Shown here: positions 1 to 31,362 of the stretch, one piece after another
Numbering within the stretch: the first letter of the stretch is position 1
Layout: each line of letters begins with the position of its first letter
Assembly: GCA_020718785.1 (NCBI GenBank)
Contig: DYRK01000004.1
Coordinates: forward strand, 1-31,362
Length of the DNA stretch: 31,362 bases
Direction: 5' to 3'
Origin: Desulfatirhabdium butyrativorans
GTDB lineage: Bacteria > Desulfobacterota > Desulfobacteria > Desulfobacterales > DYRK01
Position numbers and translations under genes: made by a program
Notes under the pieces: model-generated
Seen by the model: the letters and a program-made list of their open reading frames with translations, nothing else
The model's database searches: none
What the model was told of the DNA's origin: nothing

Positions 1-162
1 TAGGGGCATGTCGGCGACATGCCCTGCCTCTGATTAACACACAATTTTTAAAAAATAATCAGAAAAAATAATTCCGTAGGGGCATGTCGGCGACATGCCC
101 TGCCTCTGATTAACACACAATTTTTAAAAAAAATAAAGGGCATGTCGCCGACATGCCCCTAC
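1..162. repeat. REP/BIME-like cluster: GTAGGGGCATGTCGGCGACATGCCCT hairpin in two direct copies (1-25 truncated, 76-101) and one inverted copy (137-162)
   Basis: A 55-bp perfect direct repeat (1-55 vs 77-131, period 76). The third hairpin is the exact reverse complement. The GTAG tetranucleotide next to a GC-rich hairpin is the typical REP layout. Confidence 0.85.
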
Positions 163-175
163 AAAAGGAGGAAGA

Positions 176-1084
176 ATGAAGAAAATTTTTTTTGCATTGG
201 CAGGTCTGCTGATTGCTGCCGGGTTCTTTGCCCTTGACGCAAAGGCAGAAGACAAAGTGATCAAAATGTCCACTACTACCAGCACCCAGTCTTCGGGACT
301 TCTGGATGTGCTTCTCCCTGAATTGAAGAAAGATACGGGAATTGAAGTCAAAGTCTTTGCCAAAGGAACAGGTGCGTCTATCCGTGACGGCATAGACGGC
401 AATGTTGATGTTATTTTTGTCCATGCCAAAGAGCGGGAAGAAAAATTTGTGGCAGACGGATATGGCACAAAGCGTTATGCAGTCATGCACAATGACTTTA
501 TCATCGCGGGTCCTGCAAAAGACCCCGCGGGGATCAAAGAAGCAAAAGATGCTGCCGAGGCATTGAAAAAAATCGTCGAAAGCGGAGCAATGTTTGTCTC
601 CCGAGGCGATGACAGCGGAACCCATACCAAGGAGCAGGAATTGTGGAAAGCTTCGGGGCTTGAACTGGAAACCGTTAAAAAGCCTGTAGTCAAAGAGGAT
701 GGGAAAGAGCAGGAAATCAGCTTTGTCTATCCCAAGACTATGGGAAAAAATTATGTTTCCATCGGGCAGGGAATGGGCAAAACCCTGACTTTTGCCGATG
801 AAAAACAGGCTTATACGCTGGCGGACCGGGGAACTTATATCAATTATAAGCTCGGACGCAAAGAAGGGCTTCAACTGGAAATTCTCTCCGAAGGAGATTC
901 CCGGCTTTTCAATGCTTACGGGGTGATTCCGGTCAATCCCAAGAAATTTCCTCATGTGAAATACGATCTTGCCGAGCAGTTTGCCCAATGGCTGATTTCC
1001 GAGAGAGGGCAGTCGGTGATCGCTCATTATCAGGTGATGGGAAAGCAGTTGTTCTATCCTGACGCTATTCCTGATGTTAAATAA
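176..1084 (+). CDS. tupA: Tungstate ABC transporter substrate-binding protein
   Basis: Signal peptide, STTTSTQSSGLLD (TupA TTTS motif), GTGASI, FVSRGDDSGTH, GQGMG and YTLADRGTY motifs. RBS AAGGAGG lies upstream. Confidence 0.92.
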   Translation: MKKIFFALAGLLIAAGFFALDAKAEDKVIKMSTTTSTQSSGLLDVLLPELKKDTGIEVKVFAKGTGASIRDGIDGNVDVIFVHAKEREEKFVADGYGTKRYAVMHNDFIIAGPAKDPAGIKEAKDAAEALKKIVESGAMFVSRGDDSGTHTKEQELWKASGLELETVKKPVVKEDGKEQEISFVYPKTMGKNYVSIGQGMGKTLTFADEKQAYTLADRGTYINYKLGRKEGLQLEILSEGDSRLFNAYGVIPVNPKKFPHVKYDLAEQFAQWLISERGQSVIAHYQVMGKQLFYPDAIPDVK

Positions 1085-1104
1085 GAGAGACTTTTTCTCG
1101 TTTT

Positions 1105-1158
1105 CTTGTTCCCAAGCCCCGGCTTTCTTGTTCCCAAGCCCCAGCTTGGGAACAAGAG
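1105..1158. repeat. CTYGTTCCCAAGCCCC-GCTTGGGAAC family palindromic repeat with a partial tandem duplication, between convergent genes (possible terminator)
   Basis: cttgttcccaagccccggcttt + cttgttcccaagccccagcttgggaacaag. The same family occurs at 5860-5953 and 14822-14985. Confidence 0.8.
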
Positions 1159-1169
1159 TGCATAAGATT

Positions 1170-3974
1170 TTACTGCTTCTGCCGGATACTGGATTTCACC
1201 AGATCACGCACTTCGTTCAGCAGAGCTTCCTTTGTGTATGCCCCTTTCTGAAGAATTTTCTGCACCCGGCCGTTTAAGCGCAGACGATCTTCCTGTGAGA
1301 TGTCTTTGGCGGTGATGACTGCCACGGGAACAGACCGCCATGTCTCATGCTTCCTTATTTCATTTACAAACTGAAAGCCGTCCATCTCCGGCATCATCAG
1401 GTCAAGCAGAATCAGCGCGGGTCGGATTTCGCCAAGACGTTCCAGCGCAGTCCGTCCGTTCTCGGCTTCGGTCACTGCCCAGCCTTCTTTTTCCAGCATC
1501 CGCCGGAACATCTGCCGGGTAGCATTATCATCTTCCACCACAAGCACTGCGGAAGGCGGGGATTCGCTGCGGTATTTATGCAGAATCGAAAGCAGGCGGC
1601 TGCGGTCCACAGGCTTTATCATATATTCCGAGGCGCCCAGCGCGTAGCCCATGTTCCTGCTGTCTATAATAGTGAGCATAATCACCGGAATATCGGCTAA
1701 TTCAGGATCGGACTTGAACGCGGTCAGCACAGACCAGCCGTCCATGCCCGGCATCATCACATCCAAAGTGACGGCATCGGGACGGAATTCTTTTGCAGCT
1801 TTCAGCCCTTCCTCGCCTCCTGACGCGGTTTCCACCCGGAAGCCTTCTTTGCTGAGAAATCGCTTCATCATATCCCGCACATTTCTGTCATCGTCAATGA
1901 CCAAAACCGTGCTGGCGTTTTCAGGAAGTTCTTCAGCCGGCGATGACTCATCAGCCGGTTTCGTCCCGACCGGATCCGCAGATGTCTCAGGCTGAATTTC
2001 GGGGAGCGATACCGGAAGCCGGATAGTAAAGGCGGTTCCTTTTCCGTATTCGCTCTCTGCCCTTATGTCTCCGCCCATCATTTCACAGAATCGTTTGGTA
2101 ATAAGCAAACCCAGACCGGTTCCCCCGAATTTCCGTGTGGTTGAGGCATCGGCCTGGGAAAATGCCTGAAACAGCTTTCCCATCTGTTCGGGAGTCATTC
2201 CGATACCTGTGTCGCTGACCCTGAAAACAATCTGTTCTCCGGTTTGGGAAATCTCCCGGCTGACGCTCAGGCTGATCGCTCCGTTTTCGGTAAATTTGGA
2301 AGCATTGCTAAGCAGATTGAAGAGTCCCTGCCGCACTTTGGTCATATCTGTGTAAAGAGTTCCTATATCTTCAGGGCATGAGACATTCAGGGTATTGTTA
2401 TTTTTTTCCATAAGCGGATGAACCGTACTCACCACATCTCTGATCAGTTCACCGGCCTCGAAAGATTCGGGAAAAAGCTCCATCTTTCCGGCTTCGATTT
2501 TGGAAATATCGAGAATATCATTGATTAGAGAAAGGAGATGTTTGCCCGCGGACTGAATCTTCTGCAAATCAGGGATGGCAGATTCCAATGTGGCATCATC
2601 TCCCATGTCCTGGCCGTCTTCCACCAGCATTTCACTGTAGCCGATAATGGCATTGAGCGGAGTCCTGAGTTCATGACTCATATTTGCCAGAAACCCGCTT
2701 TTAGCCTGATTTGCAGTTTCGGCGGTCTCTTTGGCTTTTTTCAATTCTTCCTGAGCCTGTTTCCGCTCGGTGATTTCACGCCAGTTGACAATCATTCCGA
2801 TCAGTTCGGAGTCTTTTGCCGGTTTGTTGGCAATACATTCGAAACTGAGCCATGCGCTGTTTTTATGCCGAAACTGAAATTCCACGGCTCGAATCAGACC
2901 GGGATGCTGAATGACTTCTGTAAAAACCGCCCTGACTTCCGACAATTCATCGGGATGAATGAAGTCATAAATTTCTGTTCCGAGTAATTCTTCTGCCCCG
3001 TATCCCAATACTCGTTTCACCGAAGGACTCTCATAGCGGATCACTCCGTCATCGTTTAAAATCATAATGACATCCGAAGCATTCTCGATGAGAGAACGGA
3101 AACGCTCTTCGCTGCGTTGCAGGACGGTCATGGTCTGCCGAAGTTCCGAGACCATTTTGTTGAAGGCGTCTGCAAGACTGCCGAATTCATCCTTTCTGAA
3201 AATAGGAATATAGGTTTCCAGATTGCCGTTTTTGATCCGTTCCGCGCCCTCTGCAAGCATCCGTAAAGGAGAAGTCAGTCTTCGGGTCAGAAGCAGCAGC
3301 GCAATGGCTGTAATGAAGAGAACCGTAAAAGCCAGAAAGGTGACGTAAGATTTGATCTGTCTGACGCCGCCGTAAACCTCATCTTCCGGATCCATTGCGA
3401 AAATATACCATTCCCAAGCAGGGAAGTAGTCATACATCATCAGATGCGTCACCCCCTTTGAGGAATAGACAAAATTACTTCTGTCGGAAAGTCCGAAAAT
3501 ATCGGCAGACAGGTTGAAATTGAGAAAAGAGGCAATTTCGGATATTCGGGACACCAGGAGCGATTCCGAAGAATCGTCCGAGGAGGGTTTTTCGCTGATA
3601 ACATTTCGGAACCATTCCTCTTTTTTCAGACTGGTTCCTCTCAGAGAGGCATCCGGATGAGCGACGACAAATCCGTAGGCATTGACTACAAACATATATC
3701 CCTGTTTGCCTACGCTCACAGACTGCATGGCATCAATAGCGTCTGAACGTACCTGCTTCACCGCAATATCCGAATCGTCGATGCCGAGGTTTTTGATCAT
3801 GTCTTGATGGTCTTGGGCAACTTTTACCACTTCTGCCAGACGACCCTCCAGCCATGCTTTGCCCAGACTGGTCAAAGCCTGATAAGAAAAAAAATAACTC
3901 ATGCCTGCCGCGATGATCAGCGGAAAAATCACCAGCGGAAAAGTGGTCGCTAATATTTTGGTGTAAATCTTCAT
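1170..3974 (-). CDS. Hybrid sensor histidine kinase (TM-Cache-TM-HAMP-PAS-HisKA-HATPase-REC-REC)
   Basis: H-box FLANMSHELRTPLNAIIG, N-box NLLSNASKFT, G-boxes DTGIGM and GGTGLGL, two receiver domains (IDDD..LDVMMPGMDG; VEDD..LDLMMPEMDG), HAMP (RKDEFGSLADAFN) and PAS (FIHPDE). Confidence 0.95.
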   Translation of the reverse strand: MKIYTKILATTFPLVIFPLIIAAGMSYFFSYQALTSLGKAWLEGRLAEVVKVAQDHQDMIKNLGIDDSDIAVKQVRSDAIDAMQSVSVGKQGYMFVVNAYGFVVAHPDASLRGTSLKKEEWFRNVISEKPSSDDSSESLLVSRISEIASFLNFNLSADIFGLSDRSNFVYSSKGVTHLMMYDYFPAWEWYIFAMDPEDEVYGGVRQIKSYVTFLAFTVLFITAIALLLLTRRLTSPLRMLAEGAERIKNGNLETYIPIFRKDEFGSLADAFNKMVSELRQTMTVLQRSEERFRSLIENASDVIMILNDDGVIRYESPSVKRVLGYGAEELLGTEIYDFIHPDELSEVRAVFTEVIQHPGLIRAVEFQFRHKNSAWLSFECIANKPAKDSELIGMIVNWREITERKQAQEELKKAKETAETANQAKSGFLANMSHELRTPLNAIIGYSEMLVEDGQDMGDDATLESAIPDLQKIQSAGKHLLSLINDILDISKIEAGKMELFPESFEAGELIRDVVSTVHPLMEKNNNTLNVSCPEDIGTLYTDMTKVRQGLFNLLSNASKFTENGAISLSVSREISQTGEQIVFRVSDTGIGMTPEQMGKLFQAFSQADASTTRKFGGTGLGLLITKRFCEMMGGDIRAESEYGKGTAFTIRLPVSLPEIQPETSADPVGTKPADESSPAEELPENASTVLVIDDDRNVRDMMKRFLSKEGFRVETASGGEEGLKAAKEFRPDAVTLDVMMPGMDGWSVLTAFKSDPELADIPVIMLTIIDSRNMGYALGASEYMIKPVDRSRLLSILHKYRSESPPSAVLVVEDDNATRQMFRRMLEKEGWAVTEAENGRTALERLGEIRPALILLDLMMPEMDGFQFVNEIRKHETWRSVPVAVITAKDISQEDRLRLNGRVQKILQKGAYTKEALLNEVRDLVKSSIRQKQ

Positions 3975-4005
3975 TTCTCAATTCTCACTTTTCAATTCTC
4001 ACTTT
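3975..4005. repeat. Heptamer short tandem repeats (TTCTCAC/AAGTGAG type)
   Basis: ttctcaa-ttctcac-ttttcaa-ttctcac spans the SBP stop and the space before the kinase start. Confidence 0.7.
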
Positions 4006-5625
4006 CCTGCTCTTCTCCGTAATCAGCGGATAAAAAGCCGGGGAAGTGACAGAACTGTAGCCTAAGTCAAGAGAACGCCTGCGTGCATGAACCGGCTTCA
4101 GATAATGAATCGGATAGGCAATGCTATGGTCGAGAATTTTCAACTGGGCATAAGTCCAAAGTTTTATCTGTTTTTCAGGATTGACTTCCGCACGCGCCGC
4201 CTCGATGAGTTTGTCCGCTCCTGTATAATGGGAAAAATTGGCATCGGGTCTGCGCCCGGTTTTCACGGTGGCGTCTGAATGAAAAAAACGCGTCAGCACC
4301 GCATCCGCGTCCGGGCGCCAGGCAATGTAAATAACAAGAGGATTGGCATCCTGACGGATCAGCGAGTGCATGGAAGAATGAATCACGGCTCTGAGTTTGC
4401 ATTCGATTCCTATGGCAGCAAGCTGCGCTTTCATGCTTTCATAATATTTACGATAGGTCTGTCTTTCGGAAGTCACAATTTCCAAAGGAAAACCTTGAGG
4501 ATAACCGGCTTCTGCCATGAGTTTTTTGGCTTTTTCTGGATTTGCGGCATAATCCAGCCCGAACTCTCTGACTTTTTCTGTTTTCAGACCGCCGGTGAGA
4601 TATTGCGCGGGAACAGGGGCATAAATATTTTCGACCACCCGGGTGCCGAAAGCTTCTGCAAATGACTCTCTTCTGAGCGTATAGGCTACGGCTCTGCGAA
4701 TCCGGATATCATCGAAGGGATGAATTGAGGTATTGAAGTGAAGCATTACGGTTTCGCCGATGCCCTCCAGGTCAACCGCAATATCAGGGTCAACCGCAAT
4801 ATCAGGCAATTGCTCCATTTTCTCAATCCAGCGGGTATCGGCAATACCGTCAATCAAATCCAATCTTCCTGCTTTCAAACCCGCTTCCCGTTTGGCTATA
4901 TCGGGCATAAAAAGGATTTCCACGCCTTCCAGCGCAGGACATCCGCGGAAATATTGAGGATAGGCTTTCAGGCTGATTTTTTCCCCCGGTTCAAGGCTTT
5001 CGAACATAAAGGGACCTGTTCCCACAGGAGAGATTTTGAACTGCTCATATCCCATGGTCTCGATTGCCCTTTTGCTCACGATAAAGCCGCCGCTGTATGT
5101 AGTAATACGTGGCATAAAAAGGGAGCGGGAGATCGGCTTTTCCAGAATGATGCTGACCGTATAATCATCATCTTTCTTTTTTTCTACAGACATTCCGCTA
5201 TAGTCGCCGGCATATATGGGATTCACCGATTTGAAGGTTTTTTGCAGGGAAAAGACCACATCGTCTGGGGTGAGTTCATAGGGTTCAGTCATAGGACCGG
5301 GATGAAACATCACGCCTTTCCGCAAGTGAAATGTCCATAGCTGCCTGCCGCCGCTGATCATTTCGGGATCAGGAATATTTTCAGCCAGATCAGGTTCAAT
5401 CTCCTCTGGATGTCCGGGTTTGCACCGGAGCAGACGGCTGAACATCATTTCCGCAACGCTGCGGTCCTGGGATTCGGCGGCAAAATGAGGGTCCAGCATT
5501 TCCATATCTTTTGCATCCATTGCAAAGCGCAGAATGCCGGACTGTCCGCATGAGGCTGAATCAGGCAGACACAACAATACCGCTGTCAGCAGCAGCAATA
5601 TCAAAAAAAGAGTTTTATGTTTCAT
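3985..5625 (-). CDS. Family-5 (peptide/nickel-type) ABC substrate-binding protein
   Basis: Signal peptide, LDPH, PDLAE, WTFHLRKGVMFH, PVGTGPFMF and DIRIRRAVAY motifs of SBP_bac_5. Contains an in-frame 18-nt tandem duplication at 4770-4805 (PDIAVD twice). Confidence 0.9.
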   Translation of the reverse strand: MKHKTLFLILLLLTAVLLCLPDSASCGQSGILRFAMDAKDMEMLDPHFAAESQDRSVAEMMFSRLLRCKPGHPEEIEPDLAENIPDPEMISGGRQLWTFHLRKGVMFHPGPMTEPYELTPDDVVFSLQKTFKSVNPIYAGDYSGMSVEKKKDDDYTVSIILEKPISRSLFMPRITTYSGGFIVSKRAIETMGYEQFKISPVGTGPFMFESLEPGEKISLKAYPQYFRGCPALEGVEILFMPDIAKREAGLKAGRLDLIDGIADTRWIEKMEQLPDIAVDPDIAVDLEGIGETVMLHFNTSIHPFDDIRIRRAVAYTLRRESFAEAFGTRVVENIYAPVPAQYLTGGLKTEKVREFGLDYAANPEKAKKLMAEAGYPQGFPLEIVTSERQTYRKYYESMKAQLAAIGIECKLRAVIHSSMHSLIRQDANPLVIYIAWRPDADAVLTRFFHSDATVKTGRRPDANFSHYTGADKLIEAARAEVNPEKQIKLWTYAQLKILDHSIAYPIHYLKPVHARRRSLDLGYSSVTSPAFYPLITEKSRKVRIEK

Positions 5626-5678
5626 AGTCAGATTGATGTCTTTGAGAAGTTATGAATTTGGAGTACCTTCCTGGACTG

Positions 5679-5707
5679 TCTATAAAAGAAAGTGATCTGA
5701 CTGTCAA
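5679..5707 (-). promoter_or_regulatory. Putative sigma70 promoter for the SBP-kinase pair
   Basis: Minus strand reads TTGACA-N17-TATAGA, about 55 nt upstream of the SBP start. The -10 element is imperfect. Confidence 0.4.
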
Positions 5708-5777
5708 GCAGCAATTCTCATTTTGAAAAACGGACTTGAACATTATCTGCGGAAACAGCCGGAATCTCCTTTTATGT

Positions 5778-5800
5778 AAAGCGGGTTTGAAACCCGCTTT
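5778..5800. repeat. REP-like hairpin GCGGGTTTGAAACCCGC
   Basis: aaagcgggtttgaaacccgcttt. The same core recurs at 14883-14913. Confidence 0.75.
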
Positions 5801-5859
5801 AACGTGAGTTCGACATAAAAAATGACTGATTTTTAATATTGTCAGACGGATATATTTTC

Positions 5860-5953
5860 CTCGTTCCCAAGCCCCGGCTTCGGGCCGTCTCCCGTCACGG
5901 GAAGCCGGGGCTTCCCCGGCAAGTGCGTTCCCAAGCCGGGGCTTGGGAACGAG
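5860..5953. repeat. Composite palindromic repeat (CTCGTTCCCAAGCCCCGGCTT ... GCTTGGGAACGAG)
   Basis: Inverted termini plus internal hairpins gaagccggggcttc and gttcccaagccggggcttgggaac. Confidence 0.85.
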
Positions 5954-6048
5954 AAAAGCGCAGACAAAATAAAAAATCTCCCCCGGATTCACCGCATGAC
6001 ACTTTTTTTTAATCCCGTATTTATCCGGGAAAGATGTCATGCGGCAGA

Positions 6049-7116
6049 TCAGGGAGAGATTTTTTTGAATTCAGACAGAATCGGCTTTTCAGCGGAGATG
6101 AGCCAGAATGTAAACGACTTCCGCCGTACCGATTTTTCCGTCTCCGTCCACATCCGCATTGAGATTGACGGTCTGAGGCGCAGAGATTGTGATTCCAGCC
6201 ATAATTCCGAAGCGATTCCGTCCATAATCTGCAAGGCAAAAACCGCATCGGCAGCCTCGACCTTGCCGTTTCCGTCAACATCGCCGGGAAGTTTTCCGGT
6301 GCAGGCGCAGGTGCAGGTCAGCGTGTATGTCGCCGGACTGCCCGAAGCATTGTGATTCACGGTCAATGTCGCTGTTCTGAGTCCGGCAGCGGCAGGCGTG
6401 CACTGAACCGTGAGATTCTGAGCGGCTCCGCCGTCCGCAAGGGTCAGGGTTGCGGGCGTAACCGAAAAATCACCCGGGTTTGCGCCGGCGAGAGCATGGC
6501 CTGCAACTTGCAATTCGGCATTGCCGGTCTCGCTGACAGCAAGAGCCGTGCTGACAGGCGATCCGACATTTGCCGTTCCGACATTGACTGTGCTGCCGGG
6601 AGCCGGACTTGAACCGTAACCCGGAGTTGCCGCAGCCGTTCCCGTACAGTTCAGCGTGTATGTCGCCGGACTGCCCGAAGCATTGTGATTCACGGTCAAT
6701 GTCGCTGTTCTGAGTCCGGCAGCGGCAGGCGTGCACTGAACCGTGAGATTCTGAGCGGCTCCGCCGTCCGCAAGGGTCAGGGTTGCGGGCGTAACCGAAA
6801 AATCACCCGGGTTTGCGCCGGCGAGAGCATGGCCTGCAACTTGCAATTCGGCATTGCCGGTCTCGCTGACAGCAAGAGCCGTGCTGGCCGGTGAACCGAC
6901 CGCTGCTGTTCCGACATTGATCGTGCTGCCGGATGCGGGACTTGAGCCGTAGCCGGGAGTGCATGGCAGATCCGCACCGCTACAGTCTTCATCAATGCCG
7001 TTGCCGCAGATTTCCGTAGCTCCTGGATTAATAGCCGGGTCGGTGTCGTCGCAGTCCTCAACAGAAGAATACGAGGCACACGCCGCTGCTGTTGCATTGG
7101 AATCACATCCGGACAC
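6049..7116 (-). pseudogene. Truncated, frameshifted surface/secreted protein: DCDD metal-binding motif, two Ig-like (ASH/choice-of-anchor-D-like) repeats and a C-terminal dockerin-like double EF-hand
   Basis: DCDDTDPAINPGATEICGNGIDEDC motif, then two 111-aa repeats, then PGDVDGNGKVEAADAV. The second EF-hand (NADVDGDGKIGTAEVVYILAHLR*, stop 6089-6091) lies in another frame because of a 23-nt insertion at 6206-6228. No signal peptide, and the frame runs upstream into unrelated sequence. Confidence 0.75.
6319..6886. repeat. Intragenic tandem duplication, period 333 bp
   Basis: 6319-6553 and 6652-6886 read identical at the nucleotide level, then diverge moderately. Confidence 0.9.
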
Positions 7117-7162
7117 ACTGCAATCTGAGGGAACAGATGTGAAGTAGAAGGCTAAAAAAGCC

Positions 7163-7271
7163 GACGGTCTGAGGCGCAGAGATTGTGATTCCAGCCATAA
7201 TCTTCAGGGCAAGAATCGCATCGGCAAGCTCGACCTTGCCGTTTCCGTCAACATCGCCGGGAAGTTTTCCG
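7163..7271 (-). pseudogene. Isolated first half of a second dockerin-like domain (LPGDVDGNGKVELADAILALKIMAGITISAPQT)
   Basis: Near-identical in DNA to 6167-6298 apart from the 23-nt insertion there. It has no credible gene context. Confidence 0.7.
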
Positions 7272-7323
7272 AATAAAATAAGAATGTTATCAGATAAGCC
7301 GAAAAGTGATAATCCCCAGAACA

Positions 7324-7412
7324 ATGAAACTGCCCCATGCGCTGAAAAAGCTTTTGTTGATATTGAGAAACTTCGAGGCTATTGTCTGAACCTAGCCTAT
7401 GAAAGAGGCAAA
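7324..7412 (+). pseudogene. 5' remnant of a DUF6883-like toxin gene
   Basis: ATG AAA CTG CCC CAT [gc] GCT GAA AAA GCT TTT GTT GAT ATT GAG AAA CTT CGA GGC TAT TGT CTG AAC reads MKLPH-AEKAFVDIEKLRGYCLN..ERGK once a 2-nt duplication is removed. This matches the DUF6883 N-terminus as I recall it, and similarity ends after about 30 codons. Confidence 0.6.
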
Positions 7413-7619
7413 AACCCGTTGTCCTGGGGCATAACAGTTTTTCTTCAAAACTCTTGCAAATCTCCGCAAATCATTGTATCATGTCTTTAAGACTGATGGA
7501 CTCTTGATAATCAAGTCTTTTTGTTCCCGAAAAAAACTCAGGAACGCTATGTGATGGTCGGTGTCAGGTTCATAATCAGGTTTTAAAAAACTCGAATTTT
7601 AATAACTCACGTTACGCAA

Positions 7620-7649
7620 CTGTCATTCCTGCTTTCGCAGGAATGACAG
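7620..7649. repeat. dRS3-like palindrome CTGTCATTCCT-N8-AGGAATGACAG
   Basis: 11-bp perfect stem. The ATTCCY-N8-RGGAAT layout resembles the Neisseria dRS3 consensus. Confidence 0.7.
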
Positions 7650-7725
7650 CGGGACGTCTGATTTACGTCCGGCTGCGTAACATCAGTTAATAAACCATAA
7701 CTGATGATAACTGCAGGATACAATA

Positions 7726-9135
7726 ATGATCACTGAAAAACAGGCAAAAGAACTCAGGAAACAGATTGAACGGAAGCCGTCTCTGGCTTGGGATGTGATG
7801 GACAAACAGGAGACAGATGAAGCCTTTAAGCTTGCAGAAAGATATAAAACTTTTCTGGACGCAAAGACAGAGCGGGAAGCTATGTCTGCCATCGTGAATG
7901 CAGTCGTAAAAAGCGGATTCAAGAATGCGGACGACAGATCCGAGGGCGGCAAATATTATAAAGTGCTTCGAAACAAAGCCGCTGCTCTTGCGGTTATGGG
8001 CAAAAAGCCGCTGTCCGAAGGCAGCCGGATTGTTGCCGCGCATATTGACTCGCCCCGGCTGGACCTGAAGCAAAACCCGCTTTACGAGGAAGTCGAACTG
8101 GCTTTCCTGAAAACCCATTACTACGGCGGTATCCGCAAGTATCAATGGCTTGCCAGACCTTTGGCCATGCACGGCAAGGTCGTAAAAAGCGACGGGATCG
8201 AATTCAATTTCATCATCGGCGAATCGGACAGCGATCCTGTGTTTACAATCGCAGACCTTCTGCCGCATCTTGCAGGAAAAGTGCAAAGCGATAAAAAACT
8301 CTCCGAAGCCTTTGAAGGAGAAAAGCTGAACATCCTTGTGGGAAGTCTGCCTTTGGGAAACAACAAGATCAAGGATCGCTTCAAACTCCACGTCCTGAAT
8401 TATCTCTATGAGAAATACGGCATGATCGAAGAGGATTTCACTACTGCCGAAATCGAACTTGTGCCTGCGGGAAAAGCCAGAGATATCGGTTTTGATAAAA
8501 GTCTGGTCGGGGCTTACGGACAGGATGACCGGATATGTGCATTTACTGCACTCGAGGCTTTGCTCGGAACAAAAAAACCGGAATTTACCTCGGTAGCATT
8601 GTTTTACGACAAAGAAGAAATCGGCAGCGAAGGCAATACCGCCGCTCAGTCCCGCTTTCTGGAGGAATTTGTCTCTGATTTGTTTGCCAAAGCCGGTTCT
8701 GAAGCCAGCGAACGCATTCTGAGAAAAGCTCTGATCGCTTCCACGGCGATTTCGGCAGATGTCAACGGCGCATTGGATCCTGATTTTCAGGATGTCCATG
8801 ACAAACGGAACGCTGCACGCCTCGGATACGGGGTCTGTATCACCAAATTTACCGGCTCCGGCGGAAAAGGCGGCGCAAATGATGCGAATGCCGAATATCT
8901 CGGTCTGCTCCGCAGAATTTTCAATGAAAACAGCATAGTCTGGCAGACCGGAGAACTCGGAAAGGTGGATATCGGCGGAGGCGGAACCATCGCAAAGTAT
9001 CTGGCATCTTACGGCATGGAAATCGTTGACTGCGGCCCCGCGGTGCTTTCCATGCACTCTCCGTTTGAAATATCGTCCAAAGCAGACATTTACATGACCT
9101 TTAAAGCTTATAAGGCTTTTTTTGCAGCAAAATAA
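7726..9135 (+). CDS. M18 family aminopeptidase (aspartyl aminopeptidase/aminopeptidase I-like)
   Basis: AHIDSPRLDLK, THYYGGIRKYQW, GQDDRICAF, DKEEIGSEG, SADV and MHSPFE metal-binding motifs. Confidence 0.93.
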   Translation: MITEKQAKELRKQIERKPSLAWDVMDKQETDEAFKLAERYKTFLDAKTEREAMSAIVNAVVKSGFKNADDRSEGGKYYKVLRNKAAALAVMGKKPLSEGSRIVAAHIDSPRLDLKQNPLYEEVELAFLKTHYYGGIRKYQWLARPLAMHGKVVKSDGIEFNFIIGESDSDPVFTIADLLPHLAGKVQSDKKLSEAFEGEKLNILVGSLPLGNNKIKDRFKLHVLNYLYEKYGMIEEDFTTAEIELVPAGKARDIGFDKSLVGAYGQDDRICAFTALEALLGTKKPEFTSVALFYDKEEIGSEGNTAAQSRFLEEFVSDLFAKAGSEASERILRKALIASTAISADVNGALDPDFQDVHDKRNAARLGYGVCITKFTGSGGKGGANDANAEYLGLLRRIFNENSIVWQTGELGKVDIGGGGTIAKYLASYGMEIVDCGPAVLSMHSPFEISSKADIYMTFKAYKAFFAAK

Positions 9136-9195
9136 ATAAATGAGGGTCAGAGGTGAGGGGTCAGAGGTTGCGACCCTTCACCTCTTTTAAATATT

Positions 9196-10383
9196 ATGAA
9201 ACTAGGAATAAAATATCTCGTTATATTGGTATGCCTGCCGGGGTTCTGCGGAATGGGTTTTGCGGGCGATCTGAATACGCTGAAGAAACTGATCGGAACT
9301 CAGGATTCCTTGCTGGTTGCGGATTCTCAGGGACAGATACTTTTTGCACAGAATGCGGATAAAAAGCTGATTCCTGCTTCCACATTGAAAATCCTGACCT
9401 CGCTGGCAGCTCTGCATTATCTTGGCACAGATTTCAGGTTTGTCACGGAATTTTATACGGACAGGGATTCCAACCTGAAAATAAAAGGATACGGCGATCC
9501 GGTTCTGATTTCGGAAGCCGTGTCGGAAATTGCCGAAAGCCTGAGTACAAAGCTCGGATCGTTCAATAATCTGGTGCTGGACATTTCCTATTTTGATCCG
9601 GCTCCGATTCCCGGAGTGACCGTCACGCTGAATCCTTATGATGCCCCGAACGGGGCATTGTGCGTCAATTTCAACACGGTTTTTTTTAAACGGGAACCGG
9701 ATGGCTCTTACAGCAGTGCGGAACCCCAGACTCCGCTGCTGCCCTTTGCTTTAAAGAAAATAGCGGGATACGGGCTGAAACAGGACAGAGTAATACTTTC
9801 GCAGGAACAGGATGAGATCACTCTTTACGCCGGGGCTATGTTTGACTATTTCCTGAAACAGCATGGCATCCGAAGTGAGGGCGAGATAAGACTCGGAAAG
9901 GTTGACAAAACGGATAAACTTATATTAAGGCATTTGTCTAAGTTCTCACTTCAGGATGTTATTGCAAGACTGCTTGAATATTCAAATAATTTTATTGCAA
10001 ACCAGACGCTTCTCGCCATAGGCGCAAAGGTTTACGGTGGTCCGGCGACTCTGGAAAAAGGGGTTCAGGCTGTATTGTCTTATGCAGCGGATGTCTTGAA
10101 ACTGAAGGATATCCGCCTTGCCGAAGGCTCCGGTATTTCAAGAGAAAACCGGATTTCGGCAAAAGACCTGATGGTCTGTCTCGAAGCTTTTGAGCCTTAC
10201 CATGCGCTCATGCGGCATCAGGGCAGAGAATTCTTCAAAACCGGCAGCTTGAACGGAGTCAAAACGCGTGCAGGCTACATTGATGACGGAGCCGGCGGTC
10301 TGTACCGTTTCGCGGTGATGGTCAATACCCCCGGCAAATCAGCAGATGCTGTCATGTCACGTCTGCTCAATGCCTTGCCGTAG
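9196..10383 (+). CDS. dacB: D-Ala-D-Ala carboxypeptidase/endopeptidase (PBP4, peptidase S13)
   Basis: SxxK (PASTLK), SNN (YSNNF), KTG (KTGSL), GYGDP and EGSGISRENR motifs, plus a signal peptide. Confidence 0.92.
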   Translation: MKLGIKYLVILVCLPGFCGMGFAGDLNTLKKLIGTQDSLLVADSQGQILFAQNADKKLIPASTLKILTSLAALHYLGTDFRFVTEFYTDRDSNLKIKGYGDPVLISEAVSEIAESLSTKLGSFNNLVLDISYFDPAPIPGVTVTLNPYDAPNGALCVNFNTVFFKREPDGSYSSAEPQTPLLPFALKKIAGYGLKQDRVILSQEQDEITLYAGAMFDYFLKQHGIRSEGEIRLGKVDKTDKLILRHLSKFSLQDVIARLLEYSNNFIANQTLLAIGAKVYGGPATLEKGVQAVLSYAADVLKLKDIRLAEGSGISRENRISAKDLMVCLEAFEPYHALMRHQGREFFKTGSLNGVKTRAGYIDDGAGGLYRFAVMVNTPGKSADAVMSRLLNALP

Positions 10384-10423
10384 GTGTGTAGAAAAAAGTT
10401 TCCGAATAACTGCATTTAAGCAC

Positions 10424-10564
10424 ACTACCGGACAATTTTTCAGACCGTTCTGCTGAAACGGACAAAAAACGGCTTGCAAAGCCGTTTTACAGTAAAACGA
10501 TTTTGCAAATCGTTTCTGTTTCAGTCTGAATAAAATCAGAATGTTATGATTTTTTGTCCGGTAG
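10424..10564. repeat. Composite nested hairpin sharing modules with the MITE-like family
   Basis: actaccggacaa (10424-10435) pairs with ttgtccggtagt (10553-10564). Internal aaaacggcttgcaaagccgtttt and gtaaaacgattttgcaaatcgttt modules also occur in the 30821-31307 array. Confidence 0.75.
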
Positions 10565-10724
10565 TCTGGCATTTAAGTTATAATTCATGTTACGCAGCCG
10601 GTGCGTGAATTCCCCCTTCATCCCTTTCCAAAAGGGGAAAACGGCACTGATGCGTAACATGAGTTATAAGATAGTTAAAAATGCAGCAGCGGTCAACGAT
10701 CATGAAATTCAGGAGTGCCATACT

Positions 10725-11360
10725 ATGAACATTGAGAAAAAGGATTTTGACAAAGAGGCTGCCTCTTGGGACGAAAATCCGGCAAGAGTCAAGCTGGCAA
10801 AAGATGTTGCCGATGCCATATCCAAACAGATCATACTGACATCGGATATGAATGCTGCGGACTTCGGCTGCGGAACAGGGCTGTTGACCACCCTGCTGCA
10901 GCCCTTGGTCCGTTCTGTCGTCGGCATTGACAGTTCGCAGGGAATGCTCGATATCTTCAATACGAAGATTGCCAAGCTGAAGCTGACCAATGTCAGTTCT
11001 CTGCTTTTCGATTTTGACAAGGGCGATACTCTTGCAGGCAATTATGATCTGATTGTAAGCAATATGACTCTTCATCATGTCAGGGAAATAATACCTCTTT
11101 TCCGTCAATTTTATAACATCACTGCACCCGCCGGTTATCTGTGCATTGCTGATTTAGACTTGGATAACGGTCAGTTTCATGACAACAACACCGGTGTATT
11201 CCACTTAGGATTTGATCGGGCAGCACTGCACAGGATTTTTACAGATGCGGGCTTCGGTAATGTTCAGGATATTGCCGCGGCAGAAGTGGTGAAACCGACT
11301 CCTGATGGAAAAATGAGGCAGTTTACAGTGTTTCTGATGACCGGCCGTAAATCTCCTTGA
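10725..11360 (+). CDS. Class I SAM-dependent methyltransferase
   Basis: DFGCGTGLL motif I, GIDSSQGML, YDLIVSNMTLHHV and IADLD. Start reassigned to ATG 10725 because AGGAG lies at 10711-10715. Confidence 0.9.
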   Translation: MNIEKKDFDKEAASWDENPARVKLAKDVADAISKQIILTSDMNAADFGCGTGLLTTLLQPLVRSVVGIDSSQGMLDIFNTKIAKLKLTNVSSLLFDFDKGDTLAGNYDLIVSNMTLHHVREIIPLFRQFYNITAPAGYLCIADLDLDNGQFHDNNTGVFHLGFDRAALHRIFTDAGFGNVQDIAAAEVVKPTPDGKMRQFTVFLMTGRKSP

Positions 11361-11362
11361 AC

Positions 11363-11516
11363 TATTCTTGCCGCCGTCATAATTTGCGCTTCTGTAAAAC
11401 GCCCAAGCTGAAACAGACGCAAATCGTTTTTGCGGAGAAAACGGTCTGCGTCTGTTTTAAGCAGAGGCGTTTTACTGCAGTGTCCGAAAGCGCAGTTTAT
11501 AACGGTGGGCAGTATA
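11363..11516. mobile_element. MITE-like ~154-bp palindromic element (full copy)
   Basis: Imperfect 29-bp terminal inverted repeats (22/29) with TA at the ends and nested inverted modules gtaaaacgcc/ggcgttttac and aaacagacgcaaatcgtttt/aaaacggtctgcgtctgttt. It fills the gap between convergent genes. Related copies are at 24746-24889, 30138-30208 and 30821-31307. Confidence 0.7.
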
Positions 11517-11529
11517 TATATAACCTTAT

Positions 11530-12312
11530 TCAGGAACAGCCGCCAAAATTCATCATCCCGAAATACCAGAGAATTATCATATCTCCGAAAAAGATGTAAG
11601 TCATTGCGCCGATAGACAGAAATGGACCGAAAGGAACAGCAAGTTTCATATCTTTACGGCTATGAACCATGATAATGATGCCGATAAGCGTCCCCACAGC
11701 AGATGCAACAAAAATGGTAAACAGTACGCCTTTCCATCCGATAAGAACGCCGATCATTGCCAGCAGCTTGATATCGCCGCCGCCCATGCCTTCTTTTTTG
11801 GAGACAAACTGATAGGTCACGGCAATCAGATAAAGACTTCCCCCGCCTGCCAGCAATCCCAGCAACGAGTCTTTCCATGTCATGCCCGGAATCGCAAAGG
11901 CAGCCAGAAAAAAAACGGGAATTCCGGGAATGGAAATAACATCCGGGATGATCTGATGATCCAGATCAATGTAGGTAATGACTACCAGAGTTATAATAAA
12001 GACATAATAAACAAGAGCCTCTCCTGTGAAACCGAACTTGAGAAATGCACAGACCGCGAACAGTCCGCTCATGAGTTCCACCATCGGATACCTCAGCGAT
12101 ATCGGAGTACGGCATTGACGGCACTTTCCCCTGAGCCAAATATAGCTCAGTATGGGAATATTATCGTAAAACCTGATACTGTAGCCGCAGCCGGGACATG
12201 AGGAAGGGGGATAGACAATGGATTTTGAAATCGGCACCCGGTATATGCAGACATTCAAAAAGCTTCCGATACACAGTCCGAATATGAAAACAAAAATCTC
12301 AATTCCGAGCAT
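11530..12312 (-). CDS. pilD: Type IV prepilin peptidase/N-methyltransferase
   Basis: GSFLNVCIYRVP, two CxxC pairs, YIDLDHQIIPD, MGGGDIKL and PFGPFL motifs. Confidence 0.96.
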   Translation of the reverse strand: MLGIEIFVFIFGLCIGSFLNVCIYRVPISKSIVYPPSSCPGCGYSIRFYDNIPILSYIWLRGKCRQCRTPISLRYPMVELMSGLFAVCAFLKFGFTGEALVYYVFIITLVVITYIDLDHQIIPDVISIPGIPVFFLAAFAIPGMTWKDSLLGLLAGGGSLYLIAVTYQFVSKKEGMGGGDIKLLAMIGVLIGWKGVLFTIFVASAVGTLIGIIIMVHSRKDMKLAVPFGPFLSIGAMTYIFFGDMIILWYFGMMNFGGCS

Positions 12313-12329
12313 AAATATCTCCTCAGAAA

Positions 12330-12388
12330 AAGTGAGAAGTGAGAAGTGAGAATTGAATATTCACTTCTCACTTTTCAATTCTCACTTT
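12330..12388. repeat. Heptamer repeats in inverted blocks (AAGTGAG x3 / CTCACTT-type)
   Basis: aagtgagaagtgagaagtgagaattga...tcacttctcacttttcaattctcacttt. The block overlaps the stop of the upstream reductase gene. Confidence 0.75.
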
Positions 12389-14442
12389 CCTCCCCTGGCT
12401 TCAAGGGCAAGCTGTCTCACTTTGGCGATATCCTCATCCGTAAACACACCGTTTACACCGCTTATAGCAGCAAGTTTCATGCCGTGTCTGAGACCCATTT
12501 TATAAATTTCTCTCACCTTTTGCCATTCAATATCCCGACCGATGGTAAAATTCTCAAACCGCCCCTCCAAAGCCAGCACAATGGTTTCGGCAAGGCAGGC
12601 ATAAACGACTCTCGGCGGCAGTCCGATACTCTTCATCTCCGGGTTTCCGGGCAGTTCGATTTCTCCGGATTCTATTACCAGCACATCAGGGCGTTTTCTC
12701 ACATCCTCGGGCGAGAGATCCAGGGGTCTGGCAACATCGGTGATGACACACCCGGGCTTGACTTTTGTTATGTCTAAAACGGTTTTGCCCGCGCCGGAAG
12801 TTGCAGTTACAATCACATCCATATCGGGAAGAAATCTGTCGGCACGGGTTGAAAGATAGAGTTTGACTTCCGGTGTTTCCGTGAGAATAGATTCTTTTAA
12901 TGCGAGCAGTTTTGCCATATTTCTGCCTGCCATGTAAACTTCCTCAAAAGCATACGCGAGCAATCGACAACATACTGAGCCGATAGCGCCGGTTGCGCCC
13001 ATGACCATGGCTTTTGCCTTGATTTTTTTCCCGGGTTCGGTTTGGATCAGCCCTATACGGCGAACAGCATCTGCCGCAGCCCAGAGCGCGCCGGACGCGC
13101 TGTAGCTGTTGCCGGTAGTAATAGGAATATCTGCCAGCTTTGCTACCGTAACTCCGGAATCTCCTACTACTTTGGTGAAAGCTCCGAGTCCCATGATCTG
13201 CGCGCCCATGCGTTTTGCCATTTTAGCAGCCTGCAACAGACGCTTGTAGGTAAACTCAGGCTCATGAGACATCATCTGTTTCGGGGTTCCGCCCACGGTA
13301 ATCAGCCAGCCTTCTGCTTCTACACCCGTAGGAGACTTGATGCCCGTGACTTTGGAGTAAACCCAGGGCGGAGCGTAAGCCACAACCTTTTCTACCGCGT
13401 CCATAAACGCGGGGGGTGTGACTTTGGACAGATATTTCACGGTCTTGTCTTTTTTCAGATATTCTTTTGAAAGCGGATGAATCACAAAAGCAAAACGGTT
13501 CACCCGTTTGGAATCTCCGGAAGGAAAGACGACTCGTGGATCCATGCGCTGTTCGCTGATGATTTCCAGAAAATCGTCATTCGTGATTTCCTCGGGAGGT
13601 TTTTCCAAAGCCGCCACAATCAAGGCTTCCAGCACATTGACTCCCACCACCTGCCGGAGTATTTTCGGGGTGGAGTCAATCACCACATTCACGCCTCTTT
13701 CTTTCAGAAAACGAATCTGATCATCATAAACCGTTGAACTGATGACAATTTTTCCGCCCAATTCTTCGATAGTGCATTTTTCCACATACTTGTAGAAGTC
13801 ATAATACGGCACTACGATGATGTTTGCCTTCTGCATGGCTTTGCGGATGATGTATTCATTCCATTTCCGTAAAGGAATGACCGAAGAAGAAAGCTGTTTT
13901 CCGGGGAGCCATTTCAGTACCTCATGAGCCTGATTGGCGTATAAATCCAATTCGTTCAACGAATTGAGAAATTTGGAGATGCCGTTTTCCAGAACCGGAT
14001 CTGCAAAAGTCAGATTTTCCGTGTATTCGGACATGACTTTGGACATGGAGTAATTGGTCATGCCTGAAAGAAATAACACTTTGGCATTATTGAAGTAGTT
14101 ATTTCCGAATTTGAATTGAATGTGACGAAAAGACCATTCATGTCCGACTTTCCGCAGATTTTCTCCTGTCATTACAGGGGTACGAAGCCGGGAAGTCAGT
14201 TTTTTCAATTTCTCGGAAAGGTTTTGTCTCAGGTGTTCAGGTCCGATATCATAAGGAAATCTGATATGACCCAGACCCATGGCATCTGCTTCTTTATCCC
14301 AAAGGGACAAAAGATCGGCAGCTTTTTCCAGACTCCCGTCGGTTCCGATCCGCCGGATATAGAAATCCTGCCCCAGAAATTCCGTCTCAAACTCATAATC
14401 TCTCCCGCTCGGTCCCAGACTGATGCTTACTACTTGTTTCAC
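12382..14442 (-). CDS. Two-domain NAD(P)-dependent reductase with a C-terminal acyl-ACP-reductase-like (COG5322-type) domain
   Basis: The C-terminal half has RFAFVIHPL, LGAFTKVV, TTGNSY, Rossmann GATGAIGS and YACLAE, parallel to the cyanobacterial AAR motifs LGGFTSII, TTGNTH, GATGDIGS and FACFAE (catalytic Cys). The N-terminal ~310 aa (VVSISLG...) is a separate domain of unknown function. Confidence 0.7.
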   Translation of the reverse strand: MKQVVSISLGPSGRDYEFETEFLGQDFYIRRIGTDGSLEKAADLLSLWDKEADAMGLGHIRFPYDIGPEHLRQNLSEKLKKLTSRLRTPVMTGENLRKVGHEWSFRHIQFKFGNNYFNNAKVLFLSGMTNYSMSKVMSEYTENLTFADPVLENGISKFLNSLNELDLYANQAHEVLKWLPGKQLSSSVIPLRKWNEYIIRKAMQKANIIVVPYYDFYKYVEKCTIEELGGKIVISSTVYDDQIRFLKERGVNVVIDSTPKILRQVVGVNVLEALIVAALEKPPEEITNDDFLEIISEQRMDPRVVFPSGDSKRVNRFAFVIHPLSKEYLKKDKTVKYLSKVTPPAFMDAVEKVVAYAPPWVYSKVTGIKSPTGVEAEGWLITVGGTPKQMMSHEPEFTYKRLLQAAKMAKRMGAQIMGLGAFTKVVGDSGVTVAKLADIPITTGNSYSASGALWAAADAVRRIGLIQTEPGKKIKAKAMVMGATGAIGSVCCRLLAYAFEEVYMAGRNMAKLLALKESILTETPEVKLYLSTRADRFLPDMDVIVTATSGAGKTVLDITKVKPGCVITDVARPLDLSPEDVRKRPDVLVIESGEIELPGNPEMKSIGLPPRVVYACLAETIVLALEGRFENFTIGRDIEWQKVREIYKMGLRHGMKLAAISGVNGVFTDEDIAKVRQLALEARGGK

Positions 14443-14468
14443 GATATCCCCCCTATATAATTGATTAT

Positions 14469-14548
14469 TGAGAAGTGAGAAGTGAAAAATAAATCACTTT
14501 CCATTTCTCACTTCTCACTCTTCACTTCTCACTCTTCATTTCTCACTT
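14469..14548. repeat. Heptamer repeats in inverted blocks (AAGTGAG / TTCTCAC)
   Basis: gagaagtgagaagtga...tttctcacttctcactcttcacttctcactcttcatttctcacttc. The block supplies the ferredoxin C-terminus and stop. Confidence 0.75.
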
Positions 14549-14778
14549 CCTATCGCGTTTGCCGGACAGGCATTCATTGCCTCGGCACAGCGTTCCTCTT
14601 CCTCTGCACTTTCCGGCTGTTTACAGACATAGTTGCAGTCTGTTTCCAGTTCCTCATCCGAATCGGATCTGAAATTATCCGGAGCGATCTCGCTGCAAAG
14701 CATACAGCCGATACAGGCTTCGCTGACGTAGTATTTCCCATAAACATTGTTTTTGAATTTTCGTCTGTTATTACACAT
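14536..14778 (-). CDS. Single-cluster ferredoxin
   Basis: CIGCMLC...CPANAI (CxxCxxC...CP) preceded by the GKYYV motif. Confidence 0.88.
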   Translation of the reverse strand: MCNNRRKFKNNVYGKYYVSEACIGCMLCSEIAPDNFRSDSDEELETDCNYVCKQPESAEEEERCAEAMNACPANAIGSEK

Positions 14779-14821
14779 AAAAAAATACCGCAGGGACGGC
14801 AGCCGAATTATTTCTTTTTTT

Positions 14822-14985
14822 TCGTTCCCAAGCCGGGCTTCAATGCCTTTAAGTTAAAGAACTATCCGGATAAAGTCCGGCACAGCAGAGCGGGTTTGAA
14901 ACCCGCTCTGCTGTATATGCCAAAATTTCATTTTAGCACTCCTCACCTTTAACTTAATGGCAGTGAGCCGGGGCTTGGGAACGAG
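14822..14985. repeat. Composite repeat with TCGTTCCCAAGC/GCTTGGGAACGA ends and an internal GCGGGTTTGAAACCCGC hairpin (14883-14913)
   Basis: The ends match the 5860-5953 family and the internal hairpin matches 5778-5800. Confidence 0.75.
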
Positions 14986-14996
14986 AAATGAACCTC

Positions 14997-16829
14997 TCAT
15001 GACATGACGAGATGTTCCAGTCCTTTTTCCCTGAGAAATTTGGGATACAACGCGTACGCGGGCTTGAGAATCGGCAACAGTTTGATAGTCTTGGGTACAT
15101 TGCCTTTGGCAACGACCTGCCGGCGAGTCAAAGCAGAGACCAGATTGGCTTTTCCATGCCAGAATTTATGAGCAAAGTCCGCATTCATCGTCATGGTGAC
15201 TTCCGGCTTACCGTCAAACTCACCCTTCTGAATCAGCAGTTCCTCTCCGGTAGCGTCAATGGTAATCACGCCGTCAGGGTTTTTGTAAACAAACTGGACA
15301 CAGAGATTGCTCTTTTTCAATCCCGGGCCTATATCCGGATCACTCTTCAATTTCTCGTAGAAATTCACCAGCACATCATAAAGCATGTCAGTGTCTTTAA
15401 AGACATTCTTCATTTCCTTCGCGCCGAATTTGGCTGCCGAGGGACGGAGGTCTTCTTCTGTAACCGGAAGCGGTTCCGCCTTTGCCTCATACAGCTTTCC
15501 GATGATGGCAATGACATCATCTTTACGGGGTTCCACAGGATTATACAGCATGGAACCGTCTTCCATAGCGGTAGTTGCCAATTGTTCCAGTTTTGCCAGA
15601 TTGTCGTCAATCCCTGCTTCTTTCAGATTCAGGGGCAGTTTTGTGAGATAAGCCAACTGGCGGTTCAATGTCCGTATTTTTTCGATACCGGCGCCGGCTG
15701 CCTGCTTTCGGACCCATCCGTCAATAAATCCCAGATTGCCGATGACTTTTGCCACTGCTCCCCTTGCTTTGAAGGATTTCATATCAAACCATTCTTTGGT
15801 ATCGGAAGAGGAAAACAGGTTCTTAACTGCATTCAGACTGCATGATTTCAAAAGGCTTCGGCTTTCGTTGATGATTTCCGGAAAATCAATTCCCAGTGCG
15901 GCGGCAATGTCTGCAAACCGCTCGGTCTGGCTTTCCAGATTGTACTCCATGACTTCCGGCAGCACAATGGCATTTGCCACACCGTGAGGAATATGATACA
16001 CTCCGCCCAGCGCATGTGCAATAGCATGAGTCATTCCCACCATCGAATGGGAGAATGCAACGCCGGCAAGAAAACTTCCCACGAGCATACTTCCACGTGC
16101 CTGCAAATCTTCGGGATGCGCGCAGGCCTGCAAAATATTGCCGCTGATGAGCCGGATGGCATGAAGAGCCATGGCATCCGAAGCCGGTGACCATTCCTTA
16201 TCTGTGTAAGCCTCGATAGCATGAGTCATGGCATCCATACCCGTAGCAGCAGTCAGTTTGCCGGGCATTGATACGGTCACTTCAGGATCGAGAATTGCCA
16301 TCTGCGGGAGGAACTGGTCTTCTGCAAAAGGCAGCTTCACGTCATGGTCAGGGTCAGCGACCACTGCTACTTTGGTAACTTCCGAACCGGTTCCCGCGGT
16401 AGTAGGAATAAATATGGCGGGCAGCAGGGCATCGTTTTTATCCAACAGATACGCGCCCATGTGATCCGCCACTTTTCCGCCTTTGACTAAAAGGAGATTG
16501 GCGACTTTTGCCGTATCAATGACACTTCCGCCGCCGATGGCGATAATCATGTCGCACTGATGCGATCTCGCAAGTTCTGCACAGGATTCAACGGTTTTAA
16601 TGGTAGAATTGGGCGGAACATCGTCATACAGACAGACAATCTCAATATTCGTGTTTTCAAAACCTTTTTTCACCTTATCCGCGGGACCGGCTTTGACCAA
16701 TATCTTATCTGTCACCAGCACGGCTCTGCGCGGTCCGAACTGTCTGACCGCATTTCCGATATTGTTAAGAATGCCGATGCCGTAAATCACTTTTGTAGGG
16801 AGAGTAAATTCGAAATATTCGGGTAGCAT
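14997..16829 (-). CDS. Iron-containing alcohol dehydrogenase fused to a C-terminal SCP2 lipid-binding domain
   Basis: AIGGGSVIDTAK, IPTTAGTGSEVT, GMDAMTHAIEAY, HAIAHALGG and HGVANA Fe-ADH motifs. The C-terminal ~130 aa (VTMTMNADFAHKFWHGKANLVSALTRRQVVAKG) is SCP2-like. Confidence 0.88.
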   Translation of the reverse strand: MLPEYFEFTLPTKVIYGIGILNNIGNAVRQFGPRRAVLVTDKILVKAGPADKVKKGFENTNIEIVCLYDDVPPNSTIKTVESCAELARSHQCDMIIAIGGGSVIDTAKVANLLLVKGGKVADHMGAYLLDKNDALLPAIFIPTTAGTGSEVTKVAVVADPDHDVKLPFAEDQFLPQMAILDPEVTVSMPGKLTAATGMDAMTHAIEAYTDKEWSPASDAMALHAIRLISGNILQACAHPEDLQARGSMLVGSFLAGVAFSHSMVGMTHAIAHALGGVYHIPHGVANAIVLPEVMEYNLESQTERFADIAAALGIDFPEIINESRSLLKSCSLNAVKNLFSSSDTKEWFDMKSFKARGAVAKVIGNLGFIDGWVRKQAAGAGIEKIRTLNRQLAYLTKLPLNLKEAGIDDNLAKLEQLATTAMEDGSMLYNPVEPRKDDVIAIIGKLYEAKAEPLPVTEEDLRPSAAKFGAKEMKNVFKDTDMLYDVLVNFYEKLKSDPDIGPGLKKSNLCVQFVYKNPDGVITIDATGEELLIQKGEFDGKPEVTMTMNADFAHKFWHGKANLVSALTRRQVVAKGNVPKTIKLLPILKPAYALYPKFLREKGLEHLVMS

Positions 16830-16877
16830 TATGGTTTCCTTTCTTCAGCAGATGAATTGAATTTCAGACATATATAA

Positions 16878-17459
16878 CTACGACAGCAGATTATTTTTCA
16901 TAATATAATCTTTTTCGGATCTGAGATTGGCTATTTCAAAGGTGAGTTTGTCCAATCTTTCCCAAATAATATTCATCAGTTCCAATAATTGATTTCCATC
17001 CAAATCTCCGGTGACAAAAAACTCTTTGACACTTTTTTTCTGATAAGAAAATGGGCTGATTTTTTCGGTATAGCAGAAGTCGGCAATTCTTATACATGCC
17101 TGAGATAAACGGAAGACCGCATCTCCCGCATCCGAAAAATCTTCCCGGATATGTATGAACAATTCTCCGTTTTCTTCGTGGACTTTTAACAAGTTGCAAA
17201 TCTGCTCCGCAAGATTCCTATTTTTTGGATTTTTATAAACAGATATATGCAAATCTGCCAAATATGAAAAAGTCTGCCCCATATCTGTCAGATAATATCC
17301 GCCTGTCGAAGAATTGTCCATACCTAAAAATACGTCAATATATGAACCTTCTGGATACATAAATACGGTTTGCAGCCGTATAAGCCGTTCATCAACAGAA
17401 TCACAGGCAGTTATCACAGAAGATTTTTGAATGTTTTTTATAATATTACAATCTATCAT
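16878..17459 (-). CDS. DUF1828-like protein
   Basis: FMYPEGSYIDVF and YYLTDMGQT motifs. The ATG at 17459 overlaps the upstream stop (ATGA), so I reassigned the start there. Confidence 0.6.
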   Translation of the reverse strand: MIDCNIIKNIQKSSVITACDSVDERLIRLQTVFMYPEGSYIDVFLGMDNSSTGGYYLTDMGQTFSYLADLHISVYKNPKNRNLAEQICNLLKVHEENGELFIHIREDFSDAGDAVFRLSQACIRIADFCYTEKISPFSYQKKSVKEFFVTGDLDGNQLLELMNIIWERLDKLTFEIANLRSEKDYIMKNNLLS

Positions 17460-17881
17460 GTCGGCTCCTTGAATTCGCCCCGGTGTTCGATTTTTGCTTC
17501 TTTGCAAATAATTTTCCAAACTTCACGGGGCGTTTTTCCCTCCAAATCCGGTCGGGCAATTGCTTCCGGTAAATTTCTCTGCGGGTCTCCTTCGTTAATC
17601 ACTTCGTGTTTATGTGTTCTGCCTTTATCTTTATGGAAAGTACCATTAACATCAACCCTGCAAATAGGTCCTAATCCCTTTAATACAAAATTATATGTAA
17701 TTTTTTTTATTCGAGGCGAATATGTTCCATTAAGGAATATTTTATAACCGATTCGATTATAAATAACTATTTTATCGAAACTCAGGTTCGGACCGGTTTC
17801 AGGAGAGGCTCTGAATTCTATATCGTCATCAATATATTTGCCATCAAGACCTCTTAATATCTCAAAGTCGCTTCTATTCAT
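17456..17881 (-). CDS. DUF6978-like protein with an H-x6-H-x-H motif
   Basis: CRVDVNGTFHKDKGRTHKH and C-terminal CKEAKIEHRGEF resemble the family normally found upstream of DUF1828. The gene is AT-rich. Confidence 0.5.
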   Translation of the reverse strand: MNRSDFEILRGLDGKYIDDDIEFRASPETGPNLSFDKIVIYNRIGYKIFLNGTYSPRIKKITYNFVLKGLGPICRVDVNGTFHKDKGRTHKHEVINEGDPQRNLPEAIARPDLEGKTPREVWKIICKEAKIEHRGEFKEPT

Positions 17882-17942
17882 TTTTTCTGCCTTTAAAGCC
17901 TAATTATTTTTGATAGTTCAAAGGTAATGACTGCACTCTGAA

Positions 17943-17973
17943 GAAACTGAGTTTTTTCAAAAAACTCAGTTTC
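17943..17973. terminator. Perfect 15-bp hairpin GAAACTGAGTTTTTT-C-AAAAAACTCAGTTTC (REP-like or terminator)
   Basis: Perfect inverted repeat about 40 nt downstream of the M48 peptidase stop. Confidence 0.55.
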
Positions 17974-18010
17974 CGAGGGTTGAATATTGCCGGCTAAAGA
18001 GACAAGATAA

Positions 18011-18808
18011 TCAAGGGGTTAAACCTTCAGGAACGCCTTTCGGGAATACCTGCTGAATCGCCTGCTGAATTTTGCCGATACGGTTTTCGGGATTCGGATG
18101 GGTACTGAAGAATTCGGGCGGACCTGCACCACTCCTGGAGTCGGCCAGTATCTGCATGACTTTGATCATGGCTCTCGGATCATAACCTGCCTCAGACATA
18201 AAGCGGACGCCCAATTGATCGGACTGGAGTTCGTCGTCACGCCCGTATTTCATATTCACCAATTGTCCTACCACAGCGGCAACCTGCCCTGCGCGCTGAT
18301 CGCCGGAAGCCACTATGACAGCACCGGTAAGCCCCTGGGTCAGTTCCGATTTGGCAATACGCTGGGCAGAATGACGGGCAATCACATGTGTGATCTCATG
18401 TCCCAGCACAGCGGCAAGCTGTCCTTCGGTGTCGAATCGGCTGTAGAGACCGGCTGTAATGAAAACCTGACCCCCTGGCAGGGCAAAGGCATTGACGGTC
18501 TTGCGGTCATTGAGCAGATGAAATCCGAATTGCCATTGTGTATCTTTGGCTGCACTGCCGCGTACCAGTCTGTTTCCGACTTTGTCAATATAATCCTGAT
18601 GTTTCTGACCCGGATAAAGTCCTCCGTACTGCCGGATCATCTCAGGCGCGGCTCTCATGCCCAGGGCAATTTCCTGACGCGGGGTAAGGCTGATGTACTG
18701 ATTTTCGCCGGTGACCGGATTGTATTCTTTAGAGCCGAAATATGAAAACAGAGAAAATATTGCCACCATAATGCCCATAAGAAGGCGCATAGTTCCGCTT
18801 CTCATCAT
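18011..18808 (-). CDS. M48 family zinc metallopeptidase
   Basis: VNAFALPGG, HEITH (HExxH), DELQSD, GYDPRAM and STHPNPENR motifs. Confidence 0.92.
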   Translation of the reverse strand: MMRSGTMRLLMGIMVAIFSLFSYFGSKEYNPVTGENQYISLTPRQEIALGMRAAPEMIRQYGGLYPGQKHQDYIDKVGNRLVRGSAAKDTQWQFGFHLLNDRKTVNAFALPGGQVFITAGLYSRFDTEGQLAAVLGHEITHVIARHSAQRIAKSELTQGLTGAVIVASGDQRAGQVAAVVGQLVNMKYGRDDELQSDQLGVRFMSEAGYDPRAMIKVMQILADSRSGAGPPEFFSTHPNPENRIGKIQQAIQQVFPKGVPEGLTP

Positions 18809-19326
18809 AGCTGTTGCTCCTTTTCCGATGTCTCTTCAGTGACAGAGACAAATTCTTCCACTTCCAGTCCTTCATAGATACCTCCTGCCATTGCGCCCAG
18901 GAGAATATGACTCGCTGCTATGGGCCAGCCTTTCATGGCAAAAAACCAGGGAAAAAAGATCGTCATAGTGTAGAAAACAATGCAGTAAACCGCGAGTCCG
19001 AAAACTGCGCCGCCCAGAATTCCCGTAAGCAATCCGCCTCGGTGAATGATATATGCCAGAAGCAATGCAAATGCCATAGACAGAACTGAATTCACGAGCA
19101 GAGCCGCTATCAGAGCAGAAAGATCGTAAGTTGCCGGCGGTGCGAGAATTCCTTCTCCCAATATGACAGATGCAAACAGCCGGATCATGACCCACGCATT
19201 TCCGCCGGTAAAATAAGGCACAGCAAATACAGTGACTGCCAGAAAGACAAAACCGGAGATAATGCCGGCCCGGACCGCCGCGCTCCAGTCAACCAACTGA
19301 CGTTTATGAACCGAAGTATCAGCCAT
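18805..19326 (-). CDS. Small integral membrane protein (about 4 TM), translationally coupled to the M48 gene
   Basis: Four hydrophobic, glycine-rich segments, an RBS (GGAGG), and an ATGA overlap with the peptidase gene. Confidence 0.75.
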   Translation of the reverse strand: MADTSVHKRQLVDWSAAVRAGIISGFVFLAVTVFAVPYFTGGNAWVMIRLFASVILGEGILAPPATYDLSALIAALLVNSVLSMAFALLLAYIIHRGGLLTGILGGAVFGLAVYCIVFYTMTIFFPWFFAMKGWPIAASHILLGAMAGGIYEGLEVEEFVSVTEETSEKEQQL

Positions 19327-19352
19327 TGAATAATCCTCCTTGAATAAAGTTA

Positions 19353-21617
19353 TCAGTTGCCCTCTTTCAGCACAATATCTTTCCTCCGCAGGACATCTTC
19401 AAGCTCTCTTGCCGGCATGGGACGTCCGAAATAATATCCCTGCATCATGCGGCACCCCTGACGGCTTAAAAAATCCTGCTGATCTTTGTTTTCGACTCCT
19501 TCGGCAACGGTCTCAATACTCAGATTCCGAGCCATGGAGATAATGGTCTTGATAATCTCACGGTCGTCGCGGTTAGTTGCAGATTCGGCTATGAAAGACC
19601 GGTCTATCTTCAGGGTGTCAATCGGAAAACGTTTCATGTAGCTCAGAGAGGAATATCCCGTGCCGAAATCGTCAATGGAAAAGCGTATTCCTTTTGAGCG
19701 GAGCCGGTTCATTTTTGCAATGGCTGCTTCCGGGTCCTCCATGATGCCGCTCTCGGTCACTTCCAATTTCAGGTAATTCGGAGACAGACCGGTTTCATCG
19801 AGAATCCGCTCGATTGTCTCTGACAGATTTTTTTCTCTGAACTGACGGGTTGAGAGATTCACAGCCACATAAAGCCCTTTATAACCCATATCATGCCATT
19901 TTTTAGCCTGCTTGCAGGCTGTCCGGAGGACCCATTCTCCGATTGGTACGATAATTCCTGTCTCCTCTGCCAGATGGATAAATTTATCGGGATTGACTAA
20001 TCCCATCAGGGGATGCTGCCAGCGCAGCAATGCCTCAGCCCCGACAATCTGTTGCACATCGCCCACCAGCGGCTGATAGTAAACAATAAACTGTCTGCGT
20101 TCCAGAGCAGTACGCAGATTGTTTCCCATATTCATCCGCTCGATGGCTTTGATGTTCATCTCCTCTGTGAAGAAGCGGTATCCGTCCCCTTCTTCTTTGG
20201 CCACATACATTGCCATATCCGCATTTTTGACAAGAACTTCGACTGTTTTGCCGTCATCGGGATAAACACTGATGCCTATGCTCGCTGTTGTAAAGACTTC
20301 GGTCTCTTTGATCGCCCAGGGAAGAGAAACAGCCTTGCGGATTTTTGAAACTACCTTGGCAATATCAATATCGTTGAGGAGGTTGTTCAGGATAATCGTA
20401 AACTCGTCTCCCCCCAGTCTGAAGACATGATCGCTTTTCCTCAGACAGTTCGAAAGCCGGTCTGCCATCCCTTTCAGCAGTTCGTCTCCGGCATCGTGTC
20501 CCAATGTATCATTTACATATTTGAATCTGTCCAAATCCATAAACAGCAATGCCCATTTGGAATCTCCGATACGCCGCAGGGACTGGTTCAGTTTTTCTTC
20601 CAGACATCTGTAAAAAGATTTGCGGTTGGGAAGCCCTGTAAGAACGTCATGATATGCAATGAATGCAATTTCTTCTTCTACCCGTTTCCTCTCCGATATA
20701 TCCTGAAAGGTCAGAACACTTCCCATAGGCTCACCTTGACTGTCATAAAAAAATGAACCGCTGATGCTCACATCCACCTTATGCCCTTCTTTGTTCAGGC
20801 GATAAGTCTCAATTCCGGAAAAAGGCTCGCAATATTTGAGGCTGGCGATGATTGTTTTTGTCTCAGGCAGTTGTTCTGTGGGCATGAATTCGATCTGCCG
20901 CCCCAGATTTTCCGCCAGCGTCCACCCGAATACACGGGTAAATGCCGGGTTGAGATATGTGACTTTTCCGTCCATATCGCAGACCGCTACCGGGTCAGGT
21001 GCAGCTTCCAGTACAATCCGATGTTTTTCCTCACTTTCACGCAAAGCCGATTCGGTCTGCTTACGCACCTCTATTTCACGTTTCAGATCATCATTGGCTT
21101 CTATCAGCTGCAGTTCCAATTTGTCCTGATAATTCCTCAGGACATCTTCGGTCTCGCGCTCGTCGGCAAATCTGGCTATCCGCTCGGCAACAGCATGATT
21201 CAGACGGCTTCCGTTGCAGTGAAGAATATCTTCGTTTTCTTCTGTGAAAGCAATTTCCACTTTGCCGACAACAGCAGCCTCTATGACTATATCGGCAGAC
21301 TGTCTTCGGGCGGTTTCCGAAAAATTCTGTGTCTTATATTCTTTTTCCTTTAAGATAATCCGCGCACAGACTTTGTCCGAATGCTGCCATGCACGGGGAA
21401 TCAGATTCACTGTTTCCTGAAATATCTCTTGTTCGGGAAGGTATTTATGACTCAGAAGATCGGATATACGGCACAGACAATTCAGAATCCTGACCCGGCT
21501 GCCGAGTTTGCGGATTCTCCGGCGCAGCATCCCGCTTGTTTTCATCTGCTCGGAGAACTGCTGCTCCAATTCTCTGACCCTGTTCTCTAATTCTTCATAT
21601 AGCGGCTTTAGGGCCAT
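19353..21617 (-). CDS. PAS-GGDEF-EAL diguanylate cyclase/phosphodiesterase
   Basis: HDVLTGLPNR, MDLDRFK, I-site RKSD, GGDEF, EALLRW, DDFGTGYSSL and a PAS domain. Start set at ATG 21617, behind GAGGGAG. Confidence 0.95.
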   Translation of the reverse strand: MALKPLYEELENRVRELEQQFSEQMKTSGMLRRRIRKLGSRVRILNCLCRISDLLSHKYLPEQEIFQETVNLIPRAWQHSDKVCARIILKEKEYKTQNFSETARRQSADIVIEAAVVGKVEIAFTEENEDILHCNGSRLNHAVAERIARFADERETEDVLRNYQDKLELQLIEANDDLKREIEVRKQTESALRESEEKHRIVLEAAPDPVAVCDMDGKVTYLNPAFTRVFGWTLAENLGRQIEFMPTEQLPETKTIIASLKYCEPFSGIETYRLNKEGHKVDVSISGSFFYDSQGEPMGSVLTFQDISERKRVEEEIAFIAYHDVLTGLPNRKSFYRCLEEKLNQSLRRIGDSKWALLFMDLDRFKYVNDTLGHDAGDELLKGMADRLSNCLRKSDHVFRLGGDEFTIILNNLLNDIDIAKVVSKIRKAVSLPWAIKETEVFTTASIGISVYPDDGKTVEVLVKNADMAMYVAKEEGDGYRFFTEEMNIKAIERMNMGNNLRTALERRQFIVYYQPLVGDVQQIVGAEALLRWQHPLMGLVNPDKFIHLAEETGIIVPIGEWVLRTACKQAKKWHDMGYKGLYVAVNLSTRQFREKNLSETIERILDETGLSPNYLKLEVTESGIMEDPEAAIAKMNRLRSKGIRFSIDDFGTGYSSLSYMKRFPIDTLKIDRSFIAESATNRDDREIIKTIISMARNLSIETVAEGVENKDQQDFLSRQGCRMMQGYYFGRPMPARELEDVLRRKDIVLKEGN

Positions 21618-21670
21618 TCTCACTCCCTCTCACTCTGACATGACCATCGGCAGATCAACATACACGGCAT

Positions 21671-24412
21671 TCATAATATTTCACATTTCAAGCCCAACTG
21701 TTTTGCGGATTCCTGCATGGCTTTTACTCTGTTATCATCCGGCGTGAGAGGGCTGGAAGAACCGGCTTCGAATTCGAATCGGATAGACAATTTCTGCTTT
21801 TTCAGATTCATCTGGTTTGAAGGATAAATAAAACTGCTGAAAATCTGATTCCAGTTCTCTAACGGCACGTCCCCGCTGATGTCCATTCGGCTGACGATAT
21901 TTCCCTCTTTTACTTCCGCAGGCTTCGGCTCGGTGACTGTCGGTTGAAAAAAAGGTGGTTTGACGACATCAGGTTTTTCAGGTTGTGCAGCAGGTTCAGG
22001 TTCAAACGGCGGAATAATCCATACACCGTCATCCTGCCAGTCTATAGAAGAAGGAATGTTTTTGCAATATTTTTTGTTTAACGAATTTATCGCCGTTCCT
22101 ATTCCGATTCCTATTCTGCCATCCTGCGCTGCCTTGCTGACAGCATCAGTCACAACTTTCACGTTCGGAATCATGGGCTTGTCGGTAAATCTCAGAAACC
22201 AGTCTGCCGCATCTTTGACCCGGTCTCCGCCTTCTTTGGGAATCAGCCCGCATTCTTCAAAAGTGGCGATCCCGATTTTCTTTTGTATCCACTCCTCATT
22301 TACAACACTTTTCCATACGGCTTCAAGAAAAAGTTTCAGTCCGGTTTTGGGTTCGGACAGTGACAGGGAATGAACCGTGTCTTTTTCAACTCTTGCAACA
22401 ACCGTGTATGCTGTGGAACAGGTATCTTCAAAAAATTTTTGGGTATTTTCCGATTTGCTTTTCAGTTCGGCTTTCTGCTCCGAATCCAACTGCGAATTGT
22501 AATCGTTCAGAATGCTTTCGATCACGGTTTTGTCCCGATACGCATTTTGCAGATTTCTCGCCCCGTTTTCGCTTGCGGATAAAAAAAGAAGCGTATTCCG
22601 ATACAGTCTTTCCTTTGTTCCGCAATATTTCGACAGTTGAAGAATGAGGTCCTGCGCCGGATTTTTCGCATGGTTTTCAATCCATTGAACAGAAGGGGGC
22701 AGAATAACCAGCGTCAGAGATTTCTGCTCTGCCAAATCCGTTCCGGGATTGACCAATATTTTGTGAAAAAATTCCTGTTTCAGTCCGCTGACATGGCTTC
22801 GCAATTCTTCGGCGATTTTGTTCAGAAAATTATTTTCACCCAAAGTTACGGAATACTGATGAATCAGCTTGTTGATTGTCGGCTTTATGTTAAACCAGAA
22901 TCTTTTCTCCTGTCCGCCGGCGGTGTGAAGGTAAAACGCGTTTTCCTCCAATTGAATCAATGCGCCGTCAATCATTCCCCAGTTCAGATGCGGCTGGGAA
23001 CAGGCTGATTTTATTTCTTTGATATTCAGCCCGGCACGTTCGGCTTTTGAACCGAAACTGTTCAGCAAAATCGCAGAAGCAATGCCTTCGGTGATTCTTT
23101 CGCTTTCATAATCTCCGCCTTTCCGTTTGTCAGCCTGAACCGCATTGGAGTTGTCTCCGCTGATATCCGCAGCAACGACCGACTTATAAGCATCTCCCCA
23201 TAAGCGGCTTAATGTGCCGCCCCAGGCGTCTGATGACCAGGGAATATGGTTCGGCTGGATTAAGGCGCATTTCTGAGAATTGGCATTTTTTCTATGCCAT
23301 TGATCGGACACCAGAGTTGCAAGCAGTCTCAAAACCCCTCTGGTTCTTTGAAATGAAGAATGGCTTCCCCAGCGATGATAAAGGGCTTCTATCAGTTCCG
23401 GATGAAAAGGATAAGAGCGTTCAATCAGGGTTTTATATGCCGGTTTTAAAACTTCGGAAGGAACATCGGAGGAATGTTCTTTATACATCTGATAATAGGC
23501 TTTGGCTGCGCTTTCTTTTTCCGTTCCCACGGAATCGAACAGTCTTTTTCGGATGACCTCATAAATTTCATCATCCTGCACGGGTTTGACATCAACGGCT
23601 TCTCTGAAATAGCGGGTTTCCAAAGCATCCAGCACCGATTGCCCCAAAGCGTCTCCGCCGACTTCGATATGACTTGCCGGTAATGTTGCCGCCATCATGG
23701 CTTTCGGTGTTTTTGCCACGGCTCCGTTCAACTGCTGAATAAACGATATGGTCTGGTCTGCCAAAGTGGTTTTTTCAATCTTTATTCCCGAAGCCGCAAC
23801 GCAATAATCCGCCAATTCATCTGCCAAAATCAGGCATGGTGAGGCTTTGGCTAAAATCGTTTCAAACAGTCCTTGGGGAAAAACCCGGGTTTTATCATTT
23901 TCTTCAATGATTGAATACAGTTCTTTCCCGCCTAATTGATAGGCAATTTCTCCCCACATCGTTTTCAGATGCGTGCCGTCCGGGAGTTTTCTTCCCTGCG
24001 CTGCATCACAGGTCTTATTCGTAAATACTGCCACATTGACTTTTGCCGGTCTTATTTCGGTCAGATCAATATCCAATGTTGTAAGCAATTCTTCGATATT
24101 CCGGCTTTTTGCAAGATGATACAAGGCTGACAGCAAATGCGTTTTCCCGCCGCCGAAAGAGGTCTGAAGCCCGAGTATTCTGTCAGAAGATTCCGAATTT
24201 CCGTACAATACTTTTGCCGCTTTTGTGAGTACGGATTTCAAGCCTTCGGTAAAATAGGTCTTTTTGAAAAACGCTTCAGAATCCGAATACATTTCAGGCG
24301 CATTTCCGCTAATCACTCCCCACAGATCAATGGCAAATGAAGATTCGTCAAGATTGCCTTTTTTAATATCCTCATGCGGCGTACAAACCGAATACCAAGA
24401 TTTCAGTTCCAT
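21671..24412 (-). CDS. DUF499-family AAA+ ATPase
   Basis: Walker A QTSFGGGKTH, Walker B LILADEL, PHEDI N-terminus, YPFHPEL and FQRTRGVLRLL motifs. RBS AAGGAG. Confidence 0.9.
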   Translation of the reverse strand: MELKSWYSVCTPHEDIKKGNLDESSFAIDLWGVISGNAPEMYSDSEAFFKKTYFTEGLKSVLTKAAKVLYGNSESSDRILGLQTSFGGGKTHLLSALYHLAKSRNIEELLTTLDIDLTEIRPAKVNVAVFTNKTCDAAQGRKLPDGTHLKTMWGEIAYQLGGKELYSIIEENDKTRVFPQGLFETILAKASPCLILADELADYCVAASGIKIEKTTLADQTISFIQQLNGAVAKTPKAMMAATLPASHIEVGGDALGQSVLDALETRYFREAVDVKPVQDDEIYEVIRKRLFDSVGTEKESAAKAYYQMYKEHSSDVPSEVLKPAYKTLIERSYPFHPELIEALYHRWGSHSSFQRTRGVLRLLATLVSDQWHRKNANSQKCALIQPNHIPWSSDAWGGTLSRLWGDAYKSVVAADISGDNSNAVQADKRKGGDYESERITEGIASAILLNSFGSKAERAGLNIKEIKSACSQPHLNWGMIDGALIQLEENAFYLHTAGGQEKRFWFNIKPTINKLIHQYSVTLGENNFLNKIAEELRSHVSGLKQEFFHKILVNPGTDLAEQKSLTLVILPPSVQWIENHAKNPAQDLILQLSKYCGTKERLYRNTLLFLSASENGARNLQNAYRDKTVIESILNDYNSQLDSEQKAELKSKSENTQKFFEDTCSTAYTVVARVEKDTVHSLSLSEPKTGLKLFLEAVWKSVVNEEWIQKKIGIATFEECGLIPKEGGDRVKDAADWFLRFTDKPMIPNVKVVTDAVSKAAQDGRIGIGIGTAINSLNKKYCKNIPSSIDWQDDGVWIIPPFEPEPAAQPEKPDVVKPPFFQPTVTEPKPAEVKEGNIVSRMDISGDVPLENWNQIFSSFIYPSNQMNLKKQKLSIRFEFEAGSSSPLTPDDNRVKAMQESAKQLGLKCEIL

Positions 24413-24427
24413 TTTAATCTGCTCCTT

Positions 24428-24595
24428 TCAGAGAGTTTCATCAAATCGGATCATGTCCGATGATTTTTCCCGAACCGTTTTTATCAGAATTACTTCTCCT
24501 CTGATTTCACTCATATATTCATCAGTGTTTTTTTTGTCTTTAAATTTTCCCTGCCATCTTTTTTTAATTTGGTATTTTGAAGTAACTCTGGACAT
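24428..24595 (-). pseudogene. 55-codon AbrB/MazE (VapB-like) antitoxin relic, not in the ORF track
   Basis: Hand translation gives MSRVTSKYQI-KKRWQGKFKDKKNTDEYMSEIRGE-VILIKTVREKSSDMIRFDETL*, with AGGAG upstream. It has the AbrB N-terminal motif and the typical C-terminal TDEYMxEIRGE, but the central domain is missing. Confidence 0.6.
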
Positions 24596-24660
24596 TTATT
24601 TTTCTCCTGAATCAATCTGTCGGATTGTCAGCAGATCAAAAATGCCTCCCTGCCGCTCCC

Positions 24661-24710
24661 GGCGGATTGACAAATCCGCCGGAAATGCTTGGGATTTGTC
24701 AATCCCAAGC
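24661..24710. repeat. Inverted pair of REP-like hairpins (GGATTGACAAATCC core)
   Basis: ggcggattgacaaatccgcc (24661-24680) and gcttgggatttgtcaatcccaagc (24687-24710). The two cores are reverse complements. Confidence 0.75.
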
Positions 24711-24745
24711 GAGCATTTCGGGAAATTTTTCGATCTGATGTAGCA

Positions 24746-24889
24746 GGGTCACAATTTGCGCTTTTCAAATTTTCTGTAAAACGCCCAGGCTTAAAACAGA
24801 TGCAAATCGTTTTATCGGCAAAACGGTTTGCGTCTGTTTTAAGCAGCGGCGTTTTACAAAAGCGCAGATTATACCGGTGGGCAGTATAT
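24746..24889. mobile_element. MITE-like element, second copy
   Basis: Colinear with 11363-11516, including the aagcgcag(a/t)ttata(c/a)cggtgggcagtatat right end. Its end supplies the last codons and stop of the yefM-like gene. Confidence 0.7.
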
Positions 24890-25153
24890 CGTCATATCTG
24901 AAAAAACTTCTTCTAGGGATTTTCCGACCGACCTGCCTGCATCATGGTCTTCAAATGACTGAACAAGTGCTTTCAAAGCTTTTTTGTCGTTTAACAGACG
25001 CATGGTTTCTTTATATGATTCCCATTCATCCATAGAGATTAAGACCATATTACCGTTTTTATGAGTCAGAATCACCTGATCATGATCACAAACGATCTGC
25101 CTGTGCAGCTCATATAAACGACTGCGTGCTTTTGAAACGCTCATCACTTCCAT
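24869..25153 (-). CDS. Phd/YefM-family antitoxin (orphan)
   Basis: MEVMSVSKARSRLYEL...VILTHKNGNMVLISMDEWESYKETMRLL. Start reassigned to ATG 25153. No toxin follows. Confidence 0.85.
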   Translation of the reverse strand: MEVMSVSKARSRLYELHRQIVCDHDQVILTHKNGNMVLISMDEWESYKETMRLLNDKKALKALVQSFEDHDAGRSVGKSLEEVFSDMTIYCPPV

Positions 25154-25196
25154 TTTATTTATCCGCCTTGTTTTTTCTCTCTTCAGAATCTGATAC

Positions 25197-25454
25197 CTAT
25201 CCTGCGTCTTCTTCCTCAACTTCGGCAGGGGTCATCGTCAGCAGCCCTATGATTTTGGAATTCGTTTCTTCGTCAAGAATTTTGTCGAGCTTATCCCACA
25301 GCATATTCTGACGTTCGAGCTGTGATTTGCCGAGAAAACTGTCCGAAATTATGAATCCTCCGATTCTTCCTTCCGGGGTTACTTCCAGTTCCGGTTTCGG
25401 ATTATCCAATCCCAGTTGCGAAATAATTTTTTCTAACTCTTCTTTGATGTCCAT
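25197..25454 (-). CDS. BolA/IbaG-like small acidic protein lacking the conserved histidines
   Basis: IISDSFLGKSQLERQNML fits the BolA S-x2-F-x-G-x5-R pattern, and LTMTPAE fits the C-terminal TPxE motif. Overlaps the upstream HEPN gene by 22 nt. Confidence 0.55.
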   Translation of the reverse strand: MDIKEELEKIISQLGLDNPKPELEVTPEGRIGGFIISDSFLGKSQLERQNMLWDKLDKILDEETNSKIIGLLTMTPAEVEEEDAG

Positions 25455-25882
25455 TGTCTTATTCCCATCCTGATGATTTCCAAGGCATTGCTGATGATAA
25501 TATCGGAATTCGGTTTCAGAATATCTCCTTTGATTCCTCTGTCCAGATTTAATCTTTTAAATTCAGATAATAGTCTCTCATAAGAAGCAAATCGGTAATT
25601 GTTTTTCCAACGCGACCATACCTCTCCCAACATTGCTGACAACTTTATCCTGTCACGCCGATGAATAAAATCAGCTATACCGCATTCTCTGAGAAGGCTT
25701 ACAAGATCATGCCTGCTTTCAAACTCAGCGTTTTTTCTTGTTTTGTATGCAATCAGCAGACATTCGACCGAGACACCCGCAAGATAAATCGCTGCTGCAT
25801 AGCGTTTCATATTATGCAGTCTTCTGGCATCGTCAATGCGTTCCTGTGATGCTTCAAGGTAATGCTCAGGTCTGAATCTCAT
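25433..25882 (-). CDS. HEPN domain protein
   Basis: ARRLHNMKRYAAAIYLAGVSVECLL, SRHDLVSL and WKNNYRF follow the HEPN helical pattern. Confidence 0.75.
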   Translation of the reverse strand: MRFRPEHYLEASQERIDDARRLHNMKRYAAAIYLAGVSVECLLIAYKTRKNAEFESRHDLVSLLRECGIADFIHRRDRIKLSAMLGEVWSRWKNNYRFASYERLLSEFKRLNLDRGIKGDILKPNSDIIISNALEIIRMGIRQWTSKKS

Positions 25883-25955
25883 AACTCGTAGCTCAACTCC
25901 CTCCGGTCACCTGATACTGTTTTTATCACATTCCCCCCGAAAGTCAAACAAAAAC

Positions 25956-25981
25956 AGCCCGCAGGCGTGAACCTACGGGCT
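25956..25981. repeat. GC-rich hairpin AGCCCGCAGG-CGTGAA-CCTACGGGCT (REP-like or terminator)
   Basis: 10-bp stem with one mismatch, just downstream of the MNT-HEPN pair. Confidence 0.55.
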
Positions 25982-26002
25982 ATATTGCAGGAAACGGAAT
26001 TT

Positions 26003-26389
26003 TCAGGCGATTAACCCTAACGACAACCGTGCAGCTTTACGGAATACACGGCATCGGTTACGGGCATCTTTTGCACAATCCTTATCTGCCGACTCTCCCG
26101 GGTAGCGATAACTTACGCTGAAATCCGTAAGAAATGCCAAATCCTGTCGGTATATTACCCAAAATGGTTCGACAGCAAGAGTCTGTTCAAGCAGTGCCAC
26201 CAAATCATGAATTTTTGCAAAAAATATTCCTGCCTCGCAAAGCCTGGCTTTCAGATACTTTTCAGCGCATTGCTGGGCATGAAAGCAGATTCCGTCATAA
26301 TTCGGATTTTTTCTGGCTCTTGATTCACGCTCAAGCATTGCGAAATCACCTTCCGCTTTCATTACCCATTCTTCAGTGACGGGCTTCAT
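26003..26389 (-). CDS. HEPN toxin of an MNT-HEPN pair
   Basis: WVMKAEGDF, CFHAQQCAEKYLKA, IHDLVAL and YRYPG. Start reassigned to ATG 26389, which overlaps the MNT 3' end. Confidence 0.9.
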   Translation of the reverse strand: MKPVTEEWVMKAEGDFAMLERESRARKNPNYDGICFHAQQCAEKYLKARLCEAGIFFAKIHDLVALLEQTLAVEPFWVIYRQDLAFLTDFSVSYRYPGESADKDCAKDARNRCRVFRKAARLSLGLIA

Positions 26390-26690
26390 AAAGAAGCCTT
26401 CCGTTTTGAAGTATGTCCTGCATAAAAAAATCGCCCATAGAAAGCCGATGCTCAACATTTTCAGGAGTCCGAACCAGAAGATCAAGCGGAAAATGAGGCA
26501 TGAGTTTCATCCGTATTTCAACAGATTTCTCTGTCGCTCTGCCTTTAAACGGCATGACAACCAGCAGATCAACATCCGAATCCGGCGTGGGGTTGCCGTT
26601 TGCGTAAGAACCGAACAGAATAATCCGATGCGGTTCAAACTCCTTTGCAATCCGAAAGCTGAAATCTTCAATCTGGCTCATGTTTATCAT
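26373..26690 (-). CDS. Minimal nucleotidyltransferase (MNT) antitoxin
   Basis: LFGSYANG...DSDVDLLV (GS + DxD), DLLVRTPE and GRLLYEA. Confidence 0.92.
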   Translation of the reverse strand: MINMSQIEDFSFRIAKEFEPHRIILFGSYANGNPTPDSDVDLLVVMPFKGRATEKSVEIRMKLMPHFPLDLLVRTPENVEHRLSMGDFFMQDILQNGRLLYEARH

Positions 26691-26698
26691 CATACACC

Positions 26699-29527
26699 TC
26701 ACATATTTTCGTCAAACAAGCTCTGCTCTCTGCCCGGTGTTTTCCCTTCCCTTCTTGTTTCTATCTTTAACGTTTCTTTTTCAGAAAGTAAAGCATTTAT
26801 GATTTTTCTGTCTTTTAATTCTCTCGGCAGGATTTCAAAGAGAGTTTGCGCCAATTTCCATAAGAGATCATTGTCAATTCTTTGATTTTGTTTTAAGAAT
26901 CTGACAAGATCGCTTCTTTTTTCCTGTTTCCACAAGCGCATGGCAATATGCAGTTGGTCAATCAGCGGCGCATCGGCATCTAATTTTTCATAAGAGGGAA
27001 GATGATCTTCTCTGTCTGCAAGCATGGCAAGCCGGGCTTTGTCTTCTTCTCTGACAATATAGTGATAGTGATCCGAAAATTCTTTGGCGTCTTCCTGTCC
27101 GCAGCCGATTTGGGCTACAAGACGAATATCATCCCATTTCTGCTCCGATATGCCGTAAATATTTGCCACAACAAAATAAAAACGGCTGTGAACATCTCCG
27201 CTGAATGCGCCGGCAATGGTTTTCAGGGCGATTTCTCTCACATCATTGAGCAAGTCCGCAATTGCAACCGGCTCGCCTTGTTTTTCAACATATTCATATT
27301 GTCCGACAACGCCGACAGCAGGACCGTAACAGGCGACAATCAAATCCGCTCCCCGAAAGCCGTATCCCCAGAATCGCTCGATGCTGTCTTTGACGACTTT
27401 TTCGATTTCTGTTCGGACTTTGTTGTAAGTCGTGGCTTTGCTGTAAACTCTGGGGCGGCATACGACTGTTACCGAAGAAGATAAGGCTGACATTGTGGCT
27501 TTCAAAGCAGTGGTCAGTTCCGTATCAATGGGATAAGTGGCGGTAACATTCAATCCGGCGTTGAAAATGGCATTGATTAAGGCTGTCCATGCGTGAGTGC
27601 TTTGATGAGCAAACATGACGGTTATCACGCCGTTTTCTTTACATAAACGCTTGGCTTCAATAAGGCTGTCAGTCAGTTTTTTCTCAAAATGCTGATTGGC
27701 TTTTTCTGCACTTCCCTTATGCCGATGTTTCAGAGCAGTTGCTTCTTCGGATTTCGGCGTCAAAGGTGTTGAAAATATCTCTGGAAAAACATCTCCCAGA
27801 CTTTTTTTGAGCCAGATATAAAAAAAATCTGATAAGTCAGCATAAGCAATAGAGTCAAAATAGGGCGGATCAGTTACCACAATATCAGCAGTTTGACTTG
27901 GATAATTTATTGATGAGGCATCGCCTAATAGAACTTGTATATTCTGTTTGTAATATCCATTAGTTGGGCTTTCGTGTTTTAGAAAATCAAGTATCCAATC
28001 TAATTGACTCATTGCGCCGCCACCAACTTCTGATATTGGAACAGTTTCAGGATAATCCCAAACCATAGGAATTGCGTGTCTTCCGAAAGCATGTTCAAAT
28101 GTTTCTCTCTTGGTATGTAATACTCCAATGTTTGAACACCTTGATACAACTCGACTAATAAATAAACCCGAATAGGCTAAGACAGCTTTTTTATCAATAT
28201 TACCTCCTATTTTCTCATTTTTCATTTCCTCAACAAAATATTGTATCGCTACAAGCTGTCTTTGATTGAATAAATCTCCCCATCTCGGCATACCATAATA
28301 AAGTGCTGGTGAAATAATACAAGTTCCGGGTATGCCAACAATATCCGAATAAACCAATTCATTTGGTTTTTCTATGGTTTTAGATAACTCTTCCGCCATT
28401 GCAAAAGCATCCGAATCAGTCTGCTCAAGCGGACGATAATCTTTTCCATCTTTTGTATCGGTTATCACGCAAACCATTCTCTCGCCCAAATTGCCGTTTA
28501 TTCCCGCAGTTCTCAAATCCGCAACCGGCGTGATTTCGGAACAAAAGGGGCAACGGACATTCCCCCGATTCAGCATGGTGCCTTGTTTCAGCGTTATCTC
28601 ATTTCCTTTGGCAATTCCGAATCGTATCTCATCGTTTCCGATAGTCATGGTCAGCGCAACCTGTTTCCCTTTTTTATCGCAGACCATCATGGATTTGAGC
28701 AGCGGCATCTGTTTTTTGCAGCTCGGATTACTGCAAGGAGCGGTTCTTGCCCAGAGATAGCCGACAACCGGATGTCCGTCTTTTCCCTGCGGATACAAAT
28801 GCCCGATTCGCTGTTTTACCCGTTCCAAGATATTTTTGGCGTGACGTTCCACATCGTAAGCCAGTTTATTCGCTATGATTTTCTTTCCGCCGATTTCATC
28901 TTCATCAGCGATTTCAAAGGGTTTTCCGTATTTGTAGGGAAATTCAAATGTGCAGCGTTGAATCAGATGCGCCACCGGATTATAATCATTGGCAATCACA
29001 TTGCATCCCAGCCGAACCGCTTCCAGCGGAATTGCCCCGCCGCCTGCAAAAGGATCAAGCACGGTCGGCGTATCTTCATAAGCCGCCTGAATCAGTTCCC
29101 TTGCAATCTTCAGAATATCGGGATTGATCGAAGATTCCCATTTGACGAGACAGGCATCATCCAGCATTTCTTTGGTCGCAGGAGACGTATCGCTTTTGCC
29201 TTCGTCAAAGGCGATTTTCTTTTCAGACCATTTCGCAATAAAGGCAAGCAGCCGATTTCTCAGCGTATCTTCCTGATGGCGGTAAGGCTTGTATTTCGGA
29301 TTGCTGCCGAGCAATTCCCGTACCTTGTCTTTGAATGCCTGCGGACATTGCGGATCATCCGGATCCGGCACTAAAGAAGCAAAGACAATGGCTCGACATG
29401 CAGGGAGCGGTCGTCTTGCCCACCAGAGATGAAGCGTTGAAATATGCCCGTGCCGCAGTGATTTATCCCTGACAGATTCAGCCGAGATTTCTTTGATGGG
29501 CAATGCGATTTCGATGAGTTTTTTCAT
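26699..29527 (-). CDS. DUF1156-domain adenine DNA methyltransferase (COG1743-like)
   Basis: LHLWWARRPL, DPFAGGGAIPLEA (SAM-binding), TDPPY (catalytic) and two CxxC-type Zn-ribbon motifs. Confidence 0.92.
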   Translation of the reverse strand: MKKLIEIALPIKEISAESVRDKSLRHGHISTLHLWWARRPLPACRAIVFASLVPDPDDPQCPQAFKDKVRELLGSNPKYKPYRHQEDTLRNRLLAFIAKWSEKKIAFDEGKSDTSPATKEMLDDACLVKWESSINPDILKIARELIQAAYEDTPTVLDPFAGGGAIPLEAVRLGCNVIANDYNPVAHLIQRCTFEFPYKYGKPFEIADEDEIGGKKIIANKLAYDVERHAKNILERVKQRIGHLYPQGKDGHPVVGYLWARTAPCSNPSCKKQMPLLKSMMVCDKKGKQVALTMTIGNDEIRFGIAKGNEITLKQGTMLNRGNVRCPFCSEITPVADLRTAGINGNLGERMVCVITDTKDGKDYRPLEQTDSDAFAMAEELSKTIEKPNELVYSDIVGIPGTCIISPALYYGMPRWGDLFNQRQLVAIQYFVEEMKNEKIGGNIDKKAVLAYSGLFISRVVSRCSNIGVLHTKRETFEHAFGRHAIPMVWDYPETVPISEVGGGAMSQLDWILDFLKHESPTNGYYKQNIQVLLGDASSINYPSQTADIVVTDPPYFDSIAYADLSDFFYIWLKKSLGDVFPEIFSTPLTPKSEEATALKHRHKGSAEKANQHFEKKLTDSLIEAKRLCKENGVITVMFAHQSTHAWTALINAIFNAGLNVTATYPIDTELTTALKATMSALSSSVTVVCRPRVYSKATTYNKVRTEIEKVVKDSIERFWGYGFRGADLIVACYGPAVGVVGQYEYVEKQGEPVAIADLLNDVREIALKTIAGAFSGDVHSRFYFVVANIYGISEQKWDDIRLVAQIGCGQEDAKEFSDHYHYIVREEDKARLAMLADREDHLPSYEKLDADAPLIDQLHIAMRLWKQEKRSDLVRFLKQNQRIDNDLLWKLAQTLFEILPRELKDRKIINALLSEKETLKIETRREGKTPGREQSLFDENM

Positions 29528-29530
29528 GTT

Positions 29531-29737
29531 TTAACGCCGATCTATGGCTGTATGAATATTTTGCTGTATAGAATCAATGAGATGAATCAGATTTTCTTTT
29601 GGTTCATTTCGATAAATTTTATCCTTCAGAATATCCAACATCTCACTAATCATTCGTTCCGCCCTTGATTCATAATAGGCTTTTGCGAATTGCGGGTCTT
29701 CCATCTGGTTCTGAAACAAGCGTTCATAATTTGTCAT
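29531..29737 (-). CDS. Putative antitoxin partner of the Gp49/RelE toxin, without an HTH domain
   Basis: ATGA overlap with the toxin. The N-terminus MTNYERLFQNQMEDPQFAKAY resembles XRE antitoxin leaders, but no helix-turn-helix follows. Confidence 0.55.
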   Translation of the reverse strand: MTNYERLFQNQMEDPQFAKAYYESRAERMISEMLDILKDKIYRNEPKENLIHLIDSIQQNIHTAIDRR

Positions 29738-30093
29738 ATCCCGGACTCCATCTTATAAAGATTCCTTAATTCTTTTGCTCTTTCTATCTCTTTTCTCGGC
29801 GTTTTCTGGGTTTTTTTGATAAATCCGTGTGTAATGATAATTTTTGCTCCCCTCTGATAAAAGTAAAGACTTCTTGAAATTTTCTCTGTCAACAGTGTCC
29901 GTAATTCAAAAATTCCGTCCCCAAGATGTTTTGACAGATTTTCTTTTATCGGGAGATGGTGCTCTTTCAGTTTTATGAAATAATTTATAGTTTCAAAGAC
30001 TTTTGCTCTCTCAGAAATTGAAAGATTCAGTACAAATTCCTCAAAAGGCTTTTTTCCATTTTTCAGTTCAACATATTCAACTGTATATTTCAT
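29734..30093 (-). CDS. RelE/ParE-superfamily Gp49-like (DUF891) toxin
   Basis: KHLGDGIFELR, RSLYFY and ITHGFIKKTQKTPRKEIERAK motifs. Confidence 0.9.
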   Translation of the reverse strand: MKYTVEYVELKNGKKPFEEFVLNLSISERAKVFETINYFIKLKEHHLPIKENLSKHLGDGIFELRTLLTEKISRSLYFYQRGAKIIITHGFIKKTQKTPRKEIERAKELRNLYKMESGI

Positions 30094-30101
30094 TATCAAT
30101 A

Positions 30102-30134
30102 TTTGACAGACAATGCAACTTCGATGAGTTTTTT
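30102..30134 (-). repeat. Diverged duplicate of the first 11 codons of the DUF1156 gene
   Basis: 28/33 nt identical to 29492-29524. It reads KKLIEVALSVK versus KKLIEIALPIK. Confidence 0.75.
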
Positions 30135-30137
30135 TAC

Positions 30138-30208
30138 GAGCCGGACGATTTTGTAAATCGTCCGGCTGATAAAACGATTTGTGTCTGTTTTAAGCATGGG
30201 CATTTTAC
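30138..30208. repeat. Partial copy of the MITE-like family plus a hairpin
   Basis: The minus strand reads gtaaaatgcccatgcttaaaacagacacaaatcgttttatc directly after the higA stop, followed by the gccggacgattttgtaaatcgtccggc hairpin. Confidence 0.7.
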
Positions 30209-30508
30209 TCAGGCTGCTATAAAAGGCTGTATGTTTTTTATTGCTTGAAAATTCGGAGAATGATGTGCATCCCAAAGATCAACTGCCAACTGCAAGTTCA
30301 GCCATAATTCAGGAGTTGTATTTGTAAATCTGCCAAGCCGCAATGCAAAATCAGCGGTGATTCTCTGTTCTTCATTAATTATTTTATAAATGATTTCAGG
30401 AGATACACCGACAGCTACGGCAAATTCTTCCTCAGATATGGCAAATTCTTTGAGAATATCTTCTTTGATAAATATTCCCGGATGATTGGGTCTTTTTTTA
30501 GGCAACAT
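30209..30508 (-). CDS. higA: HigA-family antitoxin (XRE HTH)
   Basis: HPGIFIKEDIL, ITADFALRLGRF and TTPELWLNLQ. Start reassigned to ATG 30508. Confidence 0.9.
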   Translation of the reverse strand: MLPKKRPNHPGIFIKEDILKEFAISEEEFAVAVGVSPEIIYKIINEEQRITADFALRLGRFTNTTPELWLNLQLAVDLWDAHHSPNFQAIKNIQPFIAA

Positions 30509-30521
30509 AAATTTAATTCCT

Positions 30522-30806
30522 CTAATGATAATCCTCAAAAAATACGTCATAAACATTATTATCGTTATGCCATTCAAAACTGATACGCCATTGATTGTTG
30601 ATCCAAATGGCATAACGAGGCGGTTCAAAACCTTCAAGAGAATGGAATTTGTTGGACGGCGGAAAATACAAATCTTCGATTTTCTTTGCAGCATTAAGCA
30701 ATTCAAGACGCCGCCGGACTTTTTTGCATAGTTCTTTGTCTATCAGCTTTACATTCTCGCCGCCAAAAATTTTTTTGGTAATTTTATCCCGAAATGTGAT
30801 GATCAC
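30522..30806 (-). CDS. higB: HigB-family toxin
   Basis: RRLELLNAA, DLYFPPSNKFHSLEG, AIWINNQWRISFEW and EDYH C-terminus. GTG start, toxin-first order. Confidence 0.92.
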   Translation of the reverse strand: MIITFRDKITKKIFGGENVKLIDKELCKKVRRRLELLNAAKKIEDLYFPPSNKFHSLEGFEPPRYAIWINNQWRISFEWHNDNNVYDVFFEDYH

Positions 30807-30820
30807 CCGATTTTCCTATC

Positions 30821-31307
30821 TATTCTTACCGCCGTCATAATCTGCGCTTTTTGTAAAACGATTTTGCAAATCGTTTTATCGGCAAAACGGTTTGCAAAAC
30901 CGTTTTACGGTCATAATCTGCGCTTCTGTAAAACGCCCCTGCTTAAAACAGACGCAAATCGTTTTATCGGCAAAACGGTTTGCAAAACCGTTTTACGGTC
31001 ATAATCTGCGCTTCTGTAAAACGCCCCTGCTTAAAACAGACGCAAACCGTTTTACGGTCATAATCTGCACTTCTGTAAAACGGCTTTGCAAGCCGTTTTT
31101 TTGCGGCAAAACGGTTTGCAAAACCGTTTTACGGTCATAATCTGCGCTCCTGTAAAACGCCCCTGCTTAAAACAGACGCAAATCGTTTTATCGGCAAAAC
31201 GGTTTACAAAACCGTTTTACGGTCATAATCTGCGCTTCTGTAAAACGCCCCTGCTTAAAACAGACGCAAATCGTTTTATCGGCAAAACGGTTTACAAAAC
31301 CGTTTTA
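30821..31307. repeat. Modular tandem array of six units (~75, 88, 59, 77, 88, 88 nt) built from the left half of the MITE-like element plus an AAAACGGTTTRCAAAACCGTTTT hairpin
   Basis: Units start c(g)gtcataatctgcgcttctgtaaaacg at 30833, 30908, 30996, 31055, 31132 and 31220. There are no unique spacers. Confidence 0.9.
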
Positions 31308-31313
31308 CTCTGA

Positions 31314-31362
31314 TCAACACGCATGTTTTTTCCAGTTCTCTTCTTTGACAACATACTGAATC
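31314..31362 (-). CDS. 3' end of a gene entering from outside the window (IQYVVKEENWKKHAC*), possibly the SNF2-helicase/DUF3883 partner of the DUF1156-DUF499 system
   Basis: A 16-codon open frame co-oriented with the island. The identity is inferred only from the usual gene order of these loci. Confidence 0.3.
   Translation of the reverse strand, partial: IQYVVKEENWKKHAC

Follow-up and report, generated by a model that had tools for sequence, protein, structure and literature searches.

A ferredoxin-linked, double-module relative of acyl-ACP reductase in a candidate wax ester gene cluster of Desulfobacterales

A cluster of three genes in the window (the whole 31,362-nt stretch of Desulfatirhabdium butyrativorans DNA analyzed) appears, from sequence comparison, to encode the fatty-alcohol-forming branch of neutral-lipid (wax ester) storage in an anaerobic, sulfate-reducing member of the Desulfobacterales, a reading to which we assign a probability of about 0.58. 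The reductase is related to cyanobacterial acyl-ACP reductase (AAR) but has two modules, and it is paired with a small ferredoxin; no published description of such a double-module system was found. Which way the pathway runs, what the reductase acts on and what the ferredoxin does are inferred below. As of 2023, no wax ester or TAG storage had been reported for strict anaerobes or Deltaproteobacteria (PMC10351704), and many WS/DGAT carriers are not accounted for by the wax-ester reductases known so far, FarA, AcrB, Acr1 and FcrA (PMC11948995).

All three open reading frames lie on the minus strand at the positions given in the first-pass annotation, which described them as co-oriented, with the reductase gene spanning 12382-14442. 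The features are as follows.

14997..16829, minus strand: Fe-alcohol dehydrogenase with a C-terminal SCP2 lipid-binding domain, 610 aa (P0003; Pfam, motifs, orthologs)
14820..14990, no strand: MITE-like dispersed repeat filling the ADH-ferredoxin spacer (read from sequence; blastn)
14536..14778, minus strand: small ferredoxin, predicted single-[4Fe-4S] type, 80 aa (P0002; Fer4_13, invariant Cys)
14470..14545, no strand: GTGAGAA-rich palindromic repeat of the ferredoxin-reductase spacer (read from sequence; blastn)
13498..14442, minus strand: reductase residues 1-315, putative degenerate N-terminal AAR-fold module (AF2 model, structural matches)
12382..13497, minus strand: reductase residues 316-686 and stop codon, AAR/PigE-N-type thioester reductase module (HMM, PDB, Foldseek)

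The reductase (P0001) is 686 aa long, and residues 316-678 matched the N-terminal thioester-reductase region of PigE (NF053554; E value, 4.8e-51), with 174 bits against a cut-off of 850 and over profile positions 1-356 of 837 only. The AAR model TIGR04058 matched residues 352-656 (79 bits; E value, 3.9e-22) without reaching its cut-off of 449.7. As both scores fall far under the equivalog cut-offs, the substrate is not transferable from either family. The top Foldseek matches of the C-terminal module were the AAR structures 6jzu and 6jzq (E value, 3e-20; TM by target, 0.72 to 0.75), at a sequence identity to AAR of only about 24%. The AAR-type motifs reported earlier, including the catalytic-Cys context YACLAE, were borne out: YACLAE occupies residues 614-619, and Cys616, the candidate nucleophile (codon 12595-12597), aligned with the catalytic Cys294 (FAC294FAE) of Synechococcus AAR 6jzq and was kept in every aligned ortholog of the window's clade but one. 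Residues 482-489 (GATGAIGS) aligned with GATGDIGS of AAR, the Rossmann nucleotide motif GxTGxIGS; across 31 homologs, Gly482, Ala483, Gly485 and Gly488 were invariant and positions 484, 486, 487 and 489 variable. A tandem paralog in which Gly replaces the Cys was present in many genomes. The AAR fold is also found in a putative terminal amidation domain, 9e4u (bioRxiv 10.1101/2024.10.28.620694), and the fold alone thus leaves the chemistry unfixed.

By sequence, the closest known relative was the N-terminal domain of PigE/HapE (prodigiosin MAP; 4.8e-26 for 4ppm), which shares the Cys and the AETIVLALE motif around it and is a thioester reductase that converts a thioester to an aldehyde (PMC8341465). 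In contrast to PigE, no aminotransferase domain was present among the Pfam matches of the reductase, pig-type neighbors were lacking, and the domain at the other side of the reductase module differs.

Residues 1-315, previously described as an extra domain of ~310 aa, matched no Pfam or NCBIfam model. The domain is present but not simply extra: in the AF2 model it folds as a separate, confident domain (pLDDT, 91.3) whose best structural match was AAR 6jzq_A (Z score, 13.6; 249 residues aligned; 10% identity), followed by the carmabin TAD 9e4s (Z score, 13.0), with the third-ranked structure at 9.5. Both the conserved Cys and the glycine-rich motif are absent from it. On this model the N-terminal 315 residues are a second, degenerate AAR-fold module, recognized here for the first time, which makes the protein twice as long as the single-module AAR of about 340 aa. 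The module probably binds the acyl chain or its carrier, or has a role in assembly. Relatives of about 300 aa also occur as stand-alone proteins, and some are named "quinate 5-dehydrogenase."

The ferredoxin (P0002) matched Fer4_13 (PF13370; 49 bits; 1e-12), and the ligands of its CxxCxxC...CP pattern (Cys22, Cys25, Cys28 and Cys71-Pro72) were invariant in 21 orthologs. In 23 of 26 genomes its gene lay 27 to 431 nt directly upstream of the Cys-bearing reductase copy, and by this adjacency the ferredoxin is the dedicated and tightest partner of that copy. The first-pass annotation had not recognized the ferredoxin as the tightest partner. Our guess is that it supplies low-potential electrons for uphill thioester reduction or exerts redox control. 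AAR works without ferredoxin, and no flavin or Fe-S site able to accept single electrons was seen in the reductase.

The dehydrogenase (P0003) matched Fe-ADH (PF00465; 172.6 bits; 6.7e-51) and ADH_Fe_C (PF25137; 189.5 bits; 6.9e-56) above gathering scores, and residues 496-588 matched SCP2 (PF02036; 8.9e-07; 29.6 bits against a cut-off of 21.3), which upholds the Fe-ADH/SCP2 fusion noted earlier. SCP2 was also called in the orthologs from Desulfamplus magnetovallimortis (L074) and the Olavius algarvensis Delta 1 symbiont (L075). Residues 1-320 aligned with solved group III Fe-ADHs (FucO, DhaT, methanol dehydrogenases, YqhD-type; E values, 1e-54 to 1e-74). The NAD and metal motifs of this group are present, namely GGGS at residue 99, DAMTH at 199, HALGG at 272 and PHGV at 281, with the metal ligands presumed from family knowledge rather than from a structure. 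Unlike the solved members of about 385 aa, the 610-aa protein has an insertion of about 75 residues in the C-terminal ADH domain, so that ADH_Fe_C was matched as two stretches, and the added C-terminal SCP2. We propose that it is a fatty aldehyde reductase/fatty alcohol dehydrogenase.

Co-occurrence was examined across a sample of 151 Desulfobacterales genomes. The reductase fusion was present in 27, WS/DGAT in 25 and full-length ADH-SCP2 orthologs (60 to 80% identity) in about 22, 20 of which carried the fusion; fusion and WS/DGAT occurred together in 23 genomes and both were absent from 122, although these counts overstate the support because related genomes are not independent. Each of three families (f7, f8 and f142) included one genome with both fusion and WS/DGAT and another with neither, and no WS/DGAT match was obtained in four of the fusion carriers (G482, G503, G509 and G532). 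Physical linkage, the absence of which had been named as an argument against the cluster, was found and extended beyond the ferredoxin: of the 20 genomes having both ADH-SCP2 and the reductase, 13 carried them no more than 6 kb apart, and WS/DGAT was equally close to a reductase copy in 11 of the 23 genomes with both of those. In relatives, WS/DGAT is directly upstream of the ferredoxin gene, and WS/DGAT, ferredoxin and reductase form one co-oriented string. Recurrent neighbors were WS/DGAT, a 570-aa alpha/beta hydrolase, patatin, PHB_acc_N/phasin-like proteins and an FFLEELY/DUF8198 protein, and patatin lipases, PhaR/phasin-like proteins and alpha/beta hydrolase share one locus with the cluster genes. 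The PhaR and phasin-like neighbors could concern PHA rather than wax. The whole locus was found in cultured D. magnetovallimortis and in the O. algarvensis symbiont, each with an ABC1 kinase.

In the window's own genome (G000), a WS/DGAT with both domains (128.6 bits over the cut-off) is encoded on another contig (C429), not adjacent to the cluster; patatin and FFLEELY genes were found on C626 and a PhaR-like gene on C173. The absence of an O2-dependent deformylase held at genome scale, as no aldehyde deformylating oxygenase (ADO; PF11266) was found in the 91.65% complete assembly. Whereas AAR is partnered by ADO, the partners here are the ferredoxin, ADH-SCP2 and WS/DGAT, in an anaerobic host. 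Alternative alcohol-forming reductases of the two families searched, FarA Sterile and HMGR/FcrA, were scarce: the 25 WS/DGAT genomes yielded no FarA-type reductase (Sterile domain) and an FcrA/HMGR-type reductase in only 4, and neither was found in the window's own genome. SDR-type reductases (Acr1/AcrB-like) may nevertheless be present.

By homology with cyanobacterial AAR, with which it would share a fatty aldehyde as product, and with the PigE N-terminal domain, the C-terminal module would load a long-chain acyl thioester (acyl-ACP or acyl-CoA) on Cys616, and NAD(P)H at GATGAIGS would reduce it to release the aldehyde. Fe-ADH-SCP2 could then turn the aldehyde into a fatty alcohol, with its SCP2 domain holding the hydrophobic substrate or product; in engineered hosts, aldehydes from AAR are converted to alcohols by Fe-ADH-type reductases. 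Co-occurrence suggests that WS/DGAT would join the alcohol with acyl-CoA, giving a wax ester that may be kept in inclusions together with PhaR/phasin-like proteins and mobilized by patatin and alpha/beta hydrolases. The conversion of acyl thioester to aldehyde and alcohol suggested in the first-pass annotation gained comparative support in that the reductase and ADH-SCP2 co-occur with WS/DGAT and lipid-body-type genes throughout the order and often adjoin them. Of the two products it offered, wax ester is favored by the association with WS/DGAT, whereas no evidence for ether lipid was found at the loci examined.

The proposed route resembles those of FarA/AcrB/Acr1 or FcrA with WS/DGAT (Marinobacter, Acinetobacter) in leading from acyl thioester through alcohol to WS/DGAT and in its lipid-carrier domain fusion (SCP2 here; Lad or ACP on FcrA); SCP2 is also fused to some Bacteroidota WS/DGAT (PMC10351704). 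It differs in that the reductase has the AAR fold and belongs to a family unrelated to SDR/Sterile or HMGR, in its two enzymes acting via a free aldehyde, in its ferredoxin partner and in its strictly anaerobic hosts.

An unlikely alternative is that the cluster is catabolic, with ADH-SCP2 oxidizing long-chain alcohol, from stored wax esters or uptake, to an aldehyde that the reductase, run in reverse as a CoA- or ACP-acylating aldehyde dehydrogenase, would pass to beta-oxidation. Both reactions are reversible, and for acylating aldehyde dehydrogenases thermodynamics favor aldehyde to thioester with NAD(P)+; Desulfobacterales include known degraders of long-chain compounds, and hydrolytic genes (patatin, alpha/beta hydrolase, acyl-CoA thioesterase) lie in the conserved loci. 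However, WS/DGAT, ferredoxin and reductase are co-oriented and the lipases usually divergent, which ties the reductase to the synthase and not to the lipases. Beta-oxidation genes were not recurrent across 20 neighborhoods of 20 kb, and the characterized AAR and PigE relatives are reductive.

It is very doubtful that the reductase serves another metabolite, as a PigE-like or natural-product-like thioester reductase or as an AAR-fold enzyme that catalyzes some other reaction, its lipid neighbors being coincidental or regulatory. That PigE rather than AAR gave the best HMM match fits such a role, as do a distant relative that is full length (32% identity in the N-terminal domain) and adjoins carbamoyltransferase genes, the housekeeping contexts of stand-alone N-module relatives and the possible amidation by AAR-fold TAD domains (bioRxiv 10.1101/2024.10.28.620694). 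Against it, no PKS, NRPS or aminotransferase neighbor was found in the Desulfobacterales loci examined (the 20 neighborhoods, L074 and L075), WS/DGAT and SCP2-ADH are tightly associated with it across genomes, and an identity of 70 to 83% across many families is typical for core metabolism. Least probable is a supply of fatty alcohol to the alkylglycerol ether lipids known in some sulfate reducers. Fatty alcohol is the ether lipid precursor in the AGPS pathway, and ether-lipid genes are paired with the reductase in some FcrA carriers (PMC11948995), but this alternative was weakened by the gene search at the loci, where glycerolipid, AGPS-like and PlsC-like genes were not recurrent beside the reductase (20 neighborhoods of 20 kb; L074 and L075), and the phyletic partner is WS/DGAT.

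The window's cluster is more loosely packed than a tight-cluster view would have it, with spacers of 218 nt (ADH-ferredoxin) and 93 nt (ferredoxin-reductase), both containing dispersed repeat elements and terminator-like hairpins. The ADH-ferredoxin spacer, about 20 to 300 nt in relatives, carries hairpins at 14880-14866 and 14801-14786. Its MITE-like repeat has inverted ends of roughly 36 nt with hairpins inside and gave 64 blastn matches within its own genome; the GTGAGAA-rich palindrome gave 93. The genes flanking the cluster, a prepilin peptidase gene and a DUF1828 pair, are unrelated. Contig depth exceeded 1000 at 14468-14616 in three metagenomes.

The first-pass annotation had noted three co-oriented genes, and this was borne out, with all three ORFs lying on the minus strand of the window.

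Genes of the three-gene cluster (window coordinates)
16829-14997, minus strand: P0003, ADH-SCP2 (Fe-alcohol dehydrogenase with an SCP2 lipid-binding domain), 610 aa
14778-14536, minus strand: P0002, ferredoxin, 80 aa
14442-12382, minus strand: P0001, reductase, 686 aa, GTG start

In Pfam searches, P0003 exceeded the gathering scores for Fe-ADH, ADH_Fe_C and SCP2 (residues 496 to 588), and GGGS and metal-ligand-type motifs were present; P0002 was a single-cluster ferredoxin (Fer4_13). None of the flanking genes was related: the trio is followed by a prepilin peptidase and preceded by a DUF1828 pair, an M48 peptidase and a GGDEF-EAL protein.

P0001 matched only generic Rossmann families in Pfam. 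Using NCBIfam, residues 316 to 678 scored 174 bits against the N-terminal portion of PigE and 79 bits against the cyanobacterial acyl-ACP reductase, AAR, neither coming near its equivalog cut-off; the N-terminal domain of PigE reduces a thioester (PMC8341465). The Cys-bearing region aligned with the solved structures of PigE (4ppm) and AAR (6jzq), with Cys616 (in YACLAE) corresponding to the catalytic Cys294 of AAR and GATGAIGS to its nucleotide motif. When full-length P0001 was modelled with AlphaFold (pLDDT 84), the C-terminal half superposed on AAR (Foldseek E value, 3e-20; TM by target, 0.72 to 0.75). The N-module (residues 1 to 315) was modelled alone from an alignment including stand-alone relatives (pLDDT 91). 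An exhaustive VIA structural search with this model placed AAR at the top (6jzq_A; Z, 13.6; 249 residues aligned; 10% identity), followed by the carmabin TAD domain (Z, 13.0) and, after a clear gap, shikimate dehydrogenases and periplasmic binding proteins (Z ≤ 9.5). Foldseek alone returned weak two-lobe alpha/beta matches (TM, 0.3 to 0.5), AAR at the top being seen in the exhaustive VIA search. A PlsX/PTA-like N-module, suspected from MaeB in the full-length Foldseek list, was discarded: in searches with the domain alone, MaeB was matched through its malic-enzyme portion and AAR came out on top.

Neither a conserved cysteine nor a glycine-rich motif was present in the N-module, and no Pfam or NCBIfam family was matched by it or by ten of its relatives, stand-alone or distant. 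HMMER searches of 1.8 billion representatives identified the N-module both fused, as in P0001, and stand-alone (∼300 aa), some stand-alone relatives being named 'quinate 5-dehydrogenase'. No lead on lipid function came from the surroundings of two relatives, one stand-alone (among housekeeping genes) and one full-length but distant (beside a carbamoyltransferase). We interpret the N-module as a duplicated AAR fold that has lost catalytic competence; acyl or carrier binding, assembly and partner docking are all candidate roles for it.

More than 4500 matches to the reductase family were found, and P0001 shared 70 to 83% identity with proteins from many Desulfobacterales metagenome-assembled genomes. 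Full-length copies were present in 7 of 401 genomes sampled across the phylum and 27 of 151 across the order. In 23 of 26 genomes, the Cys-bearing copy was preceded by a ferredoxin gene at a distance of 27 to 431 nt. Many genomes carried a second copy directly downstream, in which Gly replaces the catalytic Cys (YAGLAE) and the nucleotide motif is intact (loci L050 to L059, e.g., L051:8035-10095, L053:9598-11667 and L057:10611-12680). These Gly-type copies formed a single clade (support, 100/99) and could represent a pseudo-enzyme subunit or an aldehyde reductase; none was found in the genome from which the window derives. Sporadic Ser or Ala variants of the reductase occurred without the ferredoxin. 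Three features are each new for the AAR family: an architecture of two modules, a paralog with Cys replaced by Gly, and the neighboring ferredoxin.

To characterize the surroundings of the reductase, neighboring ORFs from twenty 20-kb neighborhoods were clustered. Recurrent neighbors were the wax-ester synthase WS/DGAT (directly upstream of the ferredoxin in seven loci), ADH-SCP2, a 570-aa alpha/beta hydrolase located downstream, patatin-like lipases, PHB_acc_N/phasin-like proteins, an FFLEELY (DUF8198) protein and an acyl-CoA thioesterase. Cultured Desulfamplus magnetovallimortis BW-1 carries the entire set in one place (L074, on LT828558.1), with ADH-SCP2, patatin, DUF8198 and two PhaR-like genes in one arm, and WS/DGAT, ferredoxin, reductase, paralog, alpha/beta hydrolase and an ABC1 kinase in a divergent arm; the locus of the Olavius algarvensis Delta 1 symbiont is similar. 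The ABC1/UbiB-family kinase ends the locus in both (L074:16522-18234 and L075:20176-21876, respectively), and ABC1 kinases of plants are associated with lipid droplets (plastoglobules). The FFLEELY-motif protein (NF047641; DUF8198 in Pfam calls) was consistently paired with a patatin-like lipase by reductase loci, for example at L050:18637-19293; in the window's own genome, the pair lies on a separate contig (G000:C626:466-2152; L073). The WS/DGAT proteins of these loci (527 to 620 aa) carry a C-terminal extension of ∼100 aa that is absent from the classical forms of 460 to 500 aa.

The own genome is split into 1209 contigs, and the remaining pathway parts were found on contigs other than that of the window: WS/DGAT at the end of C429, FFLEELY and patatin on C626 and a PhaR-like gene on C173. 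The WS/DGAT gene (G000:C429:3-1709; L072) is cut off by the end of its contig before any stop codon; in relatives, the genes downstream of WS/DGAT are the ferredoxin and then the reductase.

WS/DGAT was identified in 25 of the 151 genomes of the order, and its co-occurrence with the full-length reductase ("fusion") is given as counts rather than statistics, since related genomes are not independent.

Co-occurrence of the fusion and WS/DGAT in 151 genomes of the order
Fusion and WS/DGAT: 23 genomes
Fusion only: 4 genomes
WS/DGAT only: 2 genomes
Neither: 122 genomes

One of the two genomes with WS/DGAT only has a classical short-type synthase, and the other a reductase remnant adjoining WS/DGAT and ADH-SCP2. 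In the latter (G407, a single contig of 2.5 Mb, 60% complete by markers), WS/DGAT and ADH-SCP2 are followed by a 314-aa ORF that matches reductase residues 1 to 62 only (L045; G407:C1:2106464-2109649), perhaps a copy that has decayed or been split. Each of three anonymised families (f7, f8 and f142) included a genome with both genes and another lacking both. About 22 genomes of the order had full-length ADH-SCP2; 20 of these also had the fusion, and in 13 of the 20 the two genes were no more than 6 kb apart.

Other reductases that might feed WS/DGAT were sought as the FarA-type Sterile domain, HMGR/FcrA and NAD_binding_4. No Sterile domain was detected in any of the 25 WS/DGAT genomes. Four of the 25 (G438, G454, G479 and G520) had members of the HMGR/FcrA family, in three cases in ORFs of 912 to 939 aa. 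Three of these four genomes (G438, G454 and G520) were without full-length ADH-SCP2 and G479 had one at 32% identity only; all four belong to a set of eight fusion carriers in which no close full-length ADH-SCP2 (≥42% identity) was present. The pattern hints that the alcohol is reached through either FcrA or ADH-SCP2. Neither the Sterile domain nor the HMGR/FcrA family was found in the own genome. Its only strong NAD_binding_4 match, considered as a classical fatty acyl reductase, proved to be the terminal reductase of a nonribosomal peptide synthetase (NRPS). That locus (G000:C506; L071:76-9717) comprises an NRPS with C-A-T modules (>2050 aa), the reductase as a separate ORF and a class-III aminotransferase, and resembles a natural-product cluster for the synthesis of an amine by way of an aldehyde.

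We read P0001 as a predicted thioester reductase of the AAR family whose double-module, ferredoxin-linked form is new, and the putative neutral-lipid locus of these anaerobes as one not described before; architecture, motif conservation, fold, linkage and co-occurrence are what the analysis shows. From homology and gene association, we infer that acyl-ACP or acyl-CoA would acylate Cys616 and that hydride from NAD(P)H would release the fatty aldehyde, which ADH-SCP2 would reduce to fatty alcohol and WS/DGAT would esterify to wax ester. The ester could be stored with the phasin-like proteins and mobilised by the patatin and alpha/beta hydrolases. The first-pass annotation had proposed the same route from acyl thioester to fatty alcohol, with ether lipids or waxes as its destination; the comparative support is substantial, and specifically for wax esters. 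We put the probability of this biosynthetic reading at about 0.58. The gene set running in the catabolic direction, which was also suggested at first, is unlikely, and some other thioester chemistry appears quite improbable. Ether lipids are the least probable of these readings, and an alkane route is unlikely because the aldehyde deformylating oxygenase was not found in the own genome.

The ferredoxin is the least explained part of the system, because AAR enzymes work without one and no flavin or Fe-S site is apparent in the reductase. Modelled complexes of the reductase, a 4Fe-4S cluster and the ferredoxin gave scores of 0.62, 0.00 and 0.00, which carry no weight for or against binding. Thioester reduction is uphill from NAD(P)H (the acetyl-CoA/acetaldehyde couple lies at about −410 mV), and a low-potential input or redox switch is therefore conceivable; assigning this role to the ferredoxin is speculation. 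If coupled, it would supply or gate low-potential reducing power for thioester reduction, and we know of no fatty acyl reductase with ferredoxin coupling. The broadest proposal is rather doubtful: it has Desulfobacterales storing wax esters and disposing of electrons anaerobically through a pathway whose missing, undescribed reductase is a ferredoxin-coupled, two-AAR-module fatty acyl reductase, often with a Cys-less paralogous subunit.

Wax-ester and triacylglycerol (TAG) storage is textbook biology of aerobes (Acinetobacter, Marinobacter and actinomycetes), and fatty alcohols and wax esters serve as biomarkers in anoxic sediments. A 2023 metagenomic survey, whose reach did not extend to synteny, described wax ester or TAG accumulation as unreported in Deltaproteobacteria and found deltaproteobacterial WS/DGAT genes in sediments, abundantly in marine ones (PMC10351704). 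The wax-ester reductases known so far, FarA, AcrB, Acr1 and the more recent FcrA, account for some but not all WS/DGAT carriers (2025; PMC11948995). Multicellular magnetotactic Desulfobacterales contain Nile-red-stainable lipid granules (bioRxiv 10.1101/2022.11.08.515611), which are compatible with neutral lipid stores and not specific to them. No published description of the reductase, its ferredoxin or the locus was found in the literature on wax esters in Desulfobacterales, Olavius symbionts and Desulfamplus. If true, the AAR-like fusion would fill the reductase gap for globally important sediment sulfate reducers and animal symbionts, bringing the classes of wax-ester reductase to five, with the new one unrelated to the rest. 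Storage lipids might then also serve as an electron sink when sulfate is limiting (cf. Euglena wax-ester fermentation), and an anaerobic bacterial source would matter for reading the sediment biomarkers. The three new features are directly testable, and D. magnetovallimortis is a carrier available in culture.

The reductase and ADH genes of a relative were partly covered (∼90 to 98% identity) by metatranscriptome contigs of one run (X20), such RNA-library contigs proving neither transcription nor co-transcription. In the window, the two spacers inside the trio (218 and 93 nt) are filled by repeats dispersed in the own genome, each with terminator-like hairpins.

Repeats in the spacers (window coordinates)
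14820-14990: MITE-like element between the ADH-SCP2 stop and the ferredoxin start, with inverted ends of ∼36 nt and internal perfect hairpins
14470-14545: GTGAGAA-rich palindromic repeat in the ferredoxin-reductase spacer

The MITE-like element, with inverted ends GTTCCCAAGCC...TTAAGTTAAAG, had 64 BLASTN matches across the own genome and may act as an insulator between the ADH and the ferredoxin-reductase pair, or as a terminator of transcription there. The GTGAGAA-rich repeat had 93 matches in the own genome and a contig depth of >1000 in three unrelated metagenomes, identifying it as a widespread REP-like element.

What the first reader, a model, noticed from the sequence alone, without database searches (positions are those of the whole stretch)
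25197..25882. HEPN toxin coupled to a His-less BolA/IbaG-like protein: candidate new toxin-antitoxin or defence pair
Seen: a HEPN gene overlaps by 22 nt an 85-aa acidic gene. That gene matches the BolA/IbaG signature (SDSFLGKSQLERQ...TPAE) but has no histidine at all. The pair appears to have its own expression signals (TTGACT at 25942-25947, a TG-extended -10-like element, GGAGGGAG), and it sits among TA modules in a defence operon. Known: class I HEPN toxins normally pair with an MNT, as in the adjacent 26003-26690 pair. BolA proteins are housekeeping Fe-S/morphology factors that use conserved His ligands. Inference: a BolA-like fold, or a catalytically dead MNT lacking GS and DxD, has been recruited as a HEPN antitoxin or sensor.
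Basis: partly seen in the sequence, partly recalled or inferred. Interest (0 to 1): 0.8.

Follow-up and report, generated by a model that had tools for sequence, protein, structure and literature searches.

The report
HEPN toxin with BolA-fold partner
Two small overlapping genes, a basic HEPN (RNase-fold) protein and an acidic BolA-fold protein that has lost BolA's histidines, form a mobile cassette found together in many bacterial phyla. It most likely works as an undescribed toxin-antitoxin or defence pair, but its function has not been tested.

Summary
A 149-aa HEPN gene (25433-25882, minus strand) overlaps by 22 nt an 85-aa acidic, histidine-free gene (25197-25454).

The 85-aa protein belongs to a distinct branch of the BolA superfamily:
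- A family profile hits solved BolA proteins (E 1.3e-6).
- The AF2 model (pLDDT 92) matches BolA folds.
- All three BolA histidine positions are replaced family-wide.
- It is not a dead MNT.

Linkage to HEPN is very strong:
- All 28 HEPN loci that could be tested, from about seven phyla, carry the BolA-like gene immediately downstream.
- The overlap is usually conserved at 22, 25, 16 or 10 nt.
- Pairwise identities of the two proteins co-vary (Mantel r 0.91).
- Flanking genes are unrelated between loci.
- Distant BolA-like members pair with other HEPN families, including RiboL-PSP.
- About nine loci keep an intact BolA-like gene beside a broken or missing HEPN. The reverse was never seen.

Charges are complementary (+10 and -11). 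Complex prediction gives only weak support (0.49; best control 0.01).

The pair is embedded between HmaB and HmaC. It is related to the untested PADLOC candidate PDC-M28, whose partner carries a BolA-like N-terminal domain.

I found no paper describing this pair. This scan has already met such pairs in at least 13 other genomes. Toxicity, neutralisation and defence are all untested.

The parts
25433..25882 (-). HEPN gene (149 aa, pI 9.9, net +10), the predicted toxin or effector. Family-invariant residues: Y33 G36 E40 F54 H58 D59 L60 W89 R91 W92 N94 Y96 R97 K123 G140.
   Evidence: Pfam PF05168, 27.4 bits against cut-off 22. PADLOC PDC-M28A, E 5.7e-7, over residues 6-45. AF2 pLDDT 87.5. VIA Z 14.3 to AF0298 2hsb and 13.2-13.8 to sacsin HEPN, TT1696, ST0689 and TM0613. 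Invariant residues from alignment A3.
25197..25454 (-). BolA-fold partner gene (85 aa, pI 4.2, net -11, no His or Cys), the predicted antitoxin or adaptor. Near-invariant family residues: G33 F40 R48 Q49 W53 T75 E78.
   Evidence: Profile A2 against PDB: BolA 3tr3 E 1.3e-6, XC975 1.8e-6, YrbA 1.1e-4. AF2 pLDDT 92 with BolA topology. The 13 best Foldseek matches are all BolA-family proteins or BolA-like mitoribosomal chains, TM 0.47-0.67. Conservation.
25433..25454 (-). 22-nt overlap between the end of the HEPN gene and the start of the BolA-like gene (translational coupling).
   Evidence: The same overlap class (22, 25, 16 or 10 nt) is present in 29 of 30 listed pair rows (25 distinct loci) from several phyla.
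25954..25983 (-). Intrinsic-terminator-like hairpin (13 pairs, then TTTTTGTTTGA) between the MNT-HEPN pair and this pair.
25897..25904 (-). Shine-Dalgarno-like GGAGGGAG, 14 nt upstream of the HEPN ATG.
   Evidence: Read from the sequence. Its function is not tested.
26699..29527 (-). HmaB-type DUF1156 DNA adenine methylase (upstream core gene of the host defence system).
   Evidence: PADLOC HmaB, E 3e-126. Pfam DUF1156 and N6_N4_Mtase.
21671..24412 (-). HmaC-type DUF499 ATPase (downstream core gene of the host defence system).
   Evidence: PADLOC HmaC, E 7.7e-129. Pfam DUF499.
26003..26702 (-). Neighbouring classical MNT (26373-26702) plus HEPN (26003-26485) module.
   Evidence: Pfam NTP_transf_2 E 3.7e-11 and HEPN E 5e-18. 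NCBIfam MntA-like.
24869..25219 (-). Neighbouring Phd/YefM-type antitoxin gene with no recognisable toxin next to it.
   Evidence: Pfam PhdYeFM_antitox, E 2.3e-12.

Best explanation
This is a self-contained, horizontally mobile two-gene toxin-antitoxin-like cassette that has landed between the methylase and ATPase genes of an Hma defence system.

The first gene encodes a basic HEPN-T-like four-helix protein. It is the presumed RNA-targeting toxin. Its conserved polar cluster is R91, N94, R97, H58/D59 and K123, not a canonical Rx4-6H motif.

The second gene is translationally coupled through a 22-nt overlap. It encodes an acidic BolA-fold protein that has lost BolA's iron-sulfur/glutaredoxin ligands.

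I propose that the BolA-like protein binds the HEPN protein directly. Its conserved sheet/helix-2 face (G33, Q49, W53, strand 3) would dock on HEPN helix 1 and the C-terminal helix and keep the HEPN inactive. Loss of the partner, by turnover or on phage infection, would free the HEPN.

Shown:
- the folds;
- family membership at superfamily level;
- near-obligate linkage;
- co-variation of the two proteins;
- mobility between unrelated contexts;
- the asymmetry of decay;
- charge complementarity.

Inferred: toxicity, RNase activity, direct neutralisation, and any anti-phage role.
For: - Folds: BolA and HEPN-T.
- Linkage from the HEPN side: 31 HEPN loci in species-representative genomes. Twenty-eight have the BolA-like gene immediately downstream. 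Of the other three, two end close to a contig end and one is a 44-residue relic.
- Linkage from the BolA side: divergent members sit after PF05168-like HEPNs, after a second 138-163-aa HEPN subfamily that includes a third copy in this genome, and after HEPN_RiboL-PSP proteins.
- The gene overlap is conserved.
- Mantel r = 0.91 between HEPN and partner identities, with 0 of 2000 permutations as high. Only 4 of 300 locus pairs share any flanking ORF.
- About nine loci have an intact partner with a frameshifted, truncated or absent HEPN. None shows the reverse.
- Net charge is +10 and -11 here; family medians are +9 and -7.
- Complex prediction gives weak support: median ipSAE 0.49 against a best control of 0.01. 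The partner's near-invariant residues lie in the predicted interface, but the third run disagreed.
- In a Nostoc plasmid, a PDC-M28A HEPN is coupled to a protein whose N-terminal ~90 residues match the BolA-like profile (hhalign E 2.2e-5). This suggests the domain is a general HEPN-docking module.
- Genes embedded within Hma systems are enriched for defence functions (bioRxiv 10.1101/2024.01.29.577857).
Against: - There is no experimental datum for any member.
- The HEPN lacks a canonical Rx4-6H motif: no H or D follows R97 within 4-6 residues. It might therefore be a non-catalytic RNA binder.
- The complex score counts only as 'weak support' by the tool's own calibration, and one of three runs gave a different pose.
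- Gene order (toxin first) is the reverse of MNT-HEPN and of most type II modules.
- The decay asymmetry could partly reflect MAG assembly errors and the longer HEPN target. If breaks were random by length, all nine falling in HEPN would have a chance of about 0.02 to 0.04.
- The family is rare: about 0.25 to 2% of sampled genomes per phylum.
Confidence: 0.6

Rival explanations
1. Abortive-infection or defence module in which the BolA-like protein is mainly a sensor or adaptor rather than a passive antitoxin. It would hold the HEPN effector until a phage cue displaces or modifies it. This parallels the BolA-like N-terminal domain of the ParA/STAND NTPase in PDC-M28. This reading overlaps the best explanation and differs only in what triggers release.
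For: - The pair is embedded between HmaB and HmaC, next to other TA modules.
- Hma-embedded genes often defend against phages.
- The HEPN N-terminus matches PDC-M28A in 35 of 37 family members.
- In the Nostoc plasmid the HEPN partner is a BolA-like + ParA + STAND protein next to hsdR.
Against: - An 85-aa domain has no evident sensing or NTPase module.
- No copy was found in viral contigs or with phage-related context.
- Many loci sit among housekeeping genes with unrelated flanks.
- No phage assay exists.
Confidence: 0.2
2. Non-toxic RNA-handling duo. The BolA-like (class II KH-like) protein would be a nucleic-acid-binding specificity subunit that guides, or works with, a non-catalytic or mildly active HEPN. 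It would not inhibit the HEPN.
For: - The BolA fold is KH-like, and ribosomal protein S3 KH domains appear among the weaker fold matches.
- One family member carries a C-terminal helix-hairpin-helix domain.
- The HEPN lacks the canonical Rx4-6H motif.
- Anantharaman et al. 2013 note non-catalytic RNA-binding HEPNs.
Against: - The strongly acidic partner (pI about 4.2 to 4.7) is ill suited to binding nucleic acid.
- The decay asymmetry (HEPN lost, partner kept) and the mobile, patchy distribution are typical of addiction modules.
- A cooperative housekeeping pair would be expected to decay together.
Confidence: 0.12
3. The 85-aa protein is a degenerate minimal nucleotidyltransferase (dead MNT) that still pairs with HEPN.
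For: Its position next to a HEPN gene and its small size. An intact MNT-HEPN pair lies next door.
Against: - The AF2 topology and the 13 best Foldseek matches are BolA-type.
- The profile hits BolA proteins at E 1e-6 and hits no nucleotidyltransferase.
- No Pfam NTP_transf hit.
- Gene order is the opposite of MNT-HEPN.
Confidence: 0.01
4. An ordinary housekeeping BolA/IbaG protein (Fe-S trafficking with glutaredoxin, or a morphology or stress regulator) that merely happens to lie next to a HEPN gene.
For: - Superfamily homology to BolA.
- One source names a fragment 'IbaG/YrbA'.
Against: - All three BolA histidine positions (loop GHHF, helix RH, HAL) are replaced in nearly all of 109 family members.
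- The canonical BolA genes picked up in these searches and examined sit next to a monothiol glutaredoxin and have no HEPN (L070, L075, L077). This family has a HEPN upstream and no conserved Grx.
- The distribution is patchy and mobile.
Confidence: 0.02

Closest known systems
MNT-HEPN toxin-antitoxin modules (classical PF01909 + PF05168 pairs; type VII MntA-HepT, e.g. PDB 5YEP, 7AE2)
   Same: A small HEPN-fold protein is the presumed toxin. The genes form a tight co-oriented two-gene cassette, often in defence islands. The HEPN fold matches HEPN-T structures (Z 13-14) and HepT-type toxins (Z about 9).
   Different: The partner has a BolA fold, not a pol-beta nucleotidyltransferase, so neutralisation by AMPylation is excluded. 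Gene order is reversed, with HEPN first. There is no canonical Rx4-6H motif.
PADLOC phage-defence candidate PDC-M28, and the HEPN (MAE_18760 family) + ParA/Soj ATPase dyad predicted by Anantharaman et al. 2013 (PMC3710099)
   Same: The first 40 residues of the HEPN match PDC-M28A (E 5.7e-7; 35 of 37 family members). In a Nostoc plasmid example the partner begins with a BolA-like domain that matches this family's profile (hhalign E 2.2e-5), and the genes overlap.
   Different: Here the partner is only the 85-aa BolA-like domain. The ParA/MinD-like (PDC-M28B) and STAND-like (PDC-M28C) NTPase modules are missing. PADLOC models do not detect the standalone partner. PDC-M28 itself is untested.
BolA/IbaG family (Pfam PF01722; PDB 3tr3, 1xs3, 1ny8, 2dhm, 4pui)
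   Same: Same alpha1-beta1-beta2-alpha2-alpha-beta3-alpha3 fold. The F-x-G...R-x...T-P-x-E sequence frame is retained. Profile E is 1.3e-6 over the full length.
   Different: The loop His, the RH His (Q in 105 of 109 members) and the HAL His are all replaced. The protein is strongly acidic. It is linked to HEPN rather than to monothiol glutaredoxin. Its distribution is mobile and patchy.
Hma-embedded candidate defence genes (Payne et al., bioRxiv 10.1101/2024.01.29.577857), e.g. HEC-08, a HEPN-containing protein
   Same: The gene or genes are embedded between core genes of an Hma (methylase/ATPase) system. A HEPN domain is the likely effector.
   Different: HEC-08 is a single DUF3644-HEPN protein with zinc-ribbon domains and a canonical Rx4-6H motif. 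It has no BolA-like partner. The preprint does not mention BolA.

Membership tests
BolA superfamily (PF01722) | alpha1-beta1-beta2-(eta)-alpha2-(eta)-beta3-alpha3 class II KH-like fold | tested here: met
   AF2 pLDDT 92, elements H3-12 E20-25 E31-36 H45-59 H62-66 E68-74 H76-84. The 13 best Foldseek PDB matches are BolA-type, with probability 0.94-1.00.
BolA superfamily (PF01722) | Sequence match above Pfam's gathering score | tested here: not met
   The window protein scores 14.7 bits against a cut-off of 25.7. Only 23 of 109 family members reach E <= 0.01. Homology shows only at profile level (E 1.3e-6 to 3tr3).
BolA superfamily (PF01722) | Conserved His (or Cys) residues: beta1-beta2 loop H/C, helix RH, and the C-terminal HAL histidine used with glutaredoxin for [2Fe-2S] binding (established knowledge of BolA-Grx complexes) | tested here: not met
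   Alignment A4 with canonical BolAs. In A2, His occupies these columns in 0 to 5 of 109 sequences, and Q replaces the RH histidine in 105 of 109.
BolA superfamily (PF01722) | Genomic or functional partnership with monothiol glutaredoxin | tested here: not met
   The canonical BolAs examined (L070, L075, L077) are adjacent to Grx genes. The window gene and its family have HEPN upstream instead. L057 is a single exception, with a Grx gene downstream.
HEPN superfamily, HEPN-T group (PF05168) | Pfam match above the gathering score | tested here: met
   27.4 bits against 22, but over residues 6-69 only.
HEPN superfamily, HEPN-T group (PF05168) | All-alpha HEPN helical bundle | tested here: met
   AF2 pLDDT 87.5. 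VIA Z 14.3 (2hsb), 13.8 (3o10), 13.6 (1ufb), 13.2 (1wol, 1o3u), covering 113-126 residues. Foldseek probability 1.00.
HEPN superfamily, HEPN-T group (PF05168) | Rx4-6H catalytic motif (or R...D with a compensating His, as noted for HEPN-T in PMC3710099) | tested here: inconclusive
   R91 and R97 are invariant, but no H or D is conserved 4-6 residues after either. An invariant H58-D59 lies elsewhere. Table 1 of PMC3710099 allows an alternative His in HEPN-T. The spatial clustering of these residues could not be measured.
MNT-HEPN / type VII MntA-HepT TA | Partner is a pol-beta minimal nucleotidyltransferase (GS...DxD) encoded upstream of HEPN | tested here: not met
   The partner has a BolA fold, gives no NTase hit, and is encoded downstream.
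Type II-like toxin-antitoxin module | Two small adjacent co-oriented genes that move together | tested here: met
   28 of 28 testable loci. The overlap is conserved. Mantel r 0.91. Flanks are unrelated.
Type II-like toxin-antitoxin module | Direct protein-protein neutralisation | tested here: inconclusive
   Complex prediction gave weak support: 0.63, 0.49 and 0.26 against controls of 0.00 to 0.01. Runs 1 and 2 shared 94% of contacts and run 3 shared 0%.
Type II-like toxin-antitoxin module | Toxin arrests growth and the antitoxin rescues it | not testable with these tools
   Only indirect evidence: about nine loci with a degraded HEPN and an intact partner, none the other way round.
PADLOC PDC-M28 | HEPN component PDC-M28A | tested here: inconclusive
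   E 5.7e-7, but only profile positions 3-42 of 138 are matched. hhalign of A3 against the Nostoc M28A-type HEPN gives probability 96.5% over 40 columns.
PADLOC PDC-M28 | ParA/MinD-like PDC-M28B and STAND-like PDC-M28C NTPase components | tested here: not met
   No such gene is adjacent. The partner is 85 aa and matches no PADLOC model.

The most novel reading that the evidence does not exclude
The His-less BolA fold is a general HEPN-docking and silencing module that defines a new antitoxin class. As a free acidic 85-aa protein it would neutralise at least three different HEPN toxin families (HEPN-T-like, a second 140-160-aa subfamily, and RiboL-PSP). As the N-terminal domain of ParA/STAND NTPases (PDC-M28) it would tether the HEPN effector to a sensor. 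This would be a housekeeping Fe-S-trafficking fold exapted for conflict systems across many bacterial phyla.
Probability: 0.45. Interest if true: 0.75.

Novelty: new variant of a known kind. Interest (0 to 1): 0.62.

Why it matters
HEPN toxins are central to TA systems, abortive infection and CRISPR ancillary nucleases. Their known silencers are nucleotidyltransferases (MNT/MntA), small proteins such as RnlB or Dmd, and cis-acting sensor domains.

A BolA-fold antitoxin would be a new way to neutralise a HEPN. It would also be a new, non-Fe-S role for a fold known from BolA/glutaredoxin biology. It gives a concrete hypothesis for the unexplained N-terminal domain of the PDC-M28 candidate defence system.

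The pair is small (about 690 bp), self-contained and easy to test in laboratory strains. It is also a further example of defence or TA cassettes nested inside Hma systems.

Tried and rejected
- Dead-MNT reading: rejected by fold and profile.
- Canonical BolA: rejected by ligand loss and context.
- The search for related loci with the broad BolA-like alignment A2 failed, because no stretch was conserved enough. I used the HEPN alignment instead.
- The phylum-wide search with A2 in the window's own phylum mostly returned canonical BolA genes at 21-35 bits. Only the window's own genome held true members.
- A profile of the HEPN family against PDB sequences found no significant sequence match, so HEPN membership rests on Pfam and on fold.
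- PADLOC does not detect the BolA-like family.
- No relative was found in IMG/VR viral contigs. Among plasmids there was only the Nostoc PDC-M28-type HEPN.
- Literature searches for HEPN with BolA, BolA-like with antitoxin, and PDC-M28 returned nothing relevant. The apparent hits were the author name 'Bolam'.
- Complex prediction gave 'weak support' only. I cite it with its control and do not treat it as proof.

Full report
**Observation**

The minus strand carries a 149-aa ORF (25433-25882) and an 85-aa ORF (25197-25454). They share 22 nt.
- The first ORF passes Pfam HEPN PF05168 (27.4 bits, cut-off 22).
- The second gives only a sub-threshold BolA hit (E 0.039).
- The 85-aa protein has no His or Cys, net charge -11 and pI 4.2. 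The HEPN has net charge +10 and pI 9.9.

The neighbours, in order on the minus strand, are:
- an HmaB-type DUF1156 methylase (26699-29527);
- a classical MNT plus HEPN pair (26003-26702);
- this pair;
- a Phd/YefM antitoxin gene (24869-25219);
- an HmaC-type DUF499 ATPase (21671-24412).

No HmaA helicase is visible. The gene downstream of HmaC encodes a PAS-GGDEF-EAL protein, and the window is the whole contig.

On expression signals:
- The promoter scan does not call that promoter.
- The scan does find a 13-bp-stem terminator-like hairpin at 25983-25954, directly after the upstream HEPN gene. This argues for a separate transcription unit.

**What the 85-aa protein is**

- Close homologues (64-96% identity) occur in Desulfonema and related Desulfobacterales.
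- An exhaustive search finds 173 representatives at 50% identity, mostly 80-95 aa.
- Near-invariant residues are G33, F40, R48, Q49, W53, T75 and E78.
- A profile of 109 members matches solved BolA proteins over their full length: Coxiella BolA 3tr3 at E 1.3e-6, XC975 at 1.8e-6, E. coli BolA and YrbA at 1e-4 to 1e-5.
- The AF2 model (pLDDT 92) has the BolA order of secondary-structure elements.
- The best 13 Foldseek PDB matches are BolA-family proteins or BolA-like mitoribosomal chains, with TM 0.47-0.67.
- I aligned the family with canonical BolA genes picked up in these searches. The loop GHHF, the helix RH and the HAL histidines are replaced by GR(I/V)GGF, RQ and (K/R)I(I/V)xL.
- Across the 109 members these columns hold His in 0 to 5 sequences, and Q replaces the RH histidine in 105.

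It is therefore a distinct His-less branch of the BolA superfamily. It is neither a dead nucleotidyltransferase nor a housekeeping BolA.

**What the HEPN is**

- Its family is conserved at 42-90% identity in Desulfobacterota, Verrucomicrobiota, Planctomycetota, Sumerlaeota and other phyla.
- Invariant residues are Y33, G36, E40, F54, H58, D59, L60, W89, R91, W92, N94, Y96, R97, K123 and G140.
- There is no canonical Rx4-6H motif.
- The AF2 model (pLDDT 87.5) aligns with HEPN-T structures: AF0298, sacsin HEPN, TT1696, ST0689 and TM0613 at Z 13.2-14.3. HepT-type toxins align at Z about 9.
- Anantharaman et al. (PMC3710099) note that HEPN-T proteins often replace the motif His and carry a conserved His elsewhere. 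Catalysis therefore remains possible but unproven.

**Linkage**

*From the HEPN side.* A scan of one genome per species found 31 loci in Desulfobacterota, Planctomycetota, Verrucomicrobiota, Myxococcota, Lentisphaerota, WPS-2, Fibrobacterota and a proteobacterial MAG.
- Twenty-eight have the BolA-like gene immediately downstream.
- Of the other three, two end close to a contig end (L043, L048). One is a 44-residue HEPN relic (L050).

*Gene overlap and mobility.*
- The overlap is conserved at 22, 25, 16 or 10 nt in 29 of 30 listed pair rows, which are 25 distinct loci.
- Pairwise identities of the two proteins correlate (Pearson 0.91, and 0 of 2000 Mantel permutations reach it).
- Only 4 of 300 locus pairs share any flanking ORF. 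The pair therefore moves as a unit between unrelated contexts.

*Contexts elsewhere.*
- In Desulfonema limicola the pair lies among TraG, TrbI and TraE genes.
- In another locus it lies next to a PIN-domain gene.

*Copies in the window's genome.*
- A second close copy lies on contig C813.
- A third, divergent pair on C289 has a different 143-aa HEPN.

*From the BolA side.* Distant members follow:
- PF05168-like HEPNs;
- the second HEPN subfamily, in Planctomycetota and Verrucomicrobiota;
- HEPN_RiboL-PSP proteins.

Tandem-duplicated BolA-like proteins follow broken HEPN genes. The canonical BolA genes picked up in the Planctomycetota and Verrucomicrobiota searches and examined (L070, L075, L077) sit beside monothiol glutaredoxin and have no HEPN.

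**Which gene is the toxin**

About nine loci keep an intact BolA-like gene beside a damaged or missing HEPN:
- frameshifted: L026 copy 1, L038, L040, L044, L045;
- nonsense-interrupted: L054;
- truncated: L053, L060;
- absent: L003/L004.

No locus has an intact HEPN with a damaged or missing partner. This asymmetry points to HEPN as the toxin and the BolA-like protein as its antidote. So do the basic/acidic charge pairing and the translational coupling. Assembly errors and the longer HEPN target weaken this argument.

**Binding**

The complex prediction gave weak support. Scores were 0.63, 0.49 and 0.26 (median 0.49) against a best control of 0.01. By the tool's calibration, 58 of 80 solved complexes and 2 of 110 mismatched pairs reached the pass mark. 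Passes at 0.60 or below are rated weak.
- In the best run the interface uses partner residues 24-34, 44-53 and 69-74. These include the near-invariant G33, Q49 and W53.
- On the HEPN side it uses helix 1 (6-24) and the C-terminal helix (127-145).
- Runs 1 and 2 agree on 94% of contacts. Run 3 does not agree.

**Relation to known systems**

- The HEPN N-terminus matches the PADLOC candidate PDC-M28A (35 of 37 family members).
- On a Nostoc plasmid, a full-length PDC-M28A HEPN overlaps an 890-aa protein next to hsdR. That protein's first ~90 residues match the BolA-like profile (hhalign E 2.2e-5, probability 76%). The rest matches PDC-M28B (ParA-like) and PDC-M28C.
- This ties the pair to the HEPN + ParA/Soj dyad predicted as a TA in 2013. 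It suggests that the BolA-like domain is the HEPN-docking element, here reduced to a free protein.
- Payne et al. show that genes embedded in Hma systems are often defence genes. They do not mention BolA.
- No paper in the searchable library links HEPN with BolA.
- Notes of this scan record similar pairs in at least 13 other genomes. I used them as leads and tested the PDC-M28 link myself.

**Verdict**

This is a real, conserved, mobile HEPN + His-less BolA-fold cassette. It is most likely a toxin-antitoxin-type module with a new antitoxin fold. Function is untested, and novelty is at the level of a new variant of HEPN-based TA or defence systems.

Noticed in passing
G000 contig C813 (L019:1492-2246) and contig C289 (L022:1042-1743): The window's genome carries two more HEPN + BolA-like pairs. 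One is a close paralogue with the same 22-nt overlap. The other is divergent: a 143-aa HEPN of another subfamily followed by an 84-aa BolA-like gene after a 15-nt gap.
   Followed up: partly
L026:1577-3186: Desulfatirhabdium MAG contig with two tandem HEPN + BolA-like pairs. The first HEPN is frameshifted and both partners are intact.
   Followed up: partly
L057:69-1422: A RiboL-PSP-type HEPN + BolA-like pair is followed about 170 nt downstream by a glutaredoxin-family gene. It may be chance, but it recalls the canonical BolA-Grx partnership.
   Followed up: no
P0017 (147 aa), P0018/P0020 (about 180 aa), P0130 (127 aa): Variant architectures of the BolA-like family: a C-terminal helix-hairpin-helix fusion (P0017), tandem duplications (P0018, P0020), and a protein that joins the first ~28 HEPN residues directly to the BolA-like domain (P0130). 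P0130 is probably an internal HEPN deletion.
   Followed up: partly
window 24869-25219 (-) and 24428-24595 (-): A Phd/YefM-type antitoxin gene with no recognisable YoeB- or Doc-type toxin. The next small ORF (55 aa) has no family match.
   Followed up: no
window 19353-21623 (-) and the contig end at 31362: The Hma system appears incomplete in this contig. HmaB and HmaC are present, but no HmaA helicase is seen. Downstream of HmaC lies a PAS-GGDEF-EAL gene, and upstream of HmaB are further TA-like genes (one with an NsnC-like PADLOC hit at 29734-30099) up to the contig end.
   Followed up: partly
L001:1434-7870 (Desulfonema limicola chromosome): In D. limicola the pair sits inside a region with TraG/VirD4, TrbI and TraE homologues and an IS66 transposase. 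This is probably an integrative conjugative element.
   Followed up: no
L086:480-7086 (Nostoc sp. UHCC 0870 plasmid): A PDC-M28-type cassette lies next to a type I restriction hsdR gene. It comprises a HEPN and an 890-aa protein with a BolA-like domain, a ParA-like domain (KGGVGRS Walker A) and a second P-loop NTPase.
   Followed up: partly
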